Below are positions 1 through 64,000 of a stretch of 64,000 nucleotides of DNA, one piece after another. The notes beneath the pieces are model-generated. The model saw nothing but the letters and a program-made list of their open reading frames with translations. It ran no database searches and was not told the DNA's origin. Position numbers and translations under genes: made by a program. The stretch is from Octopus sinensis (taxonomy: Eukaryota): positions 310,001 to 374,000 of the forward strand of contig NW_021831286.1 in the NCBI RefSeq assembly GCF_006345805.1. Reading direction: 5' to 3'. How positions within the stretch are numbered: position 1 is the first letter of the stretch; each line of letters starts with the position of its first letter.

Positions 1-336
1 TTGGAATGCATTCTGGTCTCAGCACTGTGACATTTCTAGGCCCGGTTTGCGCAGGAATTGTAGGAACTAAACGTCCTAAATATTGCCTCTTCGGGGATAC
101 TGTAAACACAGCGTCGAGAATGGAGTCAACTAGTGAAGGTGCTTACACAAAATAATTCGTAGAAATGAGAATTCAGATGAGCAAAGCTACCAAGTCGCTG
201 CTTGAAAGCCACCCCGAATTTATAGTTCAGTCACGTGGATGTATATACGTCAAGGTATGTGATTTTAATTATTTTTCAGGGAAAGGGCGAAATGGAGACT
301 TACTGGCTAAATGGAAAGAAGCTACTCCATAGTTAA
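1..336 (+). CDS. Guanylate cyclase, 3' end of catalytic domain (5' partial)
   Basis: Splicing out GT-AG introns 16-39, a second 24-nt intron and 255-279 gives [37 protein letters not shown]...[13 protein letters not shown]. The CLFGDTVN motif is the guanylate-cyclase signature. Confidence 0.93.
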
Positions 337-429
337 TCAGTATGATTTTTTAGTTAACTTTTTTATTTTATAAAAAATAACCCAATTTCACCTGTTTAAA
401 TATTTGATTTCTAAAATAAAACTTTTAAA

Positions 430-1320
430 ATAAGCAAAATGGGTCTTCACCATGATGACGTTTAATTGATATTTCGAATCTGTTCCGAAAGTATTTGCAG
501 AATTGACTTTATACTGGAAGAAAGCAATTCTTCCGGTCAGAATTTGGGAATCGGTTTGCACTCATCTGCGGATATTGCTTTACCCACGTATTTGTCCTTC
601 CGAAGTGCTTCCCTGATTAACGTCGTTCTTCCCCTTTCTTTCAAACGTAAGACGTTCACTTGGCTGCACATGGGTCTAAAAATTTGTCAAGACAGAGGAA
701 TCGAAGTTCGGGTTTGCCTTCTTATAAGTGCTGGAATAACATTGTGTGAATGTCCCCTTACGGATTTCTGAAATCTTCTTTGAACCAGAATCAACTTGTT
801 GCTTTAAGAGTCCTGGACAGTCACAATCTGAGGCCAGGCTTAAAACCTGCACTTGATAGCGCAGAGTTTACATGTTGGTTTATGCCTATGTTTAATAATA
901 TGCTCTCCACATCCATGCAAATGTGAATGAACTCGACAGACATGATTTTTCTTATATGCGCAGTTCCAGCCGGAATCATTAAGAACCTCTTTGGTATTAT
1001 AGCTCAGCTGGAACTCTCTGGGCTTTTTCGTGAAGGTAGAAACGCCCAAATAGATGTATGTTTTGGCCTTTACTGAGAGGTATGTCAAAACCGACACTTT
1101 CTCCCAGTCCAATCTCGTTATTCGACTTCCAACCCAGCAACAATAACATACGAAAAATCAAAGCTATTTTTAATAACAAAAACTCAGCGAAGATTTTATT
1201 GTTCAGCTGATAGTTGTGGAAGTATCCGAGAAAATTCTCGTTGATATTAACGAAGAGGATTTTAAGGAACACAGCCCTAGAAGTCTTAATAACTTTATAT
1301 TTTCTTGAAAGTGCTTTTAA
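430..1320. other. Probable intron-split coding region, product and strand unresolved
   Basis: Higher GC than the flanks, long open frames on both strands and several 22-25 nt GT..AG candidates on the minus strand, but no family motif recognised. Confidence 0.25.
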
Positions 1321-1339
1321 TAATAATAAATAATTAAAA

Positions 1340-2047
1340 ATGGGTCTTGTGGAGTATTGTTCGAGTGATGAAGATTGTAATGTAACTGAGGCCATAGATG
1401 AAGTTATAAATATAAAGTAAATAATATAAATATATAATTATTAGACCAACCCCTGTTAACTCTTCATTGGACAGACTAAGACTCATTCGAACTGCAATGT
1501 CTGTAAAACCTCTTGTTGATATTCTCGACCAAAACGTTATTAATACACATAAAAGGGAACCAGAAGCCACATATAACTCAAATCCATTACTAAATGTACT
1601 GCCCCCTCCAAAAAACTCATTTCTGGACGAGACCACTGAAGTAATCGAGGATGCTGACTATTCCCCTCCACAAATCGAGGATCCCCAACCAGATATGGAG
1701 GAACTTCCACAAGAGACTGAAGATGTCAGTCTTCTATTGGGAAAAGGACAGGTCCCTACTCAAGTCGATATAATTGATGTTTTGGGGGGTGGTGGGCACT
1801 ATACGGGACTGTCGGAGAACTTTCCAAAAAAGATTTTCTCTAAGAAAAAACGAATGGAGGCTGCTGGGTTGTTTGACAAAACTTTGACTGTCCGTGAAAG
1901 ACACAAAAACCAACTAACTTATTTGGCCAAACAGGTCAGGTCTGATTATGAAGGTTGTAGGCTTTGGAAAGAGAGAATGAAGTGCGGACTGACAGTATGA
2001 ATGCCAGTATGTTGCGTAGAGAGAGCAAGTCACGATATGGATTCTAA
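1340..2047 (+). CDS. PRCC: PRCC-like proline-rich mitotic checkpoint/splicing factor
   Basis: Starts MGLVEYCSSDED. After removing 28- and 26-nt introns it ends RHKNQLTYLAKQALERENEV...KSRYGF*, matching the PRCC C-terminal domain. Confidence 0.85.
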
Positions 2048-2623
2048 TTTTTGTTTTTAAATATTTGTAATTTCTTAATTTTGTGGTATATTTGTTGCGG
2101 TATTTTGTGTTGTAGGAATCATTAGTGTTAAATTATGTATAAATAAATATACTAAGCTGTCGGAAACAGAGGATGAGGCAGTTTAAATTGAAAATAAATT
2201 AGGAAATTGTCATATTTGGTCTTTTTAATGTTAAAAAATGGCAATTTAACTATCTGGAAAAATAAGAGTTACGTCAATGGGGAAGAAATTCTGAAAGCAA
2301 TATCTTTTTGGGTAGTCTGAATTTCTGGAAATCAATAGACGGATGGAAATGTGCAGAAGTATGATGATAAAACTGAATTGGATTTGGAGTAGCAAAGATG
2401 TCTCTCTTAGGATAAAAATACGTTTTGTTCCCAATTTTTCTCTATGGCTGTGAATCTTAAAAATTGTCCAAAGCAGACAGCAATTGAAAGTAAACTTCGA
2501 CAAAATATCAAATGACAAAGTTCTTGTAAGAATTGAACCATCATTATCGATAATTTAAAAAAATTCTGATATCTGCGTTTACTGGAAAAGAAAAAAGGAA
2601 AAACAAAATTAATTTAGACATGG

Positions 2624-2700
2624 TTTTTTCTCCAGTTGATCTCCGTTGCTATCGTGAGAGGCAACGCAACGTTAATAATGTTGGGGGGTCCACTTCGGAT
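2624..2700 (+). mobile_element. CRE-like non-LTR retrotransposon, extreme C-terminal fragment
   Basis: Reads ISVAIVRGNATLI, matching the (QR)ISIAxxRGNA end of CRE-clade REL-endonuclease ORFs. Confidence 0.55.
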
Positions 2701-2787
2701 GGATGGCTTTGTTGACTTTCAGTAAATTACAATTATGTTCTAATTTTTTTTAAATCTTGAATTTTTTTTAATGGGAATTGTATTTCG

Positions 2788-2990
2788 TTAGTTTCGCATA
2801 TTCGGCTCGGCCGACGAACCGGGTTGACAAGCCGTGGAATTCAAAGCTCCCTTGGCAAAAGAGTCGGCACAGGTGACGTCCCAAACAAGCTGTTTTCCGG
2901 ATTCAAAAGCGAAAAATATACAGCCGTCCGGACGTTTTGCATCTTCAAGGACAAATCCCGTCGGTTCCAAAATGCGAGGGCCGAATCGAT
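2788..2990 (-). mobile_element. CRE-like retrotransposon REL endonuclease fragment
   Basis: EPTGFVLEDAKRPDG...GKQLVWDVTCADS, the RPDG/WDVT motifs of restriction-like endonuclease LINEs. Confidence 0.75.
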
Positions 2991-3760
2991 ATCAGAGTCC
3001 AACGATGATTCAGTAGTTGTTCTAAATTGTTTATCTTATTAATGAAAATTACTATTTATACATTAAAAATCATTAAAAAACCGGACATCATTTTTTAGAG
3101 ATTGTAGTGCTGATTAAAGACAGAATTCGTAAAAGATTTTAATCGCTTCACTCAGAGAACGAATTTAACAAAGACAAATTTATAACAGAAATTAATCAAG
3201 TTTATTATCCTGTGCGGGAAACAGCCTGATACGTCTAGGAATAATTCCCATTTTTTTATCAAAGATTGAAGGACAATCTAAATTTGTCATTCGCTGGATC
3301 AGTGCTTCAATAATTGTTTGTTCATTTTTAGCCACTTTATATTTTATTTAATACCAGTACATGAACTATCTCGATTTATTTCAGACTTTAATGACATTTC
3401 CCTGAGTTTGTCCGTAAAATAACTCTGAAAATATATAACTTTTCAACCTTATGGTCCTTTTTATGTAAATTTTCTGGAAGATCACTAATAGCTACGGTGT
3501 ATTTCGATTATAATCATCTCCTAATTAGTGTTTCTTACCTACTTATTGAGTGCAGTGATAATTAGGAGGCAGACATGTATAAATTAGGGTATTCAATGTC
3601 AATAAAAACAGGAACTAATACATATCACAGACTAAGAGATAAATTGCTATTTAAAGCATTCTAAACGTTTAATTATCTATAAATAACTTATTTTTATTAT
3701 GAAATTAAATTGATTATTATAATTTAAATAAAATATTGTTTATTTCTAGTGTGGTTGAAC

Positions 3761-4041
3761 ATGTCTATTGTGTACGAACGAGTTCCAATCGAGGATTTTA
3801 TTTACAACAAAGAAACACAAATATTCACATATCCCTGCCCATGTGGAGATCTTTTTGAAATATCCCTGGTAATGGCATAAAATATACACACAGGAAGATT
3901 TACAGGACGGTGAGGAGTATGCTGAGTGTCCTTCCTGCTCACTAACCGTATTTGTCGTCTACAACAAAGTGAGTTTATTCATTATTAGTCTAGGACGACT
4001 TTATTGGGGACTGTCAAAAACGAACAGCTGTTTTTAATTAG
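3761..4041 (+). CDS. DPH3: Diphthamide biosynthesis protein 3 (CSL zinc finger)
   Basis: Two 25-nt introns; MSIVYERVPIEDF...[30 protein letters not shown]. Confidence 0.95.
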
Positions 4042-4126
4042 TTTAATTATTGTTGTTTATTATTTGTTCCTTCCTATTATTAATTAAATTATTTTATTAA
4101 TTTATAATAAATATTTAAAATTGTTC

Positions 4127-4720
4127 ATGTTGACGTGTCGTGTGGTCAATTCTCAACTTAAGGGGTTATTTCAGTGCAGAAATGTCGCTAATTTTACTGC
4201 AAAGACTCTCAATGAGTCAGTCAGTGGAGGATCCAAGAACTCAAAGGACATTGAAAGAGCAAATAAAGCTTATTTCCCTCCAGATAACTTGCTTGAAATT
4301 ATAAAGAAAATAACCACACAATTTGGCGGGAAAAATCGAGCTGATTTTCTCGAAATTGAATTGACTAATACTAGAGATAAATTCGAGGTATATTTTAATA
4401 AAAAATCCAAGATCCTCAATTCACTCTTCAAGGAACTGGGACACGTGATTCCCAACAACATTCTTTCGGGGATAACACGTGTACAACATATTTACGATTT
4501 TTATTCCCGCGCTGTGAGCAGTAGACATTTTTTGGATGACCTGCAATTGGCCAATACTGTGCCCAACCTGTCTATTCGGACTGACTATGTTCGGTTCGAT
4601 CCCTCCACTGACCAATTCTTTGGTGGTAGGACGGCCTTTCCTGGACGGGATACTATAGCTCGTAGTTTAAAATTTCCTAATGGTGGACATAAGGCTAAAC
4701 ATCCACTTTATAATCCGTGA
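4127..4720 (+). CDS. MRPL50: Mitochondrial ribosomal protein mL50-like
   Basis: LGHVIPNNILSGITRVQHIYDFY...VPNLSI matches the mL50 pattern. There is an in-frame 24-nt intron at 4388-4411. Confidence 0.7.
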   Translation: MLTCRVVNSQLKGLFQCRNVANFTAKTLNESVSGGSKNSKDIERANKAYFPPDNLLEIIKKITTQFGGKNRADFLEIELTNTRDKFEVYFNKKSKILNSLFKELGHVIPNNILSGITRVQHIYDFYSRAVSSRHFLDDLQLANTVPNLSIRTDYVRFDPSTDQFFGGRTAFPGRDTIARSLKFPNGGHKAKHPLYNP

Positions 4721-4798
4721 TATTAATTAATTATATTTTTAATTTAATTAATGTTTAATTAATTATTATAAATAAAATATGAGCGCCAATTTCGAGTG

Positions 4799-7555
4799 AT
4801 GGACGTTGTGAGGCTAAAAAATCAAAAAAGTTCAATTCGTAAAGACGGTTTTTATAATAAAAATAATAACAATTTTGAAGGTTCGAAGCTTCTCAGTGTA
4901 TATGGTCTTACATCCACAGGTTTCTCAGTAATAGACTACTGTCCCCACCTCAGTCTAATAGCATACATTTCTGGGTTACCCACTCAATTTCACTTTATTA
5001 GAGGAATTGTGGTGCTCTGGTATTTGGAGACAAACACACAAACCCACGTCGTCAATCAAAGCCACAAGACCTTTCTATCTCTGTCACTTTCTCCCAATGG
5101 ACGGTACCTTGTCACATGCGAAGTAATGACTGGTCTAATCTTAGTCTGGCCATAAACCTCTCGTGCGTATTTGGGATGTCAAACTGACCACACAACTGGA
5201 CGAATTTGGAGGACATAAAGCAGTCTCCTCCGTGGTGAGACAATTCCGTAATCCAAAGGCATTTTCCGTGGACAACGAGAGATTTATATCAGTGGGGACA
5301 GAACATGACATGAATATATTTCTCTACCATATTCGCCACGGACTTGTGGCTTCTAATAAAATAGCAGCCAACGTTGGGTCCCTTCACTTCCTTAGGTCTC
5401 CAAATGTGCCTTCAGTCAGGACGGGCAGTGTGTGGTGACTGTAGGCGTCCGTCACATCAAGTTTTGGAGTTGTGGAAAGCAGAGGAGAGGGGCAGGGGTG
5501 ACTGTTCTGGCCGGGAGTTGTCCCACATTGGGCAAACTAAAGATCAACCATTTTTGCGATGTGGTGTCATATATAAGCAGAGGGGACTGTCTTATTCTCT
5601 GTTTGTCCACCTCCGGACTCATCCTTCAGTTTGACTCCACAAAATCCCTCTCCAGGAAGATTGAACTGAATGTTGGTAGTGATAATATGTTTAGTGTACG
5701 TGTTTGTGTATGAGTTTGTGTGCCCGACATGTCCTGGTTGGGTTGGAGGTGGGGAATACGCTGGTTGTGTACGACACGGAGGATTTGAGTCGACGATGTG
5801 AACTGCCATTGCTCGATCAGTACGATTTGTTAATATTCAGACTGTGTTGTGCTGGGGAGGCCACATGCAGTGTGATATCCTCCAGTTATGCCCACGATTT
5901 GGTATGTGGATGACTGATTTGTAGTGTGCGAGTATTTGGAGTGATGGGAGTCTGCTGATTTGTCGAATCTCTTCTCAATTGGATGCAGAGATCCTCCACG
6001 ACCGACATTTCCACTCGGCCCCCGTCATTTCACTCCATGTGACTGGAAGGACTTAATTTTAGATGGTGGAGGCAGACATTCGACATTTTATTTCACTCTC
6101 GTCTGACGGATATGTCAAAGAGTGGACTATTCCTGTATTCTGTGGTCTCCTTAGTCCAGGATAACTCGGGGTCACTTGAATGTACGTCCACAGCCAAGTT
6201 GCCGTGTGTGGGGGATGTTCAGTTCAGGTGCTCTGTTCTCTACCAGTCGTTTATAGCAGTTGGAGACTCGCTTGGATTTATAAGGTTTGTGTGGTGGACT
6301 GACATAGACTGTTCTGTCTGGAGGGTGCAGATTTGAAATATTCTATCAAGGCACATGAGGCAGAGGTTATGTCTTTGGAAGTATGTCCATCCCCATTTTC
6401 TAGTTGGTGTGTGTTTGTATGTAAGGACATGTGATGTTGTTGGTGTCTTCTAGTCGTGACCGGTCAGTGAGGATACACGAATTGAGTCATTTTGAGTGTA
6501 TTCTTCGGTCATCAATTCACTCTTCTTCGGTCACGTGTGTTAAACTGTTGCCGAAAGGGAGGAGTTTGAATATGATAAGTTCATCGTTGGACAAATCAGT
6601 GGTGTTGTATACACTGAGGGATGTCGAGGGGGTCATTGAATGTGAGGTAGTCAGTACTCTCGCTGTCCGAATGGCTGTTCTTGACTTTGGGGTGTGTCCT
6701 TCTCTGGGTAAATTGGTATTGGCCACGAACGACTCGACTGCAAGGTGAGTGGTGATTGAATAAGGATAGAATATATTCTCTGAGTGGGATAAGACAGTTA
6801 GGGGCAGTCAAGTTGGGAGATGACTCAATTATGTGTACGGCTGTCCGTGTTGAGGGAGAATCCGCTCTCTTCTCCACCTCCAACGGATTTGTTGTCTTTT
6901 TTGATTTGGTGTCCGATACCCCAGTGTGGACTACCAACAGTGTTTCCAGTAGTGCGGCCACTTATTGTGATGTCATTTTGTTCAGTAACTCTTTTCTTGT
7001 GGCTTCTACTCACGATGGGGCCTTGTTTGTGTGGAATCCTTCGTTTGTTTAATTTGGCTGATTATAGGTGCAATATTTTGGGCACCTGCAGAACTCGTTC
7101 GGCGTCGTGTGACATTTCAGGACGGATGTCGACCAGCTGTACTTGGTCTGATGAAGTACATCAACTCAAAAACATTTCCAGTTTATTATTTTATTAGATT
7201 TATAGATTTGATCAATTTCCCGTCCGAGGGTCGAATTAGGGTTTGTTCGTGATGTTATTTCCAGAAGTCAAATTCAATGTCTTCGCTGACCAGTCCTCTT
7301 CGGACTTCCACTCCTGTTTTGAGGGGACGAAGACGGTGGTCTCCCCCGACCAGTCTTGTCTTTGGTCCATCGGGGGATTCTCCAAGTCCTGCTGGGAATA
7401 CTTTTTATTCGGCAAAGTCGTTCTGCGGGAGTTGTGATATGAATGTATGCGACATTGAGAATAAATTGGGTGATTTGACCAATCTTACAACACGACTGAG
7501 TACTACTATCCTCGATTTGGTCAATAAGAGTTGTTTTATTCTTAGAAAAAGATGA
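4799..7555 (+). CDS. MAPKBP1: MAPKBP1/WDR62-family WD40 protein (shortened C-terminus)
   Basis: Spliced N-terminal repeats match the family: [72 protein letters not shown]. The start could be 4799 or 4779 and the 3' exon structure is approximate. Confidence 0.85.
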
Positions 7556-7662
7556 GGTCTGAGGTCAGGGATGTCGTGTTGATTGACAGGATTAACGATG
7601 GAATTATTAAATGTTTTGATCAGCTTACTGTTTGTTGTAATAAATAGCATTTATTTTGAGTT

Positions 7663-7870
7663 TTATGTGCTTATATTATTTCTGGTATAAACTAAATAAA
7701 TTAGACTGATTGTACTTGTTTTGATGGCAGGCTTCGCATAGAGCATGGTGAATAGATGAGGTGTCATCTGTGTGCCGAAAAGTGTTTTCTGCGTTATTCC
7801 GTCGGGGATAGTTAAGATTCCTCGTTTTACTGTCCAGACGACATTTAACCATGATGAGTTACTAAATCGT
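7663..7870 (-). CDS. Possible short gene, unidentified
   Basis: Open frames plus a 24-nt GT..AG (gtacaatcagtctaatttatttag) near the end. No motif recognised. Confidence 0.2.
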
Positions 7871-7999
7871 TTAAAAAAATAAAAGTTGAAAATAAATATT
7901 AAGAATGGACTTGAGTTATAAACATTTAACCTAAAAATTGACAAAAATTTACCTTAAAAAGTCAACTTTATTAACGCCTTCAAAATGAATAGAGGATGG

Positions 8000-8130
8000 C
8001 ACTCCACGCACCTTCTTTCTTCTCTTTTTTGGCTTTGTAGATTTCCGAGAAGGTGAAGTCCACCGCCTCTCGCCGACTAAATGTCAAGAAAGAATTAGAT
8101 TGGCAGTCATCAAACAAGATACTCTCCAGA
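8000..8130 (-). mobile_element. Decayed LINE relic related to 20300-20420
   Basis: Nucleotide similarity by eye (…aaatgtcaagaaa…) to the R4/Dong-like relic at about 20.3 kb. Confidence 0.4.
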
Positions 8131-11122
8131 ATCGGAATGAAATGTACATATTTTTATTTGGAAGCAATAACAGCGCTAAATACATTTTACGAAAACATTT
8201 TGTTAACAAAAATTATAAATATTTAAGGATTCATTGAATTTATTAGGTCAACTGAATGTTCAACTGTCTCAAAAAGTCAATTAAATTAACAGTGTAAAAA
8301 TTAAATTCAAACATTACGGGTTTTACTTCGACTTCGCGATCTAGCTGTTTGTTGTATCATCACTTATATTCTCGATGGTTCGATCTAAATATATTTCTAG
8401 TTTCTAAGTATTGAGCATTCTTAGAAATTGGACACAATGCAAAAATTGAAGAAATAGCAAGTTAATTTGGGAATCAAAGTCAATTTAAAACAAAGAAAAA
8501 TCAACTAAAGACAGGTGATCTGCACTTCCGCATCCAAAATCTCTCGAAGGACTCGAATAATCTATTAAATTTTAGCAGGCCATATCAACTTTGTTGTATT
8601 CTGGATTTTTTCCAGTTTTGAGTTTTGAATAAATCAGTTGGTTGTCTAAAAGAATTTCAAAAGAGTTGCGTTCCCCTGATGCTAATTCAATTTGGAGGTA
8701 TGGGTAAATTTCTTGGAGTTGTTTAGCCAATTTTTTAGCCTCGGATTCGGCCTCACTGAATTACTAAAAGTTAAAAAGATTTTAAGTAAACCAATAATAT
8801 ATAAATAGTGTACGAAGCATTGATATTTTTATAGGTTAAAAAGTTCATTTTGTCCCATTTTTTCTATTTCAAATTAAATTTTATAAAATGTCACCGTCCG
8901 TTGAATGGACACGCCGTTGAGTGGACACTTTCAAAATGTCATTTATTTCAATTTTGCTCATATAAAACATACTTTAATTTTTTCTAAGTCCCATTTTTAG
9001 CCTATTTTCGATGAATTTGGTGACTTTTGAGAAAATAAGAGAGCTAACAAAACCATGCAGTTCCACTTCGTCCTCACAAAAAAACGTAACCGAAGGCCCT
9101 TGTGTAAAATATACACTTTATCTTCATTGAATATCATTTTTTGGCCAAATTTTTGTATCGAAATCTTTTCTTACGGTCGATATTCCCATCCGGCTCATCA
9201 ATTGACTGGCCGTCTTGAATTTCTTTGATTATTTTTAGATCCGAAGCTTTCAGTTTCACAAAACCCATTTTGCACGCTTAAACAAAATAATTAAAAATAT
9301 TAACTATTAATATTTTAATTAATTAAAAAATGCATTTTCAATCAATTATTTATAGAATTTGCTATTTATTTTGCTTTTTATGCTCACATAAAATATAAAA
9401 AAATAAATTCAAAGTTTTTTCGGTCTGTTTTTTTGAGCACACTCCAAAATATATTGTCCAATTGGTTTCTAACAGTTAATCATAACAAAACTGAATACAC
9501 GAAAATTTTTAGAGCCAAATTCACTTATAATGAATCATGAAGAAAATAAAAAAGGTCGGATCACTGCTAGGCGACTCTGGTCACCCAATCGTTGCGTATA
9601 ATAAACTCTTAAACATTTGGTGTCTATGAAAGCTAAATACAAAGACAAAACTAAAAATCTATAACACGTTTCTTTTTTCGTTCCTGACGTATAACGGATC
9701 GACATGGTAAATGACTAATTCCTATTTCTGCAGCCTCCTATAATTTTCCATCATTGCAAAATAATAATATTCTCGAGTATACAGTGTTCATATTTATTAT
9801 TTTTAATAAATAAGCAGACCGTCAAACAAAAAGTTGTCTTGCTTGTACCATCTTCTCTTCTTGATACGTTTTTTAATCGATTCCAGTTCCTTCTGTTCCT
9901 CGATAGTTTTTTCAGGAGTTCAAGATGGTCTGCCGATGTCAAATCTTTCTTAATAAAAGATATTTCTTGAGTAGAAGGGTTGGTACTTCTTATTTCTCTG
10001 TCTAGGGGGATGTATATTGTAATAGAAATAGAAATGTTTGTTTGAGATATGCTTTGACCAGGAGATTCTATTTGAGCTGCATTTTATGAAAGTTCAGATT
10101 TTCTATTTCATGAATTGTAATTGTTTTATAAATTTATTGTATGTTTTTTTAAGAAGCAAAAATTTGTTTATTTCGTTAATTTTTAGGAATGATTTTTAAA
10201 TGTGTTGGCCAATTTATCAACAAAAATTTTTAATTATTAGCACTTTCACGAGGGCCATAATGTCTATAACTCCGCATGTGCAGCAAAATATATCAGATAA
10301 CTAATTAAATTGCTCCGTTCTCCTGTTCTTAGTTAGATTCCTCAGAGAGTCCAGATCGTCATTAGATGCCAATGTTTTCTTCGCGGTTTTTAGATTATTT
10401 TGTAAAACGATCGGCAAGGTAGTTTTCAATCTTCCCCGAAAGCGTCTTACATTAGAGGAGGGGTAGTAATCCTCCATCGAGATATTTTGGGGAGATATCG
10501 GCCTCAGGAAGTGTCCAAAAAGCCTCCAACCAGAGCTAATGATCTCGCGACTTATTGACAGTCACACTTATTGTACAGTCCGCTCCACGAGATCATGGAT
10601 GGCCAGAACATTCCAGTAATGTTTCTTATATGATTCCTATGAAACGAGTCGAGCTTCTCCAATTCCTCTTCTGAGGTACCCTAGGTCCCAGAGTTGTATA
10701 TGAGGATTGGTTTGATAAATGTGTTGTATAGTATTATCCTTTGTTTTATGTTATTCCATTTCCGTTTTAGCCATATGTTTTTCAGCTTGTGTAATGCCGC
10801 GTTTGCCAGGGTTCTTCTCCGAATGATATCTTTACTCTCTCCTAATAGAGAGCCAAGCTTCTTAGTGTTCCTTCATTTCTCTTGGAGTGGGTTATTCATT
10901 CGTCTAATTTATATCCATTCTGTTTTTTCCCTGTTCACAAGGAGAAACCAATCTAATACTTTTTCCAGTGCATTTCAATTTCCAATCATTTTTCAGTACA
11001 ATTAGTTCCAGTCGCCGATATCTTGAAAAAAATCCAGTCCGGAACTTCTAGTTCGCACAACTAAATCTAATGTGCCTCCGTCCTGTTTTATCACTCTGTA
11101 TGCAGATGTATCTATCTATACC

Positions 11123-11215
11123 TTTCCAAGTTCAATATGGGAATTTCCAAATTCAATACGGGATTTCCAAGTTCAAAGTGGGATTTTCCAAATTCAATAT
11201 GGGATTTCCAAGTTA
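11123..11215. repeat. Minisatellite, about 4.5 x 20-21 bp (tttccaa(g/a)ttcaa...ggga)
   Basis: Direct tandem units with no spacers, alternating 20/21 bp, next to a Tc1/IS630 relic. Confidence 0.85.
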
Positions 11216-11267
11216 ATTTTAAAATATTTGGAAAAAAATCATGACTCATTTATATCAAACGAAAAAA

Positions 11268-11760
11268 TTAAAATGTTACGTCCTTGTAATTTAATAAAGA
11301 AGGCAATAGTCCTTGAATTCTGGCTATTAACTTAGCACAAATTTTTGGAGTAACTTCGTCCATAGATTGTTTAATTAAATCCTCCAATCTCTGTTTCCGA
11401 AATTCTGTTTTTGACAAGTCAGGTTCATTTCCATCTAAGATATTCCCAAGATTTTCAGCCATTTTTCTTTTTACAAAAGCTTTCATTTTAGACCATATTT
11501 GTTCAATTGGATTTAACATTGGACTGGATTTAACATTCGGAATTGACTCGACCATTTCTTGCATATAATCTCGTACGGTATTTGAAATTTTTGAATATCG
11601 AAAACCACCTCTTAAATCATCCTTAAAGCCTTCTTTTATCCACCTGTATGCAGTTGTTCTTTTTATTCCGAGAGAACATGCAACTTGATTTCAATCTCCA
11701 TCATTTTTGTAAACGGTCAACAAATTTTTTTCTTTTTTAAGCTAATTCTTTCTTTTTATT
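11268..11760 (-). mobile_element. IS630/Tc1-mariner transposase relic with internal deletion
   Basis: An N-terminal HTH-like piece (SLGIKRTTAYRWIK) is joined directly to the C-terminal SPMLNPIEQIWSKMK motif; the D,D core is missing. Confidence 0.75.
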
Positions 11761-11779
11761 AACGTACATTTTGTCATTT

Positions 11780-12468
11780 ATCGTAAAATAATTTCATAAT
11801 TACCAGTAAAAGCCAATAAAAACTGCATAATGTAATCATCAAGTTTTTTTTGATATCCCACTCCCATAAAAATGTTAAATGGAATATGGTTTGTAGTGTC
11901 ATATTTAGAATTATTATATTCGTAGACAATTTATTTAATAATCGCATTATATTCTCCAAACATTCCATTTGAAGCGCTTGTAGAAGATCGATCAAATTAG
12001 CAATGTATCTATCTCTTGGGCGTCTTGCAATAATAGGAGTAATAACCGGCCTTGTAGCTAGCAATTTTTTGGACTGAAATCAAATAATTTAACTAAATAC
12101 CTGACAATAAGCACATTTTTCAATTATTTTGCTAATCTCTTCCCGAGTTGCACCATATATCTTTCCCTTAAGCATAAAAAACATTTTATCTCCTCCAAAA
12201 TGTACATAATTGTCCTCACACTAACCATAATTAAATAAATTGATACTTTTATATATTTCACCTTTAACTCTTGTTCTTCTATGCAGAATAATCTGACTTT
12301 TTTATTCCTTTGGTATATGTAAGCTATATTTTCCTCAATAAGTATTCGGTTAGCAATCCTACGTAATCTAAAACGTTCTCTTCTACTGATTCCGTCATCA
12401 AATGATCCAAATTGTTTAAAAGTTCTTATTTTCAATAAATCCTCTTGTGATAGTGTAATTAGAAACAT
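11780..12468 (-). mobile_element. Ginger-like/retroviral-type integrase relic with two micro-introns
   Basis: Spliced: YIK|CEDNYVHFGGDKMF...KCAYCQ|SKKLLATRPVITPIIARRPRDRYIANLIDL (H2C2 zinc domain plus start of rve). Introns at 12221-12246 and 12074-12100; one frameshift. Confidence 0.75.
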
Positions 12469-12599
12469 TTGTTAACGTGCAAAATTTAATCGAGCAGTTG
12501 TATTTTTAGCAACTAAATGCTGTCGATGGATCAAAAAGAATAGTCAGTACAGTTGGTACGTGTTGTTTTAGGAACGCCATAAAACCACGATAGCAACCG

Positions 12600-12950
12600 A
12601 TCATACCCCATCAGTTGCACAGGCAACTATATTCGTTATTATTATATTTTTGAGAATAAAAAATTCGTTAACTTTGTCGAACATTGATTTCCCTTAGTAT
12701 CGGTTTCTAGAAAAAGTAATTCCTGCATAATCAGGTTATCTTTGACAAAACGTACATATGCAAGTAATAAAGAGTCATTTCCATTAAGTATTGACTCATC
12801 TAACTGTAGACTAAAATGCGTATTTTTCAATATCGAACACAAATTTTTTTCTACATTGAATGCCATGTCATCGATACGTCTCTGTACCGTGTTGTTACTC
12901 AGTGGAATTAAAGTAACGCGAGTTTTTAAAATAGGCTTTCTATTCTAAAA
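12600..12950 (-). mobile_element. hAT (Buster/ZBED5-like) transposase fragment
   Basis: LSNSTVQRRIDDMA...HFSLQLDESILNGNDSLLLAYVRFV. Confidence 0.8.
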
Positions 12951-13139
12951 ATCTAATATCTTAATATAATCTAATATTATAAATAATTTTCATCGTGAAA
13001 TCAATAATTTTCTGTTGTCGTAAATCAATGTAAAAAATCATATGTCTTACATTATATTATAAAACTCGTGATTAACTTGTTATTAAATAATTGAATAATA
13101 AACTAATAAATTATTAGTAGAATTAACCAGGTGTTGTGT

Positions 13140-13540
13140 ATGAGCACTGAAAAAGCGGATATGGCATGGGATCCTTACAAAGTGTATTATCACACTGCTG
13201 AGGAATTAATTATAATGTCAAAACGGGCCGAAATGAGGAAAATACGTAAAGAGCAATACAAGAAGCTTGTTTCCAACCCTTTACGGCCATCAAACACAAC
13301 AATTGTAATATCCTAATATATTTTCAGTTTGATCCTGCTTCTCAGAGATTCTTTTCTATGCGATCGGTCCCCCACGAATTTTACAGGCCGAGTATGAAGG
13401 CATTGGTCGGGAGTTTTGCCTTTTTTGTGTTTCCTGTGTTGATCTCTGGCTATTTCCTGCAACAGAGGAGGATAAAGCACGACACAGAGCGCAGAACTGG
13501 AGTTGTACGTTCTAAAGATGTATTCGGGAAAATGCTTTGA
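13140..13540 (+). CDS. NDUFB4: NADH dehydrogenase 1 beta subcomplex subunit 4
   Basis: One 23-nt intron; KRAEMRKIRKEQYKKLVSNP...FDPASQRFFSMR...FYRPSMK followed by a TM segment and basic tail, the NDUFB4 layout. Confidence 0.8.
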
Positions 13541-14484
13541 CACTAATTTTAAATTATATTTGTTCTTTTTATTAATAAAAAAGATTCGTTCTGAAATTTG
13601 AATATTTGACTTAAAAAGGTGTTTATATATTTATTGGTAGAGTTCTCATTTTAGAGTAGTGACGTTGAGAGATTTGCACAATTTTAATGCAGAAAAATAC
13701 TCAAATCATTTTCAATATTTTGGATCGATCAAGAATTTTTAAACGAAACTAACGAAATTAAATTACAAATAAAGTAAAGCAAAAATCGTTTATGTTTGAA
13801 GAAAACTGTTTTCAGTTCTGGAAAAATAGGGATTGAAAATTGTTGCCAGAACATGATGATTCTCGCTCTTTTTTTACGGGAAGTAACCATAATTTCGATT
13901 TCATAGATGAAGATTTCCTACGACTCGATAAATTTTGCATGATGGACCAAGCGAATTTGATATTTGTTAATTGTCACATACTTTGCTTTGTTCGGTGCCA
14001 ATGAGATAATTTTAGAGGTAAAAAACATGACCCTGCAGTAGAATTCCACACGAGTGATTGAGCGAGTTCCATTCTACATCAGCGACTACATTCGCCTGAC
14101 TTTCATATATTTCAATTCTTGAACAACAACATTTCACCGATTCGTGTCGAAAAATCCAAAAATGAGCAAAAATCAAGCGATGTGTAAAATAGATGGAAAA
14201 GTTTTTCTTTCAGTTGAAAGCATTGATATTCCCAGGTTTTGATGATTAAATCGCCGAGTGGAATAAATTTTGTCTGGCAAATGAAGACAACAAACAAAAC
14301 GTATGTACTATAAGAAATATGAAATTTTTAAAAAGAATACATTTACAAACAGATGTGCAGAACTACACAGGAGAAATAGTGGGAAAAAAACAATTTGCTC
14401 TTTTGGGGTTTAAAAAGTCAGATTTTTACAGACTTTCTAATGAAATCAAATGTAAACAGCATCGAAAATTATATCTGAAATGAT

Positions 14485-16492
14485 GCAACAAAAATGAAAT
14501 TCCATTTTTTCAAAATAAGAGAATAAAGCCGATTGTTAGTGTGATTAAAGAATAAGTAGTTAATAGCTGACGACATCGAATTCTGGGTAGGTAACTTGAT
14601 TCATAACTCCACAAAGATTTTCTTTTCGCGAAATTTTGATATATCCATGATCCCCCCAGCTAGTTCCCCAAGAATTCTTTATAAGCCAGTAATCCAAGCC
14701 ATGATTTGTTGTTCCATATCCTACCAGCAAAACTGCGTGGTCCAGAATGCTAGAAGCTAAAGAAATAACAGTTTAAGAAAACAGCATCTCAAATCTGAAT
14801 ATACTCCATGGTTATATAAGTTAAAGGTCCAAGGACTCGCATCAATTCCGATGGATAGGGGGCCTTACAATATCAAGCAAGACGAGGCTACCTTTTTGAA
14901 TGAGTGCGTTCATTATGGAGTTTTCTGTTGGAAAAATTCTTTTGAAAGTTTTAAATTTAATGTATTGTTTAAAAGGGCCGAGTTTACAAGTCATGTCCTT
15001 CAAATGAGAATAATCACTTACCTCCCCTTTGTATTTTCCATACTCAGAGGTGGTGGCCAATCCAAAATTCTTTATGAAGGAATAAGATCCGACGTCCAAT
15101 CCTCCGAAACATCCTTGATTCTCTTGATTCCATGAACAGTCCACCAAATGTTGTTCAGAGAAATCAATTTTAAGACCGGTCTTTATGTAATAGTGGGATT
15201 CAAACACTCCTGTTGTTGCAAAAGCCCAGCATGATCCGCAAGCCCTTTGATTTTTCACAGGTGTCACTGCATCTGCAAATCAACTCAATGTCATTACCAG
15301 ATGACACCCAACTGAAATTAAGTGGCAGCATTTTGTTATTGGAGAAATCTGAAAATTTCTTTGAATCTTGTTCCATCAAATCATGTCCTTTCTTTCCCAG
15401 ATGACATTCTCTTTTCGAAGAGCCTGTTCCATGGTTGTACCAGTGCTTTATTCCTCGTTCATTAAGTCTCAGCTTGTAAGAACGAGTCTTCTTGTTATGT
15501 TCAGCTACTAGTCTAGGCCACTCAAATCACCCAAATCACCTCTTTAGTTCAACAAGACTTCTCTGCTTTTCTTTCCAAGAATCTTCGTTGTCCTCAAAAC
15601 CTCCGTGGAATTTTCTCCAGATATCATAGTGCTCTGCAAGACCCTCATAAAAATGTTGATTCTGACAATGATCTGTACATGATGCAAGTGAGAATAATAC
15701 TCAGAAACAGTTTTTTAATATCCTTATCGGTTTTTTCAGCAGGGATTTGCTTATAGTTTGTATATTTGAGAATATTTTTCCTAATTAAATTCTTTTGGTC
15801 ACCGTGAATTGTAAATATAATCTCGTATCTAACTGGAATCAAATTCAGATCCGTGAAAAATATATCGGTATGAATAATATTAAAATAAATTGATCTTTGC
15901 CAAGCAAAACAAAGCCCATTTCTGCCCAAGTCACCGTTATTGTCGGACTGACATTTATAGGTCCCGGGCAGTTTCTTGCAAATATATATAAGTTAACAAA
16001 ACCTTAAAATTAGTCATAATGGGAAAGATTCTTTTATAAATTCCTCTTTCTGAATGTTTTATGCATCCTTTTCCGGCGACTCCATCAAAGGACGTCGGAA
16101 AAATGTATATATTTCCATATTTCAGAGAATGTAACAAATATGTTTTTCCTATGGTTGTAGATTAGTTATTTTATACCAGAATCTTCTGATATAATAGACG
16201 AATCTGAGAACGAATCAAACCTTACTTTTAAATCTATGGTTGTATTATCGAATTGGATCTCCATTTTTGCATCAACCTGGTACCTATCGTGAATCTTTGG
16301 CATGTCATTTTCTGATGACTTCACTATGTGGGAAACTAAACGAGTCGAGCTAAAAATGACTCACAAAGTAATAAGGATATCATGGCCTGAATAATATTAA
16401 GGTCAAGTTATTTTTATGTTGAACATTTGATTAGCCACCTTATTATAATATTTGAATAAAATAATTAATTATATTTTAAGTCGTTTACAAGA
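14485..16492. repeat. Left arm of a ~2-kb inverted segmental duplication (partner 28985-30985)
   Basis: The reverse complement aligns by eye across promoter, all exons and introns and 3' UTR, at roughly >90% identity. Confidence 0.95.
14560..16383 (-). CDS. Cathepsin-L-like cysteine protease, 26/29-kDa (cfaD-type) architecture, copy A
   Basis: Nine introns. Short hydrophobic N-terminus, N-terminal extension, I29-like region, [10 protein letters not shown] (Cys), [11 protein letters not shown] (His), IKNSW (Asn). The spliced frame is open in the segments traced; the DCSW..N.GC.GG motif matches the 26/29-kDa family. Confidence 0.9.
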
Positions 16493-16519
16493 CTTTAGCA
16501 GCCAAGAAACTTGCCAACT

Positions 16520-17460
16520 TTTTATTTTTGTCTGAAAACTCATATACTGTAATGGAAGTCACCAGTTTGTGCCAGTCGTTCATCTACAGGGTCAAATGCC
16601 TTTTACTAAATTGTCATATAGTTTTGAACTAAAAACTTACAAAAATCATAAAAAAGACTTATTCATTTCTGAAATGTGCGTTTGCGCAATTGAGTTTTTT
16701 TCCTTCTCAAACTCAATTATTGTCACATTTGACGAACAAAATGAGGTTTTAAAAAACCTATAGTGGTCTGGTTGTATTTCAATGAAGGAAAATCTTACCA
16801 AGAGAATTATATCTCTTCCATTAGAATCTCGGCTAACTTGAAATTCAAAAAAGGACTTGCTATCAAGAATACTAAAAAATTTGAAAATCAAAGCTACAAA
16901 TATAAAAGCTCTATTAAAAGAAAAGAGAAACTTTATCCTTTGTAAAATAAAGAAAAAAGTACATCTGCGACATGAAAGGACACTTAAGTAATACACCGAA
17001 GATGTTTGGGGGCTTAAATTTTGGTCAAAAATTTTCCGAACAATCCGGCTACCAAATAAAGCTGACAGACCTCAAGATCGGCTGTAAATCATAAAAACTG
17101 CATACTACTGGTGTTCACTTTGAATTTTCAAAGGTGACGACGAACACATAACTCAATTTGTCGGAAATCTGAGATCTCTGATTAGCCCAATAACGCTATC
17201 GGAGATACACACAACTCTGAAAGCTGAAAAACAATGAAAGTCTGGGAATTGATGGTATCATATAATGACTTTTGAAACATTCGTCAACATCATTGATGTA
17301 TCAACAAAACAACATTTCAAATGATATATTTGTGAAACACACGGCTGCCCTGTTAGATTAAAGAATGCTGAGAAAATTTGATAGACTGATGTAAAATCTG
17401 AGACCAATCTCTGACGGCTCCACGGGAATCCTTGTTCCTGTCTTGGATAGTATTTGTCCT
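16520..17460 (+). mobile_element. Highly decayed LINE (APE/RT) relic
   Basis: Broken frame resembling the RT start (LKNNESLGIDGI); many stops. Confidence 0.35.
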
Positions 17461-17788
17461 ACAGTACAAAAATGAGTCAAAGTATGGCAAGAAGCATTAT
17501 CTTATTGAAAAATTTAATCCAATTTCAGCGATAATTCCTTGAAATTAATGGATAAAATGTTTAAATATTTCGCACTGCTTATTTTTCCATTTATAAATAA
17601 CAAGATTATCCACCCCAAACTTTCTAAAAATTAACCGTCTGAATTTGATTTTTCCTTTAAATTCAGTTTAAAAAGCAAAAATAATTCTAATCTTGTAAAA
17701 ATTGTTTGAAAAAATTAACAAATTTGTTTGTTGCCGGGCAGTTTATTAAAAGGTTTATATAGTTAATAAAAAATTAGTAATATATTAG

Positions 17789-18890
17789 TTAGTTAAGTAA
17801 TTTGAGAAGCAAAGCACGACAATCCCCTGACGTATTATTTTTTATTTGGCTCATTAGATCATGACTGTATGCTTTCTTATAAGCCTTGGAAATTCCCACT
17901 AGACAGTTCTAATGTAAAACGAGCTACTTAACATCTTTATTTCTGGCAACAAGATAGTATAGAAGATTATCTTTCGTTCGTATTCCATTCAAACTAGTTT
18001 TGAAAAATTTAGCCCAGACATCATCAGGATGGAGTATCAGTCCAATGAACGATTTTAATAATTTTCGAGCCGGTCCTGAAATTTCTCGACTGACTTTATG
18101 CATGATTGATTCATTGGCCAACTTGAAATTAATTTAGTATAAAAACATTTTGGTAATGATTGAACGTCAAATTTAAGTGTTTTTTACTTTTCACAGAGAG
18201 AATATTAATGTAAATGTTTTCGTCGACAAGCCACTGGTTAGCAGGTGTTTCAACAAACGTCTCTGCATCAAATTTTGCCATTACATTGTCGAAAATATCA
18301 TTTTCATTTCTAAATATCTTAAAATTATTTATTTGGAGAAGCCAACATTGACTAAAGACAAAAGAAAATTTTTGTATGATCCGCTTGTGTCTCCTCGAAT
18401 GTCAGTTTCTAGTGAATGGCCATACTCTTAAGTAATTTAGACGTGAATAGTACCTTCTATGTACATTCCTTTTATTATTTCAAATTCCTCGGATGTTCTG
18501 GACGATACTATGATAGTTAGCAGGTCTTCGTCAGTCCCTAGTCCCTAATGATATAAGAATATTGCATAGAAACCTTCATTGAGATGTTCAGAAAATAAAC
18601 GTCAATTTCAAAAGAAGTTTTATACAAAACTGTCAACAGTGTTTTAAAATTTCTAGCATATTTGATATTTATTTGCTGTAATAGATCCTTATTTCAAGTA
18701 AAAGAAATTTAATAACATGTTTAAATATCTCGTTGTAAGCATTTCTGGTTTCAATTAATTGCCTATTTCCTAAATCTCCAGTGAACTTGATCATTTCTTC
18801 AGTGGAGCCTATATTATATTTATTAAACAAGTTTCCTTTCTCCATAATTTCATTTATCGTTCTGGCATATTCATCAAATATTGACGGCAT
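17789..18890 (-). CDS. Annexin (four repeats, divergent)
   Basis: Spliced: MK|GLGTDEDLLTIIVSSRT...EYGHSLETDIRGDTSGSYKNFLLSLV...LMSQIKNNTSGDCRALLLKLLN*. Only partly visible in the ORF track. Confidence 0.9.
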
Positions 18891-19510
18891 TCTATAATGT
18901 AGTACTACTAGTTGTATATATATTAAACATTTGTGAACAAATGTCAATTAGTTTAAACTGCGCGAGATTATATTTGAATGGCGCACAAATTGATAATTTG
19001 AGTGAATAATTAAATTGTAATTGTTAGTAAAGATACTCATTACTGCTTATTTTGAATTTGACTTGATTCCTAATTGCACAAATTAAATAAAAATGAAACT
19101 TTTATTAATAAAAAAAACTAATTGACTCGAGTTTACTCTCGGTTACTCACCATTTCTATAACTCGATATTTTTTTGCAAAAACTGCAATTTTTACAAATT
19201 TTATTGCTCGCAAAATTCACTTAATCCCTACGTTTCAGCGTAAAAAAATTAAAATTTATTATTTTTTTCTCATAAAATAACAATCAAATTAAAAAGGTAC
19301 ACCAAAACACAAGAATTTACGTACTTTAAAAATAATGAACTTGATGAATATCTTTAAAACAATAACGATGAAAATGACAGCGAAAATATTTATTTAAACG
19401 TTCATAGTCACTTAAATGAATGTTTAAAATTGTAGAAATTTTTTTGATAAAAGATACTATTGTGATGTCTAAATTGTCATAATTTGGACACATATTTCAG
19501 GAGGATAATA

Positions 19511-20126
19511 TGTCACATGCCTCAGGGATTACTATGCCCCACTCGTTACCTCCAAATTATTTCTGAGAAATAATTGATTAATGATTTTTCTAAAGGTTTA
19601 AAATCATCTGTAGATCTCTTATAAAAAACTCAAACTTTATCCAGTTTTTTAGTTTAAAATCATATATAGATCTGAAGTTTAAAACGAAAATTAAATTTGT
19701 CCTTTTTTGATTCTTTTCATGTGAACAATCTTTGTATCTCCATTCGAAAATTCTACTTAAATTTTTCAAACCCTAAACCCAACCAATTCCTAACCTTCAC
19801 CCTAACCTTCACCAAACCCTAACCTTCACCCAAACCCTAACCTTCACCCAAACCTTAACCTTCACCCAAACCTAACCTTCACCCAACCCTAACCTATACC
19901 CTAACCCTAACCTATACCCTAACCATAACCATGAGATAAAACAGCATGCTTAATTTATTGTTTTTAATGATAATGGTTAAGCATTGAAAAAATAAAAATC
20001 CATAATATTATTAATTTTTAAATTAATAAGTAAATATATTTCAATCATTTAAATATTTTAAATTGAAATTTTAAAAATTTAGAGCAATGTAACGAGCGGG
20101 GCATGTAACGAACAGGGCATGTGACA
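19511..20126. mobile_element. 616-bp MITE with TG...CA ends, ~40-bp imperfect TIRs and 5-bp TSD (TAATA)
   Basis: Left end TGTCACATGCC..ATGCCCCACTCGTTAC; right end GTAACGAGCGGGGCAT..GGCATGTGACA; TAATA at 19506-19510 and 20127-20131. Confidence 0.85.
19771..19934. repeat. Degenerate telomere-like array (CCCTAA with CCTTCA/CCCAAA/CCTATA variants)
   Basis: About 27 hexamer-like units, with a higher-order CCCTAA-CCTTCA-CCCAAA 18-mer repeated about 5 times. Confidence 0.9.
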
Positions 20127-20139
20127 TAATATAAATAGG

Positions 20140-20711
20140 ATATCTTGTATCTGGAAAAAGAAAACAAGGAAAACCAAAATCAAGTTAGACATCACAAGTT
20201 GTTAAAATAGCCGGACATCATTTTTTGGAAATTGCAGAGCTGGTTAAAGGCAGGATTTCGTAAAGGAATTTGATCAATAGAATCTTCAATAGCCGTGGGA
20301 CTCCATACACATCCTTTTCCTCTCTGGCTCTGTAGACCTTTGGGAATGTGCAGTTCAGTGTCTTTCGCTAACCAAATGTCAAGAAAAGACTGAATTAGCG
20401 AGCATTGATCGAAATACCCTCCATAATTTATTTAAAAACAGCTGACTGGATATAAGGCTATAGCGACTTTTCTACATCAAACTTTCTTAAGTAACTTTTG
20501 TAATATTTGGTGACTATAGATGACATTTGAAGTTTGTATTTGACAAATTGACTTGAAAATGGTATAGTTTATCCCATGTCATTGTAAACAGAATGACATT
20601 TACTTCAGACTGGTATATAAGCCCTAGCTCGTTTGCAAGGAGGTCATAATTTTTCCTTTTTTCCAGTTTTACTTTCTCTAAACGATCTAGGCATGTGATG
20701 CTTATTTTCAC
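20140..20711 (-). mobile_element. R4/Dong-like (REL endonuclease) LINE relic
   Basis: KISITCLDRLEKVKLEKRKNYDLLANELGLIY...MTWD is the typical C-terminal endonuclease motif; decayed related sequence lies alongside. Confidence 0.75.
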
Positions 20712-20827
20712 AAAATCTCCCTTGTACCCTTATTTGGTAAATTGATGAAAAATATTAAAGATAATGTGAATTTTTTTAATATTTTCGACACGAAATTAAA
20801 TAAATTATTTTCATTAATTTAATAAAA

Positions 20828-23557
20828 ATGTATAAGAAAAATGTTTATACTTTATTATGTTTAACCATACTTGTGATTCAAATAAAATCTTTGGGGGATT
20901 ATTTTTCTTGTATTTTTGTTGACTTTTTCAAATCTTCAATGAATAAAAAAAGCTCAAACTCACAATTTAAAAATGCCTTAGAAGCAATTCTTCATGAACT
21001 AGGGTTAAATTAGACACATATATTGTGTTACTTAATCTGATTAATTTACACATTTTAACCTTCCCTCTAGTTTAGACGAATGTGCACCAGAAAGATCAGA
21101 CTATATCTTTCCTGAAATAAATCAGCTCAGAATAATATGCAAAAATGCTATTTTTTATATTTCTAAATCAATGGAACTTTCGAATAGATCAGAAATATTG
21201 AAGACTGAGGTCCCTAAATTTTCTAAAAATAAAAATTTAGAAAAGATTTGAAATTTTAAGCGATTTTTTCAACGACGTTGCCTCTACGTCAGACAATGTA
21301 TTATCAGATAATTTCAAGTTTGTAAAAGTATTAAAAATGTAGAAACTTTTTTAAAATAAATGGAGATGTCTTGTCTTCAGTCTCTAGCAGTCGAACCATG
21401 TATCATTCCAGCATCCAACAAGACGTCATTGAGAAATTGGAATCATATCTTAAGGTTTGTCTCTTTAATTACTCTATCGGTAGCCTCTTAAGAATATCTG
21501 TAGAAAACGAAAACATTATGAATTTGCATACCAACAACTAAAATGCAAAAGAAATAAGTTTAAATCAAAGAAAATTAACAAATAGATTATCAGCAATGTC
21601 CCCGAATGTCCCAAATCTTCATTCTTTGCAAATTCAGTATCTGAAGATGTATACAGATTTTATAGAATTGGAGGTTCTACGGCAATTAAAATTTGACTAT
21701 CTAGGAAACTTATATGGCCTCACTTTATTCAATGTCCGACTTGAGAAGAGAAATAGTTTTGCTAATTAAAAAAGTATTTATTTTGCAATAAATAGTTCTT
21801 TATTCTCACCCATAATTTTTATTCAAATACGTCACTTTCCTATGAGAAAAAACTCATTTCGCTTCAAAAACTTGCCGGTAAACTTTCCTTAAAACATTGC
21901 AGACATTGACGCTTCTCGAACTTTTGGTCTCTCTCTGCACACGTTGGCTGAAACCAGCGGTCAAGAAATTTCTAGCATTATAATTTCTCTTTGTGAACTT
22001 CTTATAAAGTCGGATGCCATCAAAGAGGAAGTCTTGTATACATTTCACATCCTCAGGGAATTTTTCGAATATCTGGATCACTGTCTAAATCCAAATACTA
22101 TCAGGCATTAATCGACAATGAAGCCATGTCTAATATCCCTTCGAATTTTGATCGTTACGCTCTTGCTTGTGATAATTTTAAATTATTCCAGCCACATTCA
22201 AACGATACATTTCATCTCTGCCAGAATCCCTTATCGACAATTCATACATTGACGAGTATTCGGAAATAATCAAAATGTTTTTATTTATATTCATTCATAG
22301 GAAATTAGAGACGGTCAAACTAGAAAAAATGAAACAAGTGCTTTCTAGATTTAATAAAATTCTCTTTGTTAATCTCGAGTATTTTTAGAGATGATTATTT
22401 CATTAGATATGTTTTGGGATTTCTTCATTTGGTCAAGTCGTTCAGTGATACTAATCTGATGACAGCGAGTAATTTGGCAATAATCTTCGGGCCTAATATG
22501 TTGAAACCAAACGAAAATTTAAAGTATTTAGCTGAATTTATATTTTTAGTGAAATAAGATTCGTTTTTAATACAAATATTCTAAGTTGCGCAGTGACCGA
22601 ACTACTCTTAAACAACTTTTCTTATTTTTTCTCAGATTGTTTTAAAACCAATCAAACAATTAAAAGAAAAAGTTGTATTTATTTTTATTTCTATATAGGC
22701 TCTATTCGTAAATCACCTTGTTCCGTTCTAACTCATGTCAAAAATCTAAAAAGGACACCGTTTACGGAAAGTGTGGTTTTTGGAGAATGCATTGAGACTT
22801 ACTCACTGAAAGTAAAATCAAAGATAGTCCCTGCCATTAAAATTTGCTTGTCGTGCATAGAACATCTTCCCACTAATTTTGAGGAAGTTTGGCTGACTTT
22901 TGCTTAATAGATTATTGAACTATTTGAACAAAATATGCACGATCAGGTAAAAGAATTTTGCACATGTCTTATTCATTCAAGCTCAAGTCCGGAAAGTGAC
23001 TTTAGAGTACATTGGGCTGTCGCTTTCGGTAAATAATATATTTCCGTAAAATGTAGTCGTTTTAAAAAAGTATCTAAAAATGTTGCCAAATGCACTTTGT
23101 CACAGCAGAATATTCAATGAGTGGATTTCTATTGTATCAAATTGTTCAAAGTTGATTATAAAAATTACATTTTAGCACTCTAGAAGAACAAGAAATGATG
23201 ATTCATACACTTTATAAAAAAATTCCACAAATATTAAAATTAAATTTCAGGTCATTATTTCAAACTTAAATTTTAGATATGTTTTTCACCATTTTAAAGA
23301 TATTCTGGACAATTTTTGCAAAAAGGAATACTGTCTTAATGTTTTATCAAAGCATCTTGGACCTCTGATTTATAGACCTGCTATGTTGTCGCCAAATTTA
23401 CTTTTAATTTAGTGCTACGTCAATGACCGATAAAGAAATTAAACTAGCAACAAAACTATTTAAAATTACTCTTTCTAGTTTAGAATATGTCAAATTTAAT
23501 TTCGACTCAACGAACATGGAAGAAGCTGAATATCGCAAATACAGTGCCAATAATTAA
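20828..23557 (+). CDS. RhoGAP protein with two tandem GAP domains (second lacks the Arg finger) and a helical N-terminus
   Basis: Domain 1: FGLSL...KEE|GIFRISGS...LMTASNLAIIFGPNML. A continuous spliced frame leads to domain 2: VFGECI...FEE|IIELFE...VLKKYLKMLPNAL...HLGPLIYRP. Start and stop are approximate. Confidence 0.8.
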
Positions 23558-23692
23558 TTTTAACTTACAAATAAAGGATTTAATTTATTTTCTTTAAAAT
23601 TAAGCACAAACTTTATGAACGTCTAAATAATCAAGAATTTAATAATTATAAATTGTGTAATAAACATAAATATTATTATTCACTCGTGGTGA

Positions 23693-26116
23693 ATGGTGAA
23701 TTGCGAATACTCAAGAGAAGAAATACTGAACAACCACAAATGTATTTTAGTTTGAATAACATGGAAATTAGACAACATAATCAAATATCGGCCAGTAGTC
23801 AACCAGTCACGTTTATTTAGCGTCTCACTTACACCCATCGAAGAACAAAGATTTCCAAATTTAACAAAAGACAAATCTGAAATTAAAATTTACTTATTTT
23901 TAAGAAATATAACAGTTTAATATGTTTCCCCAAATTCAAATCAGTTACAAACATGGCTGGACAACCCTCTCCAGCAGATCACCCCGAAGGATGTACTCCG
24001 CCACCACCCAATACTGGACCCAGAAATCCTCGAAATGTTCTCAAAAGTCTTTACATTTCTCGATCGTTACGGATTTGTCAATTTTGGACTATTTGAGACA
24101 ACTTCTCCCCCAGAAATAAATTGCGATAAATCCGTGGTCGTGATTGGCTGCGGAATTTCAGGAATTATCGCGGCAATTAAACTGCAGTCTCTTGGGATCA
24201 AAGTAGTCATCCTTGAAGCTAAGGTCCTCATTGTTAATGAAGTGAAGGATCGGGTTGGTGGAAGGATTTGGACTTATACTGCCCCTGACGGTCAACACGG
24301 TGATTTGGGAGGAATGATTTTGCTGGGACAGGGCGGAAACCCCCTGACAACGATAATCCGACAGATCGACAAAAAACTTATAATCCTTAAGGAGACTTGT
24401 CCTCTTTTTGACATTGACGGAACTCCAGTTGTCTTTGTTTTTGATTAATTTTTTAAGATCAGGAAATCTGATGACGATTATGCAGAAAAAGAGTTCAAAG
24501 AAATCTTGGATATGGCCTCTACGTTTTTCCACCAGGTGGAACCAGTTCCTGGTTTAGGACTAGGTGATGTAATAGATAGATTAGTAAAGTAATACAATTA
24601 ACTAATCGTTTTAGAACTAGAGAACTCGATCGGCAGAAAAAGAAATTAAAAATTTTGACCAAAGTTTTTCAAGGACTGAAGCAAATTCAGAAAATAAACC
24701 TAAAAGTAGTTTATTTAGTGTTATTTCGCAGTTGATTGAATTACGTAATTCAATTATGGAGTCTTACTATAAATTCAAGTCAGTTTCGAGTGGAAATACA
24801 ATAGTTCCCGAATTCCTAGTAAAGTATCTTCAATATGAACTTTCCAAGGCATGTTCTGTAAGTATTTCTCATATTTAATTGTGTTTTTATTCAATATTGA
24901 TTTCAAAATATCTTTTATCTAGAAATTTGACCAACTTGTTTGTCGGAGAGATAACATCCAAGATATTTTGAAAAAGCTGAGTTTAAGGTCAGATGTCATT
25001 CGAAATTCAACACAAAGTGGGGATGGCTCGTCCGCTTTGTTCCAGAGATTGTTGAATTGGCATTTTGCGGACATGGAATTCGCAAACTCGTGCCATTTTC
25101 GATTTTTGGGTGGTCGCCACTGGGATCAAGATGACGGAAATGAATTTCCCGGAAAGCATTTCACTTGTTTTTATCTAAAATTATATTTTAGTGGAAAATG
25201 GTATTTCGTCACTTGTAAATCCATTGGCTGACCCAATTAGAAGTCAAATAATATTCGAGGCAACTGTAAATGAAGTAATTTATAATGAAAATGGTTATTA
25301 TAATGATTTTTAATTTGGACTAGGAGTTGAAATTAAGTATTGCAATCGTTCGGAGTTGAAATCGGTAAAGGCAGACGCAGTACTCTGCACTGTCCCATTG
25401 GGAGTCCTCAAAAAGAGCATTGAAGGTGTTGGGATTAAATTTTATCCTCCTCTCCCAGAATGGAAAATTAAAGCAGTAGAAAACCTAAATTTTGGAGTTA
25501 TGAATAAAGTTTTTGTAAAATTAATTATTTTTAGGTCATTTTGTTTTTTGATGTATTTTTTTGGGATATCGCTTCCAATGCGATTGGGAAGCTTAACGAA
25601 TGTGCGACTACTCGAGGAGAGTTTTTCCAATTTTGGAATTTTGGACATCAAAAAGCCGTGATTGCCTTTGTGTCAGGGGAGGCTGCGGAAAATATCGAAC
25701 ATGTCGAGGACACAGTGACTGTTCAACGATGCCTTGAGGCTCTCAGAGGAATATTTCCTAGAACTAAAATTCCTCAGGTCTTCATTTAAGCTGTAATTTT
25801 AGCCTAAAAGCTATTTTATCACTCGATGGAAGTCCGATCCCCACGTCGGGGGGTCTTATTCGAGCGTGGGAGTGAATGGAAGTGGTTTTTCTATCTGAAT
25901 GTGGATATTCTAGGAGAGGATTACGATCTTCTCGCGGAATCGTTGGGATTTACTATAAAAAATGAAAACGTGGATTTTTCCTCTAAAGGTTGTCAGCGCC
26001 TTTATTTTGCCGGAGAACATACTATTGCTAATTATCCTGCAACAATTCATGGAGCTTTTCTTAGTGGTCTTAGAGAAGCTGGAAAAATCGCTGATAACTT
26101 TTTTGGTACACCATAA
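23693..26116 (+). CDS. KDM1A: Lysine-specific histone demethylase 1 (SWIRM + amine oxidase + tower)
   Basis: LQTWLDNP...[19 protein letters not shown]|[51 protein letters not shown]. Confidence 0.95.
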
Positions 26117-26600
26117 ATTTGTTATATTACTTTAAATCCGACAATAGTATCGTCATTTTGATCAAAGTGGAGTTTTTTGAGCCATTCCCACCATTCCCGT
26201 AGTCTCTTTTTTAGCTAAAACACTTTATTTTATCTAAACACTGAATGGTTTACAAGATAGGGGAAAGTTTAATTTGAATTAGTCGCCAAGCGAATGGATA
26301 GGCAATTTCTACGTAATATCGCGAACGATATCCGTTGGAAAAGTCATTTCGTTTCGCGACTGTCGTGATTCTTTCGAGATAATTGAACCAATCTCTGAGA
26401 TGAGTTTGAGAGCTTTTGGACCAATTACCGCACTATCTCCTTTTCGTCAAAACCGCCTGGAGTCGATAATTTTTCTGCTCATTTTTAAGCACATTATTGT
26501 CTTGGTTTCCTTTTTTAAAGCGTCCTTCTTTGATCGTTGACAGCCATCCTTTTCAATCCACCTATTTTTGTATTCAACCAGCATACTTTTTACTGTTTTC
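26070..26600 (-). CDS. Possible PH-domain-like gene convergent on KDM1A
   Basis: Fragments STIKEGRFKKG and EKEIVR|DWFNYLERIT resemble PH-domain ends. The splice model is not resolved. Confidence 0.25.
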
Positions 26601-26899
26601 TAACTACAATTTTATATGTGTTATGGGCAAAGTCATTAATCCTGGTAATTTATGTCCATTCCCGGGCATTAATGTTAATTTAATCTGGCAAACTCATTAT
26701 TTAATCTGATTCTCCCGTTATAAGTGTATAAAAAGTTAGATTTAGATGTCTGGATTTGAAATTCAAGAATCTCTTTGTACCAAAAATGCTACAAACTTAA
26801 AATTTAATCGAAAAATTAAATTTTTAATATTACTGAATATTACAATTTCTTACAAAAAATGGAGCAAATAAAAACAAAACTAACTAAAAAACTCCAAGA

Positions 26900-27152
26900 G
26901 AATATCAATGGCTACTTCATTATGATGAAGTACTTCCGTGTCCAGCTTGCACGACTTCGCTCGGGACATCATCCACTCTTTTTCGAAACACTCCGCACCC
27001 TCGCCCCTGAAGACCTTTTTTCCTGTCCTGGATCGCCTCACCAGTCGCCACCTATTGGGATTCGGGATCTCTGGGAGCGCCCGATCGCCGCTGTCCGCTA
27101 CCTGATTGCAGCCGGCTTCCCACATGCTAGAGAAGCCGGGGTAACTAACTAA
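26900..27152 (+). mobile_element. LINE ORF2 C-terminal fragment (jockey/I-like)
   Basis: LARLRSGHHPL...DLWERP motif. Confidence 0.65.
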
Positions 27153-27616
27153 CTTCATTATGATGTATTACAAATTTTAGAAATTAAAAGATTGATTGTG
27201 TCCGTATGAATGACTTTGCCGTAACATACATACCTCTTAGAATCTACTTTGAGAGTATTTAGATTATGCTCTTAAAAATTGCATACAATACCATTTCAAG
27301 TTTGTTTCAAAAGTTAAACATTGGGAATCAATGTTGTTTCATTGGCAAGCAAGTCGTATTTATGTATCTTTTTGACTTGAATTTGTTTTAATAATTGCTG
27401 ATTAGTGGTCCTACGTTCATTATAACTCAATCAAATTAAGATTCCATTAGATATTAGTGTATAAATTTTTATGGCGCGAGAAGCAAGCAATTTTTGTTCC
27501 TGAAAGAATTGTTTTAATTTACACACCTCCATTAACTATAGATATATTTTAACAAACATTATTATTATTATTTAAGCCAAAAACAGAATCACCGTCTTAA
27601 CCATTAACTAACGTGT

Positions 27617-28111
27617 TCAAATGATTCCGACACTTCTCAACAGTCGAGCCATCTTTTCACGATGTTCAGACCGTGACCCAACACACTTTCTGTATGTACG
27701 ATGAAATGTTTGTAGTCCATCTCCACGATCCCCTACGAGAGACTCCAGTGTTCGATGGACAATTTTCCTGTCGGTATGGTCCTTCAGTAGGTTTATAGAT
27801 TTTTCTTGGATTTTTTCGATTTTTAGTTGGTTCGTTGCCGCCAGGTTACAGCCCCAAGCAGCACATGCATAGCCTATTGTTGGCTCGATATACTGCTTGT
27901 AAAGGGTCTCTACCCCTGGCGGACAAGTTCTCCCACAGTTCCAAAGAAAGGCTTTCACAAAATTGATTTTCTTTATACAAGTTGACACGATCGATTCAAC
28001 ATGAGGTGAAAAACAGAGGAAAGTACCAAACGTTACACCCAATATCTTCTGTGTTTTCTTTTGTGGTATTGGGACTCCATTCAGCGTGACTTCAATAGTT
28101 TTCGTCCCCAT
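27617..28111 (-). mobile_element. LINE reverse-transcriptase thumb fragment
   Basis: KILGVTF...FSPHV...LYKQYIEPTIGYACAAWG...IEKIQ. Confidence 0.8.
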
Positions 28112-28399
28112 CTTCCTATTTTTTGTTAATAGAGTGACTGCTGACTTTTCGGAACATGCATGTAGTCTGTTTTCATATAGCCATCCATATAAGTCGTCCA
28201 GTATTCTTTGTAGTCTTTCCTTCGCGTATTCGACATTGATCCTGTATTATTTTAGCCAGCTTCAAAAGGTCACAATATATAATTTCACGAATTGCTTCTT
28301 TAAAGGGTAATTTAGTTAAAATATTTTATTTAAATTTTCACTCCTTTTTGTTGGAAATCTCTCTCCTGCTTTTAGGGGGAAAATGGAGGTTTGATTTTT

Positions 28400-28620
28400 T
28401 ATCTAATGCACTAAAATGGTATTTTACAGAAAATATTGCTGTAGTAATCGACAACGTAAAGTTCCATCATTCAAGTTGTGTAAAAGAATTGTGTGATGAA
28501 TTAAATTTTTTACATTCTTACTTGCCGCTGTTGAACCCAATTGAGAATCTTTTTTCTAAAATTAAATCTTATACAATCAAGGGAATCAACAAGACTTTAA
28601 TGTCCTCCGAGACTCCATAA
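28400..28620 (+). mobile_element. IS630/Tc1 DDE fragment
   Basis: VVIDNVKFHHS...YLPLLNPIENLFSKIK. Confidence 0.75.
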
Positions 28621-28984
28621 AAACTATACTTCTGTATTCGTTTCTAAATAAGCAATGGTCATAGCACTACTTTTAAAATTCATAAACTAGTTTTGAATAA
28701 AAATGAAATTCTCATTCTACAAATTTAAGTTGAAATTTCATGTTGGAAAGAGTTAGTCCTTATTTTGGCCACGTTGATGACGACGATGAGTCAATATTCG
28801 GGGTGTCCAGGTTGTTACAGAGCCATGGAAACGATTTAGTCATCAACAAAAACTAACACACCACAAATTTAGAGGCATGTGACTAAGGTTTTGCTTGTAC
28901 CAGCCACACAACTTTTTATGAGTAAAAGAGGAAACAAAAAAGTTAATTATCTTACTTGATTCCAAATTGTGACTTAGTCATCAG

Positions 28985-30985
28985 AGTTAAAGATATAATT
29001 AATTATTTTATTTAAATATTATAATATAATGGCCAACCAAATGTTCAACATACAAATAACTTGACCTTAATATTATTCAGGCCATGATATCCTTATTACT
29101 TTGTGAGTCATTTTTAGCTTGACTCATATAGTTTTCCACATAGTGAAGTCATCAGAAAATGACATGCCAAAGATTGACGATAGGTACCAGGTTGATGCAC
29201 AAATGGAGATCCAATCCGAGAATAGAACCATAGATTTAAAAGCAAGCTTTGATTCGTTCTCAGATTCTTCTATTATATCAGTAGATTCTGGTATAAAATA
29301 ACTAATCTACAACCATAGGGGAAACATATTTGTTACGTTCTCTAAAATATGGAAATATATACATTTTTCCGACGTCCTTTGATGGAGTCCCCAGAAAAAG
29401 ATGCAAAAAACTACTACAAATAGATAATTATAAAAGAATCTTTCCCATTATGACTAATTTTAAGGTTTTGTTAAGTTATATATATTTGCAAGAAAATGCC
29501 CGGGACCTATAAATGTCAGTCCGACAATAACGGTGACGTGGGCATAAATGGGCCTTGTTATGCTTGGAAAAGATCAATTGATTTTAATATTATTCATACC
29601 GATATATTATTCACGGACATGAATTTGATTCCAGTTAGATACGAGATTATATTTACAAAAATTATCAATGACCAAAAGAAGTTTATTCGTAAAAATATTC
29701 TCAAATATACAAACTATAAGCAAATCCCTACTGAAAAAACCGATAAGGATATTAAAAAACTGTTTCTGAGTATTATTCTCACTTGCCTCATGTACAGATT
29801 ATTGTCAGAATCAACACTTTCATGAGGGTCTTGCAGAGCACTATGATATTTGGAGAAAATTCCACGGAGGTTTTGAGGACAACGAAGATTCGTGGAAAGA
29901 AAAGGAGAGGAGTCTTGTTGAACTAAAGAGGTGATTTGGGTGATTTGAGTGGCCTAGATTAGTAGCTGAACATAACAAAAAGACTCGTTCTTACAAGCTG
30001 AGACTTAATGAACGAGGAATAAAGCACTGGTACAACCATGGAACAGGCCCTTCGAAAAGAGAATGTCATCTGGGAAAGAAAGGACATGATTTGATGAAAC
30101 AAGATTCAAAGAAATTTTCGGATTTCTTCAATAACAAAACGGTTCCAATTAATTTCAGTTGGTTGTCATCTGGTAATGACATTGAGTTGATTTGCAGATG
30201 CAGTGACACCTGTGAAAAATCAAGGGGCTTGCGGATCATGCTGGTCTTTTGCAACAACAGGAGTGTTTGAATCCCACTATTACATAAAGACCGGTCTTAA
30301 AATTGATTTCTCTGAACAACATTTGGTGGACTGTTCATGGAATCAAGAGAATCAAGGATGTTTCGGAGGATTGGACGTCGGATCTTATTCCTTCATAAAG
30401 AATTTTGGATTGGCCACCACTTCTGAGTATGGAAAATACAGAGGAGAGGTAAGTGACTATTCTTATTTGAAGGACAAGACTTGTAAACTCGGCCCTTTTA
30501 AACAATACATTAAATTTAAAACTTTCAAAAGAATTCTTCCAACAGAATACTCCATAATGAACGCACTCATTCAAAAAGGTAGCCTCGTCTTGCATGATAT
30601 TGTAAGGCCCCCTATCCATCGGAATTGATGCGAGTCCTTGGACCTTTGGCTTATATTTCGGTGGAGTATATTCAGATTTGAGATGCTGTTTTCTTAAACT
30701 GTTATTTCTTTAGCTTCTCGCATTCTGAACCACGCAGTTTTGCTGGTAGGATATGGAACAACAAATCATGGCTTGGATTACTGGCTTATAAAGAATTCTT
30801 GGGGAACTAACTGGGGGGATCATGGATATATCAAAATTTCGCGAAAAGAAAATCTTTGTGGAGTTATGAATCAAGTTACCTACCCAGAATTCGACGTCGT
30901 CGGCCATTAACTACTTATTCTTTAATCACACTAACAACCGGTTTTATTCTCTTATTTTGGAAAAATGGAATTTTATTTGTGTTTT
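28985..30985. repeat. Right arm of the ~2-kb inverted duplication (partner 14485-16492)
   Basis: See the left arm. Confidence 0.95.
29084..30910 (+). CDS. Cathepsin-L-like cysteine protease, 26/29-kDa (cfaD-type), copy B
   Basis: Nine 24-29 nt introns; [31 protein letters not shown]; the spliced frame is open to TAA at 30908-30910. Confidence 0.92.
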
Positions 30986-31106
30986 ATGTGATTTCAGTAA
31001 AAAATATAAAACGGTTCATATAGAAATTAGTCCAATAAAATGCAAGTTGTCATAAATCCTTGAAAAAAAAACTATTTGATAATAACTACAAGTTAATTAA
31101 TTAAAA

Positions 31107-31211
31107 GCTTCATGGGCGAGAAGCCGACGCGATCGAGAAAGAGTTAGAGCGTATCGCAAGGGATATCCGCTCGAAAAACCATCTCGATTCGCGGGCGTCG
31201 CCTGTGATAGC
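31107..31211 (+). ncRNA. Candidate structured RNA (GC-rich long hairpin), family unknown
   Basis: Three stacked helices pair by eye, and G-U pairs favour the + strand. No known snRNA/snoRNA/SRP motif was recognised. Confidence 0.3.
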
Positions 31212-31435
31212 AGACATTTAGCAAAAAAAATCCTTGAAACTTTAGATAATGTTATTTTACTGATTGATTAATACAATCATAATGAATTTTCACATCTCGA
31301 TTTATTAACTATTGTTTTTCTTTATTTTTGCATCAAATTCAGCTAATTAACAAAATATTTTTTGTTAATTATTTGATAAAGAGTGTTAAGTATTTTATTT
31401 TTATGATATATCCAAGTAACTAATTTAGTATTTGG

Positions 31436-34400
31436 ATGGAAGTATAAAAATATTGTGATATTTCCAGAGTTATACGACAAATTCTCAAACTTCTTTTTCT
31501 TTTCAATTAATAAAAGATGACGAGGAAATTGTAAATGAATCTCACAAAAAGTTTTACAGCAAAGATGTGGATTTTTACGACGAACAAAATGCAATTTATA
31601 AACATTTCTAATTACTAGGCAGAACTTAAACAAATTTTCGCAAAGCCCACATGCATAGTTGTTTTTGGTAAACCAGGATCAGGGAAAACGACGGTGACCA
31701 AAAAATTAGCGGCAGAGTGGAATTTAGAGCTTATTAATAGTTTGAATCAGGTGATGACAGTTTTTCAGCCACCCAAATTGTTAAAGAATACGTGGAATCC
31801 GAGAGCGATATAGGAAAGTCATTGAGTGAGATTTTACTTCGGGGTGGTCAGATTCCTTCAGAAATGGTCATAAACCTCCTAAAAATGAAACTGAAGTCTC
31901 CCGAAGTCAGCAATCTTGGTATTCATTTATTTAAATTTTTATTTTTAGGTTTTGTTTTAGACGATTTTCCAAATTTGGATGACGAATTTTTGACAATTCC
32001 TGAACAATTTGAAATTTTGAAAAACCTTGAGCTCAAACCTGATTACATAATCAATATAAAGGTATATGACAACTATTGACTAAAATTAGATCCCCGATGA
32101 CGATCTGCTCATTAGAAAGACCACTCAACGGATTGATTCTATAACAGGAAATCTATTCACAAACGAGTTTTTCAATCCGCGGCCAATTTTTGTCCCAAAA
32201 TATAAAATAATACAAAATAGATCGAAAAGAAGAACGACATCATTAAAGACGAAGAGGAAGAGGAGGTCTTCAACAATGCAATCAATTTTTAGCTCATTGA
32301 AGAGAACGAAGAAGAAGAGGAACCAGACACAGAAAGTCCAGCCACTATATTTCCCAGGTCGGTCGCTCGACCGGAAGATTTTTGCGAATTTGTGGCAAAA
32401 AAGATCACAAAATACAACCAATATGTTCTGCCATTGATTGAAGTACAAATATTTTTCACTTACGTTAAGAACTATTTTGAGGATTTTCTTCAACAGGATA
32501 TTCTCGAAATTGACGGAAACCGAACCATAGAAAATCTGACGGAAGTAACTATTCTATAATTATTTAGCAAATATATTTTTGGTTGGAGAACTTGTCTGTT
32601 TGTAAAGGTTTTTCCCCAATCCGTTTGTTCGGCGAAGACTCGGAAATTCCTTCGATTGATGATTCGGACGAGATCTTTAAATTCTTGGCTGGTTTCCAAA
32701 TTTTCTTAATATTTATAGGGAAATCAAAAGTAAGTCCTTGGTTTCCCTGGAGAAGAAGTCGCTATGGAGTGTATTGTCCAGTCTCACTTTCCCACGGGAA
32801 TTTGGTTAAGGGAAACGTCGAAAATGCAATGACGTATTTTACAACAATATATTCCCACAGATATATGGGAAAGATATACCTGTTCTACAACAAGGAATCC
32901 ATGGGAAATTTCTATTCGAATCCACGAAAATATTTACTGCCATCCTGTCTTCGCATCCCGTGCAAAATGTGGATTACTGGTCCTCCCTGTTCCGGAAAAA
33001 CAACAATTTGCAACTTGTTAGCCAAGCATTACGATGCTTCGGTTACTTTATGTTATTTTTCAAATTTTAGGTCGTTTCAATGCACGATCTGATTCAGAAT
33101 GAAAAAAACAAACAAAGAGACAAGGAAATTGAGGAAAAACGTGTTAAAATAACTGAAACATTGACTGCAAGTTTCCACAAAACCCTCTCAGCTACATTCG
33201 AAAGCGTGATTGCAAAATTAATAAGTTTCGGTCAATCATTTTAAGAGTTTTAGTAAAAAACGAAGAAAATGAGCAGTCGGGAGATGGAGAAAAATCACTC
33301 GACGGTTTTATTGATTTTGTATATCTTATATTAGAAAAAGTAGAAGACGAAGAATTGGAGGAAGAAAAAGTTGAGGAAGAAGAACAAGAAGATGGTTTTA
33401 ATAATACTTAACTTAAGGTGGAGAAACATCTAATGAAAATATAAATGAAACCCAAGGTATCTCAATTTGACTAAAATAATACAAATAGAATATTCACAAG
33501 AAGAATTAATGCTTAAGGACTTTTTGGGGATTGAAACATTCACAAATGATTTAATTGGGACATCTTTACCCCCTATTCACTCTGAATTTTCCCATTTAAA
33601 AGCTGAAATTGAGAAGGAGGTCGAAAAACTTAAAGATTTGGAAATCAACTTGGAGTCTGACTTACTACTAGAATTATTGCTCGAGGAGATTAAAAAGGCA
33701 AAGGCCGAACGAATAGACAAGAATCCTACCCACGAATAGTTTATCGTTGTTAAAAAATATAGTGACGGGAAATGGATCATCGACGATTTTCCACTCAGTG
33801 AAGAAATCGTCAATTCAATGTTTGAAAAAGGCTTTGTTCCCGATGAAATAATTTCGCTGGTAAACACCGAAGAAAACTACGATTTGTTATTTGAAGCAAA
33901 GTCAGCCTACCTTTAAATTAACGCAGAGAAAGCGACAGGCTTAAAGAAAAACTGCAAGCCTACGATAAATCGTGGCAAAAGTGTTATCCTCACATTCTCG
34001 CAGCATCTGCAATACAACCGCTGGCAGTAGACGTTTCTTCTAAACAAATTGAAAGTGTCCTGAATGAAATAACGACATATACGGAAAGTATTTAGTCTTT
34101 TTTACGTCTCTCAGGATACTTTAGACATAATTCCTGGATATACACTGCTCGGGAGATGGAAGAGGAGGCGGACGAGGACGATGACGTTATTTAATTCAGA
34201 TTTATTAGCAGGAAGAAGAAGCAGAGTTAAAAATCAACAAAATGAGACAATTTGGAGAATTAAAACATTTTTGTCCGATCGCCTTCAAAGACAATTTTGT
34301 TCTGTGCCCAGGAAATCCTGAAATTCCAGCCAAATTCAGGGACAAAATTTATTACTTCTCATCAGAAGAGGCTCGGGAGGTCTTTATGTCAAGTCCGGAA

Positions 34401-37400
34401 AATTATTTACCACAAGATGAATCCTTTTCAGTATTTGATGTATATAATGTTAGGCTCCCCCGTTGAGATTGTGTATCCTTGGCGCTCATGGAAGTGGCAA
34501 AACAGAATTGGGGAAGTACATTGCCGAAAAAAACAATCTCTTTTTCATTTCATTTCGAGATCGTCTCCAAGAAATGATAATTTCCAAGACTCGTCGGATT
34601 GTCGGCGAGCCATATTTCGAGCCTCCCGAAGAAACAAACGAAGGGTTGGGGTTAAACCAAATTAAATCTTTAGGAATGAGTATGTCATCAAAAACGATAG
34701 ACTTGTACACAAAAAAACGATTTTGTTAGCTTCATAAAATAAACTTAGTTTGTCTGATCTGAAAGAAAAATTCGAGAATGAAGAATACGACTGGTTAAAA
34801 GACAGCATCCCGGATTTGATAGAAAAATATGAAATGGAGGAAGATGATATCAAGGAGGTTGACGTGGAATCTTCATTTGGATAGAAATACACCAACAAAC
34901 CAGATTTCAATGAAAAAGAAGAAGCCATTGTAGCTTACCTTGAACACGGATCGCCACTGCCAAACGAAATTCTAGAGGAAATAATATCAGAATGGTGGAA
35001 TAACGAGCCTTTTCGGTTTAACTGATTGTAAATTCAATTAATAGATCTGAAGGATTTGTCCTTGAGGGATTTCCAAGGACTTTGGAAGACACAAGATTTT
35101 TATTAGAAAATAAATACTTTCCTGACGCCTTCGTAGTTTTGAATGTGGACCAACAAGTGACCCTAAGGCGGCAGTTGCATTTGCGAATGAGCAGCTGGGA
35201 AAAACGTGACGAAATTTTGAAAAATAGAATTGAAGCAAAAAAAGAAATGAACGCAGTAGAGAGAGTAAAGCTATTTTCGAAGAAAATTTAGGAACTCAAA
35301 ATGTACCAACGTCGTTTGATTTTGATTTCAGAAAAAAAAGAACGAGAACTCAAAGAAAAGGTTGATTTAGATTATTAACTCGCATCAGGAAGACGAATTG
35401 AGCGACAGGGACGAGGAAATTAGCATTTCTGAGGAAGAGTCCGTAGGTGAAGAAGCCGACGATATTGAAGCACAATTGGCTGAGGAATTCGAAGACGTGG
35501 AACTTGACGAAACCAGAGAAAATATTGAAGATGCTCGAGAACGAATAGAAAACGAATACGCTGAAGTATATGATGACGATGTAAACAGTCTATCGAATGT
35601 CTTGGTATTGGTTAATTGTAATCAGTGAATTAGGACGTTTCAAACGAGTTCTTGCTCCCAAAACTAGAACTTAATGCTAACAAACGTACAAAAATACTGA
35701 TCAGAATCGTTGATAAACTACTGGAACCTTATCAAAAGCCACGGAATATTTTCGAAAGGACGTATAGTATTACCCACAGTTTGGCAAAAGATTTGCTTGA
35801 CGTTGGTCAAAAGTTTTACAGTCACTTTAAAAAATGGTGTCCTGTTTATGTTAGTGATGGTTGTCTGAATTTAGATTTATGAAAATCAAGATACCCTGAG
35901 ACGCGAAAATAAAATTCCAGTGATATATCGGAATTTTGTATATTTTTTGTCAGATGAAAATTCGTTGAACAAATTTAATCACAATCCTCAGAAATATTTG
36001 AATTGCTCATCTCCCAAGACAACTGTACCACTGAAAATTGCAATTTTCGGACCTCCTCAAAGTGGAAAGTCCACTGGTTTTATAGACTCAAAAACGTTTA
36101 GTTGCCAGAAAACTTTGTCAGAATTTTGGGTTTTTGAGGGTTTCTGCAAATGAAGCTTTGAATTTTGTTTTGAAAACTCAGCCATTTACAGACTTGGCGA
36201 CAAAAATTGATGAAACATTAAGAAAAGGGTTCGTTGTGCCAGACTTTTTGGTATGTGAAGCAATCAGTGTTTTTATCATGACTCCCGAAGCTAAAATCAA
36301 TGGGTACAAACTTGTTATAATTTAGTTTTGTATTTGACGGATATCCTTTGACAAGGGCACAACATGACTTGTTAGAAAACCGAGGAATCCGTCTGGGGTG
36401 TGTTATTAACCTTGTGGTGAGTACAAAAAAGATTATGCTTCGTGGTCTCTATTCTAGGTTTTCTTCAGAAAGGTTGGTCAATCCATATTTATTATAACTT
36501 AAGGAAGACTCCACTACATGACAGTGCTTTAAGCTTATCTCTCCGATTAGAGAAGTGGAAAGAACAAAGCAAAGAAATTTATGACATTTATACTCAGCAA
36601 TATGCCAACCTAGTGACTATCAATGGACAAAAATCAAAATGGTGGGTGTGGGAAAATTCACGAAAAGCAGTCATCGAGAAAATGAAAAATATTAAAGACT
36701 ATAGCGAAAGAATATATAAAAGTTAATATTTCCAGGATTTATGTTAAGAACAAGCCGCCCCACTCTTTGACCTTTCAATAACTCCACGGGAATTTGATGA
36801 AAGATTGACAGAACTGCGAGAATTCTGTCCTGTGAGCCTGGTTGATGATCAGGAATTTGTTGATTGTTCCGAATACCGTAAACTTGATTTTGCAGCTGAA
36901 TATAGAGGTTCAGAGTGTTAAAAAATAGTAGCCCGATATTATAAGACCGCTTCTGCTAATTGCCTTGAAAAATTTTTGCAAAACCCAGAAAAATATATAG
37001 AATTGGCCAAACTTCCAGAAAAAGATTTTATCCCCCAAAAAATTGACTCTTGTAATCTCAGTTTCCCCCAGGACTATGAATTTGGTGGATATTGTTTGGT
37101 GTCGTTTTGCAGGGGTGATATGAGGTAATATGAGGAAATTAATATTTTAGTTATGAGGCACTTGTGGAGGGAGAAACGTCTATTTCTTGCAAATATCGAG
37201 GAAAGTATTATTGTTTCACTTCCAGAGACACCCAGGACGAATTTTTGAGGTTATTATATTCATTTATAATAGAAAACCCGAGAAATTCTTTTCTTTGACA
37301 TTGCCTAATAAATTGCCACCAAGAAAAGTGACGATTGACATTAATCAATTGCCAATTCTCGGATATTTGGAACAAAGTTTCGCAAGTATCATAATCAAGG

Positions 37401-37731
37401 CACTTTCATTTGTGGGAGCCAAAAAACCGAAATATCCATTTGTCTCTCCTCAAAGATCGGCTTGTGTTTTATTGGCCTACTACCTCAAGGGTAGAATAAT
37501 GGTTGCTATATTTTAGCTCACAATTCTAAATCAACACCTTTTTTAAAGTCTAAGTACGCACAAAAATTAGAGGACTTTGACAAAAGTTGTGAACTGATCG
37601 CATACCTCGGAGATAATATGAACTTTCGAACTTTTGAGCCCGAATATCGTCCCCCGGGGTTCGAAAAGAAATTTGATAATTTCTTTGAAATCAAAAACAG
37701 CGACATTTCGATCGACTATTGGCTCAAATAG
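31436..37731 (+). CDS. AK9: Adenylate kinase 9 (multi-AK-domain ciliary protein)
   Basis: KPTCIVVFGKPGSGKTT, WRRSRYGVYCPVSL, GPPCSGKTT, FGELKHFCP, GAHGSGKT, GPPQSGKST, KYPFVSPQRSACVLLAYYLK; many 23-32 nt introns. Confidence 0.95.
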
Positions 37732-37996
37732 CACTTAATTAGCATACTAACTGCAATTAAAATTTAATTAATCTTGCTACATTTAATTAATTCTACGTCA
37801 ATACTAAAGGAACTGACTTAATGATTTCAATACATTTATTGGTAACAAATATCGACTTTAATTCTACACAGAGAATTAACACAAAATCATTTTAATACTA
37901 CAACTAAATAAAGTATTCCATCATGTCGATACCCCTCTATATAAAATAACAAATTTAAAAAAGAAACAAAAAAATCAAAAAACCAAGACTTAACAT

Positions 37997-39479
37997 TCAC
38001 ATATCAACCATTTGCCTTTTGGGTGAACTCTCAGTCTTCTCTTCTTCATCAGTTGAATTCAATTCATCGTCCTTATTGACATCCGCCGAGGGAGAACCAT
38101 TCCCATTTGACTCGCAGGTAAAAACAGGAGCCACCAGCGTAGGCAATGACTTGAAATATGACAAGTCTTTAAATAGAACAAGAGAACAGGTCATATTATC
38201 ACACCCAGTCCCATCACCGTTCGTATTCTCGGCCAACACAGTTCCAAACAACTACAAAATACAAACAAAAAAACTGACATCACTGCAAATATCAGGAAGT
38301 GACTCCGAATCAGACATATTCCGCAAACGGTAACGAACATAGTCAATGGTTTGTTCACTGCTGAGGGAATTCCAAATTCCGTCGGTGGCAGCGACCATAA
38401 ACTCGTCGTCTTCCGTCAACGAAATATCACGGACGTCAGGGAGAGAAGTAATGGCTTGTTCTTCCAACGTCAAATCACTTTTTTGTTTATATCTCCAATC
38501 ACCTAAAAATCCCCAAAACTAAAATCACCAAGAGCACGAGACAAATTCAAACCATTGTCGACACGGCCAAACGAAATCACGGAACCGGCTTTGGATATTC
38601 TGGCCGACTCAGATTCATCCTCCGGTTTGTGGTCCTCCGTCATTGGGAGACACTTTCCTCCGCGACAAATCACACACCGCGAATCTCCCGCGTTCGCCAC
38701 AACCAGTCGATCACGGAATAACAAAGCAACCACCGCGGTTGTCCCACAGTCAAAAGCAGGCTAATTCCGTTAAATACAATCCTCACGTGGGTGTCCTCGT
38801 CGTTTTCTATAACGACAGAATCTTCCAATCCTTCTTCCTCTTCACTCTCCTCTTCGGAAGTGGCAGAAGACTCCTCCTCGAGGTCCTCCATCGACACTTC
38901 CTCGTCGTCTTCACTCTCCCCTTCTTTCAAAAACTGTTCCCAGTCGACTCCACTCGATTTAACCGTGTCTCTGAGTTTATAATCCTTGATAATCTGATCC
39001 AAAGGCATGTCTGCTTCCTTGAGGAGTGCATCAATGTCTGGAATATTATTTTGACTGGAAACCTTCGTCCTCGTCACTTGCGAGTGTAAAACTGCCTTCT
39101 TTTTGAGGGACTCTGAATTCTAGGAGCTCTTCCTTGCCTTTATCGGAATTCAAAAAGCGGTCAAATTCGAGGAAGGTCTCTTCTAGTGACTTGGAATACT
39201 TTCCGAGTTTAAAGTTAGGGTTTTCTAAGAGCATGTCAGGGAAATTTCTGCTGGACAAATGTGAGACCTCGGGACCTTAAATAGAATTAGTTGGATACCT
39301 CCATGGCCATCGAAAATGCAAAATAGTGAACATTGGGGTGTATAGTCGGGAATTGTTCGATAACAGTCTTCTTGACCTTTCCGCCATCCCTGGACTGAAC
39401 ATGAACAGTAGTTGTATGAGGTTGCGGTTCCCTCGACTTTAGATATTTCCATTATTGGCTTAGAATTGTATATTCCCAT
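37997..39479 (-). CDS. PPM1G: PP2C-family phosphatase with acidic insert (PPM1G-like)
   Basis: MG start, [15 protein letters not shown], an Asp/Glu-rich insert, [27 protein letters not shown]|GDWRY, ATDGIWN, GCDNMT. Confidence 0.93.
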
Positions 39480-40169
39480 GCTTGTTTATTCGACAACGAA
39501 ACACTAACTGAGAACAATGCTATTATTCACAATTTAATATTATTAAAACAAATATTATTTTATATATTATTATTTTAAGTTTTTTTAGAAAACTATATAT
39601 TTGAGTCCTCAAATTGTGAATAAAGTCTAGACGAATTCAGATTTACTTTATTTTTAAAGCATTTGGTATTTTATGTATTCCAATAGAAACACAGATTGTT
39701 CATTAAAATGTTTTTACACCAATTTTGAATAGTGAAAAATAAAATAAATATTATTTTTGACATTTTTAATCGTTATTTGTCTAAACTAGTGACAATCTTT
39801 ATTAATCAAATTCTTTTACATAATGAAAACAAGCGAGTTATAAATTACCTATTAATGTCTCTTTGTCAAGATATGTCAGCAATTAAGTTACTTATCAGTT
39901 TTAAAAATTGCTTGAATTAAATTACATCATATATTCAACACTTTAACTATTTTGTTATTCGATTACATTCTGAATATTATTCAATATACATTATTTAGAA
40001 GAATTTAAGATATACTCTATTTTTTTGTTTTTTGATAAAACATCTGATTCTTAGAATAAAATTGTTTTCCAACTAAAAAATAGAATTTCAGAATTGAAAA
40101 AGCAATAAGTTTTCTAAAGTGTGTTTTCCAATCATATGGTCAGCAACTCTCGTGCTTATCAATCCAAAA

Positions 40170-40640
40170 AATGAAATTGTTATTTAGAACTTTTTTAGCT
40201 AAAGAGTTCGCTGAGATGTTGAATATTCCAAAGTAAAGACTGTTTTATTCTGCATTTGGCCATCCAGCCCAAAAATTGTGAGACTGTTTTTGTTTATTAA
40301 TACCTCTATAAACTCTAGAGTTTCTTATTTTTTAGATTTTTATTTAAAATCTCCAAAATCCATCTATTTAACCCAAGAATCACCAACTGTTAATTAGGGT
40401 AATTAATTAGGTGATTCCAACAATCCTCAAAATCTTTCTCAGCTTTCCCGATGTTGGACTCTGGACCCAACGTAAGTGGGGGACGGGGGGGAGCAGTTTT
40501 TTGAGGAATTGAATCGGGGTGATGTGCTTCTGGTTGTTAAAATCTTTTGGCAGGTGGTCTTGTTGGATGGCTAAGAAACCCTTTCCATCTTTCTTAATAA
40601 GAGTATCTGAAATTATATTATTTATTTTGATATAATCTGA
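40170..40640 (-). CDS. Probable intron-split gene, weak resemblance to mitochondrial uL30
   Basis: Open exon KKDGKGFLAIQQDHLP...LRWVQSPTSGKLRKILR, with downstream pieces ILGLNR and LLWNIQHL. The model is incomplete. Confidence 0.25.
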
Positions 40641-41218
40641 ATTAAGCATTTAAAATATCACTGATACTTTCTTTTATCGCATCAAAAACAAACCAGTTAA
40701 AAGTTTTCGATATATCGATTTCATTATTGATTACAGAATTAGAATATATAAAACAGGTCAATAATTGAACTTTAAGCTGTAAATAAAATATATTTGTATA
40801 CTTTAACACTTATCTGGATGAATTTTAGTTCGCCGATGGAGAAAAGTGCTGATTAAAAACTTTATAAAAATGGAAATGAGTTAGATTATAAGAAAATGAA
40901 CTTTAACTGGTTCTTTTCTGATCTAAACAAATTTAAAACTATCTGTTATTTTATGGTCGTCACACAAAAGTATATAAATTGACCTTTGTTGGTTTAACTG
41001 ATAAAAACCAGGAAAATTAATAATCTATAATCAAATGACAAATCCAAAATTAGAAAAGCTTGTCTCGACACGATTCCTAAATTAAACACCTTAATCAATT
41101 ATTCTAAGAATTTTTAAACACGAATATTATAATAAATTTTATCGACTATATATTTGCATCAACGGCTATTAGAACCCGATTGTTCTGCTAATATTGGATA
41201 ACTTTGCGCTTTCCTTTG

Positions 41219-42095
41219 ATGGATCCTTCGACGGGACGTTTGTTGACTCAAAAATACAATTTAAAGAATTTCCAACTTCTTCCCATTTCTGTCGTGATAA
41301 TATTCCCCATCGTTACGATTTCGGGCCTTATTTCGGCTATCAAGAACCACAAACTGAAGGACAACGTCGATTACATCAGGTTTGTCGAATTTGTAGAATT
41401 ATTTCTAGTGCTATTGTAGAACTTGACCCAACAAACAAGTACTATCCACTCTTCTCAAATGTCGTCGCATTATTGTGTAGTTATTATATTTATACATTTA
41501 AGCCTTTTTCGTGTTCTACTTTCGATATTCCTATTTTATTTGCAATTCAAAAGAAATCAAAAAAAAGTTGCTTTTTCTCAACTTTGTGTCGGTGTTTCTG
41601 GGGTATGGAATTGGTTTAGGAGGATTTATTGTAGCAAATGTTGAGGTAGGCACAATCTTTATATTTTCCTAGAAGTCGAAAATAAAGTGGCTCCATTATC
41701 TTGGTGCTGGAATATACATGACTTGTCAATCTGCATACACTGCGATTATCACTTACCTCAGCGTGGCCGTCAATCAACATTATATTGTTGTCGCTGTCCG
41801 TGCCCTGACTTTTATTATTTCCTCAGTTTGTTCTATAATGGGTATTCACTTTGTTATGTAATCTTGATTTAGCATTGATCGGCTGCCTTCCTCTGTTCCA
41901 GGATAGGAATATAGTTGGCTATCAATTTATATTTTTTAGAGTGAGATAGTTATATACTATGGGGCAATCTGCGAGTGGGTCGGCGTATTTGTCATGATTG
42001 CAATGTTTGGAACATTAATACCCGAATTTGCCACATTGCGGATTAGCGTTCTTTTTAATATTGACGATAATCCCAACTTACCTGACAATTTATAA
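41219..42095 (+). CDS. DRAM/TMEM150 (Frag1/DRAM/Sfk1) multi-pass membrane protein
   Basis: Spliced frame gives about 6 TM segments with DYIS...FYFRY, HYLGAG and ICEW motifs typical of the family. Confidence 0.8.
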
Positions 42096-42799
42096 ATATA
42101 GACGAGTTTATTCATTTTATTTCTTTCTTTCAAACAAAATTAGTTTAATTTCCCAACGGATTACTTTATAAATACTTTTCATTCAGATAATCAATTAAAA
42201 AATAGAAATCAATACATAAATGACCATTTACAACCCCAGTATGACATTAAGCTATTTACTATCTGTGATGAAAAATAACTCTTTCTCGATCGTGTCAGCC
42301 TCTCGTTCGGCTAACTAGACACAGACGAATAGATTAACATAAAAACCGCACTTTTCGCAAAACCATAGTATTTTATAGCTCCGCACATGCAGAACACACA
42401 CTTTATTTTAAGTAGAGTTTTATTTTTAGCTAATCGTAGGTAGGGCCAGGGAAAGATCTTTACTTGTTTTTTTCTTTTCTTGTGTGTGAGTCCAGGATGG
42501 ACAATTCAGATTAACATAATTGATTTAAAAATAATTTAGACACTCGACCTTGGGTCATTTTTGGTCCTTAAAAATTTTATGGTTGATTAAATTTTTATTT
42601 TTTTAAAATTCGCATTAAAAATTGGGCAATTAATAGGATTTTTCCAAGAAAAATTTTCAAAATGCGGTTAATTTCTAAATTAGCTAATTTATAAATTTAC
42701 GGGGGTCAAGTATATATATTTTCCAGGAGAAAAATTGTGCCGGAATCTCTAGTTCATAGGCGATAAAGTCAAACGAATGTATTTAGAGTTTCTTAGGAA

Positions 42800-43400
42800 C
42801 CTTAAAAAGAAAAAAGCAGATGGCCACTATTGTAGATTTTGTCTTTCTTAAATACAATATTGGAAATGCAAAAAATGGAAACTAAATGAGATTGTGCATC
42901 TGGTAGAAAAATTGTCAGTGTCTGAAAAATATCTACATAAACTTTGCCGATCTGCAGGGTGGCTGATAAACGGAAATAACTCTCCTTCAACTAAAGAAAT
43001 GTAGAAATGGGTTTTCCCACTTTCCCTGATCACATTACCAATGACAAATCCCCAATATGCAAAGAGGGTGACAAATGGAAGATGGAAATACCAAAATTTC
43101 CCCACTTCTCTTTAAATACGGAAGTCTGTAATAAATAATTTGGAAATATATGTTGATCGGCACAAACAATTCCTTCCCTTTTCATCTTCGTTCGATTAGC
43201 TAGTTGTGACTGTTTTTTTGTCCGATTGTCACAATGATGTGCAACTTGGGGCCTAATAAATAAAAGGATACCTACGAATCTGGATTGGAGATAGGTGACC
43301 AAAGACAACTCTGGCTTTTCTTGATCACTCTTGAGCACCGAGTCGGACGATACTTCGTCATCTTTTGTTACTTATGACATTAACATTACATTTCTTGTTT
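42800..43400 (-). CDS. Probable intron-split gene, unidentified
   Basis: Overlapping open frames and micro-intron candidates. No motif recognised. Confidence 0.2.
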
Positions 43401-43812
43401 CGCAAAGAAACGATTCACATCTATGACGTAAAAGGTAATGAAATAATTAGAAATAATTACCTGACTTTAAGAAACACAAGATATTTATTTAAAACAATAC
43501 ATAATAGTTAAAACAATTATTCGGTAAAAAAACGTTAGAGGGGTACACTAATTTGATTATATCACATAAAGAATTAGTGGGAATCTGAGTAGGCTAAATT
43601 AGATAATTAATGATAGAAGCTTTATTATTGGTCAAATAATAAATACCGCACTAAAAAGATTATCTCACGTGATACAGAATAGCGGACTTTTTGATTTTTT
43701 AACCAAAAAAGTCTTGTTTTAGAAACATGAGATTTTATTGGATCTTTCGGGAAAACCATTTAAAGAAAATCTCTGCTTAGCCACGAAATTAACCAAAAAA
43801 AATTTAGATATG

Positions 43813-45952
43813 TTAATAGTTCAAGTTAGAGTTATAATGTTTATACCGAATTCCGTCCCTGTTCACATCAAGAACAGGGCCATGTCGAGAATTAGGTTGA
43901 AAAAGAGAACGAAAAGTCTTAATTAATAATCAATATAGGGATACTTTTTTGCCTTTATAAACTTGAGTGTATACAAAGTATAAAGCATATGTAGGAATCG
44001 CAATCACACTGACTAAGAACATCCCCCACCCCAATCCTTCCGAAAAAGCTGGCATTGTTACACCATCATAAGCAAAAGGCTCATAAGTGACGGCAGCGAA
44101 TATAAAAATTGCCTGAAAGCAATTTAATTTGTAAAAATACAATTAGAATTAATGGCGATGTGACCGTCCACGTAAATTTCCAGTAATAATTTGGAACAGA
44201 TCCGCTCATCATGGTCATGTCCTTTGAAAACTCGTCAATTCCGTAAATCCAACACACAGTCATGACTTCACAAAAGGCAATAATAACTAAAGAAAGTCCC
44301 GCAGCCTTTTTATCCATTAGCGTAACCCAATAAACTCCTGCCTTGAGCATGAAATAGATATACCAACCTGACTGGCTTGAGGAAGTCCAAGAATGAACCA
44401 AAGAAGACATGAGACCAAAGTTGTTGTGACTTTCCAACGATTCAAAAACCCGATCGAGTCAAAAATAATCGATAGAAAAGTTTCGTGCATTGCAAACTAG
44501 GAATGATAAACACGTCATACCTGACTATCCAACCCGACAGCGATGATCATGAGAAATAGCAGACATGACCAAAAAGGGGCGACAGGCAAAGTTACTAAAA
44601 CTTCTGGATACACAACAAATATCAGTCCTGCCCCTGCAAATAAAACAAACGGGGTGACCATCTGCAACAACTTTATCAACAGGAAGTCCAGTTTTATAGC
44701 TTAAATAACCAATGATAGAAAACACAGCGAAACCAGCGTATATACTTGTGCCGCAGTTAATCAGAGCACACATCACGGCGTCTCTGCATTAACAAAGCTT
44801 GAACAAACCTGCTGAACTTGTTTTCAAAGTTGTTATATGATGCATAAAGCAGAAAAGACCCGAACCCGATTCCAAGGGAGTAGAATATTTGTGTGGCTGC
44901 AGCAATCCAAACTGAGCCATCCTTTAGTCTGGACCAGTCTGGTTTTATAAAATATGAAATTCCAGTAGAAGCCCCGGGTTGGAGAGCTGTTCTGATAAGA
45001 ATAATAGTTATTAAAATGTAAGGAAGTATTGCTGTAACATATATGACCTAGAAAATGAAATATTTCCGTACTTTTCCGGACGTCTTGATGCCCTTAGAAA
45101 GACAAACTGCCACCAAGGCCCAAGATATAGCCAATGCTATCACTAATTTTGGAACAAGTTTTCCTGTGGTTGCGATGCTGTCTGTTTGCATTAGAATTTG
45201 ATTTCTATAATGGAAATTGGTAAAAATAATTACTTCCAAAATTCTTCTGAAGGAGAAATTCCGCGATATGTCGAGCAGTTAAAACTCTTCCAAAGTGTCT
45301 CTAAATGTGCAGCTGAAAATGCGTTTTTTTTGCTCAAAAATGTTTCAATGGTTTTATTATCACATAAATAGTTCTTGTTGATTAATGCTATAAGATTATT
45401 TAGCAAAATTAAACAAATATTGCTTATTCCCAGTGAACTAATGTTGAGTTGGAGATTGATTGTTCTGTCTGTGCAGTTGGCTGTGTTCCAAGCATTTCCA
45501 CACGTGCTCCATGGAAGCTGAGATGTAAAAGATTCGTACAAGTACACAAAGGCCCAGGAAATGATTGTATTATAGTACATTGTAACCAATCCGGACATGA
45601 TCCCCATGGCATAGCCAATACCTACGTATATCAATCACAAATCGCATGCCTTTGAAAATTGGTACCATCGAAAAGGCATCCAAAGGTCTGGCAGAACTGA
45701 ACTGCCCAACACCAAATTCTAAATGGAACAACGGGATTCCCGCGAGTAATAAGAATATGAAATATGGGACCAAGAAGGCGCCCCCTCCATTCGCATATGC
45801 CAAATAAGGGAACCGCCATATATTTCCTAGTCCAACTGCGTATCCGACAACTGATAGGATGAACTGAATGTGATTTTCCCATGTTTCTACTATCACATAA
45901 AACAAAAAACATGTATACATGAAACTTTTTTTTCTGAGGATTTAGATTTCAT
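43813..45952 (-). CDS. SLC6 Na+/Cl- dependent amino-acid transporter (glycine/proline-like subgroup)
   Basis: GYAVGLGNIWRFPYL (Gly, not Asp, in TM1), LPWSTC..WNT, GIKTSGK|VIY, TQIFYSLG, YPEVLVTLP, GLDSQ|F; the spliced frame is open in the segments traced. Confidence 0.95.
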
Positions 45953-46249
45953 TTCGTTCTTCGTTCTTTCTAAATTAATTTATATTAAAATTCGAAAAAG
46001 TTCTAGGAATTTTATGAAAAACCGCAATGGAAAATTTTGATTTCTAATTCAAGAAGTTAATGTTCAATAATTAAACTTTTTGACTAATTTTACTGGTATT
46101 GTTAATTTATAGATTTTAAAGTACGGTTTAATAACGTAATTACATTTACCACCGTCACATTTATTAATAGATTTTTGTACCGTCATATTTGGCCTAATTT
46201 ATTTATATGTTTTTCCTTTTTTTATTGCTCATAACTTTTATTAACTTAA

Positions 46250-46600
46250 TTTTAATCTAAAACTACTTATGATCAAGAAGACGGTGACCCTCAGAATCGC
46301 AATGGAGATTCTTTGGAACAGCCATTGCTTTTTTAGAGGCTCTCTTCGTCTTCTGGAGATCAATTGCCAAATTCTTCCGACGTGTTCAAGGGATTTGTTG
46401 TTCATGGCTCAGGGTGTTTCTGTGGAATTTGGGTCAAGATCACCTAGAATATTTCAAGATTTTGTTCTCCAGTCTTCTTATCGGCTAAACCTGGACTAAT
46501 TCCGAGTCGAGTATATTCGTCCTCGAAAAAGTATCCGTGCACGTAGAGTTTCACGCGAGGTATTTCTCATTACTCCGCGGAAAAACGGCGACTCCATAAA
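46250..46600 (-). mobile_element. CRE-like retrotransposon C-terminal relic
   Basis: QWLFQRISIAILR motif. Confidence 0.55.
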
Positions 46601-47089
46601 AATAGATCTAAATTTTAATATTGAATTTCAAGAAATTTCTAAATTTCAAGAAATTTAAAGTATGTCGGCAATTAGGTTAGTGACACCGTAAAATATAAAA
46701 TTTAAACCGTAAAATTATGCGAGCTTAATCTTAAAAAATATTTTTAGATATAAAATGCTCTTGATTCGTTTATGAAAGAGAAAATAATTGCGCAATACGA
46801 CTTAAATATGTCCTATATTAAAATTTCTCAAGAAACCGGTTTTCCATATTCAACAGTTGTAAATTTTATCAAAAAGTAAATTCATCTTGAACTGCTTCTG
46901 AACTCTTAAATGAAATAAAAAAGTTTTTTTTGTTACACGTGTCTCTTCCTGAACCATAATACGACATTTAAATTAAAATTTTAACAGCATGGTTTCAAAC
47001 ACATGGTTATGCCTGGGTTTAAGGGTTAAGTCAGAAATATTAACGAATACAATCAAATTAAGGAAGCGTTAATCGGGATATTCCCGGAG

Positions 47090-47372
47090 GATATGAATTC
47101 CCGAAGCAAACACCGGTTGGCCAAAAAAGCTTCCAATTTGAAAGGGAAAATTGAAAAACTAGTAATTCCTTCGGACTGTCTGGCAGAGATGGAGACCAAT
47201 GCGCGTTCTCTACACTTGATGTCTCACGGAGGCGTCAACAAAATTGAATTTCTCTGTCGCCGGAATTACTTTATCGTGAAAAGTGAGGTCATAAGAAAAG
47301 TCATATCAAAGTGCGATGTCTGCAAGTTTTCCATCCACTTAAAGTTAAGTCTGCTTTAGTAATGGTTTAGAC
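47090..47372 (+). mobile_element. Ginger-like integrase relic, 5' part (interrupted by hAT insertions)
   Basis: H2C2 domain LHLMSHGGVNK...KCDVC; a 27-nt intron at 47344-47370; continues after 51202. Confidence 0.7.
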
Positions 47373-49995
47373 CAGGGGTTCTCAAGTGCGGCCCTCGGGG
47401 CCGCATGCGGCCCCGAGAATCTTTTTTGCGGCCCCGACTTCCAAACTTTAAAATAAATTTTGGATATAAAATTAATTGTAAATTAATATTATTAAAGATA
47501 ATATTTTAACTACACGTGTTTGTAAATATATTTCAGGTTTAGTATTTTTTCATGCCATCAAAGAAATATCGGTAACTTTTGTCGAAGTGGTCGCAGTTTT
47601 TTTAGGCCGTTTAAAAAACTAATAATTTTTGAGGTGGAATATATATATTTTATTTAAGTCGCTATCAATAATTTAAAAATATTATTAAATTTTTTACTAA
47701 TTTATTTTCTAATTTTTTTAATATTATGGCGAGCATGTACCTAATATTGATAATAACTGGCACTATAGGTCACATGGAAAATCTGTTGTGGACTTATGCA
47801 ACATCAAATTCCGACGCTCCCAATAAGTAAGGAGGATGCAGTGCATTTTCTGCAAAATGTGGATATCCTTTCAAAATCACGTATATGTCCGAAGGGACAT
47901 CAGATGGAATTAGTCTTGGGACCGAAGCTCAATTGGAAATGCTCAAGAGTTGGTTGTAGAGTCCAATGTTCTATTAAAAAAGGTATAATTTCTCTCAAAT
48001 AATTCTAGATACCTGGTTAGAGAATTGTAGATTGCCATTTGAGGATGTCATCGCCTACATATACTTTGGAGTTACGATAGGCATACCTTCAAATGGCTTC
48101 ATCACGATACAATTGGGGTGAACATACATATGTCGATTGGGCTATGTTTTTTTACGTGAAGTCTGTGTGGACGCACTTGTTAAAAGATCTGACGGCAAAA
48201 TTGTATTATTAATGTTTATTTCGGTGGTCCTGTAGGATTTGGAGGTAGACGAGAGTATGTTTTCCAAACGGAAAAACAACTCTGGAGAAATTATTAAACT
48301 GCTATTCCATTTTTTGTGATGAATGTTGTCCGTCAAATATACAAAATATTGCAAAACGATTACCATTAAGTAATGATACTATTACAAGAAGAATAGAATG
48401 TATTTTTGAGGACCTTGCCCGTCAGCTAATCAAGTTCTTTACTATTAAAAATAATTTTTATAGAACATCGAAAGATTTTTTATATCATTCTTTTGCTGTC
48501 GACACGAGTAAAGATATCTCTGATACCGAACAAATGGTCGTATGCATTAGAGGTGTCACTTCGGATTTTAAATTTCTGAAGAATTTTTTCTCTTCGTTCA
48601 TTAAAAGGCACTACAAAAGGAATGGATGTACTTAACGAATTCCTTGAAAGTATTAAAGAATTTGACATTGATCCTTCCAAATAATTTCCATATGTACTGA
48701 TGGGGGGGCGAATATGATTGGTCGTAATAAAGGGTTTCATGGACTTTATTCAGAATGGAGACTTGAAAAAAATCTTGATCCTATATTTTGGCAACATTGT
48801 ATCATTCATCAGGAGAATATAATCGCAAAGTCACTTAAAATGCAAAATGTAATAGTACGGTGTTGTCCATTGTGAATTGGATACGCGGTAAATCTCTCAA
48901 TCACAGGAGATTTAAAAAAATGTTAGTGGAAATTGACACAGTGCATAATGATGTGCTTTACCATACCACTGTTCGATGGTTGAGTCGTGCCGCGTGCCTC
49001 AAAAGGTATATTTGCTTGAATAGAAGTTAGATTTTATGAACTACTCCCTCAAATAAGAGAATTTGTTAAAGACCACAAATACCATGATTTGTTGAGCAGT
49101 AAGAGTGGATTGCCGATTTAGCTTTTTGGGTAGATCTAACCTCTCATTTATCGTCGTTAAATTGTGAATTACAGGGGAAATATAAATTTTGCCATCAACT
49201 CTATGGATCTATTGCTTCTTTTATATCAAAATTAAAACTTTGGAGGGATCAAATAATGCTCAAAGATACAATTCATTTTACTTGTTTGAGTGAAAATAAA
49301 GCTAACGGTTCATTTGAAAAATATACTACCATTATCAGTCACCTTATTGTTGAATTTGAAAAACGTTCTAAGGTTTATTAAATTTAGTTTATTTTAAGAA
49401 TTTTGATGAAATTTTGCCATCAATGAAAATTTTTTGCAGCACCATTCAATATAGATCCTAGAAATGCTCCGCCATCACTCCAATTAGAATTGATAGACCT
49501 TCAATCAGATGTGCAATTTACCTCAGTGCAAAAGATTGAAAATTTAATGGAATTTATAGTTCACTTCCCAAGAAAAATATCCGAATATACTCATAAATGC
49601 TTATAAATATGCTTCAATGTTCGGATCCACTTATTTATGTGAGTCAATTTTCAGTAAATGATTCACATAAAAAATAAATATCGAAATAAATTGACTGATA
49701 ATCACTTATGCCAGCTTTTGCGATCTACATGTGCCTCCTATATTCCGTGTTATGACAAATTAGTTAACAATTAGTTAAAATAGCTAACAATTTTTCGTTT
49801 TAGTTAACAATTTTTCGTTTTAGTCATTTTCCTTTAATTAATTAAGACTAACTATCTCGGTTCTGAATAAAAAATGAATCTAAAAAAAAATTAGTTAAAA
49901 GTTAATGAAAGTTTTAATTTAATTTATTCTGCGGCCCCGAAGACAATGGTTAATTATCGATTTGGCCCCGACGTTAAAAAACTTGAGAACCCCTG
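47373..49995 (+). mobile_element. hAT element 1 (GTF2IRD2/SPIN-like transposase, decayed, three micro-introns)
   Basis: TIRs CAGGGGTTCTCAA / TTGAGAACCCCTG, TSD GTTTAGAC; motifs DTSKDISDTEQ, HCIIHQE, VRWLSR, FGSTYLCE. Introns at 48434-48463, 49006-49030 and 49373-49398. Confidence 0.93.
47760..48300 (+). mobile_element. Merlin (IS1016/ISXO2-like) transposase fragment nested in hAT 1
   Basis: CPKGHQM...WKC..GCR..CSIKK|DTWL, then GGP..VDESMFSKRK; a 26-nt intron at 47983-48008. Confidence 0.75.
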
Positions 49996-50003
49996 GTTTA
50001 GAC

Positions 50004-51194
50004 CAGCGGTTCTCAACCGCGGCCCGCCACAATTTTGGTGCGCCGATTAAAAATTAAAAAATATATTAAATATTTTTTGTTTTTATATAAATATTTGTAC
50101 ATTAATGTTTAAATAATATTGTTTGTGATGTATGATAAACGTGTTAAACTAAGTAGAAAAATTATTCATGAAAATCGTGCATATAACTCCGAATGGGAGG
50201 AAAAAAATTTTCGTTTTTGAAGAAAATGGTAACGCACATTGCCTAATTTGTCATTCTGTCATACGATGTCTTAAGACATATAATGTCGAGAGGCATTATT
50301 CGAAACATTCTTCTGAATATGATTCACTTCAAGGTGAATCAAGAAAAATAAAATTTCAATCTCTGAAATCAAATCGCAAACTACAAACGAAATTGTTAAA
50401 ACAGCCCCACTTATCAAGATCCGTAACATTAGCTTCATACAAAATAAGTAATCTACTTGCAAAAAATATTCAGATGGAGAATTCATTAAGCAAGCTATTC
50501 ATATGTTTACAAAAGAATGTTGATCTTTAGAAATTAAAAAAAATGGTCGAAACTTACAGCTTAGCAATGATACAGTTTCTCGGAGAATTGAGAGCATATC
50601 TGACGATCTTCATTACCAGCTACTCACTGAATCCAAGTTTTTCGTACACTATTCTATTGCTCTTGACATCACTAAAGATATCAGTGATACAGAACAAATG
50701 GCCGTGTTTATTCGGGGTGTCATGCCTGACTTCAAAATTTACGAAGAATTTCTCTCGTTACGTAGTTTTCATGGTTCTACTAAAGGAGTTGATATATTTC
50801 GAGAATTTCGCGATTGTCTTGAAATGGCACATTTGAATCCTTCAAAAATTGGTCGATAATTTGAACTTGGTCGATAATGCTCAAAAAATGCATCAGTCTT
50901 CGGATCAACGTATACATGTGAAGCTCTTTTCAGCAAACTTACGCAAATAAAAACAAAGTATCGAAATCGATTGACTGACGGACACCTAAATCAACTTTTA
51001 CGCACATCGTGTTCGACCTTTACTCCCTGTTTCGACAAACTAATAGACGCAAAACAGAATCAAGTCTCGAATTGATTTTTATTACTTAATAAAGCCTTCT
51101 TTTGATTAATAACATAAAATATTTTTTGTGCGGCCCGCAAAGATATTCTTAATTATCGATTTGGCCCATGAGCTAAAAAGTTTGAGAACCCCTG
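50004..51194 (+). mobile_element. hAT element 2 (sister of element 1, internally deleted)
   Basis: TIRs CAGCGGTTCTCAA / TTGAGAACCCCTG, with TSD GTTTAGAC on both sides; BED-like CLIC..RHY, DITKDISDTEQ, then a jump to FGSTYTCEALFS. Confidence 0.93.
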
Positions 51195-51202
51195 GTTTAG
51201 AC

Positions 51203-51560
51203 CGTGGATGAAACGAATCATGTTTTCGTCTCTGCTCCGAATGAGCGGTTTCAAATAGATCTTATTGATCTGAAAAGGTTTGAAAACGTTAACGGAGGAT
51301 AAAAATAGATTCTATCCGTTATTGACGTCTATAGTCGGTTTTATGATTATAATTATCATAGTTTTGCTTTAATAAATAAGTCAGGAGTCGAGGTTTCAAA
51401 AAATCGAGGAATTCTAGGAACCCCACAGACCTCTTCAACTTTGATTCCCATAAAAGCTATCTATGAGTCGATTGACTCTTCCAACCCTGGAGAATAGATG
51501 TCATCTCTATTGATTTGTATCAAAGGCTGTTTTAAACGAGTCCCCAGAGGAGGTTGGCCA
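51203..51560 (+). mobile_element. Ginger-like integrase relic, 3' continuation
   Basis: TVDETNHVFVSAPNERFQIDLIDL...ILSVIDVYSRF (rve start), with stop codons. Confidence 0.7.
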
Positions 51561-51949
51561 TTCATTGCTATTTATTTTAATTCAAATTTGGAAAAAAGAA
51601 ATCAATCTATGAATTAAAAAACTCGCTTCTGTCTTTGTGAATAAAAGTGAAATTACCAAAAATGGAAATAAAATGAATAATAATTCCTCAGATTTGGCAC
51701 TATAAAACAAGGTGCTTGAAGAATTATTAATTCAAATTGATGCAAATAATTTTAAACCAATCGATGCCAAGTTCTCCGAGGAGTGCAGGAATTCTGTAGG
51801 CTGAACAACAAAGAAAGTCACATATGGCCACAATCACAGAATTCTTGCGAATAAAATATGAATCAACCCAGCACATTGAACAGACACTAAAGAGTTTGCA
51901 GATTGACTGTCTCTAATTAGCTATTAATAAGAAAACTTTCGATTCAAAA

Positions 51950-52672
51950 TTATCTTAATCACTTGATAATGAGACTTTCGATATACAGACATCCTCAAAA
52001 TGGATTGTAAAAAGAAATATTTCCCCTAAATCTGAAGCCATGTTCTTCCTTTTGCAGGACAGGAATATTTTCTTCCGCAAGCTTGGTTCGAAATGCCCAC
52101 ATTGCAAAACTTCTAATAAGACAGTCGAACATTTGGCAACTCGATGCAATAGAATGCTTAATTCTGATTATACAAAGAACACAACCTGCCGGCACTGAGG
52201 CGACAAGAGAGAGGGTGTAAACCTCTCCTGTCGATGAATTTTCCACATCTGCAAAGCTGCGGCTGGCAAATTTCAATGCCAAGCCGTAAACAGATTCCGA
52301 TGCGGACTGATGGAGCATACTAGCTGACGAGATCGGCAACGCATTCAGCCAATCGGCCGAATGTGGTTGACAAACACAATTAACACCTGCCAACTGAAAT
52401 TGGTCGGCGTGTGAGCGGATATCTTCAATTACATGCAAACAATATATGTTGTCCCAGTTCCTTTAAATTGACGGAATGTCCGGGACTTTAAGCCCCCGAG
52501 AAACCCACTCGTTGACACCAGCCGCATATTCCAACAATTCGCACTGTTCAGAAGAGGGAAAAAGAACAGAGTTTACAAAATTAGTGGAAGCGGACAACGA
52601 TGATAGGTAACACGGAAGGGATAAATCACGGCAAGAGCGAATACCGATGCCCCCATAACGAATGGGCAAATA
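51950..52672 (-). mobile_element. CRE-like retrotransposon relic (post-RT region)
   Basis: YLPIRYGGIGIRS...PCYLSS and SADWLNALPISS motifs. Confidence 0.75.
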
Positions 52673-54300
52673 CAGTGGGGCAAAAAAGTCATGGCACCTT
52701 TGCAAATTTTGACTAAATTTAACAATTCTTTGCAAAAAAATTATTAAATACATTACTTTAAAAAATAAATTAGTAATATAGAACTTTTTAGATAAATTAT
52801 TAAAAAAACTATCTTAAAGGGAATTATTAATAGTGCACTAATTAACGATTATTTTTAAAAGTCAATTTTTGAGGGAAAAAAGTAATGGCACGAAATCCAA
52901 TTAATATTTAGTTGCATTCCCTTTGCTAAGAGAACTGCTTCCAATCGTTTTTTTGTAAGAAAAAATTAGTTTTTGACATTCTACTTTAGAAATATTTTCC
53001 ATTCTCCGTAGCAAATTGTTTTTAATTCTGGATATTTTTTGGTTTTCTTAAGCCAACTTTTATTTTTAATATTTTCCATAAGTTTTCGATGGGATTCAGG
53101 TCTGGCGATTGACTTGGCCATTCCAAAACATTTATTTTGTTTTTTCTAACCATTTAACGGTTACTTTTGACTTGTGCTTAGGATCGTTTTCATGCTGGAA
53201 TGTCCAATGTTGTGTCAAATTTAAGTTCGCGACCGAAGGTAAAAGACATTTTTCCAAAATTTCGCAATATTTAAGAGAATTCATCATTCCATCAATTACA
53301 AATAGTTCACCAACACCTGTTGATGAAAAACAACCCCACAACATGATACTACCTCCCCGTGCTTTACGGTAGGTATGGTGCATTTTGGGATATACCTGAT
53401 TTGATTTGCGCCAAATTGAAAGCGTGTAGTTCAGTCCGAAAAGTTGTATTTTTGATTCGTCCGACCACAAAAATTGTTTATGAATTCATTTTCTTTGTTC
53501 AAAAGATTTTTTGCATATTGGATTCGCGCTGAAAGGTGTATTTTCTTTAATAACGGAACTCGACGGGGCCTTCGCTTATTGATACCTTCTTTGCGTAGTG
53601 TAGAAGTGATTGTACAAAGGGACACTGACGTTCCTGTGATTTTCAAATTATCGGCCAATTCTTTTCGAGTTTTTTGGGTTTGAAGTAACTAATCTTTTCA
53701 TTAATGAAGAAGAACGCAGAGATATCTTTTTTGGAGCACCCGATCTTGGTTTATTAATAACAGTTCCGCGTTGCTTCCATCGAGTAATAATATTTCGAAC
53801 AGTACTTTTTGGTAATATCAACAATTTAGAAATCTCTCCATAACTTTTACCGTTTTGGTGGGCAGTTACAACTCATTGTTTTAGGTCCAAAGAATGCTCT
53901 TTCCTCATCGACGAGATAATTTTAATAAAAGGCGAAAAATAAAAGTATATTTATACTAATCGGAATCTACTAATCAATTATATTAATAGAACTAAGAATC
54001 AATTATTTCAAAGAAAAAACAAGGCACAAAAGATAATCATTTGTATCTTATTGTCAAAAAAATCCATATTTTTGATAGTGTCATCACTTTTTTACACATC
54101 AAATTTGACGTTTTTCTAAATATGAAGCAAAAACAATTATATTTATTTGAAATTCATGAATATAATTAGCACGAAATGGGTTCAAAAGAATGCAAGATTT
54201 TATTGTGTAGCATGATGAAATAAATCGAACAAGTTATCATTGTAAAAATATATTGAATTAAAAAAAATGATAGGTGTGCCATGACTTATTTGCCCCACTG
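52673..54300 (-). mobile_element. Full-length Tc1 element (1628 bp), transposase pseudogenised
   Basis: TIRs CAGTGGGGCAAA(A/T)AAGTCATGGCAC flanked by TA; [36 protein letters not shown]; stop codons and frameshifts. Confidence 0.93.
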
Positions 54301-54509
54301 TATATCATCAGATTTGAATTTTATGTTTACCAGTAGCCCAAGGGCTTTGGAAACCAGATCTACAGATCTAAACAAAAAACTTCTAATAAAAATTCAAAGT
54401 ACCCTAAAACCCGAGAGTGCCCCACGTCCGGGGTCGCCCCAATAAGAGGTTGCACGGTATATTGTATTTTTACGAAAAACTTAAGTCAATAGTAAATATT
54501 TCTACGCAA

Positions 54510-54700
54510 AATGTGGCAGAATGTTGAACAGCGATTACCTCCGCCGCCACAATGGGGTGGTAAGGTGCATTCACTTGGACATCTGCCAAAAATATAGAAT
54601 AAAACAATCTAGGAAGTTGAAGAACCACTTCATTCAGTCGACTGTCTCTATTGAGGTGGTCGAAATAAGGGTGGACACAACGATTTTAATTCCTTTATAT
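54510..54700 (+). mobile_element. R4/Dong-like LINE fragment
   Basis: MLNSDYLRRHNGVVRCIHL...EIRVDTTI. Confidence 0.75.
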
Positions 54701-55216
54701 AGTTTTAATGTCCTGTTGTTATGTGGACGTCGTGCTGCTTTCTCGTTCGATGTGTAGAGGAGCTTCAACAAGTTAATATAGTCGATAAACATGGGGGACG
54801 GTTTTCCTGAAAAAATAGGTTGATTAGTTTCACACACGAGAAGAACTAGCATATTCACTTACTAATATCCCAAGTAGGACTCAAATCTTGAGACGATTTC
54901 TCTTTACTATAAAGTCGTGCCCTACATCTTATGGGGGCGGTCCCCACGTAAATAGAGATCAACATTTAAGAAGCATCAAATATGACAGTTTTCCTGAATA
55001 AAATCAGGTCGATTGCTTTCAAACACGTCTATAGCTCAAGTATTGATCTTTACATTAGGTCTCAAATCTTGAGAAGAAGCATCATAACTCCCTAGGACGA
55101 CTAAATCTCAATGAGCACCTGGAGCCATTCGTAAGAACTCTCAGAGGACTCGATAAAGACATTACGCGCTATGAAGCTATTTCAGCCTTGAGCAAGTTGA
55201 AACATGGCAAAGCTTT

Positions 55217-55519
55217 GTGAATGCAAAATTATTGAAATATGCGCCAAATAGAGTGGTTGAGTTGATCTGGACAGTCCTGAACAGGACATTCAAATGTAAT
55301 AGCCCATTAATCCCAATTCAGAAACCTGGAAGGGAGAAGGAAAATGTAAACAGTTTGGGCCCAGTTACCCTAATGAATACGTTAAGGAAAATACTTTCTC
55401 TTGTGCTGGATTGTATTTCAGGCCCTTTAGATGAGTTCCTAGACCCAAGTCAAAGTGGATTCAGACCTGGAAAATCGACACTTGACGTAGTATGGAGCCA
55501 CAATGTGGTTGTGTGGTAG
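55217..55519 (+). mobile_element. LINE reverse-transcriptase fragment
   Basis: IPIQKPG...GPVTLMNTLRKIL...QSGFRPGKST. Confidence 0.8.
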
Positions 55520-56114
55520 GAACTTGGAATAGCGGCCGGTTTGTTTGGTTAGATCAATGGAATGATACGTGATATTTTCCAGAGACAGAATTTCGTTTTT
55601 TTAAGACATTATTGTTGTAAATAGAGAGTATGAAATTGATAATGTTAGTGACAAGTTTTTTTAATTTTAGATTGAAATATTGTCAAGACCGGTGGAAAAG
55701 GAATTTTTAATACAATATTTCAATTGCGTATTTGTCTGCTGAACCGGATTGAGTGGAGTAGTCGAATGAGAAATAACAGATTCGTACACCAATTCATTCA
55801 TGTCTTTTGAATTCTTTCAAATTTTGGAGTTGCTTGACCTGTAATCAATTGAGGAGATAAAGTGAGTCCATTTGGAGTCTGCGTGCAGTTAGTTAACATA
55901 TTTGGAAATAAAACGAGTTCATATTTCATCTATGAAACTAATATAAAATAATGGATCCCATTAGTTAACCCTGACACAGTAAAACTAGCATGAGGCCGAG
56001 ATATGGGTTATTCGAAAAATATTGATTTTGACAAAACCTTGTTTTCTTTGCGCCAAATATTAGAAAAATTACTTCCGTAAATATTTAACATAAAAAAGCC
56101 GATAATAAACATAA

Positions 56115-57918
56115 ATGCTGCTTTATCTGTTCCTATTTTTTACTCTAACAGCAAATGTCTGCCTTCCTCCATCTATGGACACGTCTGACACTACAATTCT
56201 TCTCAATAGCACGAATTATCACATAGAATGTCCCATAAATACATTTCCTGAAAAAAACTACATGTTTGATTTTATTATTTATAGTCAGGTGGGCAAAAGA
56301 TGGTGTCCCCATTAATTTTAAACAAATTGTCCCTTTTCATATGGAAGGCAGAAACCTCGTATTCAGCCAGCACTACATCGAGCCAGGGATCTTTACCTGT
56401 TCTGTCGAAAACAAATGTGGTCGTGAAACATCTCTCGAAATGAATGTAACGTCATATCAAAATATGAATATTGGTATATTCAAGACAATTTATTATAGTT
56501 ATAAAACAAAATTCCCCTTATGCAGTCCTTAGAGGCAATGACTGTACGTGGATCAAAAGTCTGAATTTAGAATTGATGATAGTCGACAATGAAATAATGA
56601 AAAACGATCCAGAAGAGATTATTTCATCGTCGGCGAGTGACAGACTTGTGGTTATAGATAACGATTTGTACATCAAATATTTGATCAAACCAGACTCAAA
56701 ATATACGTACAAGTGCATTAATAACGCTGATTCAAGTTACTACTTATCTTACACTTTTAAAAATCCAATTAATGGTATTATTATTTTCTTAAAAAAGAAA
56801 CTGTTTTTGATTTGGTCCATGTTTTCCCAAGAGGACAGGACATCAAAATTGAGTTTGGAAAAGTTGAAAAAATCTACCCTTGTTTGTTTTTTGGGAGGTT
56901 TTCTTCGAAATTTTTTTTAGGAATTATTATACTATTGATATCTACGAAGGAAAGACGTTTATCGGATATGACTTTATGGTAATTAATGCAAGTGCGAAAA
57001 TTCCAAAAAAATCATATTGGTGTGTTCCTCTATTCAAAAATTATCTTCTTAAACACACATATAACTTTACTGTTTCTATTTATGGTTATATTTGGTTAAA
57101 TATTGCTAGAAATGCCAATCATTTCAAGTTCCTTAATTTCAGTGAATGCCACAAGAGGAGATAAAGTGATATTTAAATGTGTCCCAAAAGCAGGCTACCC
57201 AATTCCTACCTTAACTTGGTATGTCGATTCGGTTGAATACGGTAGTTGTAGTAATTAATCGTTTCAGATTTAAATAAACATTATAATATGCATATCAAAA
57301 ATAAAACAACTTTTGAAATTTCCAACGCCACTCGATCGCTGAGTGTTAAATGTATTGCTCAAAATCAGTTTGGACGAAATGCGAAAACGGTTTATCTAAA
57401 AATTATAGAAAATCCAACAATCTTTGTTTTCAACAACAAAGAAAAAGTTTTGCTTAACCGACCAAGAATTACGTGCCAAGGAACTGTCGACCCAATTCGT
57501 GAAATAAAAATAAGCTGGTTATACGAGGGAAAACCTACTGAACTAAACAATCCAACCTATTTTATATTAGATGAAAGAAACAAGAGTAGTTTCATAATTA
57601 CATTGCCATCTGACAAACTGAAAAAAATGGAAAATGAGACAAAATCTTTTACCTGTATTTTATCCGACGGATTTATCAAATTAAACCGCACAGTTACAGT
57701 TTCTATAGCAAATCGTAAGTTTTTACGATAATGTTTATTGTCTCAGTGACAATCAACCTGGAGGAAGAAATTTCCCATGACAAAGTTGTATGGATTCCTT
57801 TAGCCCTGGTTCTTTTGTTTGGACTTTTATTGTTGGGGATATTTATTTGTCTTCGAAAGACTCGTTACAGCTACAGTGGTTAAATTATGGCAATATATTT
57901 TTAGATTATACAGATTAA
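56115..57918 (+). CDS. Type-I membrane protein with about 5 Ig domains and a short Tyr-rich tail
   Basis: Signal peptide MLLYLFLFFTLTANVC; repeated C..W..C Ig patterns (WAKDG..FTCSVENKCG; CVPKAGYPIPTLTW..CIAQNQFG); TM VVWIPLALVLLFGLLLLGIFICL; tail RKTRYSYSDYTD*; 22-32 nt introns. Confidence 0.85.
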
Positions 57919-58179
57919 AGGGAAATTTTTCCTCAATTTTGAGGTTTTACTCAAAAAGAGGGTTTTCCTTAAATTTATGTCTTACCTTAATAATATAACC
58001 AAAACGGATAACTACAATTTTTATTTTTTAATATACGAATCAGTTAATTTTAATCGAGTTTTTTGTTTTTTGCACTGAACTCATAATATTTGCTTTAAAT
58101 CTAAATATATCAAGTAAATTTTCCGGAGTCTTTTGGCTTAATAACATTTAGCAACATTGTGAATTCGCATTCCGCATTT

Positions 58180-59050
58180 TTTATAACTCGTTAATCATCC
58201 AAATGTTCCAGTTCGCTGCAGTCCTTTTCATCATTACTGTTATTATCCCAGATTCTGAACTTGTACACTCGGCAATAACTATCATCGCTGGTTGTCAACA
58301 AATCAACCAATCCCCAAAATCTGGAAAGAAACGCAAAACTCAATACGGGAAACAGCGGACAAACAGCTCCTATACACAGAAATTAACAGTACATCACCAA
58401 GTGGAACAACTGAGATATCAATCCTGGTGAAGAAACAAAAATCTATTTGGCTAAAATATTTAAACACACATGACAAACACATCAAAGAGAATCTTAGCCG
58501 CGAAAGAAAAAATATAGAGAAGAAAATCAAAAAACTGTGTTTCCTCTATGTCAAGAAACGAGACTGAGATCCAGGCAATGAAAGCTCTGAAGGATAATAG
58601 TAGGTACTACGAAGCGATTAGAGCACTACGAAGACGTAAACACAGACAACCTCCATTTATAAATGACGAAAATGAAAGAAGAATCGCAGATTCTGCAGAA
58701 GCAGGAGAATTAATTTCCGTCCATTTCAAGAAATTATTTAATTTAGAAATTGCAGAAAACAGAATTTACTAAACTTTTCAGACAAAAGTCTAAGCTGGAC
58801 GAACACTGAGAAAAGTTAAGAAACTTGGAAGACTATTTTGTAACTGACGGCTTTCGTTCCGTGGAAGCCCTAAAAATACTCTGGACACTGGACAGAGACC
58901 TCCGGAGGGTAGAGAAAATTTAAAGGACGAGGACGATCTTGACGCATTACGGGACGTCGCCCAAGATAAAGGGAAATTAACTAAACTAACAACTCTTATT
59001 GTTTCTTGTGGTGCATAAGCTTTGTCATGATCCATGACATCGCGAAAGTG
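58180..59050 (+). mobile_element. Decayed LINE ORF2 (between endonuclease and RT)
   Basis: Broken frames including GELISVHFKKLFN and a Lys/Arg-rich linker. No introns. Confidence 0.5.
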
Positions 59051-60559
59051 CATATAATAGTTCTACATTAACATCATGGAGTCCTGGTGCTTTTAAGTTT
59101 TTTAGTCTAGTCAAAGTATTTATAACGTCCGATTAAGTTATTTCTTATAGGTTTCTTGGGATTTCATCGAATGGATAAAGGGTTTTTTCTAAAAAATTAA
59201 AATATTTTTCGAAGTGATTAGCTATGATGTCTATGCGTTCCTAGTTTTTGTAAATGGTTCTTCCGAATTCAAGTTGTACTCCATAAGCCAGTTTCAATGT
59301 GAAACGTCTTGTTTTTCCAACTGTTCGACAAGGTAGTCACTCTTCCATGGTATATTAATAGACGTGTAGCTTTCAAATTCCACTTTCATTGCTTCCTTTA
59401 TGACCAAGATGTTAGACATTCCGAACAGTTCGTTTCTTAACGATTTCCTTCGGAATTTTTCCCCCCACATGTTCCTCATTCAAAACTTTTATATCAGGTG
59501 CATTCCTCTTGGGAAATTGATTATTAGAAATGTCCTCAGAAACTTTCCCATTGACAATTATGCTCCAGCCATCAGATGGTGTCACAGAGGTTCCCGAAAT
59601 AATTTTTGATTGTCGCATTACTCCGATTTTTCTCTCCTATGACTGTTTAGCGACTGAGCAGCCTCGCCAATTGGCTCTGCGTCGACAGGCCACAATTGAT
59701 ACACGAAAGTTTAATGGACAATTATCTGATTTATGCACACCCCCACATAGGAAGCAGCGCAGAGATTCCTTGCAGAAAGATGCAATGTGACCGAAATTCT
59801 GACAGCGAAAACATCACACTTGAGGTCGTTTAAACCATTCAAATCTCAGTGGAGTTAAACCAATGACTTTGTCAGTGACGAGAGCTTTTCGAGATCCCAG
59901 TCTCGAATTCAATATTTCGTATTATGAGTTCGGACTTGACAGGGGTAGCCATCTCAATCGAATGGCCACGCATTCCTAAAGGATGATTCTGGTTCCAGTC
60001 GATCTGAACCACAAACTATATTAGCAACTTGGATAGCATTCAACGACGTGTTGGTTGTTTTCAACAAAACTCTAAGGTTTTCCGATGTCACAGGTGGATT
60101 TCCATTGTTTTTACACAAATTGATTTGCTCTATTAAATGTTAATGGCAATTTTCACGCGTTTTTTACGTTTGCTGATCTGAATATTATATAAGAATCGAA
60201 ACTTGTTGGAAACTCTCCAATTCCCGTATTCCAGGGATATAATTACATACGAGCTGATCGTACGAGAAAAAAAGAGGTGGGCTCATCACCTTGTATAAAA
60301 AAAACTTCAAATGCACCGACATCTCCATGAAGGCAAAAAGATTACTGGGAAGAGTGATACTACAGAACTTATTGCAATCTCTTTGAAAACATAGAACGGA
60401 AAAATCTTTTTCTGGACAATTACACTTCTCTGGACAAAATAATTGCTTACGTCAACCTGCTCCAAAAATCACAAAATCACCGTTAACCGCCTATCAACTT
60501 GCCCAGTGACCTCTCTTTCCACCTCAGACAAAAGACTTGGGAAGAAGTCACTGGTTCTT

Positions 60560-61063
60560 ACCCTGGACAACAACGAAATTCCGTTTTGCCGGACTTAGAA
60601 AATTTTAGGAGTTACATTCAATGCACACATGTTCTTCTCTCCACACGTGGACAACGTCTTAACAAAATGCGAAAGGAAGACCAACGTATTAAAGTGTCTC
60701 TCTGGACTTTGTAAGTTTGGAAAGCACCTAGTACTTGGATACAACCAGCACATCGTGCTTTGTTTCTCGTATGCATGCACGGTATGGGGAAAATCCATTT
60801 CCTTGTCCAATAAACGGAAGATTAAGGCGAACATGAAAAGAGCTCTAGCACTCACGGAGCGTTGGACAAAAGGCAAGCTTTTGACTCCAATGAGCATGGA
60901 AGACCTCTTAATGCTATATGGACGATCAGATGATGAAATAAAGACAAGGCCCACACTACGCGCTTTCGCAGGTACTGATGAGGAAAAACAAACCAAAATG
61001 AGGAGTCTCTTTGTGCGTATCAAGATCAAAAAACGTTTCTTGTTCTGTTTTTCGTGTTCCTAA
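60560..61063 (+). mobile_element. LINE RT thumb fragment, same family as 27617-28111
   Basis: FSPHVDNVLTKC...FSYACTVWG. Confidence 0.7.
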
Positions 61064-62208
61064 AGGGAAATTGTTATGTTATGCCACTAAAGGTACAAAA
61101 GGAAAGAACATTGCCTTGTGGTTGTTTTTCTTGATTGTGGTGGTTCATTGTTCCCAGTAAAATCTTCTTATTTACCTGCTCCTTTTTCCTTTTCCTGTTT
61201 TTTTAGTTCTATTTTTCTCTATTTTGGTTAATATAATTTCCGTCTTTTTCTGCCTACTTTATTTTTTTCAGTCTCGATGCAATGTTTCCTGTTATTCTAA
61301 TTGTCGCAATATGCTATATGTTTTGGTTACGAATTTTATTTTCTTTTGCAATGGTCGGAATTATAACTTCTCGAAATCCTTTTTACACACTCTGTCGTTT
61401 TTTCAAATCAGCCAGGACCATCGTTGCTAGGTCTCGCTGTCCTATCTTTTGACTTGGGGGTTGATTGGTGCAATCTTTTCTTATTTACTTCGCATTCCCC
61501 TATTTTTTAAAGGCGAATTGGTTTCAGGAATATTATGGGTCTTGATCACGGAGACTAAATTATTGACTTTTCGTACATTACTAATGATTATGTGTCACAG
61601 TCGATATGGTCGGGGAGCTAGATCGGCAGCGTTTAAAATTTTAAATACAAATTACCTTTCTGAAGTTATTTTCTTTTTCTGTTCATTACTTTGTTGATTT
61701 TAGTATTATTTTTGCCAAAATTTAGAAGTTACTGAGTTTATTAAAAACCAACATCAAGTCAATGCCAGATTAGAACTTCATCGCTTCAGAATTTGTTTGA
61801 TTTTTATTTCGTTTCCCCAAATCAATGCCGAACAAAAGGTAAACAAGCTTTAGTTTTGTAGTTTCGCGGCCGGATTTATTGTAGTCTCTTGCTATTTTTT
61901 AACGCATGTTTTATAGCATCCAAAATTTTCATTCAATGCAACCGAAATCAATCAATCTTGATGACCTGAGATATTTTAAATCCGGATGATGTCAGAATCA
62001 TCATAAACAAAAAATCTTAGTTCAAAAAACATGACCGCAAGCATTTAAATACTTAATCTTTTTTCCTCTTGCCTCATAGACTTAGGTCGTTATTGTGCAT
62101 AAATTCAAAATCAATTAAACATTTCTTCTGCGGACTGATTTAAATTTTGTGCTAAGATTTACACATAAATTGCAGGCTTCATAATCCTATGAATAAAAAC
62201 GACCCTGT

Positions 62209-62754
62209 CTACTCCTTTAGACAAAATACAGCCACACTTCCACCCCTAAATTTAACCGCGGGTATAATGTTCTCCGAATGATGTCTTTCACCGTGAAAAT
62301 ATCTAACACTATTTCTTTTATTTGATGAAAATAACTTGAATTTTGTTTCATCAGAGAACATAATTTTTCTCAGATCTTCAGATGAGATCTCTAAATAATT
62401 TTCAGCAAATAATTTTCTTTTTAACACGTTTACTTGTCTTAATAACAGTTCTTTACACAGTTTACGAATTTCTAGTTTGAGAGAATGTAAGGCGTTGTTT
62501 ATTGTTGATCGAAAAAGTCGTACATTGTGCTCAGATTCAAAACAATTTTTAATTTCTTGTAAAGTAAAAAAATGATTTTTATCATATTGTGTCAATATTG
62601 GGATTTTAATCGTCAGAGTAAGCTTTTCTGGACGACCGTTTATCGTTTTATTGTTTTTTATTGATAGAAGTGGCCAAAATTTGTGACCGCTAATTGACTC
62701 TAGTCTTTCATATGACTGTAAATCGGTAAGTAGATGTTTATAAAAACGTTTCAT
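62209..62754 (-). mobile_element. Tc1 transposase fragment
   Basis: GRPEKL...MFSDETKF...AVKFRGGSV. Confidence 0.75.
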
Positions 62755-63229
62755 AGGATATAGTTGATCTGGTAGTGTATTTTTTGTTAATAGAGTTTAT
62801 ATTAGAAATAAAAAAATAATATTTAATTAATTTATTTTTCTTCAATTTATATTAATTAATATTTCTAAAATATTAAATTAAATGTTTGTCACGTTATGCT
62901 AAGTTGGCTTATTTTTATTTTTAGATAAACCAGCCAGCCACTAATTTTGTAATTACTGGTCGTGGGTTTATCTTAAATTTTGATGTATGAAATTTCGATC
63001 AATTCATACTACATTGTTTAAACTATTTAAATATACCGTTTGACTGGATTAAATATTTCCAGTGGTGGGAATGTTTGAAACTAACAGAGCTGTATTTAAT
63101 TATTTTATTACTCTTAAAGAGTATTTTTCTTGCATGAGTTATTCACTGTCTTTTAGGCAATCAGAGCTATCACTTGCTGTTTGTAGTAATTCTTGTGGCA
63201 TGCGGAGAATACGAGGTCTGGGAATACTC

Positions 63230-63725
63230 CTCTGCCTGTTGTGCTTGGTTTTCACCTGGCCTTAATTTCCCCGCGATTCCTTCAGTCCAAAGGGACTGGG
63301 ACGAAATTTGTGAAAATACGAAAACTAACACCCTCAAGCAATCAAATCTGCTCGCATTGTTTCCCTAATGACGTGCTAGTTTTTCTAGCCTTATTTACGT
63401 AGAGTAACAGTGGCGGAGTGGATGGCCTAAAACCCAAATGACCTTGTCACTCCCATGGCAGGATAATCTGGTGACGTCTCTTGAAATCAATCGCATTCTT
63501 GTGCAGCAGAATTATTTCTGGCAACATGCCATATTTTGCACTCGATTTACTGTCTCGGCAAGCTTAACAGTTCTAAATAAGAGCGACGGGAGAATCAGGG
63601 CCATCGCTGTGTGTAACACATTCAGGAGGCTTGCTGCGAAAATCATTCTTAGCGATCTGAGCTCTCTCTCGGTTGCTGCCACTGGCCGGCGCTCTATCCG
63701 ATTGTTCATACAGCGATACAAATAA
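63230..63725 (+). mobile_element. CRE-like retrotransposon RT-start relic
   Basis: SGGVDGLKP and LNKSDGRIRAIAVCNTFRRLAAK motifs, with stop codons. Confidence 0.7.
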
Positions 63726-64000
63726 AAAACGGAACAGCCAATTTCTCAATTTCTTTCTATATAATGCTTAATTCCTTTTAATAAAAAATCGAATTTCAAG
63801 CTATAATCTTAACTTTTGCCTTTTATAAAAATCCAAACGTCAAAGATTATAATATGTATTTAAACCAAATTTTTTTTAGACAAAATAAAAAAGAGAACAA
63901 TGGTAGTTCAAAATTTAGTATGACCCCCCTAAGCATTAATTGCGTCTAAAATTCTGTTCCGCATTGCTTCAACAAGGGATGTCGCATATTCTATTGAAAG

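Follow-up and report, generated by a model that had tools for sequence, protein, structure and literature searches.

Two adjacent hAT elements in the window

Two hAT elements lie side by side in the window (the whole 64-kb stretch of DNA analyzed), each bounded by copies of the same 8-bp target-site duplication. The following features were delimited in this region.

47365–47372, no strand: target-site duplication GTTTAGAC, copy 1 of 3, read directly
47373–49995, + strand: hAT element 1 (family 1), non-autonomous copy, recognized by perfect 15-bp terminal inverted repeats (TIRs) and match to L001
47552–47571, + strand: transposase start codon and first codons (MPSKKYR), surviving upstream of the filler and identical to L001 10001–10020
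47572–48283, + strand: 712-bp foreign filler in place of 325 bp of 5′ transposase coding sequence; breakpoints by comparison with L001
47983–48008, + strand: candidate 26-nt GT..AG micro-intron in a Merlin-like fragment, with a frame switch between 47984 and 48005 relative to the uninterrupted P0147 and P0129
48284–48433, + strand: remainder of hAT exon 1, from ...GEIIK to ...ARQLIK, by sequence and homologue alignment
48434–48463, + strand: intron 1 (probable), 30 nt, GT..AG, phase 2, in frame, stop-free
48464–49005, + strand: hAT exon 2, putative RNase-H-like catalytic core, with DUF4371/TNP-like Pfam matches below threshold
49006–49030, + strand: intron 2, 25 nt, GT..AG, phase 2, frameshifting and containing a stop; splicing obligatory for an intact ORF
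49031–49372, + strand: hAT exon 3, by homologue alignment; Ka/Ks of 0.22 against lineage B
49373–49398, + strand: intron 3, 26 nt (27 nt in clean copies), GT..AG, phase 0, with an in-frame stop; splicing obligatory for an intact ORF
49399–49774, + strand: hAT exon 4, carrying the dimerisation domain (Pfam Dimer_Tnp_hAT), CESIFS motif and stop codon; Ka/Ks of 0.12 against lineage B
49996–50003, no strand: target-site duplication GTTTAGAC, copy 2, common to elements 1 and 2, from the sequence
50004–51194, + strand: hAT element 2 (family 2), internally deleted; terminal repeat CAGCGGTTCTCAACC, tblastn match to P0002
50611–50643, + strand: stretch of element 2 homologous to the intron 1 site (HYQLLTESKFF), reading QLLTESKFFVHYSIALDITKDISDTEQ with no insert
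51195–51202, no strand: target-site duplication GTTTAGAC, copy 3, from the sequence

Element 1 is a member of the hAT superfamily, having an 8-bp target duplication, short TIRs (CAGGGGTTCTCAAGT, perfect over 15 bp at 47373–47387 and 49981–49995) and a C-terminal dimerisation domain. Its target duplication agrees with nTnnnnAC, the hAT target consensus (hobo/Hermes). The dimerisation domain was identified at residues 507–570 of the spliced protein (PF05699, E 2.5e-6, 27.6 bits with a cut-off of 21.4), and matches of that protein to DUF4371 and TNP-like_RNaseH_N were under their Pfam cut-offs. For the unspliced first 365 residues (P0004), PF27073 and PF14291 are precomputed. The CESIFS motif of exon 4 is putatively catalytic, as in hAT enzymes. 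Filler excluded, element 1 matches L001:9817-12076 at 99% identity. With filler in place of its 5′ coding region, the window copy is non-autonomous.

Element 2 lacks codons ~245–535 and hence the sites of introns 2 and 3. Twelve of the first 13 bases match between its terminal repeats. When the element 2 protein served as a query, the only matches were six foreign ORF fragments, with no more copies from this genome. Both hATs interrupt an integrase relic (46.8–47.4 kb and 51.2–51.6 kb) that is too decayed for intron scoring.

Alignment to homologues by tblastn, found using a 77-aa exact ORF of the window as query, revealed a Merlin/IS1595-like transposase pseudogene fragment within the filler. 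Four of these homologues (P0129, P0142, P0147, and P0153) carry DDE_Tnp_IS1595 (PF12762); the fragment itself had no Pfam match and a weak NCBIfam IS1595 match (E 0.1), and the repaired composite used as a protein query had no matches. Removing the insert of this fragment gives KKDTWLEN, comparable to LTDTFLSG in P0129. GT..AG inserts of 26–27 nt were seen in this fragment and in an integrase-like gene of the window, on weaker evidence than the hAT inserts.

Three GT..AG inserts in the transposase gene

Three GT..AG inserts had been predicted in element 1, and they were found at exactly the coordinates given: insert 1 at 48434–48463 (GTTCTTTACTATTAAAAATAATTTTTATAG, 30 nt), insert 2 at 49006–49030 (GTATATTTGCTTGAATAGAAGTTAG, 25 nt), and insert 3 at 49373–49398 (GTTTATTAAATTTAGTTTATTTTAAG, 26 nt). 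Excising insert 1 yields ...QLIK|TSKDFLYHSFAVDTSKDISDTEQ, and excising inserts 2 and 3 yields ...ACLKR|FYELLPQ and ...EKRSK|NFDEILP, which reproduces the restored LKRFYEL and KNFDEI. The predicted spliced junctions read ATCAA|AACATCG (intron 1), CTCAAAAG|ATTTTATG (intron 2), and TTCTAAG|AATTTTGA (intron 3). Intron 2 is a clean insertion in TGCCTCAAAAG|ATTTTATGA, at an AAG|A site whose flanks are identical in the outgroup L003; the outgroup DNA at this position, TGCCTCAAAAGATTTTATGA, is precisely both flanks joined.

Four hAT inserts could be delimited by aligning them without gaps against intronless homologues; all four have GT..AG ends, as does the Merlin-like insert. By our base-composition estimate, such ends have a chance of ~0.003 per insert, or at most ~0.015 if the boundaries slide, and their occurrence here exceeds chance. 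The three inserts are very probably real spliceosomal micro-introns, and the transposase gene of element 1 appears to be split by two or three introns of 25–30 nt, of which two would be obligatory and one is probable.

The probable one is insert 1. Because it is in frame and stop-free, translating as FFTIKNNFYR, the reading frame does not force its splicing, and the frame is open with or without it (597 or 587 aa). The NCBI gene model (P0004; XP_029657494.1) translates through it and ends within intron 2. Insert 1 might thus be a translated 10-residue insertion before FLYHSFAVDTS, at a site that, judged from sequence context, is probably situated in a loop. We regard this as rather unlikely, given that the insert is 30 nt long, begins and ends with GT..AG and has a GC content of 4/30, which is equalled by just 0.5% of CDS windows. 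It also lies exactly where P0002, L002, L003, and element 2 align without a gap, confirming the earlier observation that the neighboring element has no insert at this site. Moreover, the host LSD1-like gene carries the same kind of insert, a 24-nt GT..AG segment at 24224–24247 that is in frame, stop-free, and missing from human LSD1.

Copies of the element and the intact ORF

Five more family 1 copies with the same inserts were found on contigs of an Octopus sinensis assembly, 99.6–99.9% identical. Including the window, the six copies occupy five distinct insertion sites, and two fetched loci are sequence-identical. Target duplications of 8 bp were read elsewhere as ATCTAGAC (L001 A), GCCTAGAC (L001 B), GTCTAGAT (L011), and CACTAGAC (L009), and that of L010 as GTATAGAC/ATATAGAC with one mismatch. 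Intron 1 is identical across all six copies, and an insert 3 of 27 nt is present in four of the other five (L001, L010, L011). The window differs from the other copies almost solely by 13 one-base deletions in A/T runs. Homopolymer deletions are typical of long-read assemblies left uncorrected, so the apparent frameshifts of the window copy are probably assembly errors and the "decay" seen in element 1 downstream of 48284 is probably an artefact.

Two copies, L001:9817-12076 and L010:3817-6076, read as one complete ORF of 587 codons, ATG to stop, only once the inserts are excised. Their products are one residue apart, and neither copy has any other defect in the 1761 nt of coding sequence. Against two ORFs that are uninterrupted in genomic DNA, P0002 (1800 nt) and P0001 (1983 nt), the spliced protein aligns colinearly and without gaps, all three sites included. 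The contig of P0001 starts at the terminal repeat. No exon-joining protein appeared in the first protein search, and a collection of 15 billion proteins held no exact match to the full-length spliced protein or to any of three other forms, alternatively or partly spliced.

Introns of cellular genes and probable identity of the host

Sixteen introns of 22–29 nt were delimited in cellular genes of the window (SLC6-like, LSD1-like, cathepsin-like, and unnamed). Fifteen are GT..AG with a median of 25 nt and one is a 28-nt GC-AG intron, so the lengths of the transposon inserts (25, 27, and 30 nt) fit the host type. A whole-window survey of GT..AG segments bridging ORF pairs gave a weak excess in the 25–29-nt bin, with 11.0 against 1.2–7.1 in noisy controls made of seven dinucleotide pairs; it served solely to choose clear single-solution host introns.

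In dicyemids, the median intron is 27 bp and about one third of introns are at least 30 bp (PMC6543705), and the splice signals have shrunk to GTa and AG (PMC6543705; PMC13644364). Dicyema japonicum inhabits O. sinensis (PMC6736024). Because the 22–29-nt introns of the cellular genes follow the dicyemid pattern, the host of the window DNA is almost certainly a dicyemid, such as D. japonicum or a close relative, and dicyemid contamination is the probable source of several RefSeq proteins labelled "Octopus sinensis".

Distribution of the introns among lineages

The closest elements in other genomes have similar terminal repeats and 53–70% protein identity, and are uninterrupted at all three sites. 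Their uninterrupted genomic ORFs represent no fewer than three other assemblies or runs (L004, L002/L003, and L005-7). The ~600-aa proteins among the best 120 matches, 11 of which were included in our trees, are single ORFs, many on contigs of 2–5 kb. Introns at the same positions in outgroup transposases would have pointed to shrinkage and loss; the foreign genomic elements are uninterrupted at these positions, which favors gain.

Within the same genome, a second, diverged lineage (lineage B; family 1 is lineage A) carries a 27-nt GT..AG intron at L001 3712–3738, at the codon boundary and phase of intron 3. At site 2, lineage B has a 10-nt AT-rich frameshifting insertion that aligns loosely inside intron 2 and is of low complexity. 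Lineage B and element 2 are each represented by a single, deleted, and decayed copy, with B scored cleanly at site 3 and element 2 at site 1. Introns 1 and 2, on this sampling, have so far been seen solely in lineage A. Between A and B, Ka/Ks is 0.22 in exon 3 and 0.12 in exon 4 and synonymous sites are saturated, which indicates that selection has acted on the protein encoded by exon 4, with an in-frame stop lying ahead of it.

Lineages A and B group together with 86% support, although this could reflect long-branch attraction. Element 2 groups with the intronless foreign elements P0001-3 (90% bootstrap) and shares 58–62% protein identity with element 1 compared with 68–72% with intronless foreign elements. 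The presence of intron 1 in one hAT and its absence from its neighbor had been taken as a sign of ongoing gain or loss. Element 2 is no sister copy of element 1 and synonymous sites are saturated; because it belongs to a different lineage, the contrast reflects an old divergence rather than an ongoing polymorphism. A distant hAT of the same genome (hAT-X) is uninterrupted at all three sites and two Tc1/mariner ORFs have no introns, so the suggested generality across transposons is not supported.

Origin of the introns

The comparisons above support lineage-specific intron gain in family 1, with at least one intron, and probably three, gained within 1.76 kb of coding sequence. We consider it likely that family 1 is a young mobile hAT with host-size micro-introns gained in the dicyemid lineage and that the window copy is a non-autonomous member. 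Element 1 would then be a copy of a recently mobile element of the GTF2IRD2/ZBED5/FAM200-like clade, which moves as DNA, so that every copy would carry the introns. Production of the full-length transposase would require removal of introns 2 and 3 by the host spliceosome, and this protein would include exon 4 with its dimerisation domain and CESIFS motif. Because the closest foreign elements have no introns, intron 3 would have arisen in an ancestor shared by lineages A and B, before their split; introns 1 and 2 would have arisen in lineage A. Element 2 would represent a separate lineage, grouped with the intronless foreign elements and having no intron at site 1.

A broader proposal holds that the genome has a currently active mechanism inserting 25–30-nt introns de novo, recorded by its transposons. 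It could draw on the number of lineage-specific introns (at least three per 1.76 kb of a gene with intronless relatives), on the similar inserts in the Merlin-like fragment and the integrase-like gene, and on the clean insertion of intron 2 at AAG|A. Yet all six copies carry the introns with no copy-to-copy polymorphism, the presence/absence contrast spans lineages with saturated dS, and hAT-X and the two Tc1/mariner ORFs are uninterrupted. When each intron was locally aligned to 40 nt of each flank with 1000 shuffles, p ranged from 0.16 to 1.0; the introns showed no similarity to one another (p ≥ 0.13) or to any other sequence of the 64 kb and the fetched loci, including no other match at up to four mismatches in the window plus L001 (~84 kb). 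The comparison of introns with each other and with their flanks, proposed as a check, thus detected no similarity, and an active intron-creating route is not supported; there is no sign of present-day intron creation. We therefore find such a mechanism unlikely. Equally little weight is given to the reading in which transposons entered the dicyemid lineage intronless and then repeatedly acquired host-sized micro-introns by a process that may still be operating. That reading would count at least three introns in one hAT lineage together with the Merlin-like and integrase-like candidates, and would place ~25–30 nt of AT-rich DNA into AG|R sites. Under it, retention of intron 2, which would leave a truncated protein of 365 residues, might regulate transposition, by analogy with P-element intron retention.

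Two specific origins were rejected for the sequence at hand. No family of similar intron copies was seen in the ~84 kb searched, in disagreement with an introner model, although so small a sample makes this a weak test. Tandem duplication of an AGGT-containing exon segment was discarded because the intron ends do not repeat the adjacent exon, although old duplications may have decayed.

The introns could also be ancestral to the hAT clade, shrunken in the dicyemid and lost in relatives, which would make the pattern one of loss instead of gain. Intron 3 is indeed old and common to A and B, and dicyemid cellular genes retain ancestral intron positions with shrunken introns, at least as the work of Ogino (2010) is cited in PMC6543705. 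However, the uninterrupted ORFs of other assemblies or runs (three or more), the single-ORF ~600-aa proteins among the best 120 matches, the missing intron at site 1 of element 2, and the uninterrupted distant hAT of the same genome mean that many parallel losses would be needed, which makes ancestral introns very unlikely.

Finally, it is highly improbable that the inserts are unspliced indels in dead copies that rely on an intronless master elsewhere: the window copy lacks autonomy, such a master acting in trans could sit outside the ~150 kb of this genome that was examined, and the spliced protein forms had no exact match in the protein collection, but all four hAT inserts are GT..AG with host-size lengths, they are shared by six copies at five insertion sites and predate the burst that yielded these near-identical copies, two copies are free of any other defect once the inserts are removed, and exon 4 behind intron 3 has been under purifying selection across a divergence that saturates synonymous sites.

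Relation to known systems and implications

Family 1, as a mobile hAT with probably gained micro-introns, shares its domain set with the intronless GTF2IRD2/ZBED5/FAM200-like hATs (P0001, P0002, and the Ciona savignyi P0003 and P0006; L002-L007), namely a SPIN-DOC-type zinc finger, a putative DUF4371/FAM200 RNase-H-like core, and a hAT dimerisation domain, at 53–72% protein identity. Both groups have 8-bp target duplications and a length of ~2.3–2.4 kb, and their terminal repeats are similar (CAGTGATTCTCAACCGCGG compared with CAGGGG/CAGCGGTTCTCAA). They differ in that the ORF of the intronless elements is uninterrupted, whereas family 1 carries three inserts of 25–30 nt, and lineage B one or more. 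Introns also occur in other hATs, such as maize Ac and medaka Tol2, whose transposase mRNA is spliced by the host. The introns of those elements occupy other positions and have sizes usual for their hosts, in contrast to the lengths of 25–30 nt seen here, at the animal lower limit.

The transposon introns belong to the same length class as the micro-introns of dicyemid cellular genes (median 27 bp) and share their GTa...AG signals (PMC6543705; PMC6736024; PMC13644364). Unlike the cellular introns, which are reported, in the source as cited above, to be ancestral and shrunken, they have no counterpart in relatives and look gained. The dicyemid micro-intron papers (PMC6543705; PMC6736024; PMC13644364) make no mention of transposon introns.

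Introners (PMC9860276; PMC12130899) likewise link transposable elements and intron gain, but they are mobile elements turned host-gene introns and form families of similar sequences with element ends. The relation is reversed here, with introns inside a transposon gene that are too short for elements and mutually dissimilar. The same cross-lineage logic underlies work on CACTA transposases (PMC4158355) and on domesticated genes, which serve as a zero-intron baseline (PMC3369469). In that work the organisms are plants and mammals and the introns are of normal size, with mostly losses in CACTA.

Few clear intron gains are known in animals, since it is usually uncertain what the ancestral state was; intronless transposase relatives give a clean zero baseline. 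To our knowledge, dicyemids are an animal lineage with nearly the shortest known introns. If splicing is confirmed, their transposons would provide a record of when and where micro-introns arise, as well as a natural test of the minimal sequence needed by an intron of 25–27 nt. Gene models for such genomes need to allow introns shorter than 30 nt, since the NCBI model of this transposase stops inside intron 2.

Two hAT Elements and Three Short Inserts

A decayed integrase-like gene in the window is interrupted by a head-to-tail pair of different hAT elements. The first of them, element 1 (family 1), carries three short inserts in its transposase gene:

47373-49995: element 1, perfect 15-bp terminal repeats CAGGGGTTCTCAAGT
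48434-48463: insert 1, 30 nt, GT..AG, in frame and stop-free, reads FFTIKNNFYR
49006-49030: insert 2, 25 nt, GT..AG, contains a stop and shifts the frame
49373-49398: insert 3, 26 nt in the window, GT..AG, contains a stop
50004-51194: element 2 (family 2), internally deleted; retained codons match approximately 1-244 and 536-592 of P0002, an uninterrupted foreign hAT transposase ORF

Reading of the window sequence confirmed the originally predicted coordinates and GT/AG ends of all three inserts, as well as the predicted restoration of the peptide, with excision giving QLIK/TSKDF..., ACLKR/FYELLPQ, and EKRSK/NFDEILP (slashes mark the junctions). The predicted absence of insert 1 from the neighbor was likewise found: element 2 reads QLLTESKFFVHYSIALDITKDISDTEQ at 50611-50643, without an insert. 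The 8-bp target GTTTAGAC is present three times, before element 1 (47365-47372), between the elements (49996-50003), and after element 2 (51195-51202), which indicates that one element inserted in the target duplication of the other. Targets at five family-1 sites follow the common pattern nnnTAGAY. In element 1, a 712-bp stretch of foreign DNA (47572-48283) stands in place of 325 bp after codon 7, so that the window copy is unable to encode a full transposase; this filler carries a fragment related to IS1595/Merlin-type transposases and looks like DNA captured during gap repair. In the integrase relic, TAA and TAG stops at 51290-51300 (GG*K*ILSVIDVYSRF), at positions where related integrases would be expected to have tyrosines, are compatible with a decayed pseudogene.

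The best database match to element 1 is P0004 (XP_029657494.1), a RefSeq entry under the name of Octopus sinensis; from its protein cluster, three additional RefSeq proteins and four additional loci were obtained. The further copies, on contigs VCDQ01002078.1, VCDQ01011168.1, VCDQ01006159.1, VCDQ01013161.1, and VCDQ01002361.1 of GCA_006345805.1, are as follows:

L001:9817-12076: 99% identical to element 1, on the contig of P0004
L008 and L009: mutually identical, with a 270-bp internal deletion
L010: full-length, 99.87% identical
L011: full-length, frameshifted; directly adjoins the apparent end of another hAT

Loci L008-L011 contain the same inserts as element 1 and have different target duplications. 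In a 1.7-kb alignment of window 48284-50003 with L001:10346-12076, the window shows 13 one-base deletions and one insertion, all in A/T runs; apart from these, the copies differ by a pair of neighboring substitutions and by three mismatches at the 3′ terminus/target site. Such A/T-run indels are typical of long-read assemblies that have not been polished, which suggests that the frameshifts of element 1 are probably not real, and apparent frameshifts throughout the window should be distrusted.

Evidence for the Inserts as Probable Introns

Insert 3 is 27 nt long in clean copies. In L001 and L010, removal of the 25-nt and 27-nt inserts leaves a complete ATG-to-stop ORF of 597 codons (587 when the 30-nt insert is taken out as well), and the two products differ by one residue. 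The unspliced ORF ends within insert 2 at 365 codons, which is the NCBI annotation. Gaps in the alignment of the spliced protein with the uninterrupted P0002 are confined to the inserts, and the hAT dimerisation domain (Pfam) is located in exon 4, downstream of both obligatory inserts.

A second, diverged lineage (B; L001:2977-4372), with 55–59% protein identity to the lineage of element 1 (A), also has a 27-nt GT..AG insert, which contains an in-frame stop and matches insert 3 exactly in codon boundary and phase. Synonymous sites are saturated between A and B, and Ka/Ks is 0.22 in exon 3 and 0.12 in exon 4. Judged from these sequences, exon 4 appears to be maintained as protein behind a stop, which requires that insert 3 be removed from the mRNA. 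For insert 1 the case for an intron is less certain: its ends, length, position, and GC content (4/30, equaled by 0.5% of coding windows) favor one, but splicing is not needed to keep the reading frame open. A comparable in-frame insert without a stop (24 nt, GT..AG; 24224-24247) lies between LEAK and DRVGGR in the host's LSD1-like amine oxidase gene and is absent from human LSD1; it appears to be a host micro-intron that would escape notice if only the reading frame were considered.

Probable Gain of the Introns

That the inserts are copy-specific indels is contradicted by their presence in all six family-1 copies. Descent from an intron-bearing ancestor, with loss elsewhere, would place introns at the same positions in outgroups, and none were found there; the closest foreign elements (L002-L007) are uninterrupted in genomic DNA:

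L002, L003: uninterrupted across all three sites
L004: 1800-nt ORF between terminal repeats
L005-L007: approximately 2.36 kb, apparently complete, 1983-nt ORF, each starting at the 5′ terminal repeat

The terminal repeats of the foreign elements, CAGTGATTCTCAACCGCGG, are similar to those of element 2. In neighbor-joining trees, A pairs with B (86%), element 2 joins the foreign elements (90%), and the clade uniting all five has 100% support. Within the same genome, the L010 copy is inserted into a distant hAT (2968-3834 and 6048-6987, minus strand) that has 37–39% protein identity to P0002, is colinear with it through all three sites, and lacks micro-introns throughout the aligned 570 residues. 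Another hAT fragment of this genome has no insert at site 3, and two Tc1/mariner ORFs are uninterrupted. Outgroup DNA at site 2 is TGCCTCAAAAGATTTTATGA, which makes intron 2 a clean insertion of 25 nt without target duplication; lineage B has only a 10-nt frameshifting insertion there. In the simplest history, intron 3 would have been gained before the A–B split, and introns 1 and 2 later in lineage A.

The four introns resemble neither their flanks, nor each other, nor the rest of the window and L001; therefore, within this limited sequence, origins by tandem duplication or from introners, both suggested for checking, are unsupported. The proposal that gain or loss is ongoing fared no better, because the introns are common to six of six copies, with no polymorphism pointing to a still-running process.

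Ac and Tol2 are DNA transposons with introns in their genes. The presence, gain, and loss of introns in such genes are established (e.g., PMC4158355). The dicyemid genome papers examined do not mention transposons, and no publication on introns in dicyemid transposons turned up in literature searches. The hAT introns are a new, clean example of a known phenomenon and not a new kind of system.

Host Introns and Probable Source Organism

Introns of cellular genes in the window, read from SLC6-like, LSD1-like, cathepsin-like, and other unnamed genes, are 22–29 nt long and comprise 15 GT..AG introns (median 25) and one 28-nt GC-AG intron. The latter is the best fit at the first junction of the SLC6-like gene (45622-45649, minus strand; FKG/IGYAMG), and its GC start could be an assembly base error. 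The cathepsin-like cysteine protease is present as two near-identical copies in opposite orientation, with introns at matching positions:

~14.7-16.2 kb, minus strand: introns 15513-15539 (27 nt) and 16149-16176 (28 nt)
~29.3-30.7 kb, plus strand: introns 29931-29957 (27 nt) and 29291-29318 (28 nt)

Reports of introns this short in animals are limited to dicyemids and myxobolid myxozoans, in which the splice signals have shrunk to GTa and AG (PMC13644364). Dicyemid micro-introns are already established, with a median of 27 bp (PMC6543705), and O. sinensis is host to Dicyema japonicum in its renal sacs (PMC6736024). The window shares its young hAT family with the contigs of L001 and L008-L011, and several unrelated repeats with L001 (77–89% identity). 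We infer that the window and these "octopus" contigs are of dicyemid origin; the shared family and repeats indicate that XP_029657494.1, XP_029655752.1, XP_029656231.1, XP_029655454.1, and XP_029654578.1, named for octopus, probably derive from a dicyemid contaminant.

Other Transposons in the Window

The original prediction placed micro-introns in three transposon families. They are well supported for hAT only, and are plausible in the Merlin-like and integrase-like sequences:

47983-48008: candidate intron in the Merlin-like filler, 26-nt GT..AG; the frame changes across it
48203-48235: second candidate in the filler, 33 nt, ambiguous
12074-12100 and 12221-12246, minus strand: candidate inserts of 27 and 26 nt in an integrase-like gene

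The integrase-like gene (~12.0-12.5 kb, minus strand) has an H2C2 zinc finger and weak domain support, and may be a host gene or a transposon of the Ginger type.
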